In this document: positions 1 to 41,553 of the stretch, piece after piece | How positions within the stretch are numbered: the first letter of the stretch is position 1 | How the letters are laid out: the number at the start of each line of letters is the position of its first letter | Translations under genes and position numbers: made by a program | From: a virus | Taxonomy: Duplodnaviria; Heunggongvirae; Uroviricota; Caudoviricetes | Virus record (IMG/VR): IMGVR_UViG_2534681759_000006 | Reading direction: 5' to 3' (one strand) | DNA length: 41,553 bases | Notes under the pieces: model-generated | Seen by the model: only the letters and a program-made list of their open reading frames with translations | What the model was told of the DNA's origin: nothing | Database searches by the model: none

Positions 1-1254
1 ATGCTGGAACAAATGGGCATTGCCGCGAAGCAAGCCTCGTATAAATTAGCGCAACTCTCCAGCCGCGAAAAAAATCGCGTGCTGGAAAAAATCGCCGATG
101 AACTGGAAGCACAAAGCGAAATCATCCTCAACGCTAACGCCCAGGATGTTGCTGACGCGCGTGCCAATGGCCTTGGCGAAGCGATGCTTGACCGTCTGGC
201 ACTGACGCCCGCACGGCTGAAAGGCATTGCCGATGATGTGCGCCAGGTGTGTAACCTCGCCGATCCGGTGGGGCAGGTAATCGATGGCAGCGTACTGGAC
301 AGCGGCCTGCGTCTTGAGCGTCGTCGCGTGCCGCTGGGGGTGATTGGCGTGATTTATGAAGCGCGCCCGAACGTGACGGTTGATGTCGCTTCGCTGTGCC
401 TGAAAACCGGTAATGCGGTGATCCTGCGTGGTGGCAAAGAAACCTGTCGCACTAACGCGGCAACGGTGGCGGTGATTCAGGACGCCCTGAAATCCTGTGG
501 CTTACCGGCGGGTGCCGTGCAGGCGATTGATAATCCTGACCGTGCGCTGGTCAGTGAAATGCTGCGTATGGATAAATACATCGACATGCTGATCCCGCGC
601 GGCGGGGCTGGTTTGCATAAACTGTGCCGCGAACAGTCGACAATCCCGGTGATCACAGGTGGTATAGGCGTATGCCATATTTACGTTGATGAAAGCGCAG
701 AGATCGCTGAAGCATTAAAAGTGATCGTCAACGCGAAAACTCAGCGACCGAGCACATGTAATACGGTAGAAACGTTGCTGGTGAATAAAAACATCGCCGA
801 TAGCTTCCTGCCCGCATTAAGCAAACAAATGGCGGAAAGCGGCGTGACATTACACGCAGATGCAGCTGCGCTGGCGCAGTTGCAGACAGGCCCTGCGAAG
901 GTGGTGGCGGTTAAAGCCGAAGAGTATGACGATGAATTTCTGTCATTAGATTTGAACGTTAAAATCGTCAGCGATCTTGACGATGCCATCGCCCATATTC
1001 GTGAACACGGCACACAACACTCCGATGCGATCCTGACCCGCGATATGCGCAACGCCCAGCGTTTTGTTAACGAAGTGGATTCGTCCGCTGTTTACGTTAA
1101 CGCCTCTACGCGTTTTACCGACGGCGGCCAGTTTGGTCTGGGTGCGGAAGTGGCGGTAAGCACACAAAAACTCCACGCGCGTGGCCCAATGGGGCTGGAA
1201 GCACTGACCACTTACAAGTGGATCGGCATTGGTGATTACACCATTCGTGCGTAA
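1..1254 (+). CDS. proA: gamma-glutamyl phosphate reductase (complete, 417 aa)
   Basis: Full-length ORF; translation recognisable as enterobacterial ProA (aldehyde dehydrogenase fold; the length matches E. coli ProA). Window begins at its ATG. Confidence 0.95.
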
Positions 1255-1368
1255 ATAAAACCGGGTGATGCAAAAGTAGCCATTTGATTCACAAGGCCAT
1301 TGACGCATCGCCCGGTTAGTTTTAACCTTGTCCACCGTGATTCACGTTCGTGAACATGTCCTTTCAGG

Positions 1369-1444
1369 GCCGATATAGCTCAGTTGGTAGAGCAGCGCAT
1401 TCGTAATGCGAAGGTCGTAGGTTCGACTCCTATTATCGGCACCA
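1369..1444 (+). tRNA. thrW: tRNA-Thr (anticodon CGT), prophage integration target
   Basis: 76-nt cloverleaf GCCGATATAGCTCAGTTGGTAGAGCAGCGCATTCGTAATGCGAAGGTCGTAGGTTCGACTCCTATTATCGGCACCA with CCA end; anticodon loop TTCGTAAT gives CGT; location directly downstream of proA as for thrW. Confidence 0.9.
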
Positions 1445-1458
1445 TTTAAATCAATAAG

Positions 1459-2622
1459 TTACACATCATTAGTACCTTCCTTATTTTTTGACTGGGACAA
1501 ATTTGGGACCGATGGGTTCAGGATCGAGTCTATTTGCCGTGCGTGTTCGGTAAGGTGATTAGGTGCAAGGTGAGCATATCGACGAACCATTTCGATAGAC
1601 TCCCAGCCTCCCATTTCCTGTAACACTGACAACGGGACTCCGGCTTGAACCAGCCAACTTGCCCAGGTGTGTCTCAAGTCGTGAAATCTGAAATCATCAA
1701 TACCAGCCCGTCTCAGCGCCGCTTTCCAGGCTGTGTTTGCGTCATACCGCATCTTCCTTACTGTTGGCGCTTTCGTTCCGTCTGGTTTGGTACAGCTTTC
1801 CTTGTACACAAATACCCAACGGTGATGATTCCCGATTTGTTTTTTCAGTACGCGACATGCAGTATCATTCAGCGCAACGCCAATTGCGCGGTTTGATTTA
1901 CTCTCTTCCGGGTTTATCCATGCCACCCGGCGCTGCATATCTATTTGTTGCCATTCAAGGTTGATGATGTTCGAGCGTCTTAGGCCTGTTGCCAGTGCAA
2001 ATTCAACAACAGACTTTAATGGCTCCGGACATTCATCAATCAGTCTTTGTGCTTCATGGGGCTCCAGCCAGCGGATCCGTTTATTCTTTGGTTGGGGCAC
2101 TTTAATAATTGGTGCCTTATCCAGCATTTTCCATTCACGCTCTGCGGCTCTTAGTAGGGCCTTTATAAATGAAAGATGCATAGCCTTCGTTGCAACGGAC
2201 GCTGGTTTTGGCGTGTATTCTGGAACAGGTTTCCCTTTTTTTCTGCATGCTTCTGCCCTGAGTTTCCAGTTTTCCTCATGACGCCGGTTCGTCATTTTCT
2301 GCATTGCTGAATAAATTTTTGATTCAGTAATGTCTCTTAGTTGCATTCCTGCGAAATGTTGAAGCCAGAATCCGATCCGGCTTTTGTCATCGTCCAGTGA
2401 TTTTTTATGTGCTTTCTCTTCAAGCCACCTGACACACGCTTCCTCGAACGTTATATCAGGTATTTCACCAAGTTTGCTGACCCGCCATGCTTCAGCCTTT
2501 AGCTTGTCATGGAGTTCTGTCGCCTGCCTTTTGTCCTTTGTTCCAAGAGACTGTTTAAATCTTTTACCGTTCGGCAATGTGAAACTGGCGTACCATATTT
2601 CACCTCTGCGGAAGAGTGACAT
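1459..2622 (-). CDS. int: phage tyrosine integrase (387 aa)
   Basis: N-terminus [14 protein letters not shown]...GKR typical of lambda-family integrases; C-terminal HDLRHTWAS...VRRYAH catalytic motifs (R, H-x-x-R, Y); GAGGA SD upstream; ends 15 nt from the tRNA 3' end. Confidence 0.9.
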
Positions 2623-2849
2623 TTTCTTTCCTCTGTTATGCCATCACCCGCGCTCACCTGGACAGTATGCAGCGGAGACTGAAGAGCCGCAATGCAGGCT
2701 TGTCGTGTTGTGAGGTAAGGAGATTTATTCTTAGTGGGATCTTTGCGTGTTGCCTGAAGACGCCCTGTGCGTATCCAGTTAATGGCAGTCGGTCTGGATA
2801 TCTTGAGAAAATGACAGGCCTCATCGAGTGTGAGGCTGTATGGCTCCAT
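2499..2849 (-). CDS. xis: excisionase-like HTH protein (AlpA/Xis-like), start taken at internal Met ([15 protein letters not shown]...)
   Basis: Small HTH motif [26 protein letters not shown]; start ATG overlaps the upstream gene's stop (TAATG); 3' end overlaps int 5' end as in lambda xis-int. The first 28 codons of the track ORF look like a spurious extension. Confidence 0.5.
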
Positions 2850-3436
2850 TATTTCACCTCTTGCTGTGACATTGTTGAAAAATGGATACCAGCTCGTTGC
2901 TGCCAGACGATCCAACCGAGAGTCATATCCCATGCCATGTATTCGTTATCGCCGTTTTTTGCTCTCCGACGATCTACTAAGTCACCGAAACGCTTTTCCA
3001 TGAATAATTCATAAGCTTCGCGTTCATCTGGTTCTACTTCCAGAGATAGGAGTGCGATTTCATAAGCACGGCGCTCAATATCGTCTCGCACGTCAAGGCT
3101 GCTGATACGCTCTTTAATTTCTTTAATCAGTTCTTTGTCGGTAAAAGTGGTCATTATGCTCCAGCCTCCGGTTTCTTTTTGTCCCCAGGTGTACCAGAGA
3201 GAACGCCAGCCAATTAGCCAGCCTTCTCCGTTAGCATCGAATAACAAAACACTTTCATTTGCTGGTGGCAGTTCAGTTGACACTGGTATTACTTTGTTTT
3301 CCTGTGCTGCACATTTAGCTTCAAGCGCATCGAATTTACGCACCAGGTATTCAGCATCTGTTTCATTTACTTTCAGATCTCGCGGTACACATCTCCCACG
3401 AAGAAACCCTTCCATTTCGAAAACATTCATGCGCAT
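2849..3436 (-). CDS. DUF551-like phage protein (195 aa), function unknown
   Basis: Motif IPVSTELPP...VLLFDANGEGWLIGW resembles the DUF551 signature common in lambdoid early-left regions; operonic with neighbours. Confidence 0.5.
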   Translation of the reverse strand: MRMNVFEMEGFLRGRCVPRDLKVNETDAEYLVRKFDALEAKCAAQENKVIPVSTELPPANESVLLFDANGEGWLIGWRSLWYTWGQKETGGWSIMTTFTDKELIKEIKERISSLDVRDDIERRAYEIALLSLEVEPDEREAYELFMEKRFGDLVDRRRAKNGDNEYMAWDMTLGWIVWQQRAGIHFSTMSQQEVK

Positions 3437-3963
3437 TTGCGTAACTCCGATAACTCGTTAAAGCGTTCCATAAACATCCCGTAGGCATGGCCCGGTGCCA
3501 GTGGAATCACGTTGAACATCTCTGTTGCCGGGATACCTTCCAGTACAGGCCAGAAAGAGCCATCATCAAGCCCGAGATCGCGGCGTTCGGTTGCCAGCAT
3601 GATGAGATCGGCATATTTCACGGGCGTACTCATAACTGGGGGTAACCCGTATTTCTCACGGATTACGGCGTCTATTTTTTCTTCCATTTGTTTATAGTCA
3701 GGAAGAAGGCGTTTCAGTGGTGCGGGAATGTCCTGGCAATACGCTTCTGTTGCATCATGCATTAACGCTTCAAAAGCAAATTCCTGCGGCACCAGCTGGC
3801 TGCAAAGAACCGCATGTTGGGCGACGCTGTAGAAGTGCGAAAGATGACCGGCAAAGCGACAGATATTTGAAAGGGAAACCGCGATATCGTTAATATCGAT
3901 GTCGTCTTTATTTATCCTGTCATAATAAAAATGCTTCCCGGAAAAAGTTTTAATAAATGACAT
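3427..3963 (-). CDS. HD-domain 5'-deoxynucleotidase (YfdR/YfbR-like, 178 aa from internal Met)
   Basis: HD-domain motifs (H..H, HDATEAY, D); GGAGA SD 5 nt upstream of the ATG at 3963; size and gene order match the CPS-53 yfdR arrangement. Confidence 0.7.
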   Translation of the reverse strand: MSFIKTFSGKHFYYDRINKDDIDINDIAVSLSNICRFAGHLSHFYSVAQHAVLCSQLVPQEFAFEALMHDATEAYCQDIPAPLKRLLPDYKQMEEKIDAVIREKYGLPPVMSTPVKYADLIMLATERRDLGLDDGSFWPVLEGIPATEMFNVIPLAPGHAYGMFMERFNELSELRKCA

Positions 3964-4090
3964 TTTGTTCTCCACGTATATGCGCTGCACCGCGCTGAAT
4001 TCTGGCAAAAAGAATCCCTCACCATCCGGCGATTATTGAGTAAATTACGTTTCCATAAATGCCCCCGCAGGGGCATTTGCAGTAATGAAA

Positions 4091-4915
4091 TCAGGCGGTG
4101 AAAGTACCAATAAAGGTTTCTACTTTGCTGTCCTTGAATTTCTCAACAAGCAGATCACGAAATTCGTTAGCCATTTCTTCCTGCACCGCCTCCAGCTGAA
4201 TAATGCGCAGAACCAGTACAGGACGATCGCCAGTGATAATACTGAGGCGTAATTTAAACGGACGTTCTTTCAGACCTTCAAACGGAACGCATTTAAATTC
4301 AAATGCCACTGGCATAATGTCTTTGGTCTTCGCTTCGACAGACTCCATCAGGGAGCGTTTGCCACTGAAGTCATTATCTTCAAAATCAGCGGTCTGGTTT
4401 GCTTCAATCGTGATTTTACGGACAGCCGCAGCCGCTTTTGTTGCCTGAATAGCGTCACCATTAGCATCAAAGCCCACAAGATAGTCGGCCCAGTCTTCAA
4501 TCCATTCTGCCAGTGACTTCTGGGAGTTACGCTCGCCGTTAACAGACAACAGAGCAGAGAACGGTGCTGTCTTTTTCAGTTTGAGTGTGGCGGTGTTATC
4601 TGCGTGACCTGGTTCATCAATAGTACCCAGGTTAAGCACACTGACGGCACGCATATTATCAGCATCGATAAAGCAGCGGGTGCCTTCATCTGCAAGATCT
4701 TTAGAATAACGGGTAAAGTCATCGATACTGGCAGTGGAAAGCGCACCACGGAAACGGAAGCGATTTAAATTAAATTTTTCCAGATCATGAATGCGGAAAT
4801 TCTCAGGCAATGCCACAGCATCGGCACCAATCTTACTGATAATTTCATTAACACCCTGAGCAGAAATAAGGGCATGGATTTGATTAATTGCGGTTGCGTC
4901 TAAGTTCTGAGACAT
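4091..4915 (-). CDS. DUF2303 / YfdQ-like prophage protein (274 aa)
   Basis: Length and position (between YfdP-like and YfdR-like genes) match CPS-53 yfdQ; GAGGA SD; assignment from memory of that locus, not a search. Confidence 0.55.
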
Positions 4916-4980
4916 AATAAGTCCTCACTATATAAAGATATTCAGTGATGAGATAAATAATCAGTTAATTAAAAACGATA

Positions 4981-5343
4981 TTAACGACCTGCTGCGCGGA
5001 GTTTTCCGTCAGGTTCACCGGCAAGAGTCAGTAACTGTCCCTGGTCTTCCTGCAGAATAGTCAGGCGACCACCGCGATTGACATACATCGGCGTTTCGGT
5101 GGTGTCTTCTTCGGAAATTTTCCCGCGGTTAGTCGGGCGAACATATGAGAGTTTGTGTTTGATTTTCACTCGGTTCTCATCAAACGGTTCGATTTCCAGG
5201 TTGAGCGAGACCTTACCTTTGGTTTTCGTGTTCATCACACCGGAAGCGACTTCACTGAGAACTGCGCCGATTTTGGTTTCAAATACGCCGCCGTCCAGCT
5301 CCCCGATAAATGCCTGCACATCAGTACTGCGTTCGCTAGCCAT
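4981..5343 (-). CDS. YfdP-like small protein (120 aa from internal Met MASERSTDVQ...)
   Basis: GAGGAG SD 8 nt upstream of the ATG at 5343; the track's 226-aa ORF extends upstream through a structured non-coding region and is probably not translated there. Confidence 0.55.
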   Translation of the reverse strand: MASERSTDVQAFIGELDGGVFETKIGAVLSEVASGVMNTKTKGKVSLNLEIEPFDENRVKIKHKLSYVRPTNRGKISEEDTTETPMYVNRGGRLTILQEDQGQLLTLAGEPDGKLRAAGR

Positions 5344-5391
5344 TTTGCTGCTCCTCATCATATCGACCCTGCAAGGTCGGTTAGTTTCTCC

Positions 5392-5480
5392 ACAAAACAG
5401 AGAAGAACACCTGCGGTGACTGCCGCCCGGATGGATTGGGTTATGAGCCCGTCGTCCGGTGATGCTCTTCTCTGTTTTGT
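5392..5480. repeat. perfect 15-bp inverted repeat ACAAAACAGAGAAGA / TCTTCTCTGTTTTGT separated by 59 bp (large stem-loop)
   Basis: Read directly; lies in a ~470-bp divergent intergenic region between the YfdP-like gene and the 144-aa gene. Confidence 0.8.
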
Positions 5481-5811
5481 AAAAAGGACGGTACCAGCCG
5501 GAAGCAAGGGTACAAGCTGGTACCGCCAAGACTACACACAGCATAAAGTTGTGGTGCCGGGTGCCTCCCGGTGCCTGGCGAAGGTTGCACACCAGGCGGG
5601 TGGGTATCCACAGAAGGTCGACTGTCAGCCTCAACCTTAACCCGCGTGCGCTGAGCCGCATTCACCACAACGCTAAGGATTCTCTCTGGTTGAAAATACT
5701 TAGCTGTTATGTGCCTGCTTTTAGCCACATCAGGCGAGGTGGACCTAGTTATTCCCCAACAACAAGGATTCGGTTAATCTGGTTATCCCCAACAACGCAA
5801 AAGGAAAAGAA

Positions 5812-6246
5812 ATGTCCGGTAATATCTATACGCTGTACAAATCCCACTGTGAAAATGTTGGAAAGTATCGGGGCATTGAAATCAGTGGGGTAGTGTCATC
5901 AGTCGAAATAAGCAAAGTTGAATCAAGGGCAACATTACTTACTCTTTTGGACCTTGTCTTACATGAGCACCGGAAGAAATTCGGCACTCCCTATAATCAG
6001 TTGAATGGGAAAAAGGCTCTGGTTCACCTTATTCTGATGAAGCATCACTGGATGCCAAAACAGATTAATGAGATGAAATTTGATGAACTTCTTCTTTCAA
6101 TTCAGGATGAACTCACACTTGATAAAATAAGCGTAACCGCCCAGAAATTTTTAGATTATCGAGACTGGAGATCACAAATTCATCACTTTGATGATTTTGA
6201 CGAAAATGAATGGGATCCTAATTTGTCTGCACAATATCTAAAGTAA
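5812..6246 (+). CDS. hypothetical AT-rich protein (144 aa), oriented against the early-left operon
   Basis: AAGGA SD 6 nt upstream; visibly lower GC than neighbours; no recognisable motif. Confidence 0.6.
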   Translation: MSGNIYTLYKSHCENVGKYRGIEISGVVSSVEISKVESRATLLTLLDLVLHEHRKKFGTPYNQLNGKKALVHLILMKHHWMPKQINEMKFDELLLSIQDELTLDKISVTAQKFLDYRDWRSQIHHFDDFDENEWDPNLSAQYLK

Positions 6247-6424
6247 CATCCTGTGATAAAACCGTGATTTCCTGATCCAGTTTTTTTAAAGAGTCTATTG
6301 TTTCCTGTCGATAAGACAGCACTTCACGAAGCTGGTTTATAGCTGCCAGCTTCTTTGTCATCCACTCATAAATTTCCTCATCTGTGTAGCCAGGCGCGAC
6401 GATTTTGGGTTCTGTTTTGTGCAT
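6218..6424 (-). CDS. hypothetical small protein (68 aa from MHKTEP...), first gene leftward of the OL-like operators
   Basis: GAGGAG SD 7 nt upstream of the ATG at 6424; 3' end overlaps the convergent 144-aa gene by 29 bp. Confidence 0.5.
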   Translation of the reverse strand: MHKTEPKIVAPGYTDEEIYEWMTKKLAAINQLREVLSYRQETIDSLKKLDQEITVLSQDVTLDIVQTN

Positions 6425-6481
6425 TTCACATCTCCTCAAGTTATCAGTTACTTGTTGATGGGGACCAGATTGTTAAAGAGC

Positions 6482-6506
6482 TAAGCGTCCTGTAGGGCGC
6501 TTTTTT
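6482..6506 (+). terminator. rho-independent terminator-like hairpin (AGCGTCC tgta GGGCGCT + TTTTTTGTTG)
   Basis: GC-rich stem followed by T-run on the + strand. Confidence 0.5.
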
Positions 6507-6672
6507 GTTGCTAACGAATCATCCTGGACTTCATATGCCCCAGGCGGCTACTTCGTGGGCGTCCTGCCTGTTCGTTTTTGACATTTACTGACTGCTTACG
6601 ACACATGCACCGTGTTGCAACCAGATTTTGTTGTAATCCGGTAGTTGGTCTGGAACAAAAGATAAAATTAAA

Positions 6673-6709
6673 TTGCGAGATATGCAAGTAATATTTGCGA
6701 GGTATGCAA
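6673..6709. promoter_or_regulatory. OL-like operator pair: TTGCGAGATATGCAA and TTGCGAGGTATGCAA, 22 bp apart
   Basis: Two near-identical 15-bp partially palindromic sites (TTGC-N7-GCAA) sharing consensus with the site at 7477..7491. Confidence 0.6.
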
Positions 6710-6720
6710 ATTTATAGGTA

Positions 6721-6743
6721 TTAAAAAGCCACCTTTCGGTGGC
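6721..6743 (-). terminator. rho-independent terminator downstream of the repressor gene (GCCACC GAAA GGTGGC + U5 on minus strand)
   Basis: 6-bp GC stem with GAAA tetraloop followed by five U on the minus-strand transcript, 20 nt past the cI stop. Confidence 0.7.
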
Positions 6744-6763
6744 CGATGGATGGGATATTGAGG

Positions 6764-7456
6764 TTAATTATGTCTCTTAAGGGTTTGCGACTGACTGATT
6801 AAGACCTTTCCAAAGACCATGAATCGGTGTTCGTTTTCGCTAGTAATTCCCCATTCACGGTAAATCTGGTTATCAGAAATCACCAGCAGTTTGTCAGGAA
6901 TCATTTGAAGTCTTTTAACGTATATTTTGTCATCAAAACCAAAGACATATATACCATCACCATCAAACTGATTGATGCTGACATCAACGAAGATGAGATC
7001 TCCTGGCTCAATGGTTGGACACATACTGTCCCCACGAACGTTGATAACTTTGATGTGATTGGCTGGTCGTCCGCCGAACATTGATACAGCATTATCAGTT
7101 CTGTATTCGATGGCATGAATCACATCAATGACATCACCGCCCTGGATAAGGCCATTTCCCGCACTGGCACTGATATCCAGCATTTCAATACGGAACACAT
7201 CCTTCACCTGCGCAACATCCTCATTATTACTGTTTTTATATACAGTATTGCTTTTGTGGGCAGAGGTAAAGAGATCAGCAATATCAACACCTAAGCTCTT
7301 GGCAATATTACTCAGTGTTTGTTCGGTAAATTGTTTTTGCTTACCCGTTTCTAAGCGCGAGATGTTCGCCGCATCTACTCCTATTGCTTCAGCGAGATCG
7401 GCGATTTTCATGTTCTTCGCTTGGCGAAGTTGTCTGACTCGGTTTCCTATGTTCAT
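6764..7456 (-). CDS. cI: CI-type prophage repressor (XRE HTH + S24 LexA-like peptidase domain, 230 aa)
   Basis: N-terminal HTH (KIADLAEAIGVDAANISRLETG), C-terminal S24 signature (GDSM...K); divergent from a Cro-like gene across an operator region. Confidence 0.85.
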   Translation of the reverse strand: MNIGNRVRQLRQAKNMKIADLAEAIGVDAANISRLETGKQKQFTEQTLSNIAKSLGVDIADLFTSAHKSNTVYKNSNNEDVAQVKDVFRIEMLDISASAGNGLIQGGDVIDVIHAIEYRTDNAVSMFGGRPANHIKVINVRGDSMCPTIEPGDLIFVDVSINQFDGDGIYVFGFDDKIYVKRLQMIPDKLLVISDNQIYREWGITSENEHRFMVFGKVLISQSQTLKRHN

Positions 7457-7476
7457 GCGTTTATTACATTTCTTTA

Positions 7477-7550
7477 TTGCGTGATAAGCAAATCAACTTG
7501 CGCAAAATAATTGCGTGAAATAACATGCATAACGCGCAATATTTGGAGGT
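7477..7550. promoter_or_regulatory. OR-like operator/promoter region between cI and cro (TTGCGTGATAAGCAA and related TTGCG motifs)
   Basis: Repeated TTGCG(T/A)G...GCAA motifs in the 97-bp divergent intergenic region; GGAGG SD for cro at 7545..7549. Confidence 0.6.
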
Positions 7551-7553
7551 TAT

Positions 7554-7814
7554 ATGCAATCACCATTACGAAATGTGCGTAAGACGCATGGTTTCACTTT
7601 GCAGCATGTTGCTGCGGGTGTTCAAGTCAATCCAGCGACGTTGAGTCGTATTGAGAGGCTGGAGCAGATTCCATCTATCGAGCTTGCAGAACGTTTAGCC
7701 AATTTTTTTAAGGGTGAAGTCAGCGAAATGCAGATTCTTTATCCGGCACGTTTTCAATCTAGCCAAAACCAGAATGGGTTTAAACCACAGGAACAGGAGG
7801 TGAACCGTGGGTAA
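7554..7814 (+). CDS. cro: Cro-like HTH regulator (86 aa)
   Basis: XRE-type HTH (TLQHVAAGVQVNPATLSRIE); divergent to repressor. Confidence 0.75.
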   Translation: MQSPLRNVRKTHGFTLQHVAAGVQVNPATLSRIERLEQIPSIELAERLANFFKGEVSEMQILYPARFQSSQNQNGFKPQEQEVNRG

Positions 7815-8358
7815 GCATCACTGGAAAGTAGAAAAACAGCCTGAGTGGTACGTGAAAGCTGTCAGAAAAACTATCGCAGCGTTGCCGGGGGGTTACGCTG
7901 AAGCTGCTGACTGGCTGGATGTAACAGAGAACGCATTATTTAACCGCCTTCGTACCGATGGCGATCAGATTTTCCCGCTGGGATGGGCAATGATTTTGCA
8001 ACGTGCTGGTGGAACTCACTTCATTGCTGACGCTGTGGCGCAGTCTGCAAATGGCGTCTTTGTGTCTCTTCCTGATGTCGAGGATGTGGACAACGCCGAT
8101 ATCAACCAACGCCTGCTGGAGGTCATTGAACAGATCGGCAGTTATTCAAAACAGATTCGTTCAGCAATTGAAGACGGTGTAGTGGAACCGCATGAGAAGA
8201 CAGCAATTAACGACGAGCTGTACCTCTCAATTTCGAAGCTGCAGGAGCATGCAGCACTGGTCTACAAAATTTTTTGCATTTCAGAAAGTAATGACGCCCG
8301 CGAGTGTGCAGCTCCGGGCGCCGTGGCGTGTCGTGACTGTGGAGAAACTAACGCATGA
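7807..8358 (+). CDS. CII-like / YdaT-family regulatory protein (183 aa)
   Basis: Position immediately after cro and resemblance to prophage 'regulatory CII family' proteins; family assignment tentative. Confidence 0.45.
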
Positions 8359-8693
8359 ATAGTTTAACAACACACTACCGTCGCTCGCAACTGATTGCGC
8401 TTCCTGTACCGGGTGGAAAAGCGAAGGTGGAGTATTGCTATGCAGTAAATGTACCAGGTGGCAGGGTAATTGTAACCCACAGCTTTGCAGAGTGGGCTGT
8501 GGGTGATTTTAACCGGCAAAAGGAGACAGTCCTTTGCGACAAGTTAACCGCTGGTTCAAAGATCACTACGGAGTACCCGTCAGAGTCATTCGTTGGGAGC
8601 CGGAAACACAACGGGTTATCTACCTCCGCGAAGGCTATGAGCATGAATGCTTCAGTCCGCTCGAACAGTTTCGTCGTAAATTCAGGGAAATAG
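8355..8693 (+). CDS. hypothetical ORF (112 aa); the C-terminal half may be out of frame with a TTG-start ORF at 8534..8713
   Basis: ATGA overlap with upstream gene; low-complexity C-terminus; an alternative frame with a strong SD reads more protein-like. Confidence 0.3.
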
Positions 8694-8702
8694 AGGTCGG
8701 TC

Positions 8703-9644
8703 ATGAGCACTAAATTAACCGGCTATGTATGGGATGGTTGCGCAGCGTCAGGCATGAAATTATCCAGCGTGGCAATTATGGCACGCCTGGCTGATTTCAG
8801 TAATGACGAAGGTGTGTGCTGGCCATCAATTGAAACCATTGCCCGCCAGATTGGCGCGGGGATGAGTACCGTCAGAACGGCTATCGCACGGCTGGAAGCA
8901 GAAGGCTGGTTAACGCGTAAGGCGCGTCGCCAGGGTAACCGCAATGCGTCGAATGTTTATCAGCTTAACGTTGCGAAGCTTCAGGCTGCGGCTTTTTCTC
9001 AACTGTCAGATTCTGACCCGTCAAAATCTGACGCATCAAAATCTGACCCGTCAAAATTTGATGCGTCGAAATCTGGCAAAAAAGCGGGTTTTCACCCGTC
9101 AGAATCTGGCGGGGATCCGTCAGTAAAATCAAAACATGATCCGTCAGATAAAAAAACTTCTCGTCCGGACGCTTCGCAACCGGACACGCAGAAGGCTGAA
9201 CAGGATTTTTTAACTCGCCATCCTGATGCGGTTGTATTCAGCCCTAAAAAGCGCCAGTGGGGGACGCAGGATGATTTGACCTGCGCACAGTGGCTCTGGA
9301 AAAAAATCATCGCCCTGTACGAGCAAGCCGCCGAATGTGACGGCGAGGTGGTTCGTCCCAAAGAACCGAACTGGACAGCCTGGGCAAACGAAATTCGCCT
9401 GATGTGTGTGCAGGATGGTCGTACTCACAAACAAATCTGCGAGATGTACAGCCGCGTCAGCCGCGATCCGTTCTGGTGCCGTAACGTGCTCAGCCCGTCG
9501 AAGCTGCGGGAAAAATGGGATGAGCTTTCCCTGCGCTTATCGCCGTCCGTCAGCACGTACACCGAAAAACGCGAAGACCCGTACTTCAAAGCCAGTTACG
9601 ACAACGTGGACTACAGCCAGATCCCGGCAGGATTCAGGGGGTGA
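8703..9644 (+). CDS. replication initiation protein (O-like; N-terminal winged-helix, DnaT-like C-terminus), contains origin iterons
   Basis: N-terminal HTH (ETIARQIGAGMSTVRTAIARLEAEGWL); internal array of ~15-bp iterons as for lambda ori inside O. Confidence 0.7.
   Translation: MSTKLTGYVWDGCAASGMKLSSVAIMARLADFSNDEGVCWPSIETIARQIGAGMSTVRTAIARLEAEGWLTRKARRQGNRNASNVYQLNVAKLQAAAFSQLSDSDPSKSDASKSDPSKFDASKSGKKAGFHPSESGGDPSVKSKHDPSDKKTSRPDASQPDTQKAEQDFLTRHPDAVVFSPKKRQWGTQDDLTCAQWLWKKIIALYEQAAECDGEVVRPKEPNWTAWANEIRLMCVQDGRTHKQICEMYSRVSRDPFWCRNVLSPSKLREKWDELSLRLSPSVSTYTEKREDPYFKASYDNVDYSQIPAGFRG
9003..9160. repeat. origin-like iteron array (at least 5 copies of ~15-bp CCGTCAAAATCTGAC-type units) followed by an A-rich tract
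   Basis: Direct tandem repeats read in sequence: CCGTCAAAATCTGAC / GCATCAAAATCTGAC / CCGTCAAAATTTGAT / GCGTCGAAATCTGGC / CCGTCAGAATCTGGC, then GATAAAAAAACTT. Confidence 0.75.
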
Positions 9645-9943
9645 TCATGAGTCTTTTGAATGAAGTTCAGAAATACATTGAAGCCCATCCGGGGTGTACT
9701 TCCGGAGACATTGCGGATGCTTTTGCAGGTTACTCACGGCAGCGCGTTCTGCAGTCAGCAAGCAAGTTACGTCAGAGTGGTCGTGTGGCTCACCGTTGCG
9801 AAGGGGATACACGCAGACATTTCCCGCGCCTGACTGAGAGAGCGCAGGAGGCGGAACCGCAACCAGTTCGTGAAACCAGACCTGTGCGCAATTTCTATGT
9901 CGGCACTAACGATCCCCGGGTGATTTTGTGCCTGACCCGCTAG
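9641..9943 (+). CDS. hypothetical winged-helix protein (100 aa) ending at an in-frame TAG
   Basis: ATGA overlap with replication gene; wHTH-like N-terminus; the frame continues after the TAG into an ANR-like segment. Confidence 0.5.
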   Translation: MIMSLLNEVQKYIEAHPGCTSGDIADAFAGYSRQRVLQSASKLRQSGRVAHRCEGDTRRHFPRLTERAQEAEPQPVRETRPVRNFYVGTNDPRVILCLTR

Positions 9944-10135
9944 GCGGAAGAACTGGAGTCCAGGGGCTTATACCATCGTGCTGCAACGGTGTGGATGGCG
10001 GCATTCCGTGAAAGCCACTCCCAGCCAGAACGAAACAATTTTCTGGCGCGTCGTGAGCAGTGTTTACGGAAAAGCAGCAAGCGCGCTGTATCGGGTGATG
10101 AGTGGTATCTGTCAGGGAATTACGTGGGGGCGTAA
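9944..10135 (+). pseudogene. ANR-family-like small regulator segment with no start codon of its own, in frame directly behind a TAG (possible amber-interrupted gene)
   Basis: Translation AEELESRGLYHRAATVWMAAFRESHSQPERNNFLARREQCLRKS... resembles ANR-type small regulators; no ATG at its N-terminus; stop overlaps the next start (TAATG). Confidence 0.4.
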
Positions 10136-10461
10136 TGACGACGTTAACTCAATGCCAGCAGCAGGTGCTGGATATGCTGATTTCTTATCAGAAAGAACGT
10201 GGCTTCCCGCCAACCAATCAGGAGGTGGCAACCATGCTGGGATACCGTTCGGTGAATGCAGCGGTGGAGCATCTTCGCGCACTGGAGAAAAAAGGCGTCA
10301 TCACGATAAAGCGTGGCGTGGCCCGGGGGATCACGCTTCATACCACAGTGAAGGACGACGACAGCGAGGCAGCCGGGATTATCCGCGCACTGCTTGCCGG
10401 TGAGGAAAACGCCAGACTGCGTGCAGCCCACTGGTTACATGAGAGGGGCCTGAAAGTATGA
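10135..10461 (+). CDS. LexA-type winged-helix DNA-binding domain protein (108 aa from MTTLTQ...)
   Basis: Matches the LexA N-terminal DNA-binding pattern (LT..Q..VL..I...G.PP...E.A..LG..S.NAA..HL.ALE.KG.I); GGGGG SD upstream. Confidence 0.55.
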   Translation: MTTLTQCQQQVLDMLISYQKERGFPPTNQEVATMLGYRSVNAAVEHLRALEKKGVITIKRGVARGITLHTTVKDDDSEAAGIIRALLAGEENARLRAAHWLHERGLKV

Positions 10462-10847
10462 AGCTGATCCTGCCTTTCCCGCCCAGCGTGAACACGTACT
10501 GGCGACACCCCAACAAAGGGGCGTTTGCTGGTAAGAGTCTGATAAGCGCAGCGGGGCGCAAATTCCAGAGCGCGGCATGCGCAGCAATAGTTGAGCAGTT
10601 ACGTCGTCTGCCGAAACCAACGTCGGCACCTGCTTCAGTGGAGATCGTGTTGTTTCCTCCGGATAACCGGATCCGCGATCTGGACAACTATAACAAGGCG
10701 CTGTTTGACGCCCTGACCCACGCGGGTGTGTGGGAAGACGACAGACAGGTGAAAAGAATGCTGGTGGAGTGGGGACCGGTTATCCCGGAAGGGAAGGTCG
10801 AGATCACTATCAGTAAGTATGAGAAACCGGCGGGTGCAGCCGCCTGA
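10458..10847 (+). CDS. rusA: RusA Holliday-junction resolvase
   Basis: Conserved RusA motifs (LPFPPSVNTYWRH, RDLDNYNKALFDALTHAGVWEDDRQV, EITI). Confidence 0.85.
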   Translation: MKLILPFPPSVNTYWRHPNKGAFAGKSLISAAGRKFQSAACAAIVEQLRRLPKPTSAPASVEIVLFPPDNRIRDLDNYNKALFDALTHAGVWEDDRQVKRMLVEWGPVIPEGKVEITISKYEKPAGAAA

Positions 10848-10866
10848 TTAAGAGGAGAAACGAAGT

Positions 10867-11676
10867 ATGAATAATCTGATGGTTATTGATGGTATTGAAG
10901 TTCGTCGTGATGCTTATGGGCGTTACAGCCTGAACGATCTGCATCGCGCAGCAGTAGCATCTGGTGCAAATGCCAGAACCAAGGAGCCAGGAAAGTTTCT
11001 TTCCAGCCAACAAACTGTTGAGCTTGTTCATGAATTGACCAACACCCAGAATTTGGGTGTTGACCCGGTGAGTGTGATTCATGGGGGAAATGAACGGGGA
11101 ACGTATGTCTGTAAGGAACTGGTGTATGCCTATGCAATGTGGATCAGCCCGTCATTCCATCTGAAGGTGATCCGTACTTTCGATATGGTAACCAGCGCGC
11201 CGGAAAAGTTATCCGGACAGGCTGCTGACAAGATGCAGGCTGGCGTGATCCTGCTGGACTTTATGCGCCGGGAGTTAAATCTGTCTAACTCTTCAGTGCT
11301 TGGTGCCTGTCAGAAACTCCAGGAGGCTGTTGGCTTACCGAATCTGGCACCGCGCTATGCCATTGATGCTCCTGCTGATGCGCCTGATGGCTCAAGCCGC
11401 CCCACGCTGTCACTGAGTGCACTGCTGAAGCAGTATGGTATCCGCCTGACGGCTAATCAGGCATATCACCAGATGGTGAAGCTGGGGATCGTCGAACAGC
11501 GCGAACGATACAGCCGTACAGCGATTAACAACATCAAAAAATTCTGGTCGCTGACGGCGAAAGGCTGCATGTTCGGCAAGAACATCACCAGTCCGGCAAA
11601 TCCGCGTGAGACGCAGCCGCATTTCTTCGAATCCCGATTCCCTGAGCTGTTAAAGCTGCTCGATACCGTTCATTGA
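10867..11676 (+). CDS. KilA-N domain protein (antirepressor-like)
   Basis: N-terminal KilA-N pattern (IDGIEVRR...YSLNDLHRAA...ELV...GTYV...YAYAMWISPSFHLKVIRTFD). Confidence 0.65.
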   Translation: MNNLMVIDGIEVRRDAYGRYSLNDLHRAAVASGANARTKEPGKFLSSQQTVELVHELTNTQNLGVDPVSVIHGGNERGTYVCKELVYAYAMWISPSFHLKVIRTFDMVTSAPEKLSGQAADKMQAGVILLDFMRRELNLSNSSVLGACQKLQEAVGLPNLAPRYAIDAPADAPDGSSRPTLSLSALLKQYGIRLTANQAYHQMVKLGIVEQRERYSRTAINNIKKFWSLTAKGCMFGKNITSPANPRETQPHFFESRFPELLKLLDTVH

Positions 11677-11677
11677 G

Positions 11678-12673
11678 GTGACCGTGAGAGCGCTACTGAC
11701 CCCTGAAATAGCCCCGCGTATGGGGATCGTATTGTTCAGACCAGGTTCAGAGCTGATGCCCCTGTTTATGCAGGGGCGTGTACTGCTGGAGCCTGAGCCG
11801 GAACGTTATTCATCTTTCGCCAGTGGTGCCGTTCCCGCGGCATCACAACCGCTGGCGGATGATCCTGCTGTTCGGGCCGTGTTCCGCAATGAGGCAGTGA
11901 TCCGTCGTGCTGGTGGCGTGGAATGTCTTGAAAGCTGGTTACTTCGTGAAAAAGGCTGCCAGTGGCCTCATTCCGACTGGCACAGCGAGAACATGACCAC
12001 AATGCGACACGCTCCGGGCGCAATCCGTCTGTGCTGGCACTGTGATAACCAGCTGCGCGATCAGTTCACGGAACGGCTGGAATCAATGGCAACGGATAAC
12101 TGTGCCCGCTGGGTGTTGTCTGTTGTGCGTCGGGATCTCGGTTTTGATGATAGTCACGTTGTGACAATGCCGGAACTGTGCTGGTGGCTGATTCGTAATG
12201 ACCTGGCGGATGCCTTACCGGAAAGTGCAGCCCGTAAGGCACTGAGATTATCAAAGCCTGTTGTGCCGTCTGTCACCCGGGAAAGTGACCTTGTGCCTTC
12301 GGTTCCTGCCACCAGCATCATCCAGGATAAGGCGAAAAAGGTGCTGGCGCTGAAAGTGGATCCGGAGTCGCCGGAGTCTTTTATGTTACGCCCAAAACGT
12401 CGCCGCTGGGTTAATGAAAAGTACACGCGCTGGGTTAAGACACAGCCGTGTGCATGTTGTGGAAAGCCCGCTGATGATCCCCACCACCTGATAGGTTACG
12501 GTCAGGGTGGAATGGGAACAAAAGCGCATGACCTTTTTGTGTTGCCTTTGTGCAGAAAGCATCATGACGAGCTGCATGCGGATACCGTGGTATTTGAAGA
12601 GAAGTATGGCTCCCAGATGGAGCTGATATTTCGTTTTATCGATCGTGCGCTGGCAATTGGCGTGCTGGCCTGA
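11678..12673 (+). CDS. DUF968 (YdfU-like) protein with C-terminal HNH-like Cys/His motif
   Basis: C-terminal CACCGKPADDPHH...LPLCRKHHDELH motif and size typical of the lambdoid DUF968 family. Confidence 0.6.
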   Translation: MTVRALLTPEIAPRMGIVLFRPGSELMPLFMQGRVLLEPEPERYSSFASGAVPAASQPLADDPAVRAVFRNEAVIRRAGGVECLESWLLREKGCQWPHSDWHSENMTTMRHAPGAIRLCWHCDNQLRDQFTERLESMATDNCARWVLSVVRRDLGFDDSHVVTMPELCWWLIRNDLADALPESAARKALRLSKPVVPSVTRESDLVPSVPATSIIQDKAKKVLALKVDPESPESFMLRPKRRRWVNEKYTRWVKTQPCACCGKPADDPHHLIGYGQGGMGTKAHDLFVLPLCRKHHDELHADTVVFEEKYGSQMELIFRFIDRALAIGVLA

Positions 12674-12675
12674 TT

Positions 12676-13041
12676 TTGTGGAGAAGGTTGATGCGTGATA
12701 TGTATGAAGTATTGGACCGCTGGGGAGCATGGGCTGCAGCAGATAACAGTGGTGTGGACTGGCAGCCTGTTGCTGCAGGGTTTAAAGGTTTACTACCTCA
12801 TGGAAAGAAAACACGCCAACAATGCGATGATGATGAAGGAATCATGATTGACAGCTGTGTTGCGCGAATGCGGAAATATAAGCCAGAAGAATATGAACTG
12901 ATCATTGCTCACTTTGTTATCGGTATTTCACTCCGTTCAATAGCAAAGAAACGGAAATGCTCTGACGGGTCAATCAGAAAACAACTTCAAGCAGCAATAG
13001 GAGTGATTGAAGGTATTTTGTTGATTATTAAGCCCCTGTAG
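12676..13041 (+). CDS. late-gene antiterminator Q (QuuD-like)
   Basis: Strong resemblance to DLP12 QuuD (LDRWGAWAA...AAGFKGL...CDDD...CSDGSIRKQL..A.GVIEG.L). Confidence 0.8.
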   Translation: MWRRLMRDMYEVLDRWGAWAAADNSGVDWQPVAAGFKGLLPHGKKTRQQCDDDEGIMIDSCVARMRKYKPEEYELIIAHFVIGISLRSIAKKRKCSDGSIRKQLQAAIGVIEGILLIIKPL

Positions 13042-13048
13042 GGCTTAA
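13028..13048. other. bidirectional hairpin (TTAAGCCC ctgta GGGCTTAA) spanning the convergent stop codons of Q and the membrane-protein gene
   Basis: 8-bp perfect stem, 5-nt loop; no strong U-tract on either strand. Confidence 0.5.
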
Positions 13049-13629
13049 TAATTCATATGAATTCTGTTTCCGAGATAATATAATCCAAAGAAAGTTGATA
13101 CTAAGAGTTGCCAAACGAGGAAAGTAAATACAACAGTATAAACCATTAAAACAAAACTGTTTTGATAGACATTGATTAATGGTGAAAATATAGCATTAAG
13201 TATTATTATAACAATGCTTAATGCTGTTAAAAAAGAGAATAGCATGCAAAGAAATAATCGTCTGGTCAGAACCTCCTCTGAATTTACTACTTTTCCATTT
13301 TCTTTTGTTACTTTTATTTCAATAGAGGCATTTCTTTCATTGCTAATCAATGGTAAATCAATCTCAGCTCTATTGAAAGTTGCTATGGCGGCCAGAGCGG
13401 CAATATAAAACCCTGGTAGGTTAGAGATAAATGAAACGATTGATTTAATGAAACCATTGTCATCAAATAAATCTTTGACAGGGATTTTTAATAGAATGAA
13501 AAGTACTGCTGTGATAGAAGTAAGTAGAATTGGTGCTACCCAATCATATGCAGCTTTGCCGCTAATACCTTTAATAAAAAGATATCCAAACGGCTTGCCT
13601 AGATGAGAGAAAACTGAAAGTATTGGCAT
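13045..13629 (-). CDS. AT-rich predicted 4-TM membrane protein (194 aa), second gene of a two-gene antisense moron cassette
   Basis: Four hydrophobic helix-length segments by eye; start 8 nt after the upstream gene's stop; markedly AT-rich. Confidence 0.7.
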   Translation of the reverse strand: MPILSVFSHLGKPFGYLFIKGISGKAAYDWVAPILLTSITAVLFILLKIPVKDLFDDNGFIKSIVSFISNLPGFYIAALAAIATFNRAEIDLPLISNERNASIEIKVTKENGKVVNSEEVLTRRLFLCMLFSFLTALSIVIIILNAIFSPLINVYQNSFVLMVYTVVFTFLVWQLLVSTFFGLYYLGNRIHMNY

Positions 13630-13636
13630 AATAACC

Positions 13637-14659
13637 TCACATCAAATCTATCATTTTCACAACAAACTCTAGCTCAATTTTAACATATGAATCCTTCAGG
13701 CGCGAATTAAAGTTATCGATAATGCTTTTCTTAATAAATGTTTTTTCTAAATTATTAAGATTGATGTTTGAGGTTTTGAAATCAACCTGCCTTGGTTTAT
13801 TTGTTTCAGGATCTTGGAATTTAACCTTTAATTTATCATAACCACCATTCATTTTTTTATTGAAATGAGATGCTACATTTTTAATCCATCCAATAACATT
13901 GTCACCATGATTTGGAAGTAATTTTAATGTACTTTCAGTCGGAATGTAAGGTGAGTTAACATCAGGAGCATTAATTGTTCCGAATTGATCCTTGACTAAT
14001 ATGACATCTGATAATCCTTTTTGGCTTATTTTATTAAAAAGCTCCTTGTCTAACATTCCTGTAAATTCAAATATTGGTTTGTATCGTATTTTTACTTCTT
14101 TTTTTGATGTTGCAGAAATAACGTTAGTTGGATGTTTTGCGGTAAATAAGTCTTCATTGTCTTTCGCCACTTCAAAGAGAATTTTGTCTAAAAAACTATT
14201 TAACCGGGCCGTAGATACACCTGGGGTAGATGTACAAATCATATCATAGGTTCTTTTATTTCCATTTAATGATATGACAACATAGGTAGAAACTTCATAG
14301 CCTTCACCTTGTTCATATTTTGGTTGGATTTCAACGCGTTCATTAGTATTTATATTTTTTACAACGGTAGTACTTCCATTTTTATCAACACTATTAATAA
14401 GAAGGACAATATGCGTGGGTGAGTTATCTGGAAGTAAAGGATAAAGTTGTACATCTTGGAGAGTAACTACAATATTCCCAGAATCATATGAATGAACGAG
14501 TCCCTTTTGTTTAACAATCAATGGGGCAAGCATGTACATTTCCGGAACAGGACATATACACTGGGCTTTTACCTCTTGTGTTGCCTTGGTTCTAAACTTT
14601 GTGTCAATGGTCAGACTATGATGAGTAACGAGTCTTTCGCTAGCATTTAATTTTGCCAT
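13637..14659 (-). CDS. AT-rich soluble protein of unknown function (340 aa), first gene of the two-gene antisense moron cassette
   Basis: Long ORF with Lys/Asn-rich low-GC codon usage; no recognisable catalytic motif by eye. Confidence 0.7.
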   Translation of the reverse strand: MAKLNASERLVTHHSLTIDTKFRTKATQEVKAQCICPVPEMYMLAPLIVKQKGLVHSYDSGNIVVTLQDVQLYPLLPDNSPTHIVLLINSVDKNGSTTVVKNINTNERVEIQPKYEQGEGYEVSTYVVISLNGNKRTYDMICTSTPGVSTARLNSFLDKILFEVAKDNEDLFTAKHPTNVISATSKKEVKIRYKPIFEFTGMLDKELFNKISQKGLSDVILVKDQFGTINAPDVNSPYIPTESTLKLLPNHGDNVIGWIKNVASHFNKKMNGGYDKLKVKFQDPETNKPRQVDFKTSNINLNNLEKTFIKKSIIDNFNSRLKDSYVKIELEFVVKMIDLM

Positions 14660-14770
14660 GAAATCATCCGATTATGATTTTTCGATTTATTTGTTAATCT
14701 TACAAAAACGCTAACGCGTACGCAAAAATTATTGTATCGTGTTAAGAGTGGTTACTTCGCCACACAGCTT

Positions 14771-14800
14771 AAACCCGCCGTCGAGCGGGTTTTGTCGTTT
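14771..14800 (+). terminator. tR'-like rho-independent terminator of the late leader (AAACCCGC cgtcga GCGGGTTT + TGTCGTTT)
   Basis: Perfect 8-bp stem and T-rich tail about 145 nt upstream of the holin start, as for the lambda PR'-tR' late leader. Confidence 0.65.
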
Positions 14801-14944
14801 CTGGGGCTGGGGATTCGTTGGTCCTGGTCTATTCCGCAGTTATCCATTGGTTCGGCTTCTTTGACGTTTCCGCTTCTAATTTGCTGTACATGATGTTCCC
14901 TCAATTTGCACCTGCTGTATCAGCGAGGTGAGAGATAACTACAA

Positions 14945-15271
14945 ATGCCTCATAACCCAAATACCTGGCTGGAGTTGTTCCAGAGCTGGTGGCGTGGAGA
15001 CACACCGCTGGGCGCAGTGATTATGTCGATCGTTATGGCTGGCTTGCGCATTGCCTATTTTGGCGGTGGTGGTGGCTGGAAACGAAAAACGCTCGAGATT
15101 TTGCTCTGTGGTGCTCTGACGCTGACTTTTGCATCCGCTCTTGAGTATGTCGGATGGCCTAAATCTCTTTCTGTTGCCATTGGTGGCGGTGTTGGGCTGA
15201 TTGGTGTCGATGCAATTCGTGGGGCTGCAATGCGAGTAATCGGTAACAAATTTGGTAGCTCGAAGGAGTAA
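14945..15271 (+). CDS. lambda S-type holin (108 aa)
   Basis: Hydrophobic small protein; C-terminus resembles lambda S; first gene of lysis cassette. Confidence 0.8.
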   Translation: MPHNPNTWLELFQSWWRGDTPLGAVIMSIVMAGLRIAYFGGGGGWKRKTLEILLCGALTLTFASALEYVGWPKSLSVAIGGGVGLIGVDAIRGAAMRVIGNKFGSSKE

Positions 15272-15274
15272 TTT

Positions 15275-15751
15275 ATGCAGGCACTAAATTCCCAGCGTAA
15301 AGCTTTCCTGGATATGGTTGCATGGTCAGAAGGAACGGATAACGGGCGACAACCGACACGTAACCACGGTTATGATGTCATTGTCGGTGGTGAACTGTTT
15401 ACTGATTACTCCGATCATCCTCGCAAACTTGTCACGCTAAACCCGAAACTCAAATCAACAGCAGCCGGACGTTACCAGCTTCTTTCCCGTTGGTGGGATG
15501 CCTACCGCAAGCAGCTAGGGCTGAAAGACTTCTCTCCCAGAAGCCAGGACTCCGTGGCATTACAGCAGATTAAAGAGCGTGGCGCTTTACCGATGATTGA
15601 TCGCGGTGATATCCGTCAGGCAATCGACCGTTGCAGCAATATCTGGGCTTCACTGCCGGGCGCTGGTTATGGTCAGTATGAACATAAAATCGGTGACCTG
15701 ATTGCCAGGTTTAAAGAGGCTGGTGGGGTGGTAAATGAAGTTGAGCTATAA
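15275..15751 (+). CDS. endolysin, lambda R-type lytic transglycosylase
   Basis: Near-colinear with lambda R (QRKAFLDMVAWSEGTDNGRQ...HGYDVIVGGELFTDYSDHPRKLVTLNPKLKST). Confidence 0.9.
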   Translation: MQALNSQRKAFLDMVAWSEGTDNGRQPTRNHGYDVIVGGELFTDYSDHPRKLVTLNPKLKSTAAGRYQLLSRWWDAYRKQLGLKDFSPRSQDSVALQQIKERGALPMIDRGDIRQAIDRCSNIWASLPGAGYGQYEHKIGDLIARFKEAGGVVNEVEL

Positions 15752-16127
15752 GCTGATTATCGCTGCTTTCCTTTTAACTGTCGTCTGTTCTTTCATCTGG
15801 TCAACCAACCACTACTACAGCAAATATCAGCACGAAAAGAAACGTGCTGATGAGGCTGTACAAAATGCCAAATCGGCAACTGCCATTACTAATAACGTCC
15901 TGCAATCACTACAAATCGTCAATACAGTACTGGAGGCTAACCAGCATGCAAAACAGCAGATCGCACTGGAGTCACAGAGAACCCAGGCTGATATCAAAAT
16001 GGCTTTTGCGAATGATGATTGCGCTGCCCGTCCTGTTCCTGCTCGTGCAGCTGAACGGCTGCGCCGGTACGCGGACAGTTTACGTACCAGTTTCGGCGGT
16101 ACCACTACTAGCGAATCTGACCGCTGA
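15735..16127 (+). CDS. i-spanin (Rz-like)
   Basis: N-terminal TM anchor then charged coiled-coil-like region; follows endolysin. Confidence 0.7.
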   Translation: MKLSYKLIIAAFLLTVVCSFIWSTNHYYSKYQHEKKRADEAVQNAKSATAITNNVLQSLQIVNTVLEANQHAKQQIALESQRTQADIKMAFANDDCAARPVPARAAERLRRYADSLRTSFGGTTTSESDR

Positions 16128-16284
16128 AACTCCGCAACCAGCTATCCCCGACCCGCTGACATGGAGTGGGAGCCTGGATTTGAACGTAAGCCTGTTGTCG
16201 GCGCTGGCGTCTTGTAATAGGGATAAGTTAGACATTAGAAAGAGTGAGCACCTGCTTTCGGAGAAAAACTCTGCTGAAAAGTGA
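16012..16284 (+). CDS. o-spanin (Rz1-like lipoprotein) in +1 frame overlapping Rz 3' end
   Basis: Signal-like LPVLFLLVQLNGC with lipobox-like Cys, proline-rich body; overlapped spanin arrangement. Confidence 0.45.
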   Translation: MMIALPVLFLLVQLNGCAGTRTVYVPVSAVPLLANLTAETPQPAIPDPLTWSGSLDLNVSLLSALASCNRDKLDIRKSEHLLSEKNSAEK

Positions 16285-16392
16285 GGTTATATAGCTAGAT
16301 CGGAATTGGCGATTCATATATCGGAAATAGTTGGTTAAGAATTTTCTGGAATGATTGTATGCTTTTACAACCTATATCGAAGTTCATGTTGG

Positions 16393-17262
16393 ATGAATTT
16401 TATGCAAAACGTACAGCCGCTATCTCTGGTAACTACTTTAGTAATTTTGAGGTCTAATGGAGAGTCAAAGTCGTTAGGTACTGGGTTCTTTTATCAACAT
16501 AGCAATGGTTTCATTTTCCTTGCAACTAACTATCATGTAATAACTGGAATCAGCCCATCCGAAAGGGGTGTAAAGCCATTTATAGGCGATAGTATTGATA
16601 TTCAGCTGAGAGATAAAACCGGAAAACTATTCAAACATACGATGCCTCTGTTTAAAGATGGTTCACCGCTGTGGTTGGAGCACCCCACAGATAAAGAGGC
16701 AGACATTATCTTGATGCCTTTGCCTCAAGAGTTGTTTGTAAACACAGGAGTAAAAGTAGTCTCAAAAACAACGACACTGCCTAATGTCCAGATAAACCCC
16801 TCATCTCCTGTTGTAATGATTGGATATCCTCATGGTTATCATGACACGACTCACTACCTTCCAATATGGAAAACAGGAAGCTTAGCGAGTGAGCCAGATA
16901 TCGATTTCGATGGGAAGAAATTAATAGTTGTCGATATTTCTGCTTTCCCTGGAATGTCAGGCTCTCCGGCATTCTATGTCACGCACAGTGGTTATCTTAC
17001 AAAAGAAGGGAATATGATCATGGATATGGGAATGAAAATTCATTTCCTTGGCGTTTATGCAAGTATGCAAATGCTAAACAGTGATCTTTTCTTAGAACAA
17101 GTCGTTAGTGCTGCAGAATACAAAGTGTCGCATAGTGAATCTTTGCAACTAGGGCATGTCTGGAAAGCTGAGTTACTTGAAGAGATAGCTGCGACATCTA
17201 GTCCGATTGCAACCACACCATCTCAATTTCAAAGTAATAGCAAATTCTTATTTAAGTACTGA
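16393..17262 (+). CDS. trypsin-like (S1/chymotrypsin-fold) serine peptidase, AT-rich moron
   Basis: His region LATNYHVI, Ser region FPGMSGSPAF (GxSGSP); start chosen at internal Met (track ORF begins 16351). Confidence 0.6.
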   Translation: MNFMQNVQPLSLVTTLVILRSNGESKSLGTGFFYQHSNGFIFLATNYHVITGISPSERGVKPFIGDSIDIQLRDKTGKLFKHTMPLFKDGSPLWLEHPTDKEADIILMPLPQELFVNTGVKVVSKTTTLPNVQINPSSPVVMIGYPHGYHDTTHYLPIWKTGSLASEPDIDFDGKKLIVVDISAFPGMSGSPAFYVTHSGYLTKEGNMIMDMGMKIHFLGVYASMQMLNSDLFLEQVVSAAEYKVSHSESLQLGHVWKAELLEEIAATSSPIATTPSQFQSNSKFLFKY

Positions 17263-17337
17263 GATACGTCTACACATAAACCGCCTGTTGGAGGTTTTTA
17301 TGCATATCGTGCGAGCAGTATCAGAGAGAATATTTCA

Positions 17338-17688
17338 ATGCCACCACGAACACCAAAAGCCTGCCGTGTTCGCGGCTGCCGATCGACAACCACAGACCCG
17401 TCAGGTTATTGCAAGCAACACAAAGGCGAAGGCTGGAAGCAATACAAGCCAGGACAATCCCGTCATCAGCGCGGTTATGGTTCGAAGTGGGACGTTATCC
17501 GCGCGCGTGTGCTGAAGCGTGACAAAGGCCTGTGTCAGTTGTGTTTGCGTGCCGGTGTGGTGCGCGAGGCGAAAACCGTTGACCACATCATTCCTAAAGC
17601 GCATGGCGGCACTGATGCCGACCGTAATCTGCAGAGTCTGTGCTGGCCGTGTCATAAGGCGAAGACGGCCCGTGAACGGTTGAAGTGA
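17338..17688 (+). CDS. HNH endonuclease (packaging-associated)
   Basis: Cys pairs and DHIIPKAHGGTD...N...LC..CH HNH motif; immediately upstream of terminase small subunit. Confidence 0.8.
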   Translation: MPPRTPKACRVRGCRSTTTDPSGYCKQHKGEGWKQYKPGQSRHQRGYGSKWDVIRARVLKRDKGLCQLCLRAGVVREAKTVDHIIPKAHGGTDADRNLQSLCWPCHKAKTARERLK

Positions 17689-17714
17689 TAATAATTCTCA
17701 ACTGCTTGAGGGGA

Positions 17715-17775
17715 GGGGCGGGTCAAATCCCTGCGGCCTGACGTCTTCCGGACTGCCCGCCCCATCGTTTTTTTA
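17715..17775 (+). terminator. GC-rich hairpin (GGGGCGGG...CCCGCCCC) followed by T7 tract
   Basis: Read in sequence between HNH and terS. Confidence 0.45.
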
Positions 17776-17804
17776 TACCCGCGAAAAATGAAATTTAACC
17801 AGGA

Positions 17805-18308
17805 GTGCCGCATATGGCTGGAACGGCGGGGCGTTCCGGGCGTCGCCCCAAGCCAACGGCGCGCAAGGCGCTGGCCGGAAACCCCGGCAAGCGAGCCCTG
17901 AACAAAGATGAACCTGTTTTTACGCCCATCAAAGGTGTTGAGCCACCAGAGTGGTTCGCTGAAGAAGATCTCCCTCTCGCCACGATCATGTGGCAACTGA
18001 CAACCAAAGAACTCTGCGGTCAGGGCCTGCTGTGCGTGACTGACCTGGCGGTACTTGAGCGGTGGTGCGTGGCCTATGAGTTCTGGCGACGTGCCGTGAA
18101 AAATATTGCCATACAGGGCAACACCATCACCGGTGCAATGGGCGGCAGGGTCAAAAATCCGGAGCTGACCGCCAAAAAAGAACAGGAGTCCGAGATGAGC
18201 AGCACGGGGGCAATGCTCGGACTCGACCCCAGCAGCCGCCAGCGTCTGATTGGCCTGGCGGGGCAGAAGAAAGCCACTAACCCGTTTCTGAAAATTATCG
18301 AATCATGA
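17805..18308 (+). CDS. terminase small subunit (P27-family-like)
   Basis: Position upstream of large terminase with ATGA overlap; basic N-terminus. Confidence 0.65.
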
Positions 18309-20038
18309 GCCGGAAATCTTACCCCAACGTAAATGCTGCAAATCAGTATGCCCGGGATGTCGTGCGCGGAAAGATTGTTGCCTGCCAGTTTGTGATTCAG
18401 GCCTGCCAGCGCCATCTTGATGACCTGATGGCGGAAAAAAGTAAGTCGTTTCGTTACCGCTTCGACAAGGACCTGGCTGAACGGGCCGCGAAATTTATTC
18501 AGCTGTTGCCGCACACCAAGGGGGAGTGGGCATTCAAACGGATGCCCATCACGCTGGAGCCGTGGCAGCTATTTGTGATCTGCTGTGCGTTTGGCTGGGT
18601 CAATAAAGGCACCCGGTTGCGCCGCTTCCGGGAGGTGTACACCGAAATCCCCCGTAAGAACGGCAAATCAGCAATCTCTGCCGGTGTTGCCCTGTATTGT
18701 TTTGCCTGTGATAACGAGTTTGGCGCGGAAGTGTATTCCGGTGCCACGACAGAGAAACAGGCGTGGGAAGTCTTTCGCCCGGCGCGACTGATGTGTAAAC
18801 GCACACCCATGCTGACGGAAGCGTTCGGGATTGAGGTTAACGCCTCAAACATGAACCGTCCGGAGGATGGCGCGCGGTTTGAACCGCTGATCGGCAACCC
18901 AGGTGATGGTTCATCACCCCACTGTGCCGTGGTTGATGAATATCACGAGCATGCCACCGATGCGCTTTATACCACAATGCTTACCGGGATGGGGGCGCGA
19001 CGTCAGCCACTGATGTGGGCCATTACTACTGCCGGGTACAACATTGAGGGGCCGTGCTACGACAAACGGCGGGAAGTTATCGAGATGCTCAACGGTTCGG
19101 TACCCAACGATGAACTGTTCGGGATCATCTATACCGTTGACGAAGGTGACGACTGGACCAACCCACAGGTGCTGGAAAAAGCCAACCCGAATATCGGGGT
19201 GTCGGTTTACCGTGAGTTTTTGTTAAGTCAGCAACAGCGTGCGAAAAATAACGCCCGTCTGGCAAACGTCTTTAAAACAAAACACCTCAATATCTGGGTG
19301 TCGGCGCGTTCGGCGTATTTCAACCTGGTGAGCTGGCAGAGCTGCGAGGATAAATCACTGACTCTTGAGCAATTCGAGGGGCAGCCGTGCATTCTGGCCT
19401 TTGACCTGGCGCGTAAACTGGATATGAACAGCATGGCGCGACTTTATACCCGCGAGATTGACGGTAAAACGCATTACTACAGTGTGGCCCCGCGTTTCTG
19501 GGTACCGTATGACACGGTGTACAGCGTCGAGAAAAATGAAGATCGCCGGACAGCCGAACGCTTTCAGAAATGGGTGGAAATGGGCGTCCTGACCGTTACC
19601 GATGGTGCAGAGGTGGATTATCGCTACATCCTCGAAGAGGCCAAAGCGGCGAACAAAATCAGCCCGGTCAGCGAGTCACCCATCGACCCCTTCGGGGCGA
19701 CCGGGCTGTCACATGACCTTGCTGATGAAGACCTGAATCCCGTCACTATCTTCCAGAACTTCACCAATATGTCCGATCCGATGAAAGAGCTGGAAGCAGC
19801 GATTGAATCGGGACGTTTTCATCATGACGGCAATCCCATCATGACCTGGTGTATCGGCAACGTGGTCGGCAAAAACATGCCGGGTAACGATGATGTGGTG
19901 AAACCCGTCAAAGAGCAGGCGGAAAACAAAATTGACGGTGCAGTTGCGCTGATTATGGCGGTTGGAAGAGCCATGCTGTACGAGAAAGAAGACACGCTGT
20001 CTGATCACATTGAGTCCTACGGGATCCGCTCGCTTTAA
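18305..20038 (+). CDS. terminase large subunit (577 aa)
   Basis: Size, position and ATPase/nuclease-type organisation; precedes portal. Confidence 0.85.
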
Positions 20039-20049
20039 CTGAGGTAATT

Positions 20050-20232
20050 ATGATCATGCTGATTCTCGCGCCTCTGGTGGGCGTGCTGGGGGTGCTTTTG
20101 CTGGCGTATGGTGCCTGGCTGATTTATCCCCCTGCGGGGTTTGTTGTTGCCGGGGCGTTGTGCCTGTTCTGGTCGTGGCTGGTGGCGCGATATCTCGACC
20201 GTACACAGATGTCTGTTGGTGGAGGTAAATAG
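20050..20232 (+). CDS. small hydrophobic protein (60 aa)
   Basis: Two hydrophobic segments; between terminase and portal. Confidence 0.4.
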
Positions 20233-21473
20233 TGTTCTTTTCGGGATTATTTCAACGAAAAAGTGACGCACCGGTGACCACGCCAGCAGAGCTGGCGGAT
20301 GCTATCGGGCTGTCATACGACACCTATACCGGAAAGCAGATCAGCAGCCAGAGGGCCATGCGACTGACGGCGGTTTTTTCCTGCGTCAGGGTGCTGGCGG
20401 AGTCGGTCGGGATGTTGCCCTGCAACCTGTATCACCTGAACGGCAGCCTGAAGCAGAGAGCCACTGGCGAACGTCTGCATAAGCTGATCTCCACGCATCC
20501 CAATGGCTATATGACGCCGCAGGAGTTCTGGGAGCTGGTGGTCACCTGTCTGTGCCTGCGGGGAAACTTTTACGCCTACAAAGTGAAAGCATTTGGCGAA
20601 GTGGCTGAACTGCTGCCCGTCGATCCCGGCTGTGTGGTACCGAAGCTTAACAGTAGCTGGGAGCCGATCTATCAGGTCACATTCCCGGATGGCTCCACGG
20701 ATGTACTGAGCCAGGAGGATATCTGGCATGTGCGTACGCTGACGCTGGACGGACTGGTGGGGCTGAATCCCATCGCCTATGCCCGCGAGGCAATATCGCT
20801 GGCAGCTGCGACCGAAGAGCACGGGGCCAGACTGTTCAGCAATGGCGCGGTGACGTCGGGTGTGTTGCGTACAGAGCAGACGCTGTCAGATCAGGCTTAT
20901 GAGCGCCTGAAGAAAGATTTTGAGGAGCGTCACACCGGGCTTGGCAATGCTCACCGCCCGATGATCCTTGAGATGGGGCTGGACTGGAAGTCGATGGCGC
21001 TGAACGCCGAGGACAGCCAGTTCCTGGAAACCCGCAAGTTTCAGCTTGAAGAAATCTGTCGTCTGTTCCGTGTGCCATTGCACATGGTGCAGAACACCGA
21101 TCGTGCCACCTTCAACAATATCGAAGAACTGGGGCTGGGATTTATCAACTATTCACTGGTGCCGTATCTGACCCGCATTGAGCAGCGGATCAACACCGGA
21201 CTGGTACGAAAAAGTAAGCAGGGCGTTTATTACGCCAAATTTAACGCCGGGGCGTTACTGCGCGGGGATATGAAGTCCCGTTTTGAAGCCTACGCCACCG
21301 GGATTAACTGGGGAATTTACTCTCCCAATGACTGCCGCGACCTGGAAGATATGAATCCGCGTCCCGGTGGGGATGTCTATCTCACACCGATGAACATGAC
21401 CACGAAACCCTCCGATGGCAGTAAAGCCGGTAAGCAGAAGGATAACGCCAATGCAGACGAAACAACGTCTTGA
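20232..21473 (+). CDS. portal protein (HK97 family), GTG start
   Basis: GGAGGT SD then GTG; size and position after terminase. Confidence 0.8.
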   Translation: MFFSGLFQRKSDAPVTTPAELADAIGLSYDTYTGKQISSQRAMRLTAVFSCVRVLAESVGMLPCNLYHLNGSLKQRATGERLHKLISTHPNGYMTPQEFWELVVTCLCLRGNFYAYKVKAFGEVAELLPVDPGCVVPKLNSSWEPIYQVTFPDGSTDVLSQEDIWHVRTLTLDGLVGLNPIAYAREAISLAAATEEHGARLFSNGAVTSGVLRTEQTLSDQAYERLKKDFEERHTGLGNAHRPMILEMGLDWKSMALNAEDSQFLETRKFQLEEICRLFRVPLHMVQNTDRATFNNIEELGLGFINYSLVPYLTRIEQRINTGLVRKSKQGVYYAKFNAGALLRGDMKSRFEAYATGINWGIYSPNDCRDLEDMNPRPGGDVYLTPMNMTTKPSDGSKAGKQKDNANADETTS

Positions 21474-22101
21474 TGTACCGCTGAGTCTGAAATCTGTCAG
21501 TGACTCCGGTGAGTTTGAAGGGTATGGCTCCGTCTTTGGTGTAAAGGACAGCCACGATGATGTGGTGATGTCCGGGGCATTTGCTGCTTCCCTGCGGGCG
21601 TGGAGTGACAGAAAAGCGTTACCTGCGCTGCTCTGGCAGCACCGCATGGATGAACCCATCGGTGTTTACACTGAAATGAAGGAAGACGATGTCGGACTTT
21701 ACGTCAGGGGACGGTTGCTTATTGATGATGATCCCCTCGCAAAACGCGCACATGCACACATGAAGGCCGGTTCGTTAACCGGCCTTTCTATTGGGTACGT
21801 CCTGAAAGACTGGGAATACGACCGGAGCAAAGAAGCCTTTCTGTTGAAAGAAATCGACCTCTGGGAAGTCAGTCTGGTGACGTTTCCGTCTAACGACGAG
21901 GCGCGGATCAGCGACGTCAAGAACGCGCTGGCCCGCGGGGAAATCCCCGAACAGAAAAAAATCGAAAGAGTCCTGCGTGATGTCGGACTCTCCCGTACCC
22001 AGGCCAAAGCATTCATGGCCGGGGGCTATGGCGCACTGTCCCTGCGCGACGCTGAGGATGTGGGCTCTGCACTGAATGCACTGAAAAATCTGAACTTCTA
22101 A
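21451..22101 (+). CDS. prohead protease (HK97/S78 family)
   Basis: Position between portal and capsid; start taken at internal Met. Confidence 0.7.
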   Translation: MQTKQRLDVPLSLKSVSDSGEFEGYGSVFGVKDSHDDVVMSGAFAASLRAWSDRKALPALLWQHRMDEPIGVYTEMKEDDVGLYVRGRLLIDDDPLAKRAHAHMKAGSLTGLSIGYVLKDWEYDRSKEAFLLKEIDLWEVSLVTFPSNDEARISDVKNALARGEIPEQKKIERVLRDVGLSRTQAKAFMAGGYGALSLRDAEDVGSALNALKNLNF

Positions 22102-22115
22102 TCAGGAGAAATACG

Positions 22116-23321
22116 ATGGCGATTGATATTAAAGATGTGGAACAGGTCGCGCAGGAGCTGCAGCAGAAGTTTGACGACTTCAAGGCAAAGAACGACAAGC
22201 GCGTGGATGCGATTGAGCAGGAAAAAGGCAAACTTGCCGGGCAGGTGGAAACCCTGAACGGGAAACTCAGCGAGCTGGAAAATCTCAAAAGCGACCTTGA
22301 AAAAGAGCTGCTTGAGCTGAAACGTCCGGCTGGTGGAGCGCAAAATAAACTGGCCACCGAGCATAAAGAGGCGTTTGTGGGCTTCCTGCGTAAAGGCCGT
22401 GAAGACGGTCTGCGCGATCTGGAGCGTAAGGCATTGCAGGTGGGTACCGATGAAGACGGTGGCTACGCCGTGCCGGAAGAACTGGATCGCAACATTCTTA
22501 ACCTGCTGAAAGATGAAGTGGTGATGCGTCAGGAAGCCACGGTGATCACCGTTGGCGGTTCCGACTACAAAAAACTGGTGAATCTGGGCGGTACGGCTTC
22601 CGGATGGGTGGGGGAAACGGATACGCGATCCCAGACTGCCACCTCCAGACTGGAGCTGATTGAACCTCTCATGGGGGAAATTTACGGCAACCCGCAGGCT
22701 ACCCAGAAAATGCTGGACGATGCCTTCTTCAACGTGGAGGCCTGGATCAACAGCGAGCTGGCAACCGAATTTGCCGATCAGGAAGAAATTGCCTTTACCT
22801 CAGGCGATGGCACCAAGAAGCCGAAAGGGTTCCTGGCGTATGAATCCACTGATGAAACCGACAAGGTCCGGGCGTTCGGCAAACTTCAGCATATTGTATC
22901 CGGCGAAGCGACCGCGGTGACCGCAGACGCCATTATCAAACTGATTTACACGCTGCGTAAGGCACACCGCACTGGCGCGAAGTTCATGATGAACAACAAC
23001 AGCCTGTTTGCCATCCGTCTGCTGAAAGACACCGAGGGTAACTATCTGTGGCGTCCGGGGCTGGAACTGGGGCAGCCGTCCTCTCTGGCGGGTTACGGTA
23101 TCGCTGAAAACGAACAGATGCCGGATATCGCCGCTGATGCGAAAGCCATTGCATTTGGTAACTTCAAACGGGGTTACACCATCGTTGACCGTATCGGCAC
23201 CCGCATTCTGCGTGACCCGTACACCAATAAACCGTTTGTCGGTTTTTATACCACCAAGCGCACCGGCGGGATGCTGGTCGATTCGCAGGCCATCAAACTG
23301 CTGAAGATTGCAGCGGCGTAA
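22116..23321 (+). CDS. major capsid protein (HK97 fold, 401 aa)
   Basis: Coiled N-terminal delta-like region then capsid body; size and position. Confidence 0.85.
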   Translation: MAIDIKDVEQVAQELQQKFDDFKAKNDKRVDAIEQEKGKLAGQVETLNGKLSELENLKSDLEKELLELKRPAGGAQNKLATEHKEAFVGFLRKGREDGLRDLERKALQVGTDEDGGYAVPEELDRNILNLLKDEVVMRQEATVITVGGSDYKKLVNLGGTASGWVGETDTRSQTATSRLELIEPLMGEIYGNPQATQKMLDDAFFNVEAWINSELATEFADQEEIAFTSGDGTKKPKGFLAYESTDETDKVRAFGKLQHIVSGEATAVTADAIIKLIYTLRKAHRTGAKFMMNNNSLFAIRLLKDTEGNYLWRPGLELGQPSSLAGYGIAENEQMPDIAADAKAIAFGNFKRGYTIVDRIGTRILRDPYTNKPFVGFYTTKRTGGMLVDSQAIKLLKIAAA

Positions 23322-23370
23322 TCACTCAGGGGCGTGGAACCGCGCCCCCTGTTCTGACGGGTGAAGAATC

Positions 23371-23571
23371 ATGATCCTGAAACAAGATCTGAAATGGTCA
23401 CCGGACGGTATGCGTGTTGAGGTCATTCGGGCCGGTGAGTATGACGACGGGACGCTTCCTGCCCGGGTGCAGGAGATTGCACTTCAGGCCGGGTTAGCAG
23501 AGCGCGGAACCAGTGCAAAAAGCAGTAAAGCGACAAAAGAGAAAAAAGCCACGACCAGTAAAGAGGGCTGA
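23371..23571 (+). CDS. small hypothetical head-region protein (66 aa)
   Basis: ORF with SD after a hairpin following the capsid gene. Confidence 0.4.
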   Translation: MILKQDLKWSPDGMRVEVIRAGEYDDGTLPARVQEIALQAGLAERGTSAKSSKATKEKKATTSKEG

Positions 23572-23573
23572 GT

Positions 23574-23897
23574 ATGCTTCTGACAATGGAAGAGATTAAA
23601 GCCCAACTCCGGCTGGATGAGGATTTCGATGCTGATGACCGCCATCTGCAACTGCTGGCCTGTGCGGCGCAAAAGCGGACGGAAACGTATCTGAACCGGA
23701 AGCTCTATGCTCCGGATGAAACCATTCCGGACAGCGATCCGGACGGGCTGCACCTGCCGGATGATATTCGTCTGGGGATGCTGATGCTTATCAGCCATTT
23801 TTACGAAAACCGCTCGTCGGTTACGGAAGTGGAGAAACTCGACATGCCGCAGAGTTTTGGCTGGCTTGTCGGCCCGTACAGGTACTTTCCGCAATGA
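23574..23897 (+). CDS. head-tail connector (gp6-like)
   Basis: N-terminal MLLTMEEIKAQLRLDEDFDADD pattern typical of gp6-like connectors. Confidence 0.65.
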   Translation: MLLTMEEIKAQLRLDEDFDADDRHLQLLACAAQKRTETYLNRKLYAPDETIPDSDPDGLHLPDDIRLGMLMLISHFYENRSSVTEVEKLDMPQSFGWLVGPYRYFPQ

Positions 23898-24304
23898 AAA
23901 TTCGTCAGGCGCAGACCAGCGCAACCTACATTCTGCCGGACCCCGGCGAACTGAATAAACGCGTCCTGATTCGCCAGCGGGTGGATATGCCCGCGGATAA
24001 CTTTGGCGTGGAGCCTCAATACCCGGTTACGTTCCGGACATGGGCGAAGGTTATCCAGACCAGTGCCACCACCTGGCAGGAAACCGCGCAGACCGGGGAC
24101 GCCATCACCCATTACATCACCATTCGTTACCGCCGGGGGATCACCGCTGATTATGAGGTGGTCTGCGGTGACAGTGTGTACCGGGTGAAACGTCAGCGCG
24201 ATCTGAACGGGGCGCGGCGCTTTCTGCTGCTGGAGTGTACGGAGCTGGGCGAATGTAGGCAGAGTCACGGAGGCAACAATGACGACTTCCTTTTTGCACG
24301 TTGA
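23894..24304 (+). CDS. head-tail adaptor / head closure protein
   Basis: Position and size; overlapping start. Confidence 0.55.
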   Translation: MKIRQAQTSATYILPDPGELNKRVLIRQRVDMPADNFGVEPQYPVTFRTWAKVIQTSATTWQETAQTGDAITHYITIRYRRGITADYEVVCGDSVYRVKRQRDLNGARRFLLLECTELGECRQSHGGNNDDFLFAR

Positions 24305-24785
24305 TTTTCAGCAGCCCGCGGAGATGCGCTTTAACCGCGCCCGTGTCAGGCGGGCGTTTGTCACGATTGGTCAGCGTCATATGCGTGATGCCCGTCGGCT
24401 GGTGATGCGCCGTGCGCGGTCGGCACCGGGTGAAAACCCCGGTTATCAGACCGGACGCCTGGCTCGTTCGATTGGTTACATGGTACCCAGAGCCAGTAAA
24501 CATCGCCCTGGTTTTATGGCACGTATAGCCCCTAACCAGCGTAATGGAGAGGGAAACCGCCGTATCACCGGTGATTTTTATCCGGCTTTTCTGTTCTATG
24601 GCGTGAGGCGAGGGGCAAAGCGTCGTCGCAGCCATCATCGTGGTGCATCCGGTGGCAGCGGCTGGCGACTGGCTCCACGTAATAACTTTATGGTGGAAAC
24701 TCTTGAAAAGAACCGCAGCTGGACACGCTATTTTCTGGCGCGGGAATTGCGTAAATCACTGAAGCCGGAGCGACGACACAGATGA
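24279..24785 (+). CDS. virion neck/tail-completion protein (HK97 gp10-like)
   Basis: Position; basic composition. Confidence 0.45.
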   Translation: MTTSFLHVDFQQPAEMRFNRARVRRAFVTIGQRHMRDARRLVMRRARSAPGENPGYQTGRLARSIGYMVPRASKHRPGFMARIAPNQRNGEGNRRITGDFYPAFLFYGVRRGAKRRRSHHRGASGGSGWRLAPRNNFMVETLEKNRSWTRYFLARELRKSLKPERRHR

Positions 24786-25342
24786 AACTGACGCCTGTTA
24801 TTGCTGCGCTGCGTGCCCGCTGCCCGTATTTTGAAAACCGGGTGGCAGGCGCGGCACAGTTCAAAAATCTGCCGGAGGTCGGAAAGCTGAGACTCCCGGC
24901 GGCGTATGTGGTACCGGGTGATGACTCTCCGGGAGAAAACAAAAGCCAGACCGACTACTGGCAGGAGCTGAAAGAGGGCTTCTCCGTGGTTGTCATACTG
25001 AGTAACGGGCGTGATGAGCGCGGTCAGTTTGCCTCGTATGATGTGGTGGACGATGTCCGGCAGATGCTCTTTAAGGCCCTGCTGGGCTGGAACCCGGAAG
25101 CGTGCGGTAACCCGATTACCTATGACGGCGGCACGCTGCTGGATCTGAATCGTCATGAGCTGATTTATCAGTTCGATTTTTCGGTCATCAGCGAGCTGAC
25201 TGAAGACGATACCCGCCAGCAGGATGATCTGAACAGTCTGGATGAACTGCAAACGCTGGCGATTGATGTTGATTATCTCGAGCCCGGTAACGGGCCTGAC
25301 GGCGATATCGAACATCACACCGAAATAACCCTTCCTTCCTGA
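24782..25342 (+). CDS. hypothetical virion protein (186 aa)
   Basis: Operon position before tail sheath. Confidence 0.45.
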   Translation: MKLTPVIAALRARCPYFENRVAGAAQFKNLPEVGKLRLPAAYVVPGDDSPGENKSQTDYWQELKEGFSVVVILSNGRDERGQFASYDVVDDVRQMLFKALLGWNPEACGNPITYDGGTLLDLNRHELIYQFDFSVISELTEDDTRQQDDLNSLDELQTLAIDVDYLEPGNGPDGDIEHHTEITLPS

Positions 25343-25350
25343 GGATCCTC

Positions 25351-25518
25351 ATGTTTGTCAAACCTGTTAAAGGGCGGTCAGTTCCTGACCCTGCCCGCGG
25401 CGACCTTTTGCCCGCCGAAGGGCGAAATGTTGACGAGAACAACTACTGGCTGCGCCGTGAAGCAGCGGGTGATATCCGGCGCGTGAATAAAAAGGTGAAC
25501 ACCGATGACGATAAGCTT
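25351..25518 (+). CDS. small protein (55 aa, MFVKPVKGRSVPDPARGDLL...) preceding the tail sheath gene
   Basis: ORF below the track's size cutoff; stop overlaps the sheath start. Confidence 0.4.
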
Positions 25519-27001
25519 TAACACCATTCCGTCGAATACGCTGGTTCCGCTGTTTTATGCGGAAATGGATAACCAGGCGGCGAATACTGCACAGGACAGC
25601 GGAGCATCGCTGCTGATTGGTCATGCCAATAACGGTGCAGAGATTGTTGCCAACAGTCTGGTGCTGATGCCATCGGCAGACTATGCACGCCAGATTTGTG
25701 GTGCGGGAAGTCAGCTGGCGCGTATGGTCGAGGCTTATCGCCAGACCGACCCGTTTGGTGAACTGTATGTGATTGCCGTTCCTGAATCCACGGGCGCGGC
25801 GGCAACAGTTACGCTGACGGTGACCGGCGCGGCAACCGAAACCGGCACGGTGAATGTTTATGTGGGACGTACCCGCGTGCAGGCTCCGGTGACCAACGGC
25901 GATAACGTCGTGACGATTGCCAGCAGTATCCAGGATGCCATCAATGCCGTTCCGACCCTGCCGTTTACTGCCTCATCTTTGGCAGGCGTGGTCACACTGA
26001 CCGCGCGTCATAAGGGGCTTTGCGGGAATGAAATTCCTGTCAGCCTCAATTACTACGGCTTTGGTGGGGGCGAAGTGCTGCCAGCGGGCGTACAGATTGC
26101 CGTGGCGACGGGTACCGCCGGAACGGGCGCTCCTGTTCTCACCGGCGCGGTGGCTGCAATGGCGGATGAGCCATTTGATTATATCGGCCTGCCGTTCAAC
26201 GACACGGCCTCCGTTAACACGCTGGTGACCGAGATGAACGATACCAGCGGTCGCTGGAGCTATGGGCGTCAGCTGTATGGTCATGTGTATACGGCAAAGA
26301 TCGGCACGCTGTCAGAACTGGTGACCGCAGGTGACCAGTTTAACCAGCAGCACATTACCCTGGCGGGATACGAAAAAGAGACCCAGACGCCTGCCGACGA
26401 GCTGGCGGCAAGCCGTACCGCCCGCGCAGCGGTGTTTATTCGCAACGATCCGGCACGTCCCACGCAGACCGGTGAGCTGGTGGGTATGCTGCCTGCGCCG
26501 AAGGGGAAACGGTTCACGATGACCGAACAACAGACCCTGCTGTCTCATGGAGTGGCAACGGCGTATGTCGAAAGCGGGGTACTGCGCATTCAGCGTGATG
26601 TCACCACGTACAGGAAAAACGCTTACGGGGTTGCGGATAACAGCTACCTCGACAGCGAGACGCTGCATACCAGCGCGTATGTACTGCGCAAACTGAAATC
26701 CGTCATTACCAGTAAGTACGGGCGTCACAAGCTTGCCAGTGACGGTACCCGCTTTGGTCCCGGTCAGGCGATTGTCACCCCGGCGGTGATCAAAGGGGAA
26801 CTGCTGGCAACCTACCGTCAGCTTGAGCGAGCGGGGATCGTGGAAAACTACGAACTGTTTAAGCAGTACCTGGTTGTGGAGCGTGATGCCAGCGATCCGA
26901 ACCGCCTGAACACGCTGTTCCCGCCTGACTATGTTAACCAGTTGCGTGTCTTTGCCGTGGTTAACCAGTTCCGTCTTCAGTATTCAGAGGAGTCTGCATA
27001 A
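25505..27001 (+). CDS. contractile tail sheath protein (Mu gpL-like, 498 aa)
   Basis: Size and position; followed by tube, chaperone and tape measure in Mu-like order. Confidence 0.8.
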   Translation: MTISFNTIPSNTLVPLFYAEMDNQAANTAQDSGASLLIGHANNGAEIVANSLVLMPSADYARQICGAGSQLARMVEAYRQTDPFGELYVIAVPESTGAAATVTLTVTGAATETGTVNVYVGRTRVQAPVTNGDNVVTIASSIQDAINAVPTLPFTASSLAGVVTLTARHKGLCGNEIPVSLNYYGFGGGEVLPAGVQIAVATGTAGTGAPVLTGAVAAMADEPFDYIGLPFNDTASVNTLVTEMNDTSGRWSYGRQLYGHVYTAKIGTLSELVTAGDQFNQQHITLAGYEKETQTPADELAASRTARAAVFIRNDPARPTQTGELVGMLPAPKGKRFTMTEQQTLLSHGVATAYVESGVLRIQRDVTTYRKNAYGVADNSYLDSETLHTSAYVLRKLKSVITSKYGRHKLASDGTRFGPGQAIVTPAVIKGELLATYRQLERAGIVENYELFKQYLVVERDASDPNRLNTLFPPDYVNQLRVFAVVNQFRLQYSEESA

Positions 27002-27357
27002 TGGCCCGTATCGGGGGAACCTGTTATTTCAAAATTGACGGTCAGCAGCTATCGCTGACCGGCGGCATTGAGGTGCCCATGAACAGGACGGTCAATGATG
27101 ACATCATCGGCCTGGACGGTTCAGTGGACCGCAAGGAAACTCACCGTGCGCCTTATGTCAAAGGGACCTTCAAGGTGCCGAAGAATTTTCCGGTGAGCAA
27201 AATCACCTCGTCTGATGAGATGACCATCACTGCCGAGCTGGCGAACGGTCAGGTCTATGTATTGTCGTCTGCCTGGCTGCACGGCGAAGCGAACCATAAT
27301 GCCGAAGAAGGCACGGTTGATCTTGAGTTCCACGGTGAAGAAGGGGATTACCAGTGA
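27001..27357 (+). CDS. tail tube protein (Mu gpM-like)
   Basis: Size and position after sheath; ATAATG overlap. Confidence 0.7.
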   Translation: MARIGGTCYFKIDGQQLSLTGGIEVPMNRTVNDDIIGLDGSVDRKETHRAPYVKGTFKVPKNFPVSKITSSDEMTITAELANGQVYVLSSAWLHGEANHNAEEGTVDLEFHGEEGDYQ

Positions 27358-27677
27358 TTGAGCTTGTACTTAAAAAACCGATCATCGCCCACAAAGAAAC
27401 ACTGCATGTGCTGGAAATACGTGAGCCTACGTATGACGAGATTGAGGCGCTGGGGTTCCCTTTCTCTGTTTCGCCTGATGGTGGTATGAAAATGGACAGT
27501 CAGGTGGCGCTGAAATATATCCCGCTTCTGGCCGGGATCCCGCGCTCGTCTGCAGCGCAGATGACGAAGCTGGATATTTTCAAGGCAGGCATGATTGTAA
27601 TGCGTTTTTTTACCGGCTTGGAGACGGAAGAGAGCTCCGGAAGCGATTCTACAATGTCGCGTGGTTCTGGAAATTAA
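27354..27677 (+). CDS. tail assembly chaperone
   Basis: Small acidic protein immediately upstream of tape measure. Confidence 0.55.
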   Translation: MIELVLKKPIIAHKETLHVLEIREPTYDEIEALGFPFSVSPDGGMKMDSQVALKYIPLLAGIPRSSAAQMTKLDIFKAGMIVMRFFTGLETEESSGSDSTMSRGSGN

Positions 27678-27761
27678 ACCCCCTTGAACTTCGCCGGACG
27701 GCTATTTCCCACTTTGCTGATCTGGAGGCAGAGGCTGTCCGTATAAATGAGGAGATGAAGC

Positions 27762-29669
27762 ATGGCTGATAATTTTCAGCTGAAAGCCATCATCACCGCT
27801 GTTGACAGGCTGTCCGGCCCGCTTAAAGGTATGCAGCGTCAGCTTAAGGGATTTCAGAAAGAAGTCTCCAGCCTTGCTCTGGGCGCTGCCGGGGCGGGTA
27901 CTGCAATAATGGGGGCACTGGCACTCCCTGTAAAATCAGCCATCACCCTTGAATCGAAGATGGCTGATGTCCGCAAAGTGGTGGACGGTCTGGATACGCC
28001 GGATGCGTTTAAGGCCATGACGGAGCAGGTACGCGCTTTGTCTACTGAGCTTCCCATGTCTGCAGACGGGATCGCGGAAATTGTGGCGGCTGGCGGTCAG
28101 GCCGGGATTGCACGTGATGAACTGATGCAGTTTGCCACTGATGCGGTGAAGATGGGCGTGGCCTTTGATACCACGGCTGAAGAGTCCGGGCAGATGATGG
28201 CCCAGTGGCGTACTGCGTTTAATATGACGCAGGATGAAGTGGCCGGGCTGGCTGACAAAATCAACTACCTTGGTAATACCGGCCCGGCGAACGCGAAGAA
28301 AATCTCCGATATTGTTACGCGTATTGGTCCTTTAGGTGGTGTTGCAGGTGTGGCTTCCGGCGAAATCGCGGCAATGGGGGCAACCATTGCCGGGATGGGC
28401 GTGGAGTCAGAAATTGCCGCCACAGGGATCAAGAACTTCATGCTTTCCCTGACCGCGGGAAATTCTGCGACAAAATCGCAGAAACAGGCATTGCGTTTTC
28501 TGCGGATCAATCCGAAGAAATTAGCTGCTGATATGCAGAAAGATGCCCGGGGCACCATGCTGTCTGTACTGGATGCGATGGCTAAAGTGCCTAAAGAAAA
28601 ACAGGCAGCTGTGCTGAATGCCCTGTTCGGGAAAGAGTCTCTGGGCGCGATAGCACCTCTGCTGACTAACCTTGATTTGTTGCGTACCAACTTCAGGCGG
28701 GTTGCGGATTCCCAGCAGTATGGCAGTTCGATGCAGAAGGAATATGCTTCGAGGGCAGCGACGACGGAAAACCAGCTTTTACTTCTGCAAAATCAACTTG
28801 ATGCCATTTCTTCCACGCTGGGGGAAACGTTTCTTCCTGAGGTTAATGATGGTCTTGAAGCGGTAAAACCGCTCCTTGAGGAAGTGAGAACGTTTGTCCG
28901 TGAAAACCCGGAGCTCGTTAAGACCATTGCTAAAATCGGTCTGGCTTTACTGACAGTGGGGGCCGCTGCAGGCTCTTTGTCCAGAATCATGAAAATTCTC
29001 GGCGGTGTGATGAATATGACGCCTGCTAAGGGGCTGATTGCTCTTCTGGTTGGTGGCGCTTACCTCATTATTGATAATTGGGAAACCGTAGGCCCTGTCA
29101 TAAAAAAAGTCTGGCACGTGGTGGATGAAACGGCGCAGGTGATGGGGGGATGGGAAACTGTTCTGAAAGCGATTGCCCTGTTTATGGCAACCAAATGGGT
29201 TGCTGACGTTACCAAATCCATTACCGCAGTGACCAGAGAGATGCGTACGCTGGGGAAGGTATCGGCAGAAACGGGATTGATGGGGAAAGGCCGCGGCTTT
29301 ATCGGGAAGGCCGGGGTATATGGTTTTTTGGGAACCCTGATGTATGAGCCGGTTAAAGATACTCTGGAAAGTGTTGTTCCTGAAGATACGGTTAACTGGC
29401 TGGATAATAAAGGGCTGTTTCTGGCTTCAGACTGGACGCCTTTTTTTGATCGTAAAGAGTACGAGCAGTATCAGGCCAGCCTGAGCCAGTACAAACCCAA
29501 TGTTCCGCTGTTGAATCCATCTTCTTCCATGACACAGCACAGCGAGCTGAAAGTCACGTTCGAGAATGCTCCGCCAGGTATGAAGATAATTGATGTACCG
29601 GGCAAAGCCGATCCCCTGATGAAAATCACGCACGATGTGGGGTATTCCCCTTTTCGTTTTCCACGATAA
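27762..29669 (+). CDS. tail tape measure protein (635 aa)
   Basis: Ala/Gly-rich helical repeats; size and position. Confidence 0.85.
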   Translation: MADNFQLKAIITAVDRLSGPLKGMQRQLKGFQKEVSSLALGAAGAGTAIMGALALPVKSAITLESKMADVRKVVDGLDTPDAFKAMTEQVRALSTELPMSADGIAEIVAAGGQAGIARDELMQFATDAVKMGVAFDTTAEESGQMMAQWRTAFNMTQDEVAGLADKINYLGNTGPANAKKISDIVTRIGPLGGVAGVASGEIAAMGATIAGMGVESEIAATGIKNFMLSLTAGNSATKSQKQALRFLRINPKKLAADMQKDARGTMLSVLDAMAKVPKEKQAAVLNALFGKESLGAIAPLLTNLDLLRTNFRRVADSQQYGSSMQKEYASRAATTENQLLLLQNQLDAISSTLGETFLPEVNDGLEAVKPLLEEVRTFVRENPELVKTIAKIGLALLTVGAAAGSLSRIMKILGGVMNMTPAKGLIALLVGGAYLIIDNWETVGPVIKKVWHVVDETAQVMGGWETVLKAIALFMATKWVADVTKSITAVTREMRTLGKVSAETGLMGKGRGFIGKAGVYGFLGTLMYEPVKDTLESVVPEDTVNWLDNKGLFLASDWTPFFDRKEYEQYQASLSQYKPNVPLLNPSSSMTQHSELKVTFENAPPGMKIIDVPGKADPLMKITHDVGYSPFRFPR

Positions 29670-29693
29670 CGCAGTCCTTTTTGAGGTCAGTCT

Positions 29694-31070
29694 ATGGATT
29701 TATCCTCATTTCCCACCCGACCTTCATTACTTTCGTCGTCTTCAGGCTGGCGTGACAGACTTCAGGACGCGTCATTTCGCGGTGTGCCGTTTAAGGTTGA
29801 AGAAGAAAGTGCGGGAACCGGTCGCCGTGTGGAAACACATGAATACCCGAACCGCGACAAGCCCTATACCGAAGATCTGGGAAAAGTCACTTTCCGCCCG
29901 TCCATCACAGCTTATGTGGTGGGAGATGACTGCTTTGACCAGCGCGATCGCCTGATTGAAGCGCTGAATAAACCCGGTCCCGGCACGCTTGTCCACCCGA
30001 CATATGGTGAGCTGAAAGTCTGTGTTGACGGGGAAGTTCGGGTCAGCACATCGAAAAGTGAAGGGCGTATTGTCCGCTTTGACCTGAAGTTTGCCGAAGC
30101 AGGAGAACTCTCTTACCCCACATCAGGTGCGGCGACGGCGCAGACGCTGATGTCATCCTGTTCTGCACTGGATGACTGCATCAGTGACAGCTTCAGCGGT
30201 TTCAGTATCGATGGTGTGGCGGATTTCGTGCAGAACGACGTTATCGGTAATGCCAGCATAATGCTGGGGTATGTTTCTGATGCGATGAAAGTGGTGGATT
30301 CTGCCGTATCGGATGCCGCCAGGCTGTTGCAGGGGGATATCTCGGTACTTCTGCCGCCGCCATCGTCAGGCAAAAATTTCGTTGAGCAGGTGCAGAAAAT
30401 GTGGCGTACCGGGAAACGCCTTTATGGTAACGCCAGCGACCTGGTCACCATGATCAAAACGCTTTCCGGTGTCAGCCTCGGCAGCGATCTGCAACCGCGC
30501 GGCGTCTGGAAAACGGACAGTAAAACCACCGCCACGGCGACGCAGCAGCGTAACGTGGTTGCCAGCACCCTTCGTACGACCGCAATCAGCGAAGCGGCGT
30601 ATGCCGTCACCCGATTGCCTGCGCCAATAACTTCCGCGGTGATGCAGAATTCCGCAATGGGGCAGGCAACAACACCCGCGCAGAGCACTGGCTGGCCTTC
30701 CGTCACGCATCCGGCACTGAACAATGCACCGGCGGTGAAAAACACGGTTGACCTGCCGACGTGGGAAGAACTGACTGACATTCGCGACACACTGAATACG
30801 GCAATTGATAAGGAGTTGTCCCGTACAACCAGTGATGCGCTGTTTCTGGCGCTGCGCCGGGTGAAAGCAGATCTGAATGCGGATATCAACACGCGCCTTG
30901 AACAGTCTGCACGGATCATTCAGCGCACACCGGATGAGGTTTTACCCGCGCTGGTGCTGGCGGCGACCTGGTTTGATAACGCGGCGCGTGACGCGGACAT
31001 TATCCGGCGTAATGCCATTACGCATCCCGGCTTTGTGCCGGTGATCCCTCTGAAGGTGCCAGTGCAATGA
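29694..31070 (+). CDS. DNA circulation protein (Mu gpN-like)
   Basis: N-terminal WRDRLQDASFRGVPFKVEEES...HEYP pattern typical of Mu-type DNA circulation proteins. Confidence 0.75.
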   Translation: MDLSSFPTRPSLLSSSSGWRDRLQDASFRGVPFKVEEESAGTGRRVETHEYPNRDKPYTEDLGKVTFRPSITAYVVGDDCFDQRDRLIEALNKPGPGTLVHPTYGELKVCVDGEVRVSTSKSEGRIVRFDLKFAEAGELSYPTSGAATAQTLMSSCSALDDCISDSFSGFSIDGVADFVQNDVIGNASIMLGYVSDAMKVVDSAVSDAARLLQGDISVLLPPPSSGKNFVEQVQKMWRTGKRLYGNASDLVTMIKTLSGVSLGSDLQPRGVWKTDSKTTATATQQRNVVASTLRTTAISEAAYAVTRLPAPITSAVMQNSAMGQATTPAQSTGWPSVTHPALNNAPAVKNTVDLPTWEELTDIRDTLNTAIDKELSRTTSDALFLALRRVKADLNADINTRLEQSARIIQRTPDEVLPALVLAATWFDNAARDADIIRRNAITHPGFVPVIPLKVPVQ

Positions 31071-32146
31071 ACGACAATGTCACGCTACGGGTAAATGGCC
31101 GGGAGTGGAATGGCTGGACATCGGTGCGCATCGGTGCCGGTATTGAACGGCTGGCGCGGGATTTCAGTGTGGAGATCACTCGCCAGTGGCCGGGAGATGA
31201 GGGTATCACCACGCTTCAGCCGCTCATTAAAAACGGTTCAAAAGTGGAAGTGCTGATTGGTGATGAGCTGGTGATTACCGGCTGGGTGGAGGCGACTCCC
31301 GTTCGTTACGATGCCCGTTCGGTCAGCACCGGTATTGCCGGACGTAGTCTGACGGCTGACCTGATTGACTGTGCAGCCGAACCGACACAGTTTAACGGAC
31401 GCTCGCTGGTGCAGATTGCGCAGGCGCTTGCTGCGCCTTTCGGCATTGAGGTGGTGAACAGCGGTGCGCCATCGGGTGTTATTCCTGATGTTCAGCCTGA
31501 TCACGGTGAAACGGTGATTGAGGTAATCAACAAAATACTCGGTCAGCAGCAGGCGCTGGCTTACGACGACCCGCACGGCAGGCTGGTGATTGGCGGTATT
31601 GGCTCAACGCGGGCACATACCGCGCTGGTACTTGGGGAAAACATCCTTTCCTGTGATACGGAGAAGAGTATCCGGGAGCGGTTTTCTGTTTACCAGGTGG
31701 CGGGGCAGCGTGCCGGAAACGACGATGATTTCGGTGAGGCCACCACCACCGCGCTGCGGGCCCGCACAGAGGACGCATTTATTGCCCGTTACCGTCCGAT
31801 GTATATCAGGCAGACAGGGCAGGCTACGGGGGCAGGCTGTATTGCGCGTGCTGACTTTGAAGCCCGGCAACGGGCGGCGCGGACGGATGAAACCACCTAT
31901 GTGGTGCAGGGCTGGCGACAGGGTAACGGTACGCTGTGGCAGCCCAACCAGCGGGTGATTGTCTTCGATCCGGTCTGTGGTTTCGACAATACCGAACTGC
32001 TTGTCTCGGAAGTCACGTTTACTCAGGACCAGAACGGCACCCTGACGGAAATCCGTGTCGGCCCGCCTGATGCTTATCTGCCTGAACCCGAAGATCCCGG
32101 CGCGCGGAAAAAGAAAAAAGCCAGAGTACAGGAGGACCCGTTCTGA
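31067..32146 (+). CDS. baseplate hub protein (Mu gpP-like)
   Basis: Order in Mu-like baseplate cluster. Confidence 0.7.
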   Translation: MNDNVTLRVNGREWNGWTSVRIGAGIERLARDFSVEITRQWPGDEGITTLQPLIKNGSKVEVLIGDELVITGWVEATPVRYDARSVSTGIAGRSLTADLIDCAAEPTQFNGRSLVQIAQALAAPFGIEVVNSGAPSGVIPDVQPDHGETVIEVINKILGQQQALAYDDPHGRLVIGGIGSTRAHTALVLGENILSCDTEKSIRERFSVYQVAGQRAGNDDDFGEATTTALRARTEDAFIARYRPMYIRQTGQATGAGCIARADFEARQRAARTDETTYVVQGWRQGNGTLWQPNQRVIVFDPVCGFDNTELLVSEVTFTQDQNGTLTEIRVGPPDAYLPEPEDPGARKKKKARVQEDPF

Positions 32147-32694
32147 TGAGGACGATTGAAGCCATGCAGCGACAACTTCTCGGCCTGATTGGGCGGGCAG
32201 TGGTGAAAAGCATCAGTGCCGCCACGAAATGTCAGACCGTGGATGTGTCCCTGATTGCCGGTGAACCCAAAGCCGGGGTTGAACATCTTGAACCCTACGG
32301 TTTTACCGCAAGGGCAAACAGCGGTGCGGAAGCGGTGGTGTTGTTTCCGGATGGCGACCGTTCTCATGCGGTGGTTGTTACGGTGTCGGACCGGCGCTAC
32401 CGCCTGAAAGGGCTGCAGACGGGTGAGGTGGCTGTCTATGACGATCAGGGGCAGTCTGTGACGCTGACCCGGGAGGGGATCGTGGTGGACGGTGCAGGTA
32501 AAACGATCACGTTTCGCAATGCGCCCAGAGCACGTTTTGAAATGGACCTTGAAGTGACCGGACAGGTGAAAGACCTGTGCGACTCCGGCGGCACTACCAT
32601 GTCAGCGATGCGGCTTGCCTATAACGGGCATCGTCACAGAGAGAACGGTCAGGGCAGTAACACCGACAAACCTGATAAAGCGATGGAGGCATGA
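32146..32694 (+). CDS. baseplate assembly protein V / spike (Mu gp45-like)
   Basis: Size and order. Confidence 0.65.
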   Translation: MRTIEAMQRQLLGLIGRAVVKSISAATKCQTVDVSLIAGEPKAGVEHLEPYGFTARANSGAEAVVLFPDGDRSHAVVVTVSDRRYRLKGLQTGEVAVYDDQGQSVTLTREGIVVDGAGKTITFRNAPRARFEMDLEVTGQVKDLCDSGGTTMSAMRLAYNGHRHRENGQGSNTDKPDKAMEA

Positions 32695-33119
32695 TGGAAC
32701 TGTGGCTGACGGTGAACGGTAAACGCACCTGCGCCAGCGCACCGCTGGATCCGCTGACCCGCGCCGTGGTGATTTCCCTGTTTACCTGGCGGCGGGCGGA
32801 GCCTGATGACAACGCCGACGTCCCGATGGGATGGTGGGGGGATACCTGGCCTGCGGTACAGAATGACCGTTACGGCTCCCGACTGTGGCTGCTTCAGCGC
32901 AGCAAACTGACCAATCAGCTGGTGCAGACGGTAAGGGGGTATATCCGCGAATGCCTGCAATGGATGATTGATGACGGCGTGGTGTCCCGTATTGATCTGG
33001 ATATCCGCCGCACCGGGATTAATGAGCTGGGTAACAGTATCACCCTCTGGCGTCGTGACGGACCGGTAATGATTTCTTTTGATGATCTGTGGAGTGCGAT
33101 AACGCATGGCGGACAGTGA
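32691..33119 (+). CDS. baseplate protein (Mu gp46-like)
   Basis: Size and order. Confidence 0.6.
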   Translation: MMELWLTVNGKRTCASAPLDPLTRAVVISLFTWRRAEPDDNADVPMGWWGDTWPAVQNDRYGSRLWLLQRSKLTNQLVQTVRGYIRECLQWMIDDGVVSRIDLDIRRTGINELGNSITLWRRDGPVMISFDDLWSAITHGGQ

Positions 33120-34164
33120 ATTTCAGCGCCCGACGCTGGCAGAAAATATCAGTATGCTCCGTAACGATTTATTCGCCAGGCTGGACGTCAGCGACACGCT
33201 CCGGCGCATGGATGAAGACGTGCGGGCAAAGGTGTATGCGGCGGCGCTGCATACGGTTTACGGTTACATCGATTATCTGGCAATGAACATGCTGCCTGAC
33301 CTGTGCGATGAGTCCTGGCTGGCGCGACATGCTGCGATGAAACGGTGTCCGCGCAAGGGGGCCACGGCTGCCAGTGGGTATATGCGCTGGGAAGGTGTCA
33401 GCGATGGCCTGAAGGTGACCGCCGGGAGCGTGATTCAGCGCGCTGACCTGGTTCAATACACGGCAACTGCTGATGCAACCAGCTCCGGTGGTGTCCTGCG
33501 CGTGCCGATCACTTGCTCAAGTGCAGGCGCGGTCGGTAACGCTGACGACGGTACGGCATTAATCCTGGTCACGCCGGTGAATGGTCTGCCGTCTTCCGGT
33601 GTTGCAGATACCCTGACTGGCGGATTCGATACTGAAGATCTGGAAACGTGGCGCGCCCGCGTCATTGAGCGGTATTACTGGACGCCTCAGGGCGGGGCTG
33701 ACGGGGACTATGTCGTCTGGGCTAAAGAAGTGCCCGGCATTACCCGCGCATGGACATACCGTCACTGGATGGGAACGGGAACTGTCGGTGTGATGATTGC
33801 CAGCAGTGACCTGATTAATCCCATTCCGGAAGAATCAACGGAAACGGCGGCAAGGCTGCATATCGAGCCACTGGCCCCGGTGGCAGGCTCTGATTTGTAT
33901 GTGTTCAGGCCGGTGGCGCATACGGTGGATTTTCATATCCGTGTGACGCCGGATACACCAGAAATACGGGCTGCCATCACCGCCGAGTTGCGTTCGTTCC
34001 TGCTGCGTGATGGTTATCCGCAGGGAGAACTGAAGGTGTCGCGTATCAGTGAAGCGATTTCCGGTGCGAACGGGGAATACAGCCATCAGTTGCTTGCACC
34101 GGCAGACAATATCTCCATTGCAAAAAATGAACTGGCGGTACTGGGGACGATTTCATGGACGTGA
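33106..34164 (+). CDS. baseplate J-like protein (Mu gp47-like)
   Basis: Size and order. Confidence 0.7.
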
Positions 34165-34739
34165 CAAACGATGATTACATCCGTCTGTTGTCGGCACTGT
34201 TGCCCCCCGGTCCGGCGTGGTCAGCCAGCGATCCGTCGATTGCCGGTGCGGCACCGTCATTAACCCGCGTTCATCAGCGTGCGGATGCCCTGATGCGGGA
34301 GCTGGATCCGCGCACCACCACTGAACTGATAAACCGCTGGGAGCGTCTGTGCGGTCTGCCGGATGAATGTATTCCCGCAGGGACACAGACCCTTCGCCAG
34401 CGTCAGCAACGGCTGGATGCGAAGGTTAACCTGGCGGGCGGCATCAACGAGGATTTTTACCTTGCACAGCTTGCTGCCCTGGGCAGACCAGACGCTACCA
34501 TCACGCGATACGACAAAAGCACGTTCACCTGCTCATCGGCCTGTACTGACGCTGTGAACGCGCCTGAATGGCGGTATTACTGGCAGGTCAACATGCCAGC
34601 CACCACCAACACCACCTGGATGACATGTGGCGATCCCTGTGATTCCGCACTGCGTATCTGGGGCGATACAGTTGTCGAATGTGTGCTTAACAAACTCTGC
34701 CCGTCGCATACCTACGTAATTTTTAAATATCCGGAGTAA
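34155..34739 (+). CDS. tail protein (Mu gp48 / DUF2313-like)
   Basis: Size and order, immediately upstream of tail fibre. Confidence 0.6.
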
Positions 34740-34742
34740 TCC

Positions 34743-35387
34743 ATGCATCGTATAGACACGAAAACCGCGCAGAAGGATAAGTTCGGCGCGGGTAAGAACG
34801 GTTTTACCAGTGGTAACCCCCAGACTGGCACGCCTGCCACCGATCTGGATGATGACTACTTTGACATGTTGCAGGAAGAACTTTGTAGCGTTGTTGAGGC
34901 ATCCGGTGCCAGTCTTGAGAAGGCGCGGCACGACCAGCTGCTTACCGCGCTTCGTGCGCTGCTGTTAAGCCGCAAGAATCCGTTTGGCGATATCAAATCG
35001 GATGGCACCGTGAAAACGGCTCTCGAAAACCTTGGTTTGGGAGAAGCGGCAAAACGAAATGTAGGAACAGGTTCAGGTCAGATACCGGATATGAGTTCTT
35101 TTTCTGGCAGCATTGCCAGCAAGGGATATCAGAAGTTACCGGGAGGATTGATTATCCAATGGGGGGCAGGAGATGCAGGTACGGGTTATGTAGGCTCGAC
35201 AGGAAATGAGATGAATTTCCCAATCGCTTTTCCGTCACAATGTTTTCAGGTGGTGACGTCCTACGATAATGGTGGAGGAAAAATTGTTGCCGGGGCAGCA
35301 GGGAATATGACCAGGACAGGATTTCTTCTACGCTGTGATGCTTCTGGTGGCAATTATAATTTTCGCTGGTTTGCAATAGGGTGCTGA
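34743..35387 (+). CDS. tail fibre protein: constant N-terminal part plus currently expressed variable C-terminal part
   Basis: Crossover site lies inside the gene at the NLGLGE codons; downstream tfa gene. Confidence 0.75.
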
Positions 35388-35388
35388 T

Positions 35389-35832
35389 ATGAGTAATTAT
35401 TATTTTTCACGGACGACGTTAGCTTTTTATCCGGTAGATATGCTGGAGCTATATCGCTCATATGACAGCTTACCGGATGATATTACGCCAGTATCTGATG
35501 AAATATTTTTGACTTATTCAGGAACACCACCTGAAGGGAAAGCGCGCGGTGCAAATGATGATGGACAACCTGAGTGGGTTGATATTCCACCAATGACTCC
35601 TGAAGAAGCAATACTCCTTGCCACAGCTCAAAAACAAAATCTTATTGATAATGCCAACGAATATATGAACAGTAAGCAATGGCCTGGCAAAGCAGCTATT
35701 GGTCGTCTGAAAGGTGACGAACTGGCGCAATATAATTTGTGGCTGGATTACCTGGACGCACTGGAACTGGTCGATACTTCCGGTGCGCCAGATATTGAAT
35801 GGCCTACGCCTCCGGCAGTTCAGGCCAGATGA
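35389..35832 (+). CDS. tail fibre assembly chaperone (Tfa)
   Basis: Tfa C-terminal motif (NLWLDYLDAL...WPTPP). Confidence 0.8.
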   Translation: MSNYYFSRTTLAFYPVDMLELYRSYDSLPDDITPVSDEIFLTYSGTPPEGKARGANDDGQPEWVDIPPMTPEEAILLATAQKQNLIDNANEYMNSKQWPGKAAIGRLKGDELAQYNLWLDYLDALELVDTSGAPDIEWPTPPAVQAR

Positions 35833-36406
35833 CATCCGGCGCGGTGCTGGTATCTGTTACCGTCACAGCGTCAATGTAATCCAGCACGGCGTTAAGTCGG
35901 GTTGTTTCTGCCTGCGTCAACTTCCGTCCGGCCTGCAATTTCAGTTGAATCAGACTAATGGAAGCCATTGCAGTATCAATCAGTGACTGACGTTGTGCTT
36001 CTGCCGCGTCTACTGCGGCGCTATGCTGTGCCTCGGTATCCGTCACCCATTTCTCACCATCCCATTTATCGTATGGCGTTAACGGGGCGATAGTGGTTGT
36101 TTTTTCGGGGTAATCACCCGGAGTTGTGATTTCTTTGGCGTCTCCCGTTTCGGTGTTATAGACGATTTCACCGCGATGGTCTGGCACATATTCCCATGAG
36201 TTTAAATCCATCGAACGGCAGATAGCATAACCCGCCTTATGTGTGCCAGGGGCATCTAAACAGGAATATGCAGGGATACCGACGCCAACAGCAAGATATT
36301 CATTTGAAGTGGAAATATATTCTCGAGTTTCACCATCATAGTTATAGACGGTAATATTCCCTGCTTTGGTGGCGATAATCTCGCTATTTAATATGGCGTT
36401 ATCCAT
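35804..36406 (-). CDS. alternative tail fibre assembly chaperone (Tfa', inverted orientation)
   Basis: Tfa motif (LNAVLDYIDAV...WPELP); convergent with tfa. Confidence 0.8.
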   Translation of the reverse strand: MDNAILNSEIIATKAGNITVYNYDGETREYISTSNEYLAVGVGIPAYSCLDAPGTHKAGYAICRSMDLNSWEYVPDHRGEIVYNTETGDAKEITTPGDYPEKTTTIAPLTPYDKWDGEKWVTDTEAQHSAAVDAAEAQRQSLIDTAMASISLIQLKLQAGRKLTQAETTRLNAVLDYIDAVTVTDTSTAPDVIWPELPEA

Positions 36407-36895
36407 TATGCAGCCCTCACAATATAGTTAAATGCAATATTCCTTGGTCGAACCCTAAAACCAGCCCCTGCGCCTGCTCCAATTGGTGGCAATTCGATAG
36501 AGGGGTATGCTGTTGCAGGGGAATATAAACCTTCACGGGAATCATAATCAGTCGTCATATAGTTAGACGTATTATCAGAAACAGTTTCTGTCGGTCTGGT
36601 AACCAGACGATAAGAGCCAGTGGTTGGTGACCTGACCAGACCAAAACTTTCAACCAGAGTGGCTTTTTGAAAGCTTAATAATCCCCGACCACTGTCAGCT
36701 CCACGCCCGTCATCCCAGCCACGAATAAACTCACCACGTAAATCAGGCAATTTATTTGTCGGATAAGCCTTTGCCAGTTCCGGGTATTCTTCAGCAGAAA
36801 AAGCTGCACCGTTGCATTTCAGCCAGCCTGTCGGCGGAGTGGCTGAAGGCCATGGAACAGGGACACCAACAGGTAATGCCGAACCTTCTCCCAAA
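36406..36895 (-). CDS. alternative tail-fibre variable C-terminal segment (expressed only after inversion)
   Basis: Frame shares the GLGE crossover codons with the + strand fibre gene; tail-collar motif (GWLKCNGAAFSAEEYPELAKAY...LPDLRGEFIRG). Confidence 0.7.
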
Positions 36896-36965
36896 CCAAC
36901 GTTTATGAAAATGCAGAAATAACGAGCAAATGGCATCATTCCTGCTTTTGTCAGAGGGATCCACT

Positions 36966-37520
36966 ATGCTTATTGGCTATGTACGCGTATCAACAAATGA
37001 CCAGAACACCGATCTACAACGTAATGCGTTGAACTGTGCAGGATGTGAGCTGATGTTTGAAGACAAGATAAGCGGTACAAAGTCCGACAGACCAGGACTG
37101 AAAAAGCTGCTCAGGACACTATCGGCAGGTGACACGCTGGTGGTCTGGAAACTGGACCGACTGGGGCGCAGTATGCGGCATCTTGTCGTGCTGGTGGAGG
37201 AGTTGCGCGAACGAGGCATCAACTTTCGTAGTCTGACGGATTCAATTGATACCAGTACCCCAATGGGGCGCTTTTTCTTTCATGTGATGGGTGCCCTGGC
37301 TGAAATGGAGCGTGAACTGATTGTTGAACGAACAAAAGCTGGACTGGAAGCTGCTCGCGCACAGGGACGAATTGGTGGACGTCGTCCCAAACTTACACCA
37401 GAACAATGGGAGCAGGCCGGACGATTAATTGCATCAGGCGTTCCTCGCCAGAAGGTGGCGATCATCTATGATGTTGGTATATCGACACTGTATAAGAAGT
37501 TTCCGGTCGGAGATAAATGA
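36966..37520 (+). CDS. pin: serine DNA invertase (Pin/Gin/Hin family)
   Basis: N-terminal resolvase catalytic motif (LIGYVRVSTNDQNTDLQ), C-terminal HTH; adjacent to invertible segment. Confidence 0.9.
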   Translation: MLIGYVRVSTNDQNTDLQRNALNCAGCELMFEDKISGTKSDRPGLKKLLRTLSAGDTLVVWKLDRLGRSMRHLVVLVEELRERGINFRSLTDSIDTSTPMGRFFFHVMGALAEMERELIVERTKAGLEAARAQGRIGGRRPKLTPEQWEQAGRLIASGVPRQKVAIIYDVGISTLYKKFPVGDK

Positions 37521-37560
37521 AACCGTAGCACGTCGTATGCAAGAAGATCGTGCTGCGGTT
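37521..37560. repeat. hairpin repeat copy A (CCGTAGCACG tcgtatgcaagaagat CGTGCTGCGG)
   Basis: Near-identical to copy B at 38540..38580; followed by GGTTTATGCTT so it may also terminate pin. Confidence 0.7.
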
Positions 37561-37580
37561 TATGCTTATCACTTAAAGAC

Positions 37581-38450
<870 letters not shown>

Positions 38451-38539
38451 CTAAGCCTTTGAATTTACATAGTATAAAAAAGATACTTTTCCTCATAATG
38501 TGAATTAATTTTATGTTTCGTTTGATGATTGGACCGGTC

Positions 38540-38580
38540 TCGAAACCCGTAGCCACGTCGTATGCAAGAACGTGCTACGA
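38540..38580. repeat. hairpin repeat copy B (CCGTAGCCACG tcgtatgcaagaa CGTGCTACG)
   Basis: Same orientation and loop sequence as copy A; lies in the GIY-YIG gene's upstream region. Confidence 0.7.
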
Positions 38581-38827
38581 CTGGCTGGTGAACTTCCGAT
38601 AGTGCGAGTATTGAATGATTTCCAACTGTTATCGATTTTGCGTATTTTTTGCATGAGAGGATTTTTACCTCCTCCCACCGATCCTCCATGGCTTTACGCC
38701 AGTGTCTCTGGTCTGCTATGTACCAGAAGCGGAAGTTGTGTCTGTTAGTATGATATTATAATTACACTCGCTTATAATAAGCCCACAATACAGATATAAA
38801 AATATCTCAACGCTTGGGAGTTAACAA

Positions 38828-39739
38828 ATGATTAACTTTACTGAAATTGATAGTGACGGTGAAGCCTGGGAGTCATTTGCCCGTGATTTTCTTGAAGAAC
38901 TTGGCTTTTATATTGAATCCGCGCCAGATAGAGGTGCAGATGGAGGTAAAGATCTTTTAATCACAGAGCAATTGCAAGGTCAGTTAAATAAATATAAATT
39001 TCGTTGGCTTGTTAGCTGTAAACATTATGCAACAAGTAAAAAATCAGTTTCAGAAAAGGATGAGATTAATATACAAGAACGTATTGATGGATTCAATGCC
39101 GACGGATTTATTGGATTTTACTCAACACTGCCAAGTAGTGGTTTAAATTCAAGAATGACGCAATTAAAAGAGAATGGAAAAATAAAGGACTTTCGATTCT
39201 TTGATGGTAAATTAATTGAAAATCACTTAGTCAGAATTGGTTACTCAAAACTACTCCTTAGATACTTTCCTGAGAGCTATAAAAAAATAAAACCCAAGCA
39301 TTTGATTTTTGATAAGTACTTACCTATAAAATGTGATCGTTGTGGAAAGGACTTAATAGAAAACCATCATGAAGAAAATTATGATGGCATTGTGTGCAAT
39401 GCAGAGATCATACACGATGACAAACCAAATGAGGTGATAGCGGTTTATTATGCGTGTAAAGGTGATTGTGATAAGCATTTTGAGGATTATTTTTGGAATG
39501 AATATAAAGCGATTACGAGATGGCAGGATATAAGTGATCTAGCCATCCCATTATTCTATCTCAAATGGATTATGGGGACATTTAATGAACTTGAGTATGG
39601 AAGGAAAACATATACCAAAGAAGCCTTCAATAAAACAAAGGAGATAACATTAGCGCTATCTCAAATTGTTATGAGAGAAATGACAGAAAAAGAAAGAGAA
39701 AGAGTGATGGCTTTGAATTCACTACCTGATTACATATAA
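38828..39739 (+). CDS. Mrr-like PD-(D/E)xK restriction-endonuclease-fold protein with Cys-rich C-terminal domain (303 aa), very AT-rich
   Basis: N-terminal pattern FARDFLEELGF...DRGADGGKDLL...VSCKHY resembles the Mrr catalytic domain; C-terminal CDRCGKD...C...CKGDC. Confidence 0.5.
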   Translation: MINFTEIDSDGEAWESFARDFLEELGFYIESAPDRGADGGKDLLITEQLQGQLNKYKFRWLVSCKHYATSKKSVSEKDEINIQERIDGFNADGFIGFYSTLPSSGLNSRMTQLKENGKIKDFRFFDGKLIENHLVRIGYSKLLLRYFPESYKKIKPKHLIFDKYLPIKCDRCGKDLIENHHEENYDGIVCNAEIIHDDKPNEVIAVYYACKGDCDKHFEDYFWNEYKAITRWQDISDLAIPLFYLKWIMGTFNELEYGRKTYTKEAFNKTKEITLALSQIVMREMTEKERERVMALNSLPDYI

Positions 39740-39910
39740 ATTATATTTACTAACATTTGAACTAGCGCATCTTTGGTGCAGAGACACCACCATCTTGGGG
39801 ACACTGTGAGGCCACTGGCTTCCCAACTTATCGTTATACAGGATAATAAGGTGCTCCAGGGTGGCTATGAACTTGATGTTACGTCTGCGATTTGCTCATA
39901 AGGGACAACC

Positions 39911-39947
39911 ATACTCAAATCTCCCACATTGCAGGAGATTTGAGTAT
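39911..39947. promoter_or_regulatory. perfect 14-bp palindrome ATACTCAAATCTCC-N8-GGAGATTTGAGTAT overlapping the SD and start codon of the recombinase gene
   Basis: Read directly; the right arm contains GGAG and ends in the ATG. Confidence 0.8.
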
Positions 39948-40548
39948 GAACACGTCACCGTGGAACAAAGACCGTATCATCGGCCAAAAAAGACCACTTC
40001 AGATATCTCATATCTGGGGGATCCGAATCCGGCTTGAACTGGAAGGTAAAACGCGCGATTTAGCTCAGTTCGATATGGTCCTGGACAGTAAGCTACGAGG
40101 CTGTGATCTGGTCAAACTCAAAGTATCTGATGTTGCATATGGTAGCTCTGCTTCAAGCAGAGCTACGGTGCTGCAACAGAAAACCGGTAGCCCTGTGCAG
40201 TTTGAGATAACCAAAGGGACAAGAGAAGCTGTTGCTGCATTGATAATGCTTGGCAATTTGCATAGTAAAGACTTCTTGTTTCGGTTTCTGGTCGGAACTA
40301 ATCAGCTCATATCTACCCGGCAATACAACCGAATTTTTCATGGGTGGGTAGAAAAGCTTGGTCTCGAAGATTCGCTTTACAGCACTCATTCCATGAGAAG
40401 AACAAAACCTTACCTGATCTACAAGAAAACCAAGAATCTTCGGGTGATCCAACTTCTGTTGGGCCATAAGAAACTGGAAAGCACAGTCCGTTATCTGGGT
40501 ATTGAAGTAGATGATGTGTTAGAGATCTCTGAATCGATTGAAGTCTAA
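39946..40548 (+). CDS. small tyrosine recombinase, catalytic domain only (about 200 aa; FimB/FimE-like size)
   Basis: Catalytic motifs LRGCDLVKLKVSDV (box I), HSMRRT (H-x-x-R), LLGHKKLESTVRYLG (H..Y); no N-terminal core-binding domain. Confidence 0.7.
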   Translation: MNTSPWNKDRIIGQKRPLQISHIWGIRIRLELEGKTRDLAQFDMVLDSKLRGCDLVKLKVSDVAYGSSASSRATVLQQKTGSPVQFEITKGTREAVAALIMLGNLHSKDFLFRFLVGTNQLISTRQYNRIFHGWVEKLGLEDSLYSTHSMRRTKPYLIYKKTKNLRVIQLLLGHKKLESTVRYLGIEVDDVLEISESIEV

Positions 40549-40585
40549 GGTTGTCAGGGCTGCAACAACAGCCCTGTGCCAGGAG

Positions 40586-40614
40586 TTGACACTGTTAGCA
40601 TCGCGCTATGTTAA
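40586..40614 (+). promoter_or_regulatory. candidate sigma70 promoter (TTGACA, then a TG-containing -10 region) upstream of the last gene
   Basis: Consensus -35 hexamer read in sequence 17 bp upstream of TGTTAA; preceded by hairpin CAGGGCTG caacaa CAGCCCTG. Confidence 0.4.
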
Positions 40615-40680
40615 TCTATGTTGAGCAGTTAAAAATGATAATGTAGTTTATATGGATAATCAGTTTATAGAGTGGGTGAG

Positions 40681-41553
40681 ATGGAACTAGATGAAACACT
40701 TGAAGTTATCAAAAATAATTTTAGTAATAATCAGAAGAAACTATTTAAAAGGATTGAGCCAGCCACTAACCGTCAAGTAGCTATCGGTCTTATTAGTTTA
40801 CAAGGAGTGGAAAAAACATCTCAGGCTGAGATAGAGGTAATTGCCGGCCTCATATCTCAGTTTAGTCCATTGGAAATCGATAGTTTTCAAAATTCACCAC
40901 GACGAATAACTCTGAAAGGTCAATTCCCAAACGGACATATTGTTTATATCGAGCCTCAGTATAAGGTTGGCAATATAAACCCAAAAGCCCAGCCTTGGGC
41001 AATAGACCTTGTCCTTAGACTAAATAGATGGATTGGTCAAGATTTGGTTGAGATTGCTGCTATTGGCATCGAGTATGATGGCCACATAGCTCATTATGTG
41101 GAAAGTAAAATTAAGTCTACTTACAAGCGTGATGCAGTAATAACTAGTAACGAAGGATTTCAATCGATTAGGATCTCACCAGAACAATGGAAATCGTCTA
41201 AAGAGGATCTTAAGAAGGCAATTAAAAAGTATTTTGAACATCACATAAAAAAAATTGAAAAAGTTCAACTAAGCACAATAAACGCCCAAAATTTCAACAA
41301 TTTTATTTATGAAAATGAAAATGAAGTGATATCCACTGTAACTTGCCCTTTATGTAATGGAAAAGGCAGTTTAGCGGGAGAAGATTGTCCGATCTGTAAT
41401 GGAATGGGATCCGTAAAAAGATATATTGCTGCAAAGGTGAATCTTTCTAATTATGAAAAATTCACTTGTCCTGACTGCAGGAATATAAAATTAGATTGCA
41501 GAACCTGCAATGGTGAAGGATCAATTAGCAGAGAAAAAGCATTAGAAATGTAA
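40681..41553 (+). CDS. AT-rich protein with C-terminal DnaJ-type zinc-finger repeats (CxxCxGxG) and a possible PD-(D/E)xK/DUF559-like N-terminal domain
   Basis: C-terminal CPLCNGKGS, CPICNGMGS, CPDC, CRTCNGEGS; N-terminal IDLVL...IEYDGHIAH resembles the DUF559/Vsr-like motif (tentative). Confidence 0.6.
   Translation: MELDETLEVIKNNFSNNQKKLFKRIEPATNRQVAIGLISLQGVEKTSQAEIEVIAGLISQFSPLEIDSFQNSPRRITLKGQFPNGHIVYIEPQYKVGNINPKAQPWAIDLVLRLNRWIGQDLVEIAAIGIEYDGHIAHYVESKIKSTYKRDAVITSNEGFQSIRISPEQWKSSKEDLKKAIKKYFEHHIKKIEKVQLSTINAQNFNNFIYENENEVISTVTCPLCNGKGSLAGEDCPICNGMGSVKRYIAAKVNLSNYEKFTCPDCRNIKLDCRTCNGEGSISREKALEM

Follow-up and report, generated by a model that had tools for sequence, protein, structure and literature searches.

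The main new result of this study is that a convergent overlap is conserved: a 144-aa gene of the ECs1072 family lies antisense to a phage lytic operon and overlaps a small YdfC-family gene at its 3' end. We use "the window" for the whole 41,553-nucleotide stretch of Caudoviricetes DNA that was analysed (IMG/VR record IMGVR_UViG_2534681759_000006), which by its sequence belongs to the SfIV/SfV/e14 type of prophages found in E. coli and Shigella. A sense-strand ORF overlaps the 3' end of an antisense ECs1072-family gene in 14 of the 15 lineages whose genomic contexts were examined, and these lineages span 21-100% identity. The overlap and the features of the ORF exceed what chance would give, as seen from the conservation of the protein, its 76 family representatives and the recurrence of the overlap across the family. 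We are highly confident in the joint claim that the 144-aa ORF is a real gene, that it lies within a cassette and that it is part of a conserved convergent module. A literature search with the family name and the protein accessions returned no paper naming either, and the pairing is apparently undescribed.

The reality of the 144-aa ORF is supported by several kinds of evidence. Residues 4-144 of the protein align to positions 2-142 of the 142-position NCBIfam profile NF033230 (ECs1072 family phage-associated protein) with a score of 157.8 bits; the curated cutoff is 70 bits and membership also needs full-length coverage, so the protein belongs to this family. It also matches phrog_5286 over its full length (1.5e-90). 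A profile search of 1.84 billion representative proteins recovered 76 relatives, nearly all 145-157 aa long. Positions R54, L64, G66, A69, H72 and W134 are conserved in the family, and W134 sits in an acidic C-terminal "EWDP" motif. The relatives come from prophages of Shigella, Salmonella, Klebsiella and Serratia and from P2-like phages, and they include the O157:H7 Sakai and ST64B prophages. Closer to the window, SfIV_36 is identical to the 144-aa protein, as are copies in phages Kati, 569R4 and 689R6, and the gene was found in 422 of 5426 complete E. coli genomes (~8%).

An allele from E. albertii (L008) encodes a protein 72% identical to that of the window, within DNA flanks that are 97-99% identical. 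Comparison of the two alleles gives a dN/dS of 0.225 (dS 0.76), with differences distributed 32/15/48 by codon position. Given the similarity of the flanks, these values point to purifying selection on a coding sequence that was exchanged as an allele. Because of the membership in NF033230, the dN/dS, the 76 relatives and a confident AlphaFold2 model, we regard the ORF as a real gene; the reading as an artefact of annotation was rejected, since the dN/dS and the family conservation speak against it. The overlapping ORF annotated as SfIV_35 (5549..5893) was provisionally set aside as the real gene; it extends across the STnc100-like RNA region. A first-pass annotation, made from the letters of the window, had drawn attention to an AAGGA Shine-Dalgarno sequence and a low GC content, and both were recovered: the GC fraction of the ORF is 0.379, while the window as a whole has 0.499 and the yfdP-like and yfdQ-like genes have 0.51 and 0.46, respectively.

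The AlphaFold2 model, built from the family alignment, is all-helical and compact (pLDDT 93.5, pTM 0.88). Pfam has no match for the 144-aa protein or for 57 family members, and the SieB domain (PF14163) is absent from the same set. No match was found in PADLOC-DB v2.0.0 at E values up to 1 for either the 144-aa or the 68-aa protein, nor in the PDB for the 144-aa protein when its single sequence and the family profile were searched. A Foldseek comparison of the model with BFVD and the PDB gave no fold match (best E about 1). The best fold-search matches were HEPN and HD-type helical enzymes, and among them no significant match accompanied by a catalytic motif (Rx4-6H or H..HD) was found. Overall, Pfam, PADLOC, the PDB and Foldseek revealed no similarity to defence, exclusion or toxin families. 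The first-pass annotation had read the gene as a lysogen-expressed exclusion or defence moron, and the homology search matched the protein to no known early lytic function. Inspection by eye found no long hydrophobic segment that could be a membrane span or a signal peptide, and the protein is probably soluble. A search of viral contigs for loci related to P0017 found none.

The 68-aa partner is identical to YdfC of the E. coli K-12 Qin prophage at 27 of 66 residues in a pairwise alignment (41%, E 9e-18). It matches annotated ydfC genes at 39-41% identity in tblastn, and it also matches phrog_1744. The two genes overlap by 29 bp at their 3' ends (6218-6246), as the first-pass annotation had observed. 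That reading treated the 68-aa gene as a neighbour; in fact it accompanies the 144-aa gene, and the two form a convergent pair that is conserved. Frameshifted alleles of the partner are common, and the ECs1072 gene is retained beside them. Two alleles with 98% identity over the N-terminal 48 residues of the partner have ECs1072 proteins that differ by 28%, and thus this one close pair gives no sign of co-variation. Across the family, the ECs1072 proteins and their partners are conserved hydrophilic proteins of 59-157 aa.

Both genes lie on a variable cassette. The earlier description of an AT-rich gene embedded antisense in the early-left operon is borne out: the gene belongs to a separate unit at the head of the CI-controlled leftward operon, beside the immunity region. 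The cassette is present in SfIV, whereas SfV and other relatives have different sequence in its place, framed by the same conserved flanks; relative to SfV, the breakpoints are at 5743 and 6512. Its left flank is common to SfV, to e14 (where it is annotated ymfH) and to 1951 E. coli genomes. The cassette gives the 144-aa gene 69 bp of its own upstream sequence. Farther along the leftward operon come yfdP-, yfdQ- and yfdR-like genes and then xis and int, and in a chromosome with a 100% match the prophage is integrated at tRNA-Thr, adjoining proA. The unit has the marks of a moron, namely presence and absence between syntenic phages (SfIV versus SfV), a GC fraction of 0.38 against 0.50 and, by prediction, its own terminator at 6483-6506.

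The hairpin and T-run that the first-pass annotation placed on the plus strand, between the 144-aa gene and the OL-like operators, are found in that interval. The hairpin proper (6483-6502) has 8 bp, five of them G-C, and a TGTA loop, and is followed by a T6 tract at 6501-6506. Its energy is -11.7 kcal/mol on the plus strand, while the minus-strand version is weaker (-7.5) and lacks a U tract. The E. albertii allele keeps the hairpin, since its C-to-T change there leaves a G-U pair. On the minus strand, a terminator hairpin at 5486-5540 (-25.7 kcal/mol, z -3.7) ends the STnc100-like sRNA, and we infer that it also ends the promoter-proximal pL transcript after this has crossed the 144-aa gene in antisense. 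The SfV record annotates a terminator at the same place. The operator motif to the left of cI recurs at least once between cI and cro, as a third exact copy at 7477-7491. Pairing between the 5' and 3' untranslated regions of the plus transcript (5753-5795 and 6451-6471) nominally beats shuffled sequences and was dropped, given that it is not conserved in other lineages.

Features of the cassette and the adjoining immunity region, in window coordinates (signals and promoters are predictions)
Feature	Position	Strand	Remarks
STnc100-like sRNA	5478..5701	-	Rfam RF02076, 43.4 bits, below the gathering score of 47; E 1.3e-7
Variable cassette, 770 bp	5743..6512		Both genes and the plus-strand terminator; from three-way alignment of window, SfIV and SfV
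Candidate weak promoter of 144-aa gene	5752..5780	+	TTCCCC-17-TAATCT; TAATCT at 5775-5780
Shine-Dalgarno AAGGA	5801-5805	+	6 nt upstream of the ATG of the 144-aa ORF; read from the sequence
ECs1072-family protein gene, 144 aa	5812..6246	+	Starts with ATG, from sequence and ORF list; antisense to the pL operon; NF033230, phrog_5286
YdfC-family gene, 68 aa	6218..6424	-	ATG 6424, stop 6218-6220; first gene of the pL transcript; convergent partner
T7 run, frameshift hot spot	6283-6289		Inside the 68-aa gene; many alleles diverge after residue 48
Second, weaker terminator-like hairpin	6328..6353	+	Inside the 68-aa gene; 9-bp stem, poor T tract
Shine-Dalgarno GAGGAG	6432-6437	-	7 nt upstream of the ATG of the 68-aa gene; read from the sequence
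Intrinsic terminator (predicted)	6483..6506	+	Past the start of the 68-aa gene; part of the cassette
66-bp box, pL leader	6513-6578	-	Right of the cassette; kept even across phages with different immunity regions
Candidate pL promoter	6687-6659	-	TTGCAT 6687-6682, 17-nt spacer, TATCTT 6664-6659; overlaps the operators
OL operators	TTGCGAGATATGCAA 6673-6687; TTGCGAGGTATGCAA 6695-6709		TTGC-N7-GCAA motif; left of cI
CI-like repressor	6764..7456	-	HTH and peptidase S24
cro-like gene	7554..7814	+	
ymfL-like gene	7807..8358	+	

The pairing recurs across four operon types (pL, pR, the pR' leader and the P2-like early operon), with the ECs1072 gene antisense and the partner sense in each. The partnered lineages include some that are cI-adjacent at the head of the leftward operon, as in the window, SfIV, E. 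albertii L008, L009, L096/L097 and L104. Others have the pair in the rightward operon after cro or cII (Sakai Sp4, with the prototype ECs1072, now ECs_5703, as well as L094 and L098), between the Q antiterminator and the holin gene (ST64B, Klebsiella phages and Serratia L012) or in a P2-like early operon after cox (L100 and L106). One more lineage, L105, is a phage that encodes a DNA polymerase. The partners of at least 12 lineages carry the N-terminal motif EP-x-I/Y-x-x-G-Y/L-x-x-x-E-L-x-x-W-L/M, for instance EPKIVAPGYTDEEIYEWM in the window, EPYFFNPDLSSEQLEDWL in Serratia, SPHIWRGGLSDVELAEWL in Sakai and EPRLFRGDYTDKQLIDWL in a P2-like phage. A partner is present in 91 of 92 loci containing a family member, many of these loci being near-duplicates, and L007 is the only lineage without one. 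Conversely, YdfC occurs in Qin without an ECs1072-family gene after ydfC.

One could read the overlap as an accident of packing, in which an ordinary moron came to lie beside a small early gene whose ORF simply continues along the antisense strand as far as the next stop. The length of the overlap is indeed variable (14 to >300 bp), the partners show no conservation in their C-terminal tails, and the complementarity between the 5' and 3' untranslated regions is not conserved either. However, the same partner family accompanies the ECs1072 gene in four unrelated slots, down to about 21% identity, which independent insertions would not give, and we consider an accident very improbable. Given the variable tails and the common frameshifts, it is the pairing and its orientation that are conserved, and not the overlapping peptide.

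The position occupied by the cassette also receives other genes. SfV has a different pair in the same slot, an unannotated 81-aa plus-strand ORF converging on orf33, and other relatives carry sieB or a BRCT-domain gene on the plus strand there. The cI-adjacent position is thus a hot spot for cargo that opposes pL. In L096, sieB adjoins the ECs1072-family gene itself, on the same strand.

Expression evidence comes from the ST64B member of the family, STMMW_20121, for which the GenBank record of ST64B has no annotation. The window and ST64B types match over their full length (hhalign probability 99.4% over 143 columns, 26-32% identity). Owen et al. mapped the prophage transcriptomes of S. Typhimurium D23580 (Microb Genom 2020, PMC7067206). 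In that study, STMMW_20121 (2090066..2090500, 435 bp) adjoins the holin gene and overlaps STMMW_20131 (sb50) by 71 bp; it has its own promoter and transcription start site, is transcribed in lysogeny under nearly all conditions, antisense to lytic genes, and is listed as a candidate accessory or regulatory gene (PMC7067206). Its expression was 61-269 TPM in 16 of 17 conditions, compared with 0.3-40 for the holin gene and 2-7 for the Q-like gene, and the partner STMMW_20131 reached 23-258 TPM in the ST64B lysogen (PMC7067206). Given that the ST64B partner is expressed in lysogeny, restriction of the partner to lytic growth is not general. This paper was the only one found for the locus tag of the ST64B homologue, and it does not discuss the pairing with a partner (PMC7067206).

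In ST64B, a good promoter (TTGAAA-16-TATGAT) directly follows the Q-like gene and precedes the partner, and a minus-strand terminator lies ahead of the holin gene; by analogy with lambda, this layout would fit a constitutive short late-leader transcript. ECs1072 itself is listed among the genes that change expression at growth transitions in uninduced O157 Sakai (PMC2241611), which weakly favours its expression in the lysogen.

In the window, a scan with the sigma-70 consensus found no plus-strand promoter upstream of the 144-aa gene. A comparison of the upstream regions of 14 loci revealed a recurrent -10-like hexamer, TATCTT or TATCCT, 31-38 nt before the ATG and often after TGG, and a TCAGGCGG..GTGG motif is conserved upstream of this hexamer in L009, L096, L097, L012 and SfV. 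In the window lineage the hexamer that aligns with it is TAATCT, which is without the TG extension found in relatives. It is plausible, from these comparisons of sequence, that TTCCCC-17-TAATCT is a weak promoter of the 144-aa gene. The first-pass reading of a lysogen-expressed moron is therefore upheld in part. At the level of the ECs1072 family it is supported by the transcription of STMMW_20121 from its own promoter in lysogeny; in the window itself, no good sigma-70 promoter is recognisable upstream of the gene. The homologue that bears on lysogen expression sits in a different genomic slot and has 26-32% identity. On balance, we think that the 144-aa gene is probably a lysogen-expressed moron in this phage as well.

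The convergent pairing suggests a lysogen-versus-lytic switch. We propose that 5743..6512 is a portable cassette of two genes that entered an SfIV/SfV/e14-like prophage at the start of its leftward operon, which CI represses. In the lysogen, a weak promoter of its own would drive the 144-aa gene, and the transcript, from about 5787 to the predicted terminator at 6483-6506, would be antisense to the entire 68-aa gene. Given that the partner lies behind the CI-controlled pL and would be kept off by CI, it is presumably silent in the lysogen of this phage. On induction or infection, the pL transcript (from about 6650 to 5486) would make the partner and then cross the 144-aa gene in the opposing direction. 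Use of the predicted terminators would leave the two transcripts complementary over about 700 nt, as against the 29 nt shared by the genes. Through head-on collision and this length of antisense RNA, lytic transcription may silence the 144-aa gene while producing the partner.

We suspect that in the lysogen phase the 144-aa protein serves as an accessory factor acting on phage development, for instance by exclusion of, or defence against, superinfecting phages, and that the lytic-phase partner is a counter-factor that spares the prophage's own lytic growth. A lysogen-phase anti-phage factor would fit the position and orientation of the gene, its presence and absence between related phages, the divergence of its alleles within conserved flanks and the neighbouring sieB. 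Taken together, the picture of a cassette, expression in the lysogen, shut-off by pL and an anti-phage function is one that we favour by a narrow margin. Its most specific element, defence or exclusion by the 144-aa protein with the partner as antidote, is a tentative suggestion. Broader still, the ECs1072 gene and its YdfC-family partner could be a widespread, undescribed two-gene module of temperate phages, with a lysogen effector and a lytic counter-factor locked by convergent, overlapping transcription, serving either as a novel type of prophage defence that includes self-immunity or as a transferable antisense toggle signalling the lysogenic or lytic state of the prophage in the host cell; we regard this general form as somewhat unlikely.

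Alternatively, the pair could regulate the prophage's own switch, damping leaky transcription from pL, pR or pR', perhaps through termination or antitermination, and in this way stabilising lysogeny or timing early expression. The module is always promoter-proximal in an antiterminated or switch-controlled operon: in the pL leader in the window, after cro or cII in Sakai Sp4 and L098, in the interval from pR' to a tR'-like terminator in ST64B, and after cox in P2-like phages. The module of the window lies between pL and the STnc100-like terminator, and both strands are transcribed in the ST64B lysogen. However, SfV is near-identical to SfIV and does without the cassette, which places the pair outside the core switch, and the conservation at the protein level and the well-folded domain speak for a role beyond that of a transcriptional roadblock. 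A role in the switch itself is thus unlikely in our view.

It is also conceivable that the pair is addiction-like, with a small early protein that harms the host and an ECs1072 protein, made in the lysogen, that neutralises leaky expression, or with these roles reversed. DicB and Kil are small early-left proteins that are harmful to the host. YdfC homologues are located in the toxic dicBF operon (PMC5069750), the ECs1072 gene and its partner co-occur and are tightly packed, and the ST64B lysogen expresses the two to a similar extent. On the other hand, the pair bears no likeness to known toxin or antitoxin families, the genes are convergent and not co-transcribed, the partner is often frameshifted while the ECs1072 gene is retained, and either gene can occur alone, as in L007 and in Qin. 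Searches of Pfam and NCBIfam found no toxin or antitoxin domain in the convergent pair, which together with genes that are convergent and not co-directional differs from a type II system. An antisense overlap as in type I systems is present, without a small hydrophobic peptide. We therefore consider a toxin and antidote pair quite improbable, and continue to prefer a lysogen-phase accessory factor with a lytic counter-factor.

The antisense, tail-to-tail rule gives a testable design, in which an effector is on in lysogeny, and a counter-factor and antisense RNA are on in lytic growth. If defence with self-immunity is the true function, the pair would be a compact addition to the prophage defence repertoire. 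It would also provide the first function for the YdfC family, the K-12 member of which has gone without characterisation for decades as part of the dicBF operon. Should the pair have no measurable effect, it would be just another moron. The partnership with the YdfC-family gene is the part most worth following.

From the perspective of known systems, the closest relatives are other members of the family. Like the gene of the window, STMMW_20121 of ST64B encodes 144 aa, opposes lytic genes and meets a small partner tail to tail. Unlike it, STMMW_20121 lies between Q and holin genes and not beside cI; its partner, which the lysogen also expresses, belongs to the long type, whose C-terminus carries the tail SFPWDPSP. 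The prototype of NF033230, ECs1072 of Sakai Sp4, is likewise antisense in a lytic operon and overlaps an unannotated partner ORF that bears the motif. It differs in lying in the rightward operon between cII-like and replication genes, in an overlap of >300 bp and in DNA that is not similar to that of the window.

With regard to position, the gene can be compared with exclusion genes that lie next to the immunity region and are expressed in the lysogen, namely sieB (with esc) in P22 and lambda and rexAB in lambda. The esc product, made internally and in frame, is a phage factor that lets the phage itself still grow; rexAB and cI share a transcript, and SieB is a membrane protein (PF14163). The 144-aa gene has a similar place by the repressor and pL region, but shares neither sequence nor fold with these genes. 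SieB is membrane-bound, whereas the 144-aa protein is probably soluble, and esc is encoded in frame, whereas the partner is convergent. SfV itself is said to have transcription-termination immunity, reportedly described by Roberts et al. in 2007.

In Qin, YdfC is the promoter-proximal small protein of the dicBF operon and is followed by an untranslated region with the sRNA DicF and a terminator (PMC5069750). The 68-aa gene resembles Qin ydfC in being promoter-proximal in a repressor-controlled operon and in being followed by an sRNA and terminator, DicF in one case and the STnc100-like RNA in the other. The window differs from Qin in that the 144-aa gene lies on the opposite strand between the ydfC-like gene and the sRNA. 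In the face-to-face pR and pL of coliphages 186 and P2, and in the lambda oop RNA, which is directed against the 3' end of cII, lysogenic and lytic transcripts collide or pair and interfere with each other. The antisense partner in those phages is a promoter or a short RNA of the core switch, whereas in the window the opposed transcripts would belong to conserved protein genes carried on an optional cassette.

The leftward transcript of the window is predicted to carry an STnc100-like sRNA, whose match to RF02076 (43.4 bits) is slightly under the Rfam gathering score of 47. A strong minus-strand terminator at 5486-5540 corresponds to the DicF-like terminal hairpin of this RNA. The same position is annotated as a putative terminator in SfV and as ymfH in e14, and the protein ORFs annotated across it, SfIV_34/35 and a PGAP 'frameshifted hypothetical', are probably spurious. 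SfV reportedly shows immunity by transcription termination, to which the STnc100-like sRNA may be related.

A repeat, TTAT(T)CCCCAACAAC, is present in several copies: the 144-aa gene (the ECs1072-family ORF) has two direct copies in its 5' region, a degenerate third falls within the STnc100-like RNA, and an inverted copy stands directly ahead of the plus-strand terminator. Comparison with other lineages revealed no conservation of the inverted pairing. The leader of the leftward transcript contains a 66-bp box conserved in the window, SfIV, SfV and an E. albertii prophage, and to its right the adjoining operator and repressor regions vary among them. The box may serve as a leader element, nut-like or of another kind.

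Features in the window and in related prophage loci (L numbers)
Feature	Locus	Position	Strand	Remarks
tRNA gene	window	1369..1441	+	71.8 bits; left end
STnc100 (RF02076)-like sRNA	window	5478..5701	-	Rfam 43.4 bits, E 1.3e-7
Repeat, degenerate third copy	window	5660-5682		
Repeat, direct copies	window	5749-5771, 5783-5805		
Repeat, inverted copy	window	6451-6471		
66-bp box	window	6513..6578		
81-aa ORF	SfV (L002)	4182..4427	+	unannotated
orf33	SfV (L002)	4345..4641	-	
BRCT-domain protein gene	E. coli G1/2 (L006)	6004..6924	+	
SieB-domain protein gene	L096	4327..4821	+	
Candidate tRNA-like sequence	L009	3750-3830	-	
WDP overlap region	ST64B (L003)	3640-3720		
WDP overlap region	Klebsiella (L004)	4197-4291		
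WDP overlap region	Serratia (L012)	4362-4435		

The tripeptide WDP is present in both overlapping proteins of the ST64B, Klebsiella and Serratia modules. From these protein sequences, we infer that the palindrome TGGGATCCCA would specify it on each of the two strands. Within the 68-aa partner gene, a T7 run at 6283-6289 is a frameshift hot spot, and many database alleles of this gene (55-82 aa) agree over the first ~48 residues only. Either member of the module can be absent from annotation. The ECs1072-family gene (L003 3281..3715) is unannotated in the ST64B GenBank record (AY055382), the YdfC-like partner ORF overlapping ECs_5703 is unannotated in the Sakai record (L102 19117..19677, Sakai Sp4), and the 68-aa gene is sometimes missing from SfIV and PGAP records.

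Given that in a chromosome matching at 100% a tRNA-Thr adjoins the integrase, the tRNA gene of the window suggests the prophage attachment site. The candidate tRNA-like sequence of another prophage locus (L009) is flanked on one side by the STnc100-like region and on the other by the terminator hairpin that precedes the family member.

Other prophages carry additional plus-strand cargo between the module and cI, encoding a BRCT-domain protein in one and a SieB-domain protein in another. In SfV, the slot of the module is occupied by a different convergent, overlapping pair, the 81-aa ORF and orf33, which suggests that this slot generally houses cargo on the antisense strand that is paired with the first gene read from pL.

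Follow-up and report, generated by a model that had tools for sequence, protein, structure and literature searches.

The locus raises the question of why a tailed phage should carry two AT-rich genes in antisense orientation between its antiterminator and its lysis genes, and what the two encoded proteins might do. In the window (the whole stretch of DNA that was analysed, 41,553 nt) gene A is found at 13637..14659 and gene B at 13045..13629, both on the minus strand and encoding 340 and 194 amino acids respectively. The gene for the Q antiterminator (PF06530, E=1e-44) ends at 13041, 3 nt short of the stop codon of B, and the holin, endolysin and spanin genes begin at 14945; the A/B cassette is antisense to these genes and to Q. 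The ORF coordinates confirm what a preliminary description of this DNA had reported, two antisense minus-strand ORFs between Q and a terminator-like hairpin, except that their spacing is 7 nt (13630-13636) and not 8 nt. The GC content had been estimated by eye as roughly one-third, much lower than in the flanks, which agrees with the computed values of 32.3% for the cassette and 50.6% for the remaining window; in a sliding window GC is 0.28-0.35 within the cassette and 0.5-0.57 in the flanks.

The segment 12950-14950 is 100% identical to Shigella phage SfII, where A corresponds to SfII_50 and B to SfII_49, both annotated as "hypothetical protein". Judged from its sequence, the source is an SfII-type prophage of Shigella or E. 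coli. The SfII genome note describes SfII_49 and SfII_50, together with Q, as unique to SfII in comparison with SfV and SfI (PMC3772137). Of 5,426 complete E. coli genomes, 9 carry this 2-kb locus, which also occurs in about a dozen IMG/VR prophage contigs; in all of these both ORFs are intact, with 99.8-100% identity. Full-length homologues with 45-80% identity occur in many Enterobacterales, which together with the improbability of long ORFs arising by chance in AT-rich DNA indicates that A and B are real genes. The two genes form an operon that resembles a moron and was acquired horizontally. In the A-B spacer (13630..13636, minus strand, ...ATGTGAGGTTATTATG...) a GAGG Shine-Dalgarno sequence overlaps the TGA stop codon of A, implying a single operon with coupled translation, and an A-to-B gap of -4 to about +30 nt is kept in 69 of 74 genomic loci.

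The preliminary description saw in these genes a candidate for an undescribed defence module that it could not assign to any named family, and proposed HMM searches. Pfam and NCBIfam gave no match for either protein, in line with the lack of a recognisable motif already reported for the 340-aa product, and the PHROG matches of both are of unassigned function. PADLOC, on the other hand, assigns both proteins to PDC-M53. A matches the PDC-M53A model PDLC04696 with E=2.1e-32 (residues 7-340 on profile positions 4-318 of 320) and four more PDC-M53A models at 1e-12 to 1e-15, and B matches the PDC-M53B model PDLC04699 with E=2.8e-54 (residues 6-193 on positions 2-187 of 188). The two genes also have the adjacency that defines PDC-M53, lying side by side on the minus strand with the 7-nt spacer. 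PDC systems are 145 computational phage defence candidates that were discovered within loci of BREX, DISARM or type I RM systems (bioRxiv 10.1101/2024.01.29.577857). In the literature searched, one paper names PDC-M53, as an entry in a list, and no paper was found that links it to RexABpp or lambda Rex.

RexABpp is the name given by Rosendahl et al. (Sci Rep 2026) to the defence system formed by PP_5643 and PP_5644 of prophage P1 in Pseudomonas putida (PMC12894663). Protection against two phage groups depends on both genes, and a host that has lost either PP_5643 or PP_5644 is more sensitive to unrelated phages. RexApp (PP_5643) is a RexA-like protein that binds DNA, and RexBpp (PP_5644) is a growth-arresting membrane effector with four transmembrane (TM) helices. 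Overexpression of RexApp causes a RexBpp-dependent growth arrest with permeability to SYTOX and PI and without depolarisation, and suppressors of this toxicity mapped to RexBpp or eliminated the prophage. Complementation in trans was not obtained, and no interaction between the two proteins was seen in two-hybrid assays. HHpred linked PP_5643 to RexA with a probability of 98.2% and gave nothing for PP_5644 (all PMC12894663).

The P. putida locus could be placed in the same family. A locus recovered from IMG/VR with the B profile (L134) is the published PP_5643/PP_5644 locus: four published primers match it exactly at the gene boundaries, of the seven suppressor-site residues in the RexABpp paper six are found at the stated positions, and its gene order (CI-like repressor, two small ORFs, A, B, HicAB) is the published layout. 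Another locus, from P. putida QH1 (L031), was rejected as PP_5644 since its residue fingerprint does not match; it is a different allele. The L134 proteins match the same PADLOC models as those of SfII, with E-values of 8e-157 for PDC-M53A and 3e-72 for PDC-M53B, and the A protein of L134 matches the A3 family profile with E=1e-71. SfII B is 37% identical to PP_5644 over its full length (BLASTP E=1e-32). SfII A gives a direct BLASTP E-value of 0.026 against PP_5643, with about 20-24% identity, and its homology to RexApp is therefore mediated by profiles, namely the shared PDC-M53A HMMs and the A3 profile.

The shared PADLOC models and the 37% identity between B and RexBpp place the SfII cassette in the PDC-M53/RexABpp family. 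By the same comparisons PDC-M53 includes the published system and can be equated with the RexABpp type, an equivalence given neither in the paper on PDC-M53 nor in the RexABpp paper, which does not mention PADLOC (PMC12894663). The cassette is thus very probably a defence module of an already described kind, and the view of it as undescribed and without a named family has to be given up. The best explanation of the locus, which we hold to be probable, is that it is an SfII-borne member of PDC-M53/RexABpp, an anti-phage system of two components that resembles Rex and is expressed from the prophage. This confidence is based on the matches to PDC-M53A and PDC-M53B, the identity of L134, the 37% identity of B to PP_5644, the suppressor sites, the published RexABpp phenotype, the conservation of the A-B operon and the faster divergence of A, the CI-adjacent position of Pseudomonas-type members and the origin of the PDC candidates in loci of known defence systems.

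Homology to RexABpp, together with the analogy with lambda Rex, suggests for A the role of a dimeric sensor that resembles a DNA clamp and detects some feature of an infecting phage. Activated A would then act on oligomeric B in the inner membrane, and B would compromise membrane integrity, with growth arrested, the superinfecting phage aborted and the lysogen population protected. The pairing of a sensor with a membrane effector had been suggested earlier from the arrangement of the genes, and it gains support from the homology to RexABpp, in which the four-TM effector was shown in P. putida.

A is a basic (pI 8.9), soluble protein with no hydrophobic segment (KD19 maximum 1.07). In a fold search the best structural matches of its predicted structure are lambda RexA and RdgC, and the two-domain, RdgC-like fold of RexA is a feature of the A model. 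A search of the PDB with the A-family profile retrieved neither RexA nor RdgC at E<=10. A is a putative DNA-binding sensor of the PDC-M53A/RexApp family and, by analogy with RexApp, may be a dimeric protein that binds DNA non-specifically.

B has four hydrophobic segments, at about residues 31-50, 64-86, 125-148 and 159-184 (KD19 up to 2.8), and its AlphaFold (AF2) model consists of four long helices (pLDDT 88.9) with a beta-hairpin in the central loop, so that the four helix-length segments noticed at first reading are recovered both by hydropathy and in the model. The charge distribution of B fits a cytoplasmic location of both termini and of the beta-hairpin loop at 102-120, which would make this loop reachable by A. 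The motifs LPGFxIAALAA, RR..L and GLxYLG are invariant in the B family, and the RexBpp suppressor sites W25, S145 and Y181 correspond to W30, S158 and Y185 in SfII B. This protein is regarded as the putative membrane effector of the PDC-M53B/RexBpp family. A fold search with B against PDB and BFVD gave no significant match and retrieved neither KwaA nor RexB; a match to a 165-aa protein of phage Sbash was non-significant (Foldseek E 1.5).

The family is large and the pairing of its genes is well conserved. An exhaustive profile search found A-like proteins in 273 clusters at 50% identity, nearly all of 310-350 amino acids, and B is represented by at least 682 clusters at 90% identity. Related loci were fetched with B as query, 80 from reference genomes and 80 from viral contigs. 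Immediately 5' of B, and in the same orientation, an A-family gene is present in 74 of the 80 genomic and 78 of the 80 viral loci, which answers in the affirmative whether the two genes co-occur across genomes; at least three of the six genomic exceptions are contig edges or gene fragments. The loci belong to Gamma-, Beta- and Alphaproteobacteria, with single matches in Nitrospira, Desulfovibrionaceae and Victivallales, and the family is also present in the chromosomal contigs that were scanned. In 131 of 144 pairs B has diverged less than A, and at depth the identity to the SfII protein is about 36-43% for B and about 23-24% for A. Such a faster divergence of A would be expected if A were a sensor under arms-race pressure and B an effector under constraint.

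The cassette is found in two recurrent positions. Every copy in Enterobacterales lies tail-to-tail with a homologue of Q (53-100% identity) at a distance of 0-78 nt and has the holin gene upstream, even where B is only about 60% identical. In six Pseudomonas-type loci (L038, L134, L136, L137, L142 and L158) the operon instead comes immediately after the gene of a CI-like repressor, in the same orientation. The SfII copy, antisense and lying between Q and the late region, differs in this respect from the P. putida copy; it also has a tyrosine at position 126 of A, where the family has histidine.

Among abortive-infection systems, lambda Rex was the first to be described. To our knowledge, its trigger and effector mechanism are still unsettled after 70 years. 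The SfII pair resembles lambda RexAB in being a prophage-encoded two-gene operon in which a soluble protein, predicted to have the RexA/RdgC fold, is encoded 5' of a small four-TM protein, and in both a sensor is proposed to act on a membrane effector that stops growth. The Pseudomonas-type members also share the position next to cI, in a layout like cI-rexA-rexB. The analogy to RexAB drawn in the preliminary description is therefore apt, given that the A model best matches RexA and RdgC and that the PP_5643/PP_5644 pair defends its host experimentally (PMC12894663).

There are also clear differences. A has 340 amino acids compared with 279 in lambda RexA, and B has 194 and an extra beta-hairpin loop compared with 144 in lambda RexB. 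RexBpp does not depolarise the membrane, unlike RexB in the classical model. The SfII cassette lies between Q and S, away from the immunity region and not co-transcribed with cI, and no lambda-type RexA, RexB or CI was found in the window. The sister phage SfI carries a canonical rexA.

No sequence or profile similarity to lambda RexAB was detected with Pfam, PADLOC or hhalign. The RexA and RexB models of Pfam and PADLOC do not match SfII A or B at E<=1, and a Pfam scan of 61 A-family members gave no RexA, only scattered noise in single members. Conversely, lambda RexA and RexB match their own PADLOC models (9e-110 and 9e-61) and no PDC-M53 model. Comparison by hhalign of A3 with RexA and of A2 with RexB gave probabilities below 1%, with shallow profiles and no secondary-structure scoring. 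The RexA and RexB profiles contained only four to five close sequences each; the RexA relatives in viral contigs and GenBank phages were four with at least 71% identity to lambda RexA and one with about 45%. As the RexA profile is this shallow, the low hhalign probability is not evidence against the published HHpred link. The pair is best described as one that would work like Rex, with A modelled in the RexA/RdgC fold, and that lies outside the lambda RexAB sequence families.

A comparison with Kiwa, also made at first reading, did not hold. Kiwa is likewise a defence system with a four-TM protein and a soluble protein of about 300 amino acids. The KwaA and KwaB (DUF4868) models of Pfam and PADLOC gave no match at E<=1, and neither protein was among the fold-search matches listed for A or for B. 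The gene order of Kiwa is also the opposite, with the gene for the TM protein first.

Rex-like systems are also known from actinophages (Sbash gp30/31, CarolAnn gp44/43 and Butters gp30/31), where divergent RexA-like soluble proteins of about 340-370 amino acids are combined with membrane partners, and in the literature they are described as prophage-expressed systems of heterotypic defence. Butters has an effector logic that is reversed in comparison with RexABpp. Applied to the SfII pair, that logic would make A the toxic or antiviral effector and B only a protein that sequesters A until infection frees it. The summary of Butters gp30/gp31 in PMC12894663 gives these roles for a Rex-like system, neither an A-B interaction nor a channel activity of B is reported for the PDC-M53/RexABpp family, and RexBpp is activated without depolarisation (PMC12894663). 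However, toxicity of overexpressed A needed B in the P. putida relative and was suppressed by changes in B or by loss of the prophage (PMC12894663), and B is the more conserved partner with invariant intramembrane motifs, as would be expected of the effector. We regard the reversed roles as unlikely, and a sensor A that acts on an effector B as the better account.

The pair might alternatively belong to the physiology of the prophage itself, with A biasing the switch between lysogeny and lysis or DNA transactions, B modulating the membrane or proteolysis, and exclusion being incidental. In favour of this, the enterobacterial copies are closely tied to Q and to late control, proteins with the RdgC fold are general clamps on DNA, and lambda RexA is reported to act on the bistable switch independently of RexB (PMC11077077). 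This reading is nevertheless improbable, because the P. putida deletions made the host sensitive to unrelated phages (PMC12894663), because the family occurs in the scanned chromosomal contigs and was recruited by PADLOC from cassettes embedded in BREX, DISARM or RM loci, and because A would find no lambda-type CI as a partner in the window.

A further possibility is that the SfII allele, although a family member, is decaying or inactive as a result of the H126Y substitution in A. The position is histidine in 59 of 61 family members and tyrosine only in SfII and one close relative, and a tyrosine in place of a near-invariant histidine might mean that SfII A is impaired. Against this, all other near-invariant residues of A are kept in SfII, the ORFs are intact and 99.8-100% identical in the nine E. 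coli genomes and the dozen or so prophage contigs, and the change is fairly conservative, replacing one aromatic residue by another, and is common to a second lineage (P0003, the close relative). We consider an inactive allele improbable, and a functional member of the PDC-M53/RexABpp family the preferred reading. An unrelated lysogenic-conversion function, for example in the envelope or in transport like nmpC or bor in the same region, is very improbable even though other phages have morons without a defence role in this slot (nmpC in 434B and, further downstream, stx in Stx phages), since the pair is homologous at the family level to an experimentally supported defence pair and shows no homology to metabolic, porin or LPS families.

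The analysis connects the PDC-M53 candidate with a Rex-like system that has experimental support, which allows automatic calls of "PDC-M53" to be read as RexAB-type. New here are the equation of PDC-M53 with the RexABpp type, the breadth of the family and its two conserved prophage placements; the kind of biology is not new. The placements show that one module can be kept in temperate phages at either of two alternative sites, beside cI or beside Q. The SfII cassette is moreover a member of PDC-M53 native to E. coli and Shigella, where a search for the trigger can draw on T4 rII, the BASEL phages and lambda genetics. SfII is the serotype-converting phage of S. flexneri 2a, and exclusion borne by this prophage could therefore affect phage typing of this pathogen and phage therapy directed at it.

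More speculatively, PDC-M53, lambda RexAB and the actinophage Rex-like pairs might form one ancient and widespread superfamily of RdgC-fold DNA-clamp sensors with four-TM effectors, in which the enterobacterial branch became fixed between Q and the late promoter in a convergent or antisense layout that could silence the cassette during induction of its own phage. We put this forward tentatively. If it were true, the "five described systems" would greatly understate how common Rex-type immunity is, and silencing during induction would keep the cassette from aborting its own phage.

The anatomy of the locus suggests a leftward A-B transcript that would start at a promoter of the operon's own in the intergenic region between A and S, run antisense to and independently of the late operon, and end at a hairpin shared with Q. 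A perfect 12-bp inverted repeat with a 5-nt loop (13024-13035 and 13041-13052, belonging to neither strand in particular) includes the stop codons of both Q and B where the two genes converge. Its RNA fold has a dG of -16.2 and -16.8 kcal/mol (z -4.7 and -5.7), with no U-run on either strand, and it is a candidate for a bidirectional transcript-end hairpin shared by the two genes.

On the other side of the cassette, a pattern scan found a terminator-like hairpin with a T-run on the plus strand (hairpin at 14771-14792, annotated as 14771..14802), upstream of holin S. The fold of this hairpin is unexceptional (z -1.3), and it lies inside a 92-nt element (14700-14793) that is common to lambdoid phages and 90-98% conserved in Stx2a phages, 434B and hybrid lambdoids. 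In 434B the element has nmpC and S as its neighbours, and in an Stx2a phage it is flanked by another antisense pair and by the late/stx region; in both it separates a leftward moron from rightward late genes. The preliminary description had placed the cassette between Q and a late terminator that it likened to tR'. The position is reasonable and a hairpin with a T-run is present; tR' is at most a tentative label for it. The element is absent from the two intervals of reference lambda that were checked, 43800-45600 and 45900-47700. An identification of the element as lambda tR' or as the bor promoter was rejected on this ground, and matches to it named "Lambda_..." are taken to be hybrid lambdoid phages, not reference lambda. 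The pair that occupies the same slot in Stx2a-WGPS2 was considered as a relative and is not PDC-M53.

A candidate for the leftward promoter is found on the minus strand at 14697..14726, with a -35 sequence TTGCGT (14725-14720), a 17-nt spacer and a -10 sequence TAAGAT (14702-14697), which would put the start of transcription near 14690. A consensus promoter scan gave no site above threshold upstream of A, and TTGCGT/TAAGAT falls below that threshold. Upstream of A in 11 diverged enterobacterial copies there is an invariant block, TTTGCGTACGCGTTAG, followed by GTAAnAT. By its conservation this block is a candidate part of the leftward cassette promoter; it could instead be part of a rightward late promoter. 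The block holds an 8-bp palindrome, GCGTACGC (14711-14726), which overlaps the promoter candidate.

The module formed by A, a soluble protein of 340 aa, and B, a 194-aa protein with four transmembrane segments, is found in two distinct conserved positions across temperate phages. In Pseudomonas-type phages (homologous loci L038, L134, L136, L137, L142 and L158) it is located directly 3' of a CI-like repressor, whereas in enterobacterial phages (loci L083-L117) it is convergent with the antiterminator gene Q. Elsewhere among deposited phage and element genomes, a homologue of B was found only in PQ189345, PQ189338, KR093647 and OP745618. The carriers are two Vibrio cyclitrophicus 'PE' elements (13-15 kb), the Moraxella phage Mcat23 and the Salmonella phage F1055, and B is annotated as hypothetical in all four records.

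The slot after Q is also occupied in the Stx2a phage WGPS2 (locus L187, NC_049941), where Q is followed by two antisense ORFs, the same conserved 92-nt element as in the window and then the late genes with stx2. The antisense pair consists of gp27 (343 aa) and gp26 (179 aa) at 900-2463 on the minus strand of the locus, and gp26 is probably a membrane protein because it has a weak match to LPG_synthase_TM. The Q-to-late-promoter slot may be a hotspot for two-gene cassettes that combine a soluble protein with a membrane protein. Membership of gp27 and gp26 in PDC-M53, the family of the A-B cassette, was ruled out, and they represent a different pair in the same slot. Comparison of the two proteins with PADLOC rendered nothing convincing, the sole match being PtuA (E=0.018).

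Upstream of A, the block TTTGCGTACGCGTTAG (14711-14726, inside 14697-14745), which contains the perfect palindrome GCGTACGC, is unchanged in 11 copies of the cassette although their B proteins share just 58-100% identity. This block may act as an operator, belong to the promoter of the cassette or, for this type of Q, represent the late-promoter/Q-binding region. At the convergent junction, a perfect 12-bp inverted repeat (13024-13052, z about -5) spans the stop codons of both Q and B, and neither strand has a U-tract after it.

The best hhalign alignment between B and the lambda protein RexB pairs residues 64-85 of B with residues 42-63 of RexB and is non-significant (E=0.1-0.26). In this alignment the motif best conserved in the B family, SNLPGFYIAALAAIATF, lies opposite the one best conserved in the RexB family, SSYAGTMIAILIAALTF, and both are situated in TM2. 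The likeness may be a coincidental resemblance of transmembrane helices or a vestige of shared descent. In the Foldseek search with the model of B, the BFVD entry A0A0A7RXT6, a 165-aa protein of Mycobacterium phage Sbash, superposed over more columns than the other small proteins ranked near the top (TM 0.41/0.46, 197 columns), but with E=1.5. A Rex-like pair, gp30/gp31, has been published for this phage.

Residue 126 of A (14282-14284) is Tyr in SfII A, which it has in common with one close relative (P0003), and His in 59 of 61 family members. The position sits inside the conserved GEGxxxSxH motif, after a low-confidence loop (residues 95-121).

A second low-GC patch of the window (0.36-0.42), directly past Rz/Rz1, holds a trypsin-like ORF of 303 aa (16351-17262, plus strand; PF13365), for which PADLOC gave a match to another candidate system, PDC-S45 (E=6e-42). 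IS911 interrupts this region in the SfII genome as deposited. The window has no IS911 there and the gene is intact, so it represents a prophage of the SfII type and not the SfII record itself.

Follow-up and report, generated by a model that had tools for sequence, protein, structure and literature searches.

The 41,553-nucleotide stretch of DNA analysed here (the window) was identified by sequence comparison as an SfII/SfV-type lambdoid prophage. Positions 15000-18500 are 99.9% identical to Shigella phage SfII, and positions 14945-20038 are 100% identical to a prophage in E. coli TW10828. The lysis cassette occupies the plus strand and comprises S (14945-15271), R (15275-15751) and Rz (15735-16127), with Rz1 embedded and ending at 16284. 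It is followed by an AT-rich spacer of 117 bp (16285-16401, plus strand, 32.5% GC) and then by a single plus-strand gene (16402-17262) encoding a 286-residue protein, which is a PDZ-less, HtrA-like S1 serine protease belonging to PDC-S45 and PHROG 7688. The HNH endonuclease gene (17338-17688) begins 75 bp past the protease gene and is followed by the small (terS, 17805-18308) and large (terL, 18305-20038) terminase subunit genes, all on the plus strand.

The protease open reading frame contains in-frame ATG codons at 16351, 16393 and 16402 and ends with a TGA stop at 17260-17262. The preliminary description had given the reading frame correctly and had placed its start at 16393, which is three codons early and immaterial to what follows. 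The alignments of eleven homologous loci, the PHROG profile and the PGAP annotation all begin at MQNV, which corresponds to the ATG at 16402, and the start is best placed there on this comparative basis. Neither 16393 nor 16351 (the longest ORF) is supported by the alignment of homologues.

Both of the segments first read as chymotrypsin-fold catalytic motifs, LATNYHVI and FPGMSGSPAF, are found in the ORF, and the Pfam comparison proposed at that stage places the protein above the Trypsin_2 (PF13365) cut-off (34.9 bits versus 27.6 bits, E 3.2e-8). Counting from the start at 16402, the catalytic residues are His45 in a TNYHV motif (codon 16534-16536), Asp101 in an EADI motif (codon 16702-16704) and Ser186 in a PGMSGSP motif (codon 16957-16959). 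All three are invariant in a 31-sequence alignment whose members are 40-73% identical to the window protein, and they are among 51 invariant columns that also include the PGMSGSP motif. The AlphaFold2 model (pLDDT 83, pTM 0.81) contains a double β-barrel fold, in which residues 211-264 provide the rest of the second barrel and a C-terminal helix. Together, these data identify the protein as a chymotrypsin-fold (PA-clan/S1) serine protease with an intact His-Asp-Ser triad that is predicted to be catalytically competent. A sequence search of the PDB with the protease gave marginal matches alone (E at least 0.019), to exfoliative toxins and Spl proteases. A role as the prohead maturation protease was rejected, as the preliminary description had anticipated: the Peptidase_S78 protein (E 1.2e-31) is encoded by a different gene at 21415-22101, and the protease ORF lies outside the head module.

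The closest folds to the model are those of the envelope HtrA proteases (HtrA/DegS), and identity to the HtrA/Deg group (MEROPS S1C: DegS, DegQ/DegP and plant Deg1/2/9) is 16-20%. Unlike those enzymes, the window protease has no signal peptide, no membrane anchor and no PDZ domain (no PDZ match from Pfam in the 286 residues), and it is accessory rather than core housekeeping. It differs further in the last barrel β-hairpin, which is lengthened (residues 211-255) and leads into the C-terminal helix, and in an added C-terminal tail. The tail, of approximately 22 residues (17194-17259, plus strand; alignment columns 301-344), is modelled with pLDDT below 50. It is variable in sequence, yet its C-terminus is conserved as hydrophobic-x-[K/R/G]-[F/Y], and within the 31-sequence alignment it is present in enterobacterial prophage copies and absent from environmental homologues. 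Such a tail could be an auto-inhibitory or targeting element. Per-site variability concentrates in residues 51-82, 105-135 and 201-214, in the hairpin tip and in the tail, a pattern that would be expected of any family and that was not used as evidence.

The preliminary description had seen no obvious signal peptide and had named a secreted, DegP/HtrA-type housekeeping enzyme as the identity that would contradict its reading. Indeed, no signal peptide is present in the protease: the protein starts at the first core strand and has no basic n-region, its N-terminal segment is confidently folded in the model (pLDDT 80-95), and S8, T11 and L16 are invariant in the 31-sequence alignment. It is because this segment is both conserved and part of the modelled fold that a signal peptide can be discounted. 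The fold is HtrA-like, but with no export signal or PDZ domain, with identity of no more than 22% and with a gene found in only 3 of 5426 genomes, hence outside the core genome, the protein was rejected as a DegP/HtrA housekeeping protease. Relatives are not uniform in this respect. An N-terminal extension resembling a Sec signal or membrane anchor is present in 28 of the 174 relatives examined (∼ 16%), and in the signal-bearing proteins the segment homologous to the window protease N-terminus comes after the signal peptide. All the enterobacterial prophage copies examined are free of such an extension. For a compact protease family to be divided between compartments in this way is unusual.

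The protein belongs to a family that has already been catalogued as a bioinformatic candidate. Residues 1-268 match positions 11-282 of the 293-position PADLOC PDC-S45 profile (E 4.2e-41), and the full-length protein matches PHROG 7688 (E 7.5e-112), for which the function is given as unknown. The PGAP/RefSeq product name is 'S1 family peptidase', and no NCBIfam model matches. In length (full-length correspondence at ∼ 285 residues) and in being a single gene with no conserved partner, the window protease resembles the PDC-S45/PHROG 7688 family and shows no structural difference from it. A word-indexed search returned 285 homologues, and an exhaustive profile search returned 314 clusters (at 50% identity) at E ≤ 1e-30 and 4351 at E ≤ 1e-10; among the best 150 clusters, nearly all proteins are single-domain and of 250-330 residues. 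A literature search found no functional study of PDC-S45 or PHROG 7688, with one paper simply listing PDC-S45 in Sinorhizobium prophages, and none for Trypsin_2 in defence or for proteases in prophage hotspots.

The gene stands out from its surroundings in base composition, as had been noted from the letters alone. Its GC content is 40.0% (GC3 35.9%), compared with 47.8% for Rz, 57.0% for the HNH gene and 58.7% for terS, whose GC3 values are 47-65%. The allele is present in 3 of 5426 complete E. coli genomes, each time inside a prophage, and a sister allele (50% identical) is likewise present in 3 of 5426, with a truncated copy in one genome. When 50,697 isolated phage genomes were searched by tblastn, the gene was not found in 50,695; the two matching records are both of SfII, and in both the gene is disrupted. 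A 1249-bp IS element (IS911 ORF A/B according to RefSeq) divides the SfII copy at the position corresponding to 16563/16564 of the window. SfII has been induced, plated and host-ranged and is therefore an infectious phage (PMC3772137). That it is infectious despite the split gene indicates that the protease is dispensable for both lytic growth and lysogeny. As judged from composition and distribution, the protease gene is compositionally foreign, horizontally acquired and optional cargo.

The IS insertion in SfII, the truncated copy of the sister allele and the sporadic distribution are what would be expected of a functionless or decaying passenger gene in a recombination hotspot. We consider this explanation improbable: 51 positions including the triad have remained invariant at 40-73% identity, several genomes and viral contigs share an identical, intact ORF, and the family is both large and conserved in length.

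Next, the interval between Rz1 and the HNH gene was compared among related prophages, a comparison of neighbourhoods that had been suggested at the outset. The slot is essentially empty in SfV and in vB_EcoM-720R4, carries an ORF of 168 residues in vB_EcoM-689R6, and in three other E. coli prophages holds, respectively, two minus-strand ORFs, DUF6979 with KilA-N, and DUF2441. The sister allele, which is also a PDC-S45 member, sits in the identical slot of further prophages. In E. coli O91 RM7190 the slot contains the 2TM and 1TM components (E 5.5e-57 and 7e-79; locus positions 898-2770) of the 2TM/1TM-TIR system, which has been validated and was described from the P2 hotspot (Rousset et al. 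2022; PMC9122126). The 750 bp upstream of 2TM/1TM contain no ORF as long as 60 residues, and thus no TIR gene, and the RM7190 copy may be incomplete, its TIR gene missing or decayed. From these comparisons, the Rz1-HNH junction of SfV/SfII-type prophages behaves as a variable cargo hotspot.

The window prophage carries further genes of this kind. A gene at 37581-38405 (minus strand) is a full-length match to PD-T4-3 (PADLOC E 2.8e-140; Pfam LEM-3-like GIY-YIG), an experimentally validated single-gene system, and lies just past a Pin-like invertase gene (36930-37520) at the tail-fibre end of the prophage. Two genes of 32% GC at 13045-14659 (minus strand) match PDC-M53B (E 2.8e-54) and PDC-M53A (E 1.9e-32), correspond to PHROGs 8257 and 9879 (function unknown), and are located between the Q antiterminator and holin S genes. 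Sister prophages hold an NA37 protein and a 406-residue ORF in the Q-S slot instead of PDC-M53, and for this reason the slot can be regarded as a second cargo hotspot. On the strength of these profile matches, the window prophage is rich in predicted defence cargo (PD-T4-3, PDC-M53A/B). A low-GC stretch past the PD-T4-3 gene (38828-41553) may represent a second small island abutting the prophage. It contains a Mrr_cat-like nuclease gene (38828-39739), a short ORF of the integrase family (39892-40548) and an ORF that runs from 40672 off the window end, with a DnaJ-type CXXCXGXG zinc finger and a weak PDC-M01B match.

The protease gene is co-oriented with the Q-dependent late operon, and a consensus scan found neither a consensus σ70 promoter nor an intrinsic terminator flanking it. 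The hairpin downstream of the gene scores no better than shuffled sequence (z = 0.63). A promoter-like pair that falls below the threshold of the consensus scan is present in the upstream spacer, consisting of TTAAGA (16335-16340), a 17-nt gap and TATGCT (16358-16363), and a weak GGA Shine-Dalgarno sequence precedes the ATG at 16402. The TATGCT hexamer lies 38 nt upstream of this ATG and is kept at 38-41 nt in loci encoding 66-69%-identical proteases, in spacers that have otherwise diverged; from this conservation we infer that TATGCT/TTAAGA may function as a promoter. Given that consensus promoter and terminator signals are lacking, transcription may be mainly Q-dependent and late. The proposal that the gene is a moron is therefore upheld in part: presence or absence among related prophages and deviant composition mark it as an optional insert, but a promoter and terminator of its own are not established, the scan having found none and the conserved -10-like hexamer being the sole candidate. 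In phage λ the moron bor, at the Rz-cos junction, encodes a lipoprotein, is AT-rich and is transcribed from the opposite strand by its own promoter. The window gene resembles bor-type morons in its lambdoid position, in the variable content of that position and in its AT-rich composition, but differs from bor in being co-oriented with the late operon and in having no clear promoter or terminator.

This arrangement raises the main alternative, that the protease is a late-expressed lysis or release accessory. Transcribed with S, R and Rz/Rz1 from the Q-antiterminated late promoter, it would depend on holin lesions for access to the envelope or medium, like a signal-less endolysin, and would cleave envelope or surface proteins, aiding lysis or blocking re-adsorption of progeny to debris. 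The lack of a consensus promoter or terminator between the gene and the late operon is consistent with such a role, as are the closest folds being envelope HtrA proteases and the Sec signals of some relatives, which suggest an extracytoplasmic class of substrate. Moreover, homologues of at least 50% identity on viral contigs, where the upstream side is visible, are all found directly after the lysis cassette and its spanin genes and on the same strand, and this placement spans several unrelated holin/endolysin/spanin sets and several terminase types. However, the gene can be dispensed with, as the empty slot of SfV and the infectivity of SfII with its IS-split copy show; it is rare (3 of 5426 genomes), and the slot also takes non-lysis cargo, including defence components. 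In IMG/VR, other enterobacterial prophages have at their lysis-terminase junction a second, more distant subfamily (26-33% identity) whose proteins end in HPYPPI and whose genes in several loci are oriented against the late operon, so that co-transcription with the lysis genes is not a general requirement. With non-phage homologues also present in defence-type islands, as described below, an accessory role in lysis is judged unlikely.

Late-operon position bears equally on the suggestion that the protein is an anti-defence or host-takeover protease that degrades a host immune or stress protein during the phage's own lytic growth. The intact triad, the absence of an export signal and the occurrence of the gene on phages, with variation between related ones, would all suit this function. 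Counter-defence genes are usually early, however, and this one comes behind the lysis genes, at the far end of the late operon; it is because of this position that the suggestion is disfavoured. It is further weakened by the absence of the gene from 50,695 of the 50,697 isolated phage genomes, with the two SfII records disrupted, and by the presence of the family in bacterial defence-type islands that contain no phage genes. We regard it as very improbable.

Clustering of neighbour ORFs at 89 loci revealed no partner gene that travels with the protease across lineages, and the gene is thus solitary, as first described. Several distant homologues are nevertheless found in company that is suggestive. 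At a Nitrospira locus the protease homologue is accompanied by a 211-residue ORF and by genes for a TIR and an HNH protein, and a caspase-TPR gene is close by. On Desulfobulbus and metagenome contigs it is followed by a DUF3644 gene, which is PDC-S19 (E 2.4e-136), and then by an ORF of 181-189 residues, an order kept on three contigs, two of which have a transposase near; a methyltransferase gene is also nearby. The pairing with PDC-S19 may constitute a small mobile defence module. A Bacteroidetes homologue, which has a signal peptide, lies among ParE/Phd pairs, DUF2726 and a methyltransferase gene followed by a 765-residue gene, and a membrane-anchored homologue on another contig is near a methyltransferase gene and its upstream neighbour. 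A block of Acidobacteria homologues (34-39% identity) keeps the same chromosomal neighbours, an RND pump, an ECF sigma factor and a Ser/Thr kinase, and has no defence genes around it. The pump, sigma factor and kinase were rejected as partners, as the arrangement looks like lineage synteny.

The occurrence of homologues in free-living Nitrospira, in Desulfobulbus and in soil Acidobacteria also argues against a lysogenic-conversion or virulence factor acting on an animal host or on competitors. Such a factor might be sought in AT-rich cargo of a prophage family that is the Shigella serotype-converting group. The principal objection is that the protein has no signal peptide or recognisable secretion signal, and it is on this ground that lysogenic conversion is disfavoured; both alleles, moreover, are rare, with just 3 of the 5426 complete E. 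coli genomes carrying each. This is the least probable of the explanations weighed here.

Thus, of the three roles put forward in the preliminary description, anti-defence and lysogenic conversion lose ground and defence is favoured, because of the PDC-S45 match, the content of the hotspot and the defence-island context of homologues. The reading that we prefer, while placing it slightly short of an even chance, is that the protease is a prophage-borne, single-gene anti-phage factor (for superinfection exclusion or abortive infection) that acts by proteolysis. It would be expressed in the lysogen, and putative cytoplasmic cleavage of a phage protein or of an essential host protein would stop the infecting phage. 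Candidate elements for specificity or auto-inhibition are the hypervariable loops, the hairpin tip and the C-terminal tail.

Several observations are consistent with a defence function. The match to PDC-S45 is full-length, and a second PDC-S45 allele occupies the identical slot elsewhere; the RM7190 slot holds 2TM/1TM, and the same window prophage carries PD-T4-3 and PDC-M53A/B. Distant homologues lie beside TIR, caspase-TPR, PDC-S19, toxin-antitoxin (ParE/Phd) and methyltransferase genes. In addition, there are weak PADLOC matches to protease effector modules, both for the window protease (LmuA, E 2.4e-3) and for the sister allele (LmuA, 6.6e-8; RT-Protease_XI, 2e-7).

Other features fit a defence function less well. 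The gene has late-operon orientation and no consensus promoter or terminator, and its expression in the lysogen is something that we infer. On viral contigs, the consistent position of the homologues of at least 50% identity behind a lysis cassette might be a sign of function and not of a hotspot. A cytoplasmic location does not hold for the whole family, given that ∼ 16% of it is signal-peptide-like, and the Acidobacteria homologues sit in chromosomal synteny with no defence genes. Finally, there is neither a sensor domain nor a partner gene to account for a trigger.

A more far-reaching form of the defence reading addresses the trigger directly. A sensor-less, single-domain, cytoplasmic HtrA-like protease might by itself be a complete anti-phage system, in which the variable loops would recognise the invader, the aromatic C-terminus would serve as an auto-inhibitory pseudo-product to be displaced by a phage protein, and lambdoid prophages would have a dedicated hotspot for defence at their spanin-terminase junction. 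Taken as a whole, this proposal is speculative and rather doubtful.

The nearest functional parallel to the proposed defence role is Lit of prophage e14, a zinc metalloprotease whose cleavage of EF-Tu depends on the T4 Gol peptide. The likeness is one of analogy: a prophage-borne, single-gene cytoplasmic protease that is known, in the case of Lit, and proposed, in the present case, to block a superinfecting phage. There is no sequence or fold relationship between the two. A Trypsin_2-type domain like that of the window protease is shared by the LmuA-protease of Lamassu, the RT-protease of type XI retrons, the proteases of gasdermin and CARD-NLR systems and the trypsin-MBL protein of Hachiman. 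Those systems are multi-gene, and their sensors and effectors are joined to the protease by fusion or act as its partners, whereas the window protease stands alone.

Overall, if PDC-S45 protects against phage it would be among the smallest protease-only defence systems, and the way in which a protease on its own distinguishes infected from uninfected cells could be studied in a simple model. Were the more far-reaching proposal of a self-contained, loop-guided enzyme also true, the strategy of Lit would have arisen anew on the scaffold of a serine protease. For PDC-S45 the window offers a convenient natural test, since it carries an intact copy and SfII provides a natural IS knockout, and the Rz1-HNH junction of SfV/SfII-type prophages could be mined for more defence genes.

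Follow-up and report, generated by a model that had tools for sequence, protein, structure and literature searches.

Judged from its sequence, the open reading frame at 39946-40548 of the window (the whole stretch of DNA analysed, 41,553 nucleotides) is an intact tyrosine recombinase consisting of the catalytic domain only and not a remnant, with all catalytic residues kept and the core-binding domain absent. As a whole, the observations are best explained by an enzyme that would exchange cassettes at two repeated sites, here designated IR1 and IR2, and whose translation would be limited by a hairpin in its leader, an interpretation towards which the balance of probability tilts slightly. The more ambitious proposal is that the gene belongs to a natural, self-encoded cassette-exchange platform, which would move defence and accessory genes by means of the heterospecific centres TCGCTCA and GTGCCAG, with expression restrained by the hairpin, and which would range over Enterobacterales and marine Gammaproteobacteria and have related forms in bacteria of soil and fresh water; it is advanced tentatively, doubt slightly outweighing confidence.

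Table 1. Features of the recombinase locus, in coordinates of the window
Feature	Coordinates	Strand	Sequence or basis
IR2, left boundary of the Mrr-like cassette	38710..38738	+	GTCTGCTAT-GTACCA-GAAGCGGAAG; nhmmer, IR2 profile, E 1.6e-5
Mrr-like restriction endonuclease, 303 aa, cassette cargo	38828..39739	+	PF04471 Mrr_cat
IR1, right end of the Mrr cassette and left edge of the putative junction piece	39883..39906	+	GTCTGCGAT-TTGCTCA-TAAGGGAC; alignment with 70+ loci
Palindrome, read as an mRNA hairpin	39910..39948	+	left arm, anti-SD strand; right arm, SD and ATG
Tyrosine recombinase, 200 aa, catalytic domain with a 35-aa N-terminal extension	39946..40548	+	PF00589, family alignments, profile search
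3' stem-loop	40555..40576	+	CAGGGCTG-caacaa-CAGCCCTG; 3' half replaces the IR2 left arm
IR2', centre GTGCCAG and right arm GAGTTGAC	40576..40590	+	right edge of the putative junction piece, start of the next cassette
293-aa protein, cargo of the downstream cassette	40672..41553	+	DnaJ-type CXXCXGXG zinc-finger repeats; weak REase_MTES_1575 match

In most of 85 loci, repeated copies of a ~77-bp element lie on one and the same strand; each is composed of the two sub-sites in the order IR1-spacer-IR2, and together they delimit 98 cassettes of median length 1.85 kb. The sub-sites share inverted arms of 7-9 bp and differ in their centres, IR1 reading GTCCGCT..TCGCTCA..AGCGGAC (centre TCGCTC(A)) and IR2 GTCCGCT..GTGCCAG..AGCGGAC (centre GTGCCA(G)). 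In an alignment of 66 full elements the two centres, TCGCTC and GTGCCA, show 90-98% invariance; Watson-Crick complementarity of the 7-bp arms is ~38-90% by position (at least ~62% everywhere except the fourth), and the arm mismatches are free of wobble bias, which fits double-stranded half-sites. Full elements match 197 times on the strand of the gene vs 25 times on the other, the latter being mostly palindromic re-hits. The cassettes, with IR2 on the left and IR1 on the right, are 0.5-9 kb long and hold one to several genes, of defence and other accessory cargo, their ORFs lying on both strands (126 on + and 110 on -). Promoters inside cassettes are annotated in AJ512685, and the recombinase gene occupies a position in the middle of the array.

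In the window the gene is placed between IR1 (~60 bp upstream of the ATG) and IR2 (~30 bp downstream of the stop codon), and it may be seen as occupying the 'junction piece' within a composite element for recombination. The cassette on its left, which has a promoter-like site at 38750-38778 (promoter scan), is 91% identical in DNA sequence to ORF1 of the P2-EC67 Z-region (AJ512685). The IR2 of this cassette has a degenerate centre, GTACCA instead of GTGCCA, and shares with the same cassette in P2-EC67 its right arm and not its left one. The IR1 at the other end missed E <= 0.1 with the IR1 HMM and was identified from the alignment alone; homology to P2-EC67 ends right after its centre, GCTCA(T/A)A, and its right arm, beside the recombinase, is degenerate (AAGGGAC). 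On the far side of the gene, a weak match to the IR2 HMM spans 40570-40596, and the stem-loop that takes the place of the left arm is kept in nearly all loci, with a fully compensatory version in one of them (L081, GAGGCAGA/TCTGCCTC). The copies flanking the gene are thus atypical, given the degenerate right arm of one and the replaced left arm of the other. The conserved module stops sharply at IR1 and, in four different contexts, at ...CTGTGCCAG, its boundaries lying ~25 bp upstream of the palindrome and ~35 bp downstream of the recombinase stop codon. The cassette of the 293-aa ORF is closed by an IR1 ~30 nt past the end of the window (positions 9834-9863 of locus L002, corresponding to window 41583 onward), and the IR1 and IR2 profiles find no matches in the remaining 37 kb of the window. 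A weak AT-rich 8-bp inverted match at the Mrr-like gene, to which the initial annotation had drawn attention, is irrelevant, the gene being bounded by IR2 and IR1. A candidate long-range pairing around the recombinase gene (GACAACC/GGTTGTC) was rejected: the main clade has it, and L081 in a shifted form, but the L058-type and other subclades lack it.

The same two sites are found at the edges of the Z/fun hotspot of P2-like phages, the 'left inverted repeat' annotated in GenBank entries AJ512676-AJ512685 containing IR2 and the 'right inverted repeat' IR1. In six such phages, carrying five different cargos, homology of the backbone extends through the left arm and centre of IR2 and is back at the right arm of IR1, so that each break falls within an invariant centre of 6-7 bp. 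The inner arms move together with the cargo and the outer ones remain on the platform, as seen in these six phages, for Mrr in two platforms and for NUDIX in two arrays. Identical cassettes occur in different arrays, namely the NUDIX cassette in L040 and L062, the LysE/AraC cassette in L010, L069 and L056, and the Mrr cassette in the window and P2-EC67. Breaks within the centres are as expected if a tyrosine recombinase exchanged segments between two heterospecific sites. A difference at IR1 between L013 and L018, considered as a possible cassette insertion, proved to be an IS110-family insertion. In the 14.7 kb of P2 searched the two profiles have no match, nor do they at the other P2 hotspot (old/tin).

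Nilsson, Karlsson and Haggard-Ljungquist reportedly described, in 2004, inverted repeats on either side of the Z/fun region in P2-like coliphages, and are said to have already proposed site-specific recombination. The GenBank annotations and the summary of a review leave the recombinase for these repeats unnamed. A 2026 study of P2 and P4 names transposable elements, homologous recombination, shared domains and illegitimate recombination as routes of defence exchange, and favours none of them (PMC13586616). The sequences at the phage hotspot are those of the arrays; the difference is that here they are resolved into two heterospecific core-type sites, occur in arrays outside phages, among them many enterobacterial islands, and are linked to one particular recombinase gene that lies between them. 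The literature searched contained nothing relevant on cassette or integron-like systems built on small tyrosine recombinases, on the protein accessions or on natural cassette exchange, and no such family is mentioned in the passages on integron-like, core-binding and FimB proteins of a paper on tyrosine-recombinase classification.

Most likely, the enzyme recombines IR1 with IR1 and IR2 with IR2. Since the two centres differ, the sites would be heterospecific and a whole cassette could be cut out, inserted or replaced in one piece, cargo thereby passing from array to array, be it in a chromosomal island, a prophage, a plasmid or the Z/fun hotspot of P2-like phages. These phages carry the sites and no recombinase gene, hence the enzyme would have to act on them in trans. 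The earlier suggestion that it may 'invert or excise' adjacent cargo is accordingly half retained: excision or exchange is near what the comparative data suggest, and inversion is not.

It is conceivable, albeit unlikely, that IR1 and IR2 are not substrates of this enzyme, and that homologous, phage-encoded or host-enzyme recombination shuffles cargo at short repeats, the role of the recombinase being elsewhere, for instance in integrating or resolving its own small element. Along this line, the P2-like phages carry the sites without the gene, the site copies adjoining the gene are the atypical ones, and similar break positions could result if homologous recombination took place inside the conserved sites of ~25 bp, so that breaks inside such a block cannot by themselves tell site-specific from homologous exchange. 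Yet an IR1 and an IR2 enclose the gene in almost all loci and clades, and from one recombinase clade to another the site motifs vary in step. IR2-like and IR1-like motifs flank the gene in the distant clade too, where the arrays have a few repeated IR2-like sites, some of them inverted around the gene rather than direct. The arm-centre-arm layout with invariant 6-7 bp centres is moreover the core-site architecture of tyrosine recombinases, the arrays run on the strand of the gene, and the arms are unlike dif or cer.

The second component of the preferred interpretation, the leader hairpin, concerns the palindrome over the recombinase start (39910-39948, CATACTCAAATCTCC-cacattgca-GGAGATTTGAGTATG). 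Its arms (39910-39924 and 39934-39948) are 15 bp each and 100% complementary, around a loop of 9 nt. The perfect palindrome reported in the initial annotation is real, with arms of 15 and not 14 bp, as they extend one base further on each side; its loop had been typed with 8 letters, while the span given, 39911..39947, implied the 9 that are found. Both the SD (GGAG, 39934-39937) and the entire ATG (39946-39948), at a spacing of 8 nt, lie within the right arm. By rough arithmetic, the chance expectation of a perfect 15-bp inverted repeat within ~20 nt is ~1e-3 in 41.5 kb. The hairpin forms the core of the RNA fold of 39880-39990 (MFE -32.7 kcal/mol, z = -4.27), none of 200 shuffles folding as well, and in isolation it has ~ -22.5 kcal/mol as RNA.

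The hairpin is kept in more than 80 loci, with changes that are of the G.U type or compensatory. Across 51 distinct sequences, 91.7% of the cells of the 15 pairs are paired, vs 27-44% when the 3' partners are slid. Double-sided changes from CG to AU or UA are found at two pairs (11 cells) and one-sided U.G or G.U changes at 10 of the 15 (34 cells). A.C mismatches are concentrated at pair 9-42 (21 sequences); together with a stem that is interrupted in the L058-type subclade, they weaken the outer half of the hairpin. All 39 unique Enterobacterales-type leaders have a paired SD in their MFE structure (mean z -5.0). In a distant clade of 55-60% identity (L111, L118-L197) the stem between anti-SD and SD is rebuilt with different neighbouring bases, and CAT often pairs with the ATG; there 45 of 62 sequences (73%) have a paired SD vs 55% in shuffled controls, a modest excess (mean z -1.65). 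The leader displays one feature of fold-back inhibition of the IS10/IS50 type, namely a stem that pairs SD and start codon, with covariation. Most likely, therefore, the palindrome acts as an mRNA hairpin hiding the SD and AUG of the recombinase gene; this upholds the SD-sequestering hairpin of the initial annotation. Its conservation, with wobble and compensatory changes and the re-creation of the stem from another sequence in the distant clade, supports translational throttling.

A consensus scan of the conserved 60-bp leader recognised no sigma-70-like promoter, and a weak promoter-like TTCCCA-16-GATAAT at 39820-39847 is part of the Mrr cassette, outside the conserved module. The leader being conserved without a recognisable promoter, transcription probably runs in from the upstream cassette, which is variable, and the hairpin (~ -22 kcal/mol) would hold translation of the recombinase low independently of upstream read-through. 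As a separate observation, CATACT/CATAAT in the left arm could serve as a -10 box, and the same letters are also forced by pairing with the ATG.

That the palindrome is instead a DNA site, either a core or crossover site of the recombinase, as had been proposed before, or a dimer operator for transcriptional self-repression, is improbable. Its 15-9-15 geometry does resemble lox- and FRT-type sites, it sits at the very 5' end of the gene, and symmetric changes in both arms would be equally expected of a dimer-binding palindrome. Against this, no second copy exists in the window or the cassette arrays, the module boundaries lie outside it and its sequence is unlike the GTCCGCT arms of IR1 and IR2. 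The search of the window for further half-sites, recommended earlier, returned for ACTCAAATCTCC the two palindrome arms without further copies, and 4 matches with 2 mismatches, at the chance level of 3.4. One-sided changes in the palindrome are mostly G.U-compatible on the sense strand, a bias that the arms of true IRs do not have, and in the distant clade the sole constant is a stem covering the SD, its sequence being different.

As to the protein, Pfam PF00589 matches residues 35-184 only (E 2e-14), and the catalytic set R51, K79, H148, R151, H174 and Y183 is invariant in the two alignments, A3 (11 sequences, 73-92% identity) and A7 (55-59% identity), bearing out the earlier description of a tyrosine recombinase reduced to its catalytic domain. 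The nearest solved structures match via the catalytic domain of XerD only (query 36-186 vs XerD 131-279). Xer-type proteins have an N-terminal core-binding domain of ~100 aa and a total of ~290-360 aa, whereas 35 residues precede the catalytic domain here; all Xer models score far under their cut-offs (46.7 bits vs 220, 41.9 vs 335), with matches that begin at model positions 111-193. No IntI model was matched, the sole related match being to an archaeal model named XerA/'integron integrase' (46.7 bits vs a cut-off of 220). An AlphaFold2 model built from the 11-sequence alignment was uninformative (pLDDT 40). A protein without a core-binding domain may require host factors.

The homologue search gave 7998 matches; among the best 120, identity is 73-93% and nearly every protein has 194-203 aa. 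Full-length members among the 301 cluster representatives (50% identity, E <= 1e-30) have 198-211 aa, and the recombinase is encoded in 905 of 5426 complete E. coli genomes and on 383 plasmids. The ORF is best explained as a working representative of a widespread family of tyrosine recombinases of minimal size (~200 aa), which would be catalytically active.

FimB, FimE and related small invertases have ~200 aa, lack a separate core-binding domain and probably depend on accessory factors. The initial annotation had likened the present enzyme to them, and a role in phase variation, by flipping an adjacent promoter or gene segment, would agree with its 200 aa and missing core-binding domain, and with the defence-like nature of the adjoining cargo, a class that is often phase-varied. 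Such a role is nonetheless very improbable: FimB/FimE NCBIfam models are absent among the six families matched at E <= 0.01, and the flanking sites are direct, same-strand units that bound cassettes, not inverted repeats flanking a promoter. All eight E. coli genomes with the window locus are collinear over 4.1 kb, so that the orientation variants sought in assembled genomes did not appear, and the sole inversion nearby is that of a Pin-controlled tail-fibre segment. It is scarcely credible that the gene is what truncation has left of a full-length integrase and that the palindrome is incidental. In spite of the missing N-terminal domains, and of an 'Arm DNA-binding domain' pseudogene that neighbours the locus beyond the window, this possibility, raised at the outset, is effectively refuted: homologues of ~200 aa number in the thousands, their N-terminus and start codon are conserved and the catalytic residues invariant, and the leader and 3' element are conserved as well.

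Cassette exchange at IR1 and IR2, the reading preferred here, invites comparison with integrons, which likewise combine a tyrosine recombinase with a mobile cassette array, imperfect-palindrome sites and diverse cargo including acetyltransferases and defence genes. An IS110-family element targets a site here (L013), as IS1111-attC elements do in integrons. There are also differences: the recombinase has 200 aa, no IntI match and a place inside the array instead of at one end; each cassette has two unlike sites vs a single attC, and there is no Pc/attI platform; the sites look like double-stranded core sites without wobble bias; and cassettes have their own promoters and either orientation, whereas those of integrons are co-oriented and promoterless. 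Shared arms with a differing central overlap are also found in engineered cassette exchange (Cre with lox/lox2272, Flp with FRT/F3) and in the pdif sites of Acinetobacter plasmids. As in the engineered systems, a site would pair with its like only and a segment would be exchanged as a unit; unlike them, the present system would be natural, self-encoded and served by a much smaller enzyme. The pdif modules differ in using the XerC/XerD of the host and inverted site pairs. With regard to the hairpin, in the fold-back inhibition of IS10 and IS50 a leader stem-loop pairs the ribosome-binding site and start codon and limits expression from outside transcripts, as would be the case here; their own promoter starts inside the hairpin and the native transcript escapes, whereas no internal promoter was found here. 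Transcription might nevertheless begin within the hairpin here too, in a variant of the IS10/IS50 scheme.

The hairpin alone is a modest finding, a well-supported case of probable translational throttling of a recombinase gene without a conserved promoter of its own. A 200-aa recombinase with short, naturally heterospecific sites might be of interest to genome engineers. If the proposed exchange is true, a second cassette-array system, structurally different, would stand beside integrons, and the missing enzyme would be named for the 'inverted repeats' of 2004 at the P2 Z/fun hotspot. Two-site cassette exchange would then be a testable mechanism for the clean movement of anti-phage and accessory genes between phages, islands and plasmids, and would explain how hotspot cargo is swapped so rapidly and cleanly, which recent surveys record but leave unexplained.

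The palindrome over the start of the recombinase gene is real, and the 14 bp given to it in the initial annotation are in fact 15, in perfect complementarity (39910-39924 and 39934-39948) around a 9-nt loop; the right arm holds the GGAG of the Shine-Dalgarno (SD) sequence (39934-39937) and the entire ATG (39946). When the region is folded as RNA, this hairpin (about -22.5 kcal/mol by itself) forms the core of the structure (z = -4.27), and none of 200 shuffled sequences folds as well. The comparison covered 80 loci from one-genome-per-species contigs, 25 from viral contigs and 80 metagenome loci of a distant clade, whose homologues are only 55-60% identical. In the close clade of Enterobacterales-type relatives the hairpin is found in every case. 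Over 51 distinct sequences, standard pairs fill 91.7% of the pair cells, versus 27-44% with the 3' partners displaced by 1-3 columns; both-sided changes from C-G to A-U or U-A occur at two pairs (11 cells), one-sided changes retaining U.G or G.U at 10 of the 15 pairs (34 cells), and A.C, equivalent to a wobble on the opposite strand, is mostly confined to one pair. A strand bias of that kind is absent from the arms of IR1 and IR2, the candidate recombination-type sites described below, which serve as an internal control. In the minimum-energy folds of the 39 unique close-clade leaders the SD is base-paired without exception (mean z of -5.0 relative to shuffled 5' parts). The distant clade displays the same design in another sequence, a CUCC strand 10-14 nt upstream pairing with GGAG, neighbouring stem bases covarying and CAU being often paired with AUG, with weaker statistics (SD paired in 73% versus 55% in shuffles; mean z of -1.65). 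Conserved pairing, covariation and SD pairing across clades thus support translational control as initially proposed, namely that the palindrome, judging from these comparisons, probably works in the mRNA by sequestering SD and AUG. By analogy with IS10 and IS50, a start site within the stem might let the native transcript escape; no sigma-70-like promoter was found in the conserved 60-bp leader.

Hairpin and coding sequence are bracketed by a 7-nt inverted repeat, GACAACC / GGTTGTC (39905-39911 and 40549-40555), which reads CTGATAA / TTATCAG in Colwellia (L081) and is absent from the L058-type subclade. In a frameshifted gene copy (L056, ~5950-6010), AACACG after the ATG is replaced by GTTG, the palindrome thereby reaching 22 bp, a change that looks like templated (hairpin-directed) mutation.

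Two further suggestions, that the palindrome is the recombinase's own crossover site and that the enzyme is a FimB/FimE-like invertase, are unsupported. Copies of the half-site elsewhere in the window do not exceed chance, and the conserved module, compared between this prophage, one Qin-like prophage and a pair of CP4-44-like islands, four E. coli contexts unrelated to each other, has sharp boundaries: its left end reads ...GTCCGCnnnnTCGCTCATAAGGGAC and lies about 25 bp 5' of the palindrome, and its right end reads ...CAGCCCTGTGCCAG and lies 35 bp past the stop codon; the junctions with variable DNA therefore lie outside the palindrome. As for the invertase, an NCBIfam search matched no FimB/FimE or IntI model, the Xer models matching throughout below threshold, and the sole orientation variant near the locus is a tail-fibre inversion. 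The Pfam match comprises the catalytic domain only (residues 35-184), the family profile meets solved structures only over the XerD catalytic domain (residues 131-279), and R51, K79, H148, R151, H174 and Y183 are invariant in the alignments.

A word-indexed search returned 7998 matches, the best 120 having 73-93% identity and, with few exceptions, a length of 194-203 aa; an exhaustive search gave 301 cluster representatives (50% identity, E <= 1e-30), the full-length ones being 198-211 aa, with alignments spanning from about residue 4 to the C-terminus. These abundant same-length homologues and near-full-length alignments rule out a remnant. Of 5426 complete E. coli genomes, 905 carry the gene, at no more than three places each; it also occurs on 383 PLSDB plasmids, reaching as far as Rhizobiales and Rhodobacterales at 40-57% identity; from deposited phage genomes it is almost absent.

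More interesting than the palindrome itself are its surroundings. The window comes from an E. coli chromosome, opens with proA (1-1254) and holds a prophage with a contractile-tail module. The same arrangement is found in E. coli APEC 102026 (L002), where 901 bp of the recombinase region are 100% identical and the aligned 8.5 kb at least 99.8%; beyond the point matching the window end there follow an IR1 site, some 280 bp and a tRNA-Thr fragment (attR). The site copies adjoining the recombinase gene are atypical, and the window IR1 was assigned by alignment only.

Features of the window and of the Z-region of P2-EC48 (AJ512681)
Feature	Record	Position	Remark
Pin-type serine invertase (pin)	window	36930-37520
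GIY-YIG (LEM-3-like) gene	window	37581-38405	minus strand; downstream of pin
Mrr-like cassette	window	IR2 38710-38738 to IR1 39883-39906
Mrr-like endonuclease	window	38828-39739	downstream of pin
Small tyrosine recombinase	window	39946-40548	downstream of pin
Stem-loop CAGGGCTG-caacaa-CAGCCCTG	window	40555-40576	directly after stop codon; takes the place of the downstream IR2 left arm
Recombinase junction piece (gene between upstream IR1 and downstream IR2)	window	right end at 40590
293-aa zinc-finger/REase-like ORF (next cassette)	window	40672-41553	last in window; closing IR1 just past window end (L002 9834)
Outer IR2	P2-EC48	91
Full IR1-IR2 element	P2-EC48	1399-1470
IR1 copies	P2-EC48	2710, 3773

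Several neighbours deserve mention in their own right. Beside pin, a segment for the tail-fibre C-terminus and tail-fibre assembly (35027-36904) is inverted in APEC 102026 (L002 3278-5155, 99.8% identity, ~20 bp overlap at each end), the rest of that prophage being otherwise identical; the two prophages show the two states of a Pin/Gin-type host-range switch. The GIY-YIG gene is bracketed by ~40-bp direct repeats (37520-37560 and 38543-38580; 17 nt exact, CACGTCGTATGCAAGAA), the downstream copy lying within 38543-38651, which resembles non-coding DNA found in the phages HK97 and HK106 and in Stx phages and suggests that the nuclease gene was inserted into that phage-like sequence. The 293-aa ORF, whose C-terminus carries four zinc-finger repeats of DnaJ type (CXXCXGXG) and which also has a weak REase_MTES_1575-like region, could be a defence gene.

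A search for both module ends revealed that they recur on the same strand, 1-5 kb off, in most loci. The full element, of about 77 bp (aaCGTCCGCTccTCGCTCAcAGCGGAC, ~18 nt, GTCCGCTtcGTGCCAGaAGCGGACgtt), consists of two sites having inverted arms of 7-9 bp in common and different, nearly invariant centres of 6-7 bp, TCGCTC(A) in IR1 and GTGCCA(G) in IR2. Its profile matched 197 times on the recombinase strand versus 25 on the opposite one, the latter being mostly palindromic re-hits; the IR profiles had no match over the remaining 37 kb of the window. The sites delimit 98 cassettes, 0.1-8.8 kb in size with a median of 1.85 kb, whose ORFs are in mixed orientation (126 on the plus and 110 on the minus strand), and an array typically opens with a lone IR2 and closes with a lone IR1. 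The recombinase gene occupies the place of one element's 18-nt spacer, with IR1 upstream and, on its 3' side, a conserved stem-loop and then the centre and right arm of IR2; several loci hold two copies of the gene. The family as a whole keeps this stem-loop, the changes seen in Colwellia (L081) being fully compensatory; it is not a classical terminator, for no T-run follows it.

The distant clade, too, has IR2-like and IR1-like motifs flanking the gene, with an altered centre (CGGCCAG-type), so the sites seem to vary along with the enzyme. Unlike in the enterobacterial arrays, inverted IR2-like sites flank some distant homologues (metagenome loci L180, L193, L159, L190), e.g. CAACCGGCCAAGAGCAGAC upstream on the minus strand and CAACCGGCCAAAAGCAGAC downstream.

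Cassette cargo is very diverse, comprising MFS and LysE transporters, AraC, TetR and LysR regulators, GNAT acetyltransferases, short-chain dehydrogenases and defence genes (Tmn, Nsn, PD-T4-2, restriction enzymes, Septu PtuA, SIR2, GmrSD, PARIS AriA). In one array (L013, 8921-10413) an IS110-family element (425-aa DEDD transposase) splits an IR1 exactly at the boundary of left arm (GTCCGCTTC) and centre (TCGCTCA); a 99.9%-identical array (L018, 8921) lacks the element, and the insertion parallels the IS1111-attC elements that target integron attC sites. In E. coli STK39-3-E (L087, 439-5325), a 4.4-kb Avs2 (AVAST type 2) gene adjoins pao genes and is directly followed by DNA matching L002 9834-10157, the fragment from the prophage's terminal IR1 to attR; the IR profiles gave no IR1 match there at E <= 1, and this alignment suggests that the same array end persists there as a remnant, with a different defence cassette.

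The Mrr cassette of the window is 91% identical to ORF1 in the Z-region of P2-EC67 (AJ512685), a record annotating a 'left' and a 'right inverted repeat' which contain IR2 and IR1. In every P2-like phage examined (P2, Wphi, fiAA91-ss, vB_EcoM-12474III, L-413C and P2-EC67), IR2 lies ~60 bp past gene G and IR1 just ahead of the FI promoter, with differing cargo between them. The outer IR2 and IR1 are also present in P2-EC48, whose 4-kb record leaves G and FI outside, and in the 1.7-kb record of P2-EC45 IR2 alone was detected, no IR1 reaching the threshold. The P2-EC48 Z-region (L090, 91-3800) holds three cassettes with an internal full element between, so the phage hotspot can carry a small array. 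No IR profile match was found in 14.7 kb of P2 including the old/tin hotspot.

The most telling comparison is an alignment of six of these phages, in which backbone identity spans the IR2 left arm and GTGCCA centre and fades across the right arm; at the opposite end of the cargo the IR1 left arm is cargo-specific, the TCGCTCA centre invariant, and the backbone is back at the right arm. Likewise, inner arms are common and outer arms are not for the Mrr cassette in P2-EC67 and the window, and for a NUDIX cassette in L040 and L062. Exchange within the central regions of their sites is a hallmark of tyrosine recombinases, and the breaks are as would be expected if exchange took place within the centres of two different sites, as it does in engineered recombinase-mediated cassette exchange. 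Homologous recombination within the conserved 25-bp sites, which could give a similar break pattern, is a live alternative.

Neither this recombinase family nor the two-site arrays were found described in the literature searched, and no recombinase is named in the GenBank records or in what a review summarises of Nilsson et al. Thousands of P2/P4 hotspots were analysed in a 2026 study, which reported rapid swapping without pseudogenisation and, for exchange with other elements, listed transposable elements, homologous recombination, shared domains and illegitimate recombination, favouring none (PMC13586616). On the sequence evidence, what surrounds the palindrome is a minimal recombinase embedded in a two-site cassette array, the same putative sites framing the Z/fun cargo hotspot of P2.

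Follow-up and report, generated by a model that had tools for sequence, protein, structure and literature searches.

The window, i.e. the whole stretch of 41,553 nt analysed here, belongs to an E. coli prophage whose last gene is the gene under study (Table 1). Its ATG at 40681 is the RefSeq start of WP_000417871.1 as well, and its TAA (41551-41553) ends on the final base of the window, in agreement with the preliminary description. An alternative GTG start at 40672, offered by the ORF listing, is disfavoured since the N-termini of the family align to the ATG. The gene was also correctly noted to be AT-rich (35.4% GC compared to 49.9% for the window). An own promoter, proposed at the same time, remains unconfirmed: a consensus promoter scan reveals no canonical sigma-70 promoter upstream of the gene, and the TTGACA at 40586-40591 lacks a -10 hexamer at a distance of 16-18 nt and sits within the arm of a recombination-site-like palindrome.

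The gene is located in a cargo region beside attR, outside the structural and replication modules. An exact 32-nt repeat shared by the 3' end of thrW (1399-1430) and locus L001 (13310-13341) marks attR ~306 nt past the stop codon, beyond the window, where host genes follow. Hence a downstream partner gene, which might have been hidden behind the end of the window, is ruled out.

Table 1. Features at the attR-proximal end of the prophage and domains of the encoded protein. Positions refer to the window.
Feature	Position	Strand	Evidence or remark
tRNA-Thr (thrW), attL side of prophage	1369..1444	+	ARAGORN
PD-T4-3, LEM-3-like GIY-YIG nuclease	37581..38354	-	PADLOC E 2.4e-140, full length; Pfam LEM-3_GIY-YIG
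A-type site GTCTGCTATGTACCAGAAGCGGAA, upstream of Mrr_cat cassette	38711..38734	+	
Mrr_cat-type restriction-endonuclease-like protein, 303 aa, 32-35% GC	38828..39739	+	Pfam Mrr_cat E 2.3e-5, above gathering score
Degenerate B-type site GTCTGCGATTTGCTCATAAGGGAC, closes the preceding Mrr_cat cassette	39883..39906	+	
Tyrosine recombinase, 200 aa, immediately upstream of the gene under study	39946..40548	+	Pfam Phage_integrase E 2e-14
Hairpin CAGGGCTGCAACAACAGCCCTG at 3' end of recombinase gene	40555..40576	+	Sequence inspection
Right half of A-type 24-nt palindromic site (TGCCAGGAGTTGAC)	40577..40590	+	Left border of ~1.04-kb cassette
Leader travelling with the cassette	40591..40680	+	AT-rich, contains GATAAT; kept in L011 and L027
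CDS under study, 290 aa and stop codon	40681..41553	+	WP_000417871.1, annotated 'hypothetical protein'
Three short N-terminal helices, aa 1-44	40681..40812	+	AF2 pLDDT 89-97; conserved S15, Q18, K20, L21, I25
Vsr/DUF559-type PD-(D/E)xK nuclease core, aa 45-166	40813..41178	+	Invariant residues in family
Codon of D109	41005-41007	+	
Codon of E131	41071-41073	+	
Codon of D133	41077-41079	+	
One long amphipathic helix (stalk), aa 167-211	41179..41313	+	AF2 DSSP
Zinc unit 1, CPLCNGKG-x6-CPICNGMG, aa 219-246	41335..41418	+	phmmer, Foldseek
Zinc unit 2, CPDC-x6-CRTCNGEG, aa 260-283	41458..41529	+	Cys conservation; preceded by (V/I)(D/N)LSxY linker

The N-terminal part of the protein had been described as nuclease-like, resembling Vsr/DUF559 enzymes, and this assignment holds. 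Both motifs are present (IDLVL, aa 108-112; IEYDGHIAH, aa 130-138), and the restriction-endonuclease-like alpha/beta core is superimposable on Vsr/DUF559 structures, such that a non-nuclease fold does not apply. Within the core S47, E50, Q93, D109, E131, Y132, D133, G134, H138, E141, K145, Y148 and R150 are invariant. The D...ExDG...H motif is thus intact and invariant across the family; its residues D109, E131, D133, G134 and H138, which following the DUF559 motif we take to be the catalytic ones, are identical in 32 family members and retained in sister clades. The short helices preceding the core are kept even in sister clades without a zinc tail.

The Pfam model MTES_1575 (REase) matches aa 103-181 (E 2.6e-4; 21.5 bits vs a cut-off of 38.2) as well as 18 of the 32 family members, and the DUF559 model itself does not match the protein. 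Because the score is below the cut-off and DUF559 is unmatched, we regard the nuclease as a divergent relative of the Vsr/DUF559 superfamily and not as a curated member. Sequence and profile searches against the PDB never match the nuclease region, the zinc tail being the only part that is matched. Foldseek with the whole model yields weak PDB matches (best E 0.024), as a multi-domain model dilutes local similarity. Moreover a RAP-domain match was found, making RNA a possible substrate. Compared to DUF559/Vsr-like PD-(D/E)xK endonucleases such as NGO0050 (PDB 3HRL), E. coli Vsr (1CW0) and Pfam MTES_1575, the protein additionally contains the N-terminal helices, the long stalk and the zinc tail. 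It also has no Dcm partner and resides on mobile cassettes instead of a repair locus; at the loci examined neither a Dcm-type nor any other methyltransferase is found beside any copy of the gene. The stalk, a 45-residue helix in the AF2 model, is possibly a coiled-coil dimerisation element.

The C-terminal tail was formerly described as four DnaJ-type CxxCxGxG repeats. Four CxxC motifs are indeed present as quoted (CPLCNGKGS, aa 222-230; CPICNGMGS, aa 236-244; CPDC, aa 263-266; CRTCNGEGS, aa 273-281), but only three of them contain the full CxxCxGxG pattern. The protein has exactly eight cysteines, all within these motifs (aa 222-276). Across 32 family members at least six of the eight show full or at least 90% conservation (C222, C225 and C236 invariant; C239, C263, C266, C273 and C276 at least 90%). 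Owing to this conservation the motif pattern is not attributable to chance. The Pfam domain DnaJ_CXXCXGXG (PF00684) matches aa 222-280 (E 2e-6; 28.4 bits vs a gathering score of 32.7) and is matched by 24 of the 32 family members.

The CxxCxGxG motifs are common to the tail, the DnaJ cysteine-rich (CR) domain and Anti-TRAP (RtpA). Using phmmer, unit 1 matches Anti-TRAP (3LCZ/2BX9) and DnaJ (1EXK), the latter being matched by the family profile as well (E 5e-6). Foldseek aligns unit 1 with Anti-TRAP 3LD0 over 40 columns (35% identity, probability 0.95), and the 14-residue spacing in unit 1 equals that of Anti-TRAP. A more fitting description of the module is probably that of two Cys4 units of the Anti-TRAP type in tandem. 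In relatives fused to HNH nucleases the unit plus linker is repeated two to eight times, odd numbers included. Hence sequential Cys4 sites are likely, unlike the interleaved 1+4 / 2+3 arrangement of DnaJ.

In contrast to DnaJ, the protein lacks a J domain, a G/F region and the DnaJ C-terminal domain, and a membership in a known chaperone-associated family, considered a potential objection before, was not found. Neither Pfam nor NCBIfam detects a J domain at a threshold as lax as E<=1, DnaJ_C does not match, and the protein ends 14 residues past the last cysteine. DnaJ models match aa 212-289 alone with 25-31 bits, compared to cut-offs of 338-619.

The family is very rare. It consists of 31 clusters at 90% identity, with ~35 full-length representatives in a set of 1.84 billion proteins and eight loci among 185,579 species genomes. 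P0002, P0003 and P0028 carry a pre-assignment to Pfam PF27659. The gene itself is found in 8 of 5,426 E. coli genomes (0.15%) with 99-100% identity and always on mobile DNA. A tblastn search of 50,697 phage records yielded no homologue; tblastn otherwise returned a fragment only, namely the zinc tail, in one Methylobacterium plasmid.

Both halves of the protein occur in other combinations. The N-terminal chassis is joined to different C-termini in P0045, P0053, P0062, P0082, P0046 and P0112, and the zinc tail is found in hundreds of representative clusters and also terminates HNH nucleases. Among the latter is PDC-M01B of the Septu-like PADLOC candidate PDC-M01, which combines a PtuA-type ATPase with this HNH protein. 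The PDC-M01B profile PDLC04253 matches aa 176-289 (E 6e-15; profile positions 269-362 of 366), i.e. the tail alone, and no full-length PADLOC match is obtained. Common to this profile and our protein are thus a stalk and a two-unit zinc tail at the C-terminus; most PDC-M01B profiles have no zinc tail. A full-length PDC-M01B member (P0138, E about 1e-130) has a PtuA-like gene upstream. In PDC-M01 the nuclease is HNH and needs the PtuA-like ATPase, whereas here it is Vsr-like and comes without ATPase: HNH is not matched in the protein, and no PtuA-type ATPase gene is adjacent at any family locus examined.

The fusion of a nuclease with such a zinc tail was proposed to be undescribed in defence. 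This is true for the Vsr-like version, which is absent from the literature searched, but not for the tail as such, as it is also carried by HNH nucleases. Our literature search, exclusive of the work by Getz et al. 2025 on integron defences of V. parahaemolyticus, returned no paper on the Vsr-like architecture or on the accession, and nothing relevant on PF27659, on PDC-M01, on DnaJ-zinc-finger defence or on recombinase-cassette arrays.

In Vibrio and Photobacterium the homologues are attC-bounded integron cassettes. In V. parahaemolyticus (L004) the gene is bracketed by repeats at 7806-7930 and 8857-8984 within an array in which a 61-nt repeat family has 23 copies; it forms a single-gene cassette whose neighbours differ in three strains. 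In Photobacterium (L012) the homologue is the first cassette by intI (467.5 bits on TIGR02249 vs a cut-off of 265). No neighbouring gene is conserved across taxa around the family, and the gene moves alone as a cassette. The occurrence of a paoABC-like operon in the vicinity of the gene in E. coli as well as in P. aeruginosa is regarded as coincidence.

The attC and intI borders fit these homologues but not the E. coli copy, which is a ~1.04-kb cassette with different sites, 24-nt palindromes, on its borders, the right-hand one (B site) within about 60 nt past the stop codon. Around this copy, matches to attC sites of the GTTRRRY type, looked for by eye, do not exceed chance level. Homology to the Pantoea P1-like phage-plasmid L011 (85%) and to L027 (95%) begins at 40575-40577, and both contain intact A sites (L027 5887-5910, GTCCGCTGTGTGCCAGGAGCGGAC; L011 7888-7911). 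The hairpin at the end of the recombinase gene is also found 3' of the recombinase in L027 and L034-L037, and the sequence following ...CCCTGTGCCA differs in each of them. By inspection of these sequences we read it as the left, conserved portion of an attI-like site next to the recombinase. In L034 a B-type-like site is located just upstream of the recombinase (4984-5007).

Of the 5,426 E. coli genomes 905 contain the recombinase, the gene downstream of it differing between all contexts examined; it is not found beside homologues in other taxa. It is a probable driver of the cassette array and not the functional partner of the nuclease. The Mrr_cat gene was likewise rejected as a partner, both genes being missing beside homologues in other taxa. 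Horizontal transfer of the gene is supported by occupied and empty sites in Pantoea, where a P1-like plasmid carries the cassette and a related plasmid shows the empty site, and by the GC contrast: in every host examined the GC content of the gene is equal to or below that of the surrounding locus, in GC-rich hosts by 15-24 points.

Several neighbours of the gene and its homologues are linked to defence. Besides PD-T4-3 and the Mrr_cat-type protein (the latter without PADLOC match) in the window, the Delftia homologue adjoins PD-Lambda-4_A and that of Pseudomonas ML96 adjoins PDC-S31. Around copies of the recombinase elsewhere 3 of 10 cassette proteins are PD-T7-1, PD-T7-5 or HEC-08. The protein was considered as PD-Lambda-4_B on account of its Delftia neighbour and rejected, as no PD-Lambda-4 match is obtained. 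Housekeeping genes are neighbours at several loci, e.g. guaBA in Halomonas and a sulfatase with a histidine kinase in Pseudomonas. Given the rarity of the family, the argument from neighbourhood is based on few independent loci.

A defence role of the protein is strongly suggested by this genomic context. Since the gene travels alone as a cassette among known anti-phage genes, it most likely represents an undescribed single-gene phage-defence system. We assign a probability of roughly 0.6 to the reading that it is a self-contained mobile cassette for a single-protein nuclease, most likely directed against phages or other mobile elements. Integron cassettes of one gene in which a nuclease is fused to a further domain have been validated as defences by experiment (bioRxiv 10.1101/2024.07.02.601686). 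Epona, Divona, Damona, Sirona and Nemetona (Darracq et al., same preprint) resemble our case by consisting of one gene that combines a nuclease with a variable domain and by being carried on integrons, and Shedu-type nucleases with their variable accessory domains are comparable to its combination of nuclease and second domain. Nuclease subtype and partner domain differ here from both groups, and the papers on these integron cassettes and on Shedu-type nucleases make no mention of a zinc, DnaJ, Vsr or DUF559 architecture.

In the proposed defence system the nuclease would be the effector and use a divalent metal for cutting nucleic acid, which is probably DNA. Dimerisation of the enzyme would probably be mediated by the stalk, and the zinc tail may serve as an exchangeable specificity or regulatory module. 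Since DnaJ CR, Anti-TRAP and BSD2 modules bind proteins, it seems most likely that recognition of a protein or complex of phage origin by the tail licenses or recruits the nuclease. By analogy to these modules we infer a protein-sensing role of the tail. Self-DNA would be spared in such a scheme without any methyltransferase.

The tail might instead read modified or non-self DNA, ends or structures, with the protein acting as a constitutive Type IV-style enzyme that needs no phage-protein trigger. AbaSI and PvuRts1I also combine Vsr-like cleavage and a separate recognition domain in one polypeptide without methyltransferase, and the missing methyltransferase near our gene as well as an SRA-HNH Type IV cassette within the same Vibrio array fit this idea. 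So do the tandem arrays of two to eight zinc units, which resemble nucleic-acid-binding knuckle arrays. However, the recognition domain of AbaSI and PvuRts1I is SRA-like and reads hmC/ghmC, whereas the Cys4 module has no detectable SRA similarity, nor does the protein contain any other known DNA-reading fold. Moreover, the net charge of the tail, counted from the sequence, is ~+2, its surface not being strongly basic, and the characterised relatives of the tail bind proteins without exception. We consider a restriction-like enzyme of this kind unlikely. Less likely still is a selfish nuclease that is spread or retained for its own sake without protecting the host, either as a homing endonuclease of the free-standing type or as an addiction toxin stabilising the cassette. 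This reading is favoured by the similarity of the protein to a 'group I intron-associated VSR homing endonuclease' of a phage and by the sporadic, rare and AT-rich nature of its gene; moreover, integron arrays often harbour toxin-antitoxin genes, and in P. aeruginosa BrnT adjoins the gene. The resemblance to EDxHD (I-Bth0305I-type) homing endonucleases, though, is limited to the fold: at all loci the gene is intergenic cargo, outside introns and inteins and without interrupting a conserved gene, and its mobility is accounted for by the flanking recombination sites. Also at odds with a selfish nuclease are the lack of a small conserved antitoxin-like ORF alongside and the eight E. coli genomes that stably carry the near-identical gene (99-100%) without a partner.

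A housekeeping or phage-lifecycle role, be it as Vsr-like mismatch/repair nuclease, as chaperone-associated factor or as non-catalytic nucleic-acid binder like eukaryotic RAP domains, seems highly improbable. Such roles are opposed by the lack of an adjacent dcm-type methyltransferase, the lack of J and DnaJ C-terminal domains, and the strict conservation of the catalytic-type residues. Moreover, a gene confined to 0.15% of E. coli genomes and always to mobile DNA, with its position in the cargo by attR and not in the structural or replication modules, hardly suits such roles.

If the gene protects against phages, it would represent a compact one-gene defence of 290 aa pairing a Vsr-type effector with a tandem Cys4 sensor, a pairing not yet described in immunity, and a function could be assigned to the zinc tail of Septu-like HNH proteins as well. 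If it gives no protection, it is one more orphan nuclease at a prophage end. A more far-reaching proposal joins a new single-gene immune nuclease with a protein-sensing zinc tail to an apparently undescribed integron-like platform in Enterobacterales; that both parts apply together we consider rather doubtful. The tail would then act as bait, e.g. for oligomer-forming phage proteins or for those that interact with chaperones of the host, and switch on the Vsr-type nuclease, such that one plug-in sensor would be common to our protein and the Septu-like HNH effectors. Single-gene defence cassettes (PD-T7-1, PD-T7-5, HEC-08, the Mrr-like gene and the gene under study), bounded by paired 24-nt palindromes of the type GTCCGCT-N10-AGCGGAC, would be collected by the 200-aa recombinase with its attI-like site on a platform occurring in ~17% of complete E. 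coli genomes. The cassette borders suggest that prophages and plasmids of E. coli exchange single-gene defences by a second route besides integrons, and could help to find further systems that are still unknown.

The target ORF is intact and identical in start and frame to the RefSeq hypothetical protein WP_000417871.1. Every motif quoted in the preliminary description was found in the protein, and the gene is indeed AT-rich (35.4% GC vs. 49.9% for the window) and ends with the window. Its structure was predicted using AlphaFold2 with the family alignment (mean pLDDT 88), the linker 212-215 being the only poorly predicted stretch. The N-terminus had been proposed to be nuclease-like, and the model agrees: its nuclease domain aligns with NGO0050 (3HRL; 92/94 residues, score 9.7), the FASTKD4 RAP domain (8.6), the homing endonuclease I-Bth0305I (8.3), Vsr (7.7) and AbaSI (7.6), followed by many restriction enzymes, Hjc, TnsA and Can2/Card1. 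The Pfam model MTES_1575 REase matches 18/32 members, never reaching the gathering score. Matches in a viral structure library are DUF559, DUF2726 and 'VSR homing endonuclease' proteins. In the family alignment S47, E50, Q93, D109, E131, Y132, D133, G134, H138, E141, K145, Y148 and R150 are invariant. Consecutive strands carry the pattern D109 / E131-x-D133-G / H138, which we take to be the DUF559 motif. Judged by conservation and model, the N-terminus is a conserved, apparently catalytic Vsr/DUF559-type nuclease. This part of the family may already be covered by the curated Pfam family PF27659, since the newer entry PF27659.1 is a precomputed label on three members (P0002, P0003, P0028).

The protein contains exactly eight cysteines, all within four CxxC motifs (aa 222-276). 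Four CxxCxGxG repeats had been described; the four CxxC motifs stand, but just three of them carry the longer pattern. C222, C225 and C236 are invariant in the family alignment and the remaining five are at least 90% conserved. Similarity of this tail to the DnaJ cysteine-rich domain and to Anti-TRAP is of sub-threshold to moderate significance. Zinc unit 1 matches Anti-TRAP exactly in spacing and aligns with 3LD0 in Foldseek (35% identity), relatives carry 2 to 8 units each with odd numbers included, and a short (V/I)(D/N)LSxY linker follows every unit. This suggests two sequential Cys4 units, in contrast to the interleaved cysteine hairpin of DnaJ. Both the J domain and the DnaJ C-terminal domain are absent from the target, hence a chaperone is ruled out. 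The tail is a conserved eight-cysteine module of the protein-binding zinc type.

The zinc unit also occurs in other proteins (P0054-P0110, P0126, P0127, P0144, P0145, P0152, P0153). On HNH_2 proteins of ~500 aa the two-CxxC unit and its (V/I)DLSxY linker are repeated in tandem, up to 7-8 times, and two-unit proteins of 80-120 aa are free-standing. The unit thus seems to be a repeat module that is widespread but uncharacterised.

The N-terminal helices, nuclease and stalk are also joined to other C-termini, namely a short P(E/D)(F/L)E(I/V) motif in a sister clade of ~240 aa and unrelated domains in relatives of 332-362 aa, all of which keep the catalytic-type residues. Conversely, HNH nucleases end in the stalk and zinc tail as well. 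One of them, P0138, is a full-length PADLOC PDC-M01B (E ~1e-130) and belongs to a Septu-like system because a PtuA-like ATPase is encoded upstream. The target matches only the tail part of that profile; no PADLOC model matches it at full length. From these sequence comparisons nuclease plus zinc tail is therefore a recurring design with both halves swapped independently. Independent swapping of two halves is typical of immune effector/sensor pairs.

A candidate own promoter had been proposed for the gene, but a consensus promoter scan of the upstream DNA was negative. A TTGACA at 40586-40591 lacks a -10 at proper spacing and belongs to a recombination-site-like palindrome. Nucleotide homology between the window, a P1-like plasmid and the metagenome contig L027 starts at ~40575-40577 and stops 57-59 nt past the target stop. 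Both borders lie within 24-nt imperfect palindromes (GTCCGCT-N10-AGCGGAC), an 'A-type' site (spacer ~TGTGCCAGG) 5' of the gene and a 'B-type' site (spacer ~CCTCGCTCA) 3' of it. The E. coli B site has co-varied arms, GTCTGCT...AACAGAC, so that the palindrome is preserved. B-16 nt-A junctions link consecutive cassettes (L027 and the recombinase contexts L034-L036), and the 1,058-bp unit is missing from the corresponding intergenic site of a related Pantoea plasmid.

A 200-aa tyrosine recombinase is encoded directly upstream of the target. At the 3' end of its gene a conserved hairpin runs into an A-type half site, and the sequence past ...CCCTGTGCCA is a different one in every context. The recombinase occurs in 905/5,426 E. 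coli genomes, with copies in prophages and on plasmids as well as chromosomal ones, and is followed by a different gene in each of four contexts examined. Three of ten cassette proteins near it in four unrelated contexts are PD-T7-1, PD-T7-5 and HEC-08. Judged from sequence, this is an integron-like array, seen in the window, L027 and L034-L037, whose cassettes the recombinase presumably recombines.

Features of the prophage cargo and of the related cassette array
Feature	Position	Strand	Remarks
tRNA-Thr (thrW)	1369-1444		attL side
PD-T4-3 homologue	37581-38354	-	LEM-3-like GIY-YIG nuclease; PADLOC E 2.4e-140, full length
A site bracketing Mrr_cat gene	38711-38734
Mrr_cat protein gene	38828-39739	+	303 aa; N-terminal Mrr_cat nuclease domain, Cys/His-rich C-terminal half; 32-35% GC
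Degenerate B site bracketing Mrr_cat gene	39883-39906
Recombinase gene with attached half site	39946-40590
Target ORF	40681-41553	+	290 aa; TAA is the window's last codon
Cassette array, metagenome contig L027	5848-8622

The window spans essentially the whole of a ~40-kb prophage at thrW, from proA/thrW to the last prophage gene; its head genes are of the HK97 type and its tail is contractile. attL and attR are marked by an exact 32-nt repeat of the tRNA 3' end (window 1399-1430; 13310-13341 in the extended E. coli locus L001). A partner gene out of sight had been considered; attR lies 306 nt past the target stop and is followed by truncated host genes, hence there is no downstream partner. 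Four cargo genes lie between the pinE invertase and attR: a homologue of the validated single-gene defence system PD-T4-3, located between invertase and cassette array, the Mrr_cat gene, the recombinase and the target. The Mrr_cat protein is not recognised by PADLOC and is another defence candidate. The Pin/Gin-type serine invertase (36930-37520) is intact in the window, and is annotated as frameshifted in strain E275a. With the adjoining, oppositely oriented tail-fibre and tail-fibre-assembly genes it is a host-range inversion switch (35804-37520).

In Vibrio parahaemolyticus the target homologue is a single-gene superintegron cassette between two ~125-nt attC repeats, with neighbours varying across three strains, and in Photobacterium phosphoreum it is the first cassette, adjoining a bona fide integron integrase. 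Another copy, 84% identical at the protein level, is located on a Pantoea-type P1-like phage-plasmid. The divergent neighbour in Delftia is PD-Lambda-4_A, and PDC-S31 is the neighbour in Pseudomonas sp. ML96; BrnT-like and HEPN genes are nearby in P. aeruginosa. No neighbour gene is conserved between taxa. Some loci are small low-GC insertions between housekeeping genes, and where the host is GC-rich, the GC content of the gene is 15-24 points lower than that of the DNA around it. A paoABC-type molybdenum aldehyde oxidoreductase operon lies 2-4 kb from the gene in E. coli (L001, 13864-18667) and P. aeruginosa (loci L006/L008, 12840-16539). This shared proximity is probably coincidence, but could mark a common insertion hotspot.

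The target is thus an autonomous one-gene cassette moved by two different cassette systems and repeatedly placed among validated or candidate defence genes. Together with the conserved nuclease and eight-cysteine tail, this makes a stand-alone anti-phage or anti-MGE nuclease the best-supported reading, in which the zinc tail would provide specificity or control. A direct precedent is given by experimentally validated single-gene integron cassettes in which a nuclease is joined to another domain (bioRxiv 10.1101/2024.07.02.601686). Two rivals remain, a Type IV-like mechanism in which the target itself reads DNA and a selfish or addiction nuclease; a housekeeping role is unlikely. The protein has a known fold and zinc motif and a familiar design logic, but the family itself is unannotated. 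The integron-defence papers covered, an incomplete set, do not mention its architecture. Palindrome-bounded, recombinase-associated cassette arrays are not described in the literature searched either, and this platform is possibly more novel than the target protein.

The family is rare in every collection. Among 5.8 billion proteins a search yielded 31 clusters only, and 1.84 billion representatives, searched exhaustively with a profile, gave ~35 full-length ones. The gene is present in 8/5,426 complete E. coli genomes, and family members at 8 loci among 185,579 species genomes, with eight occurrences in the metagenome collection and three in IMG/VR. The 31 clusters are nearly all from Gammaproteobacteria (Vibrio, Photobacterium, Pseudomonas, Pseudoalteromonas); Delftia is the outlier. 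One Endozoicomonadaceae MAG has two diverged copies (L013 and L018; 60% and 66% identity to the query), which lie inside duplicated segments of ~7 kb; a group II intron reverse transcriptase/maturase comes after each segment.
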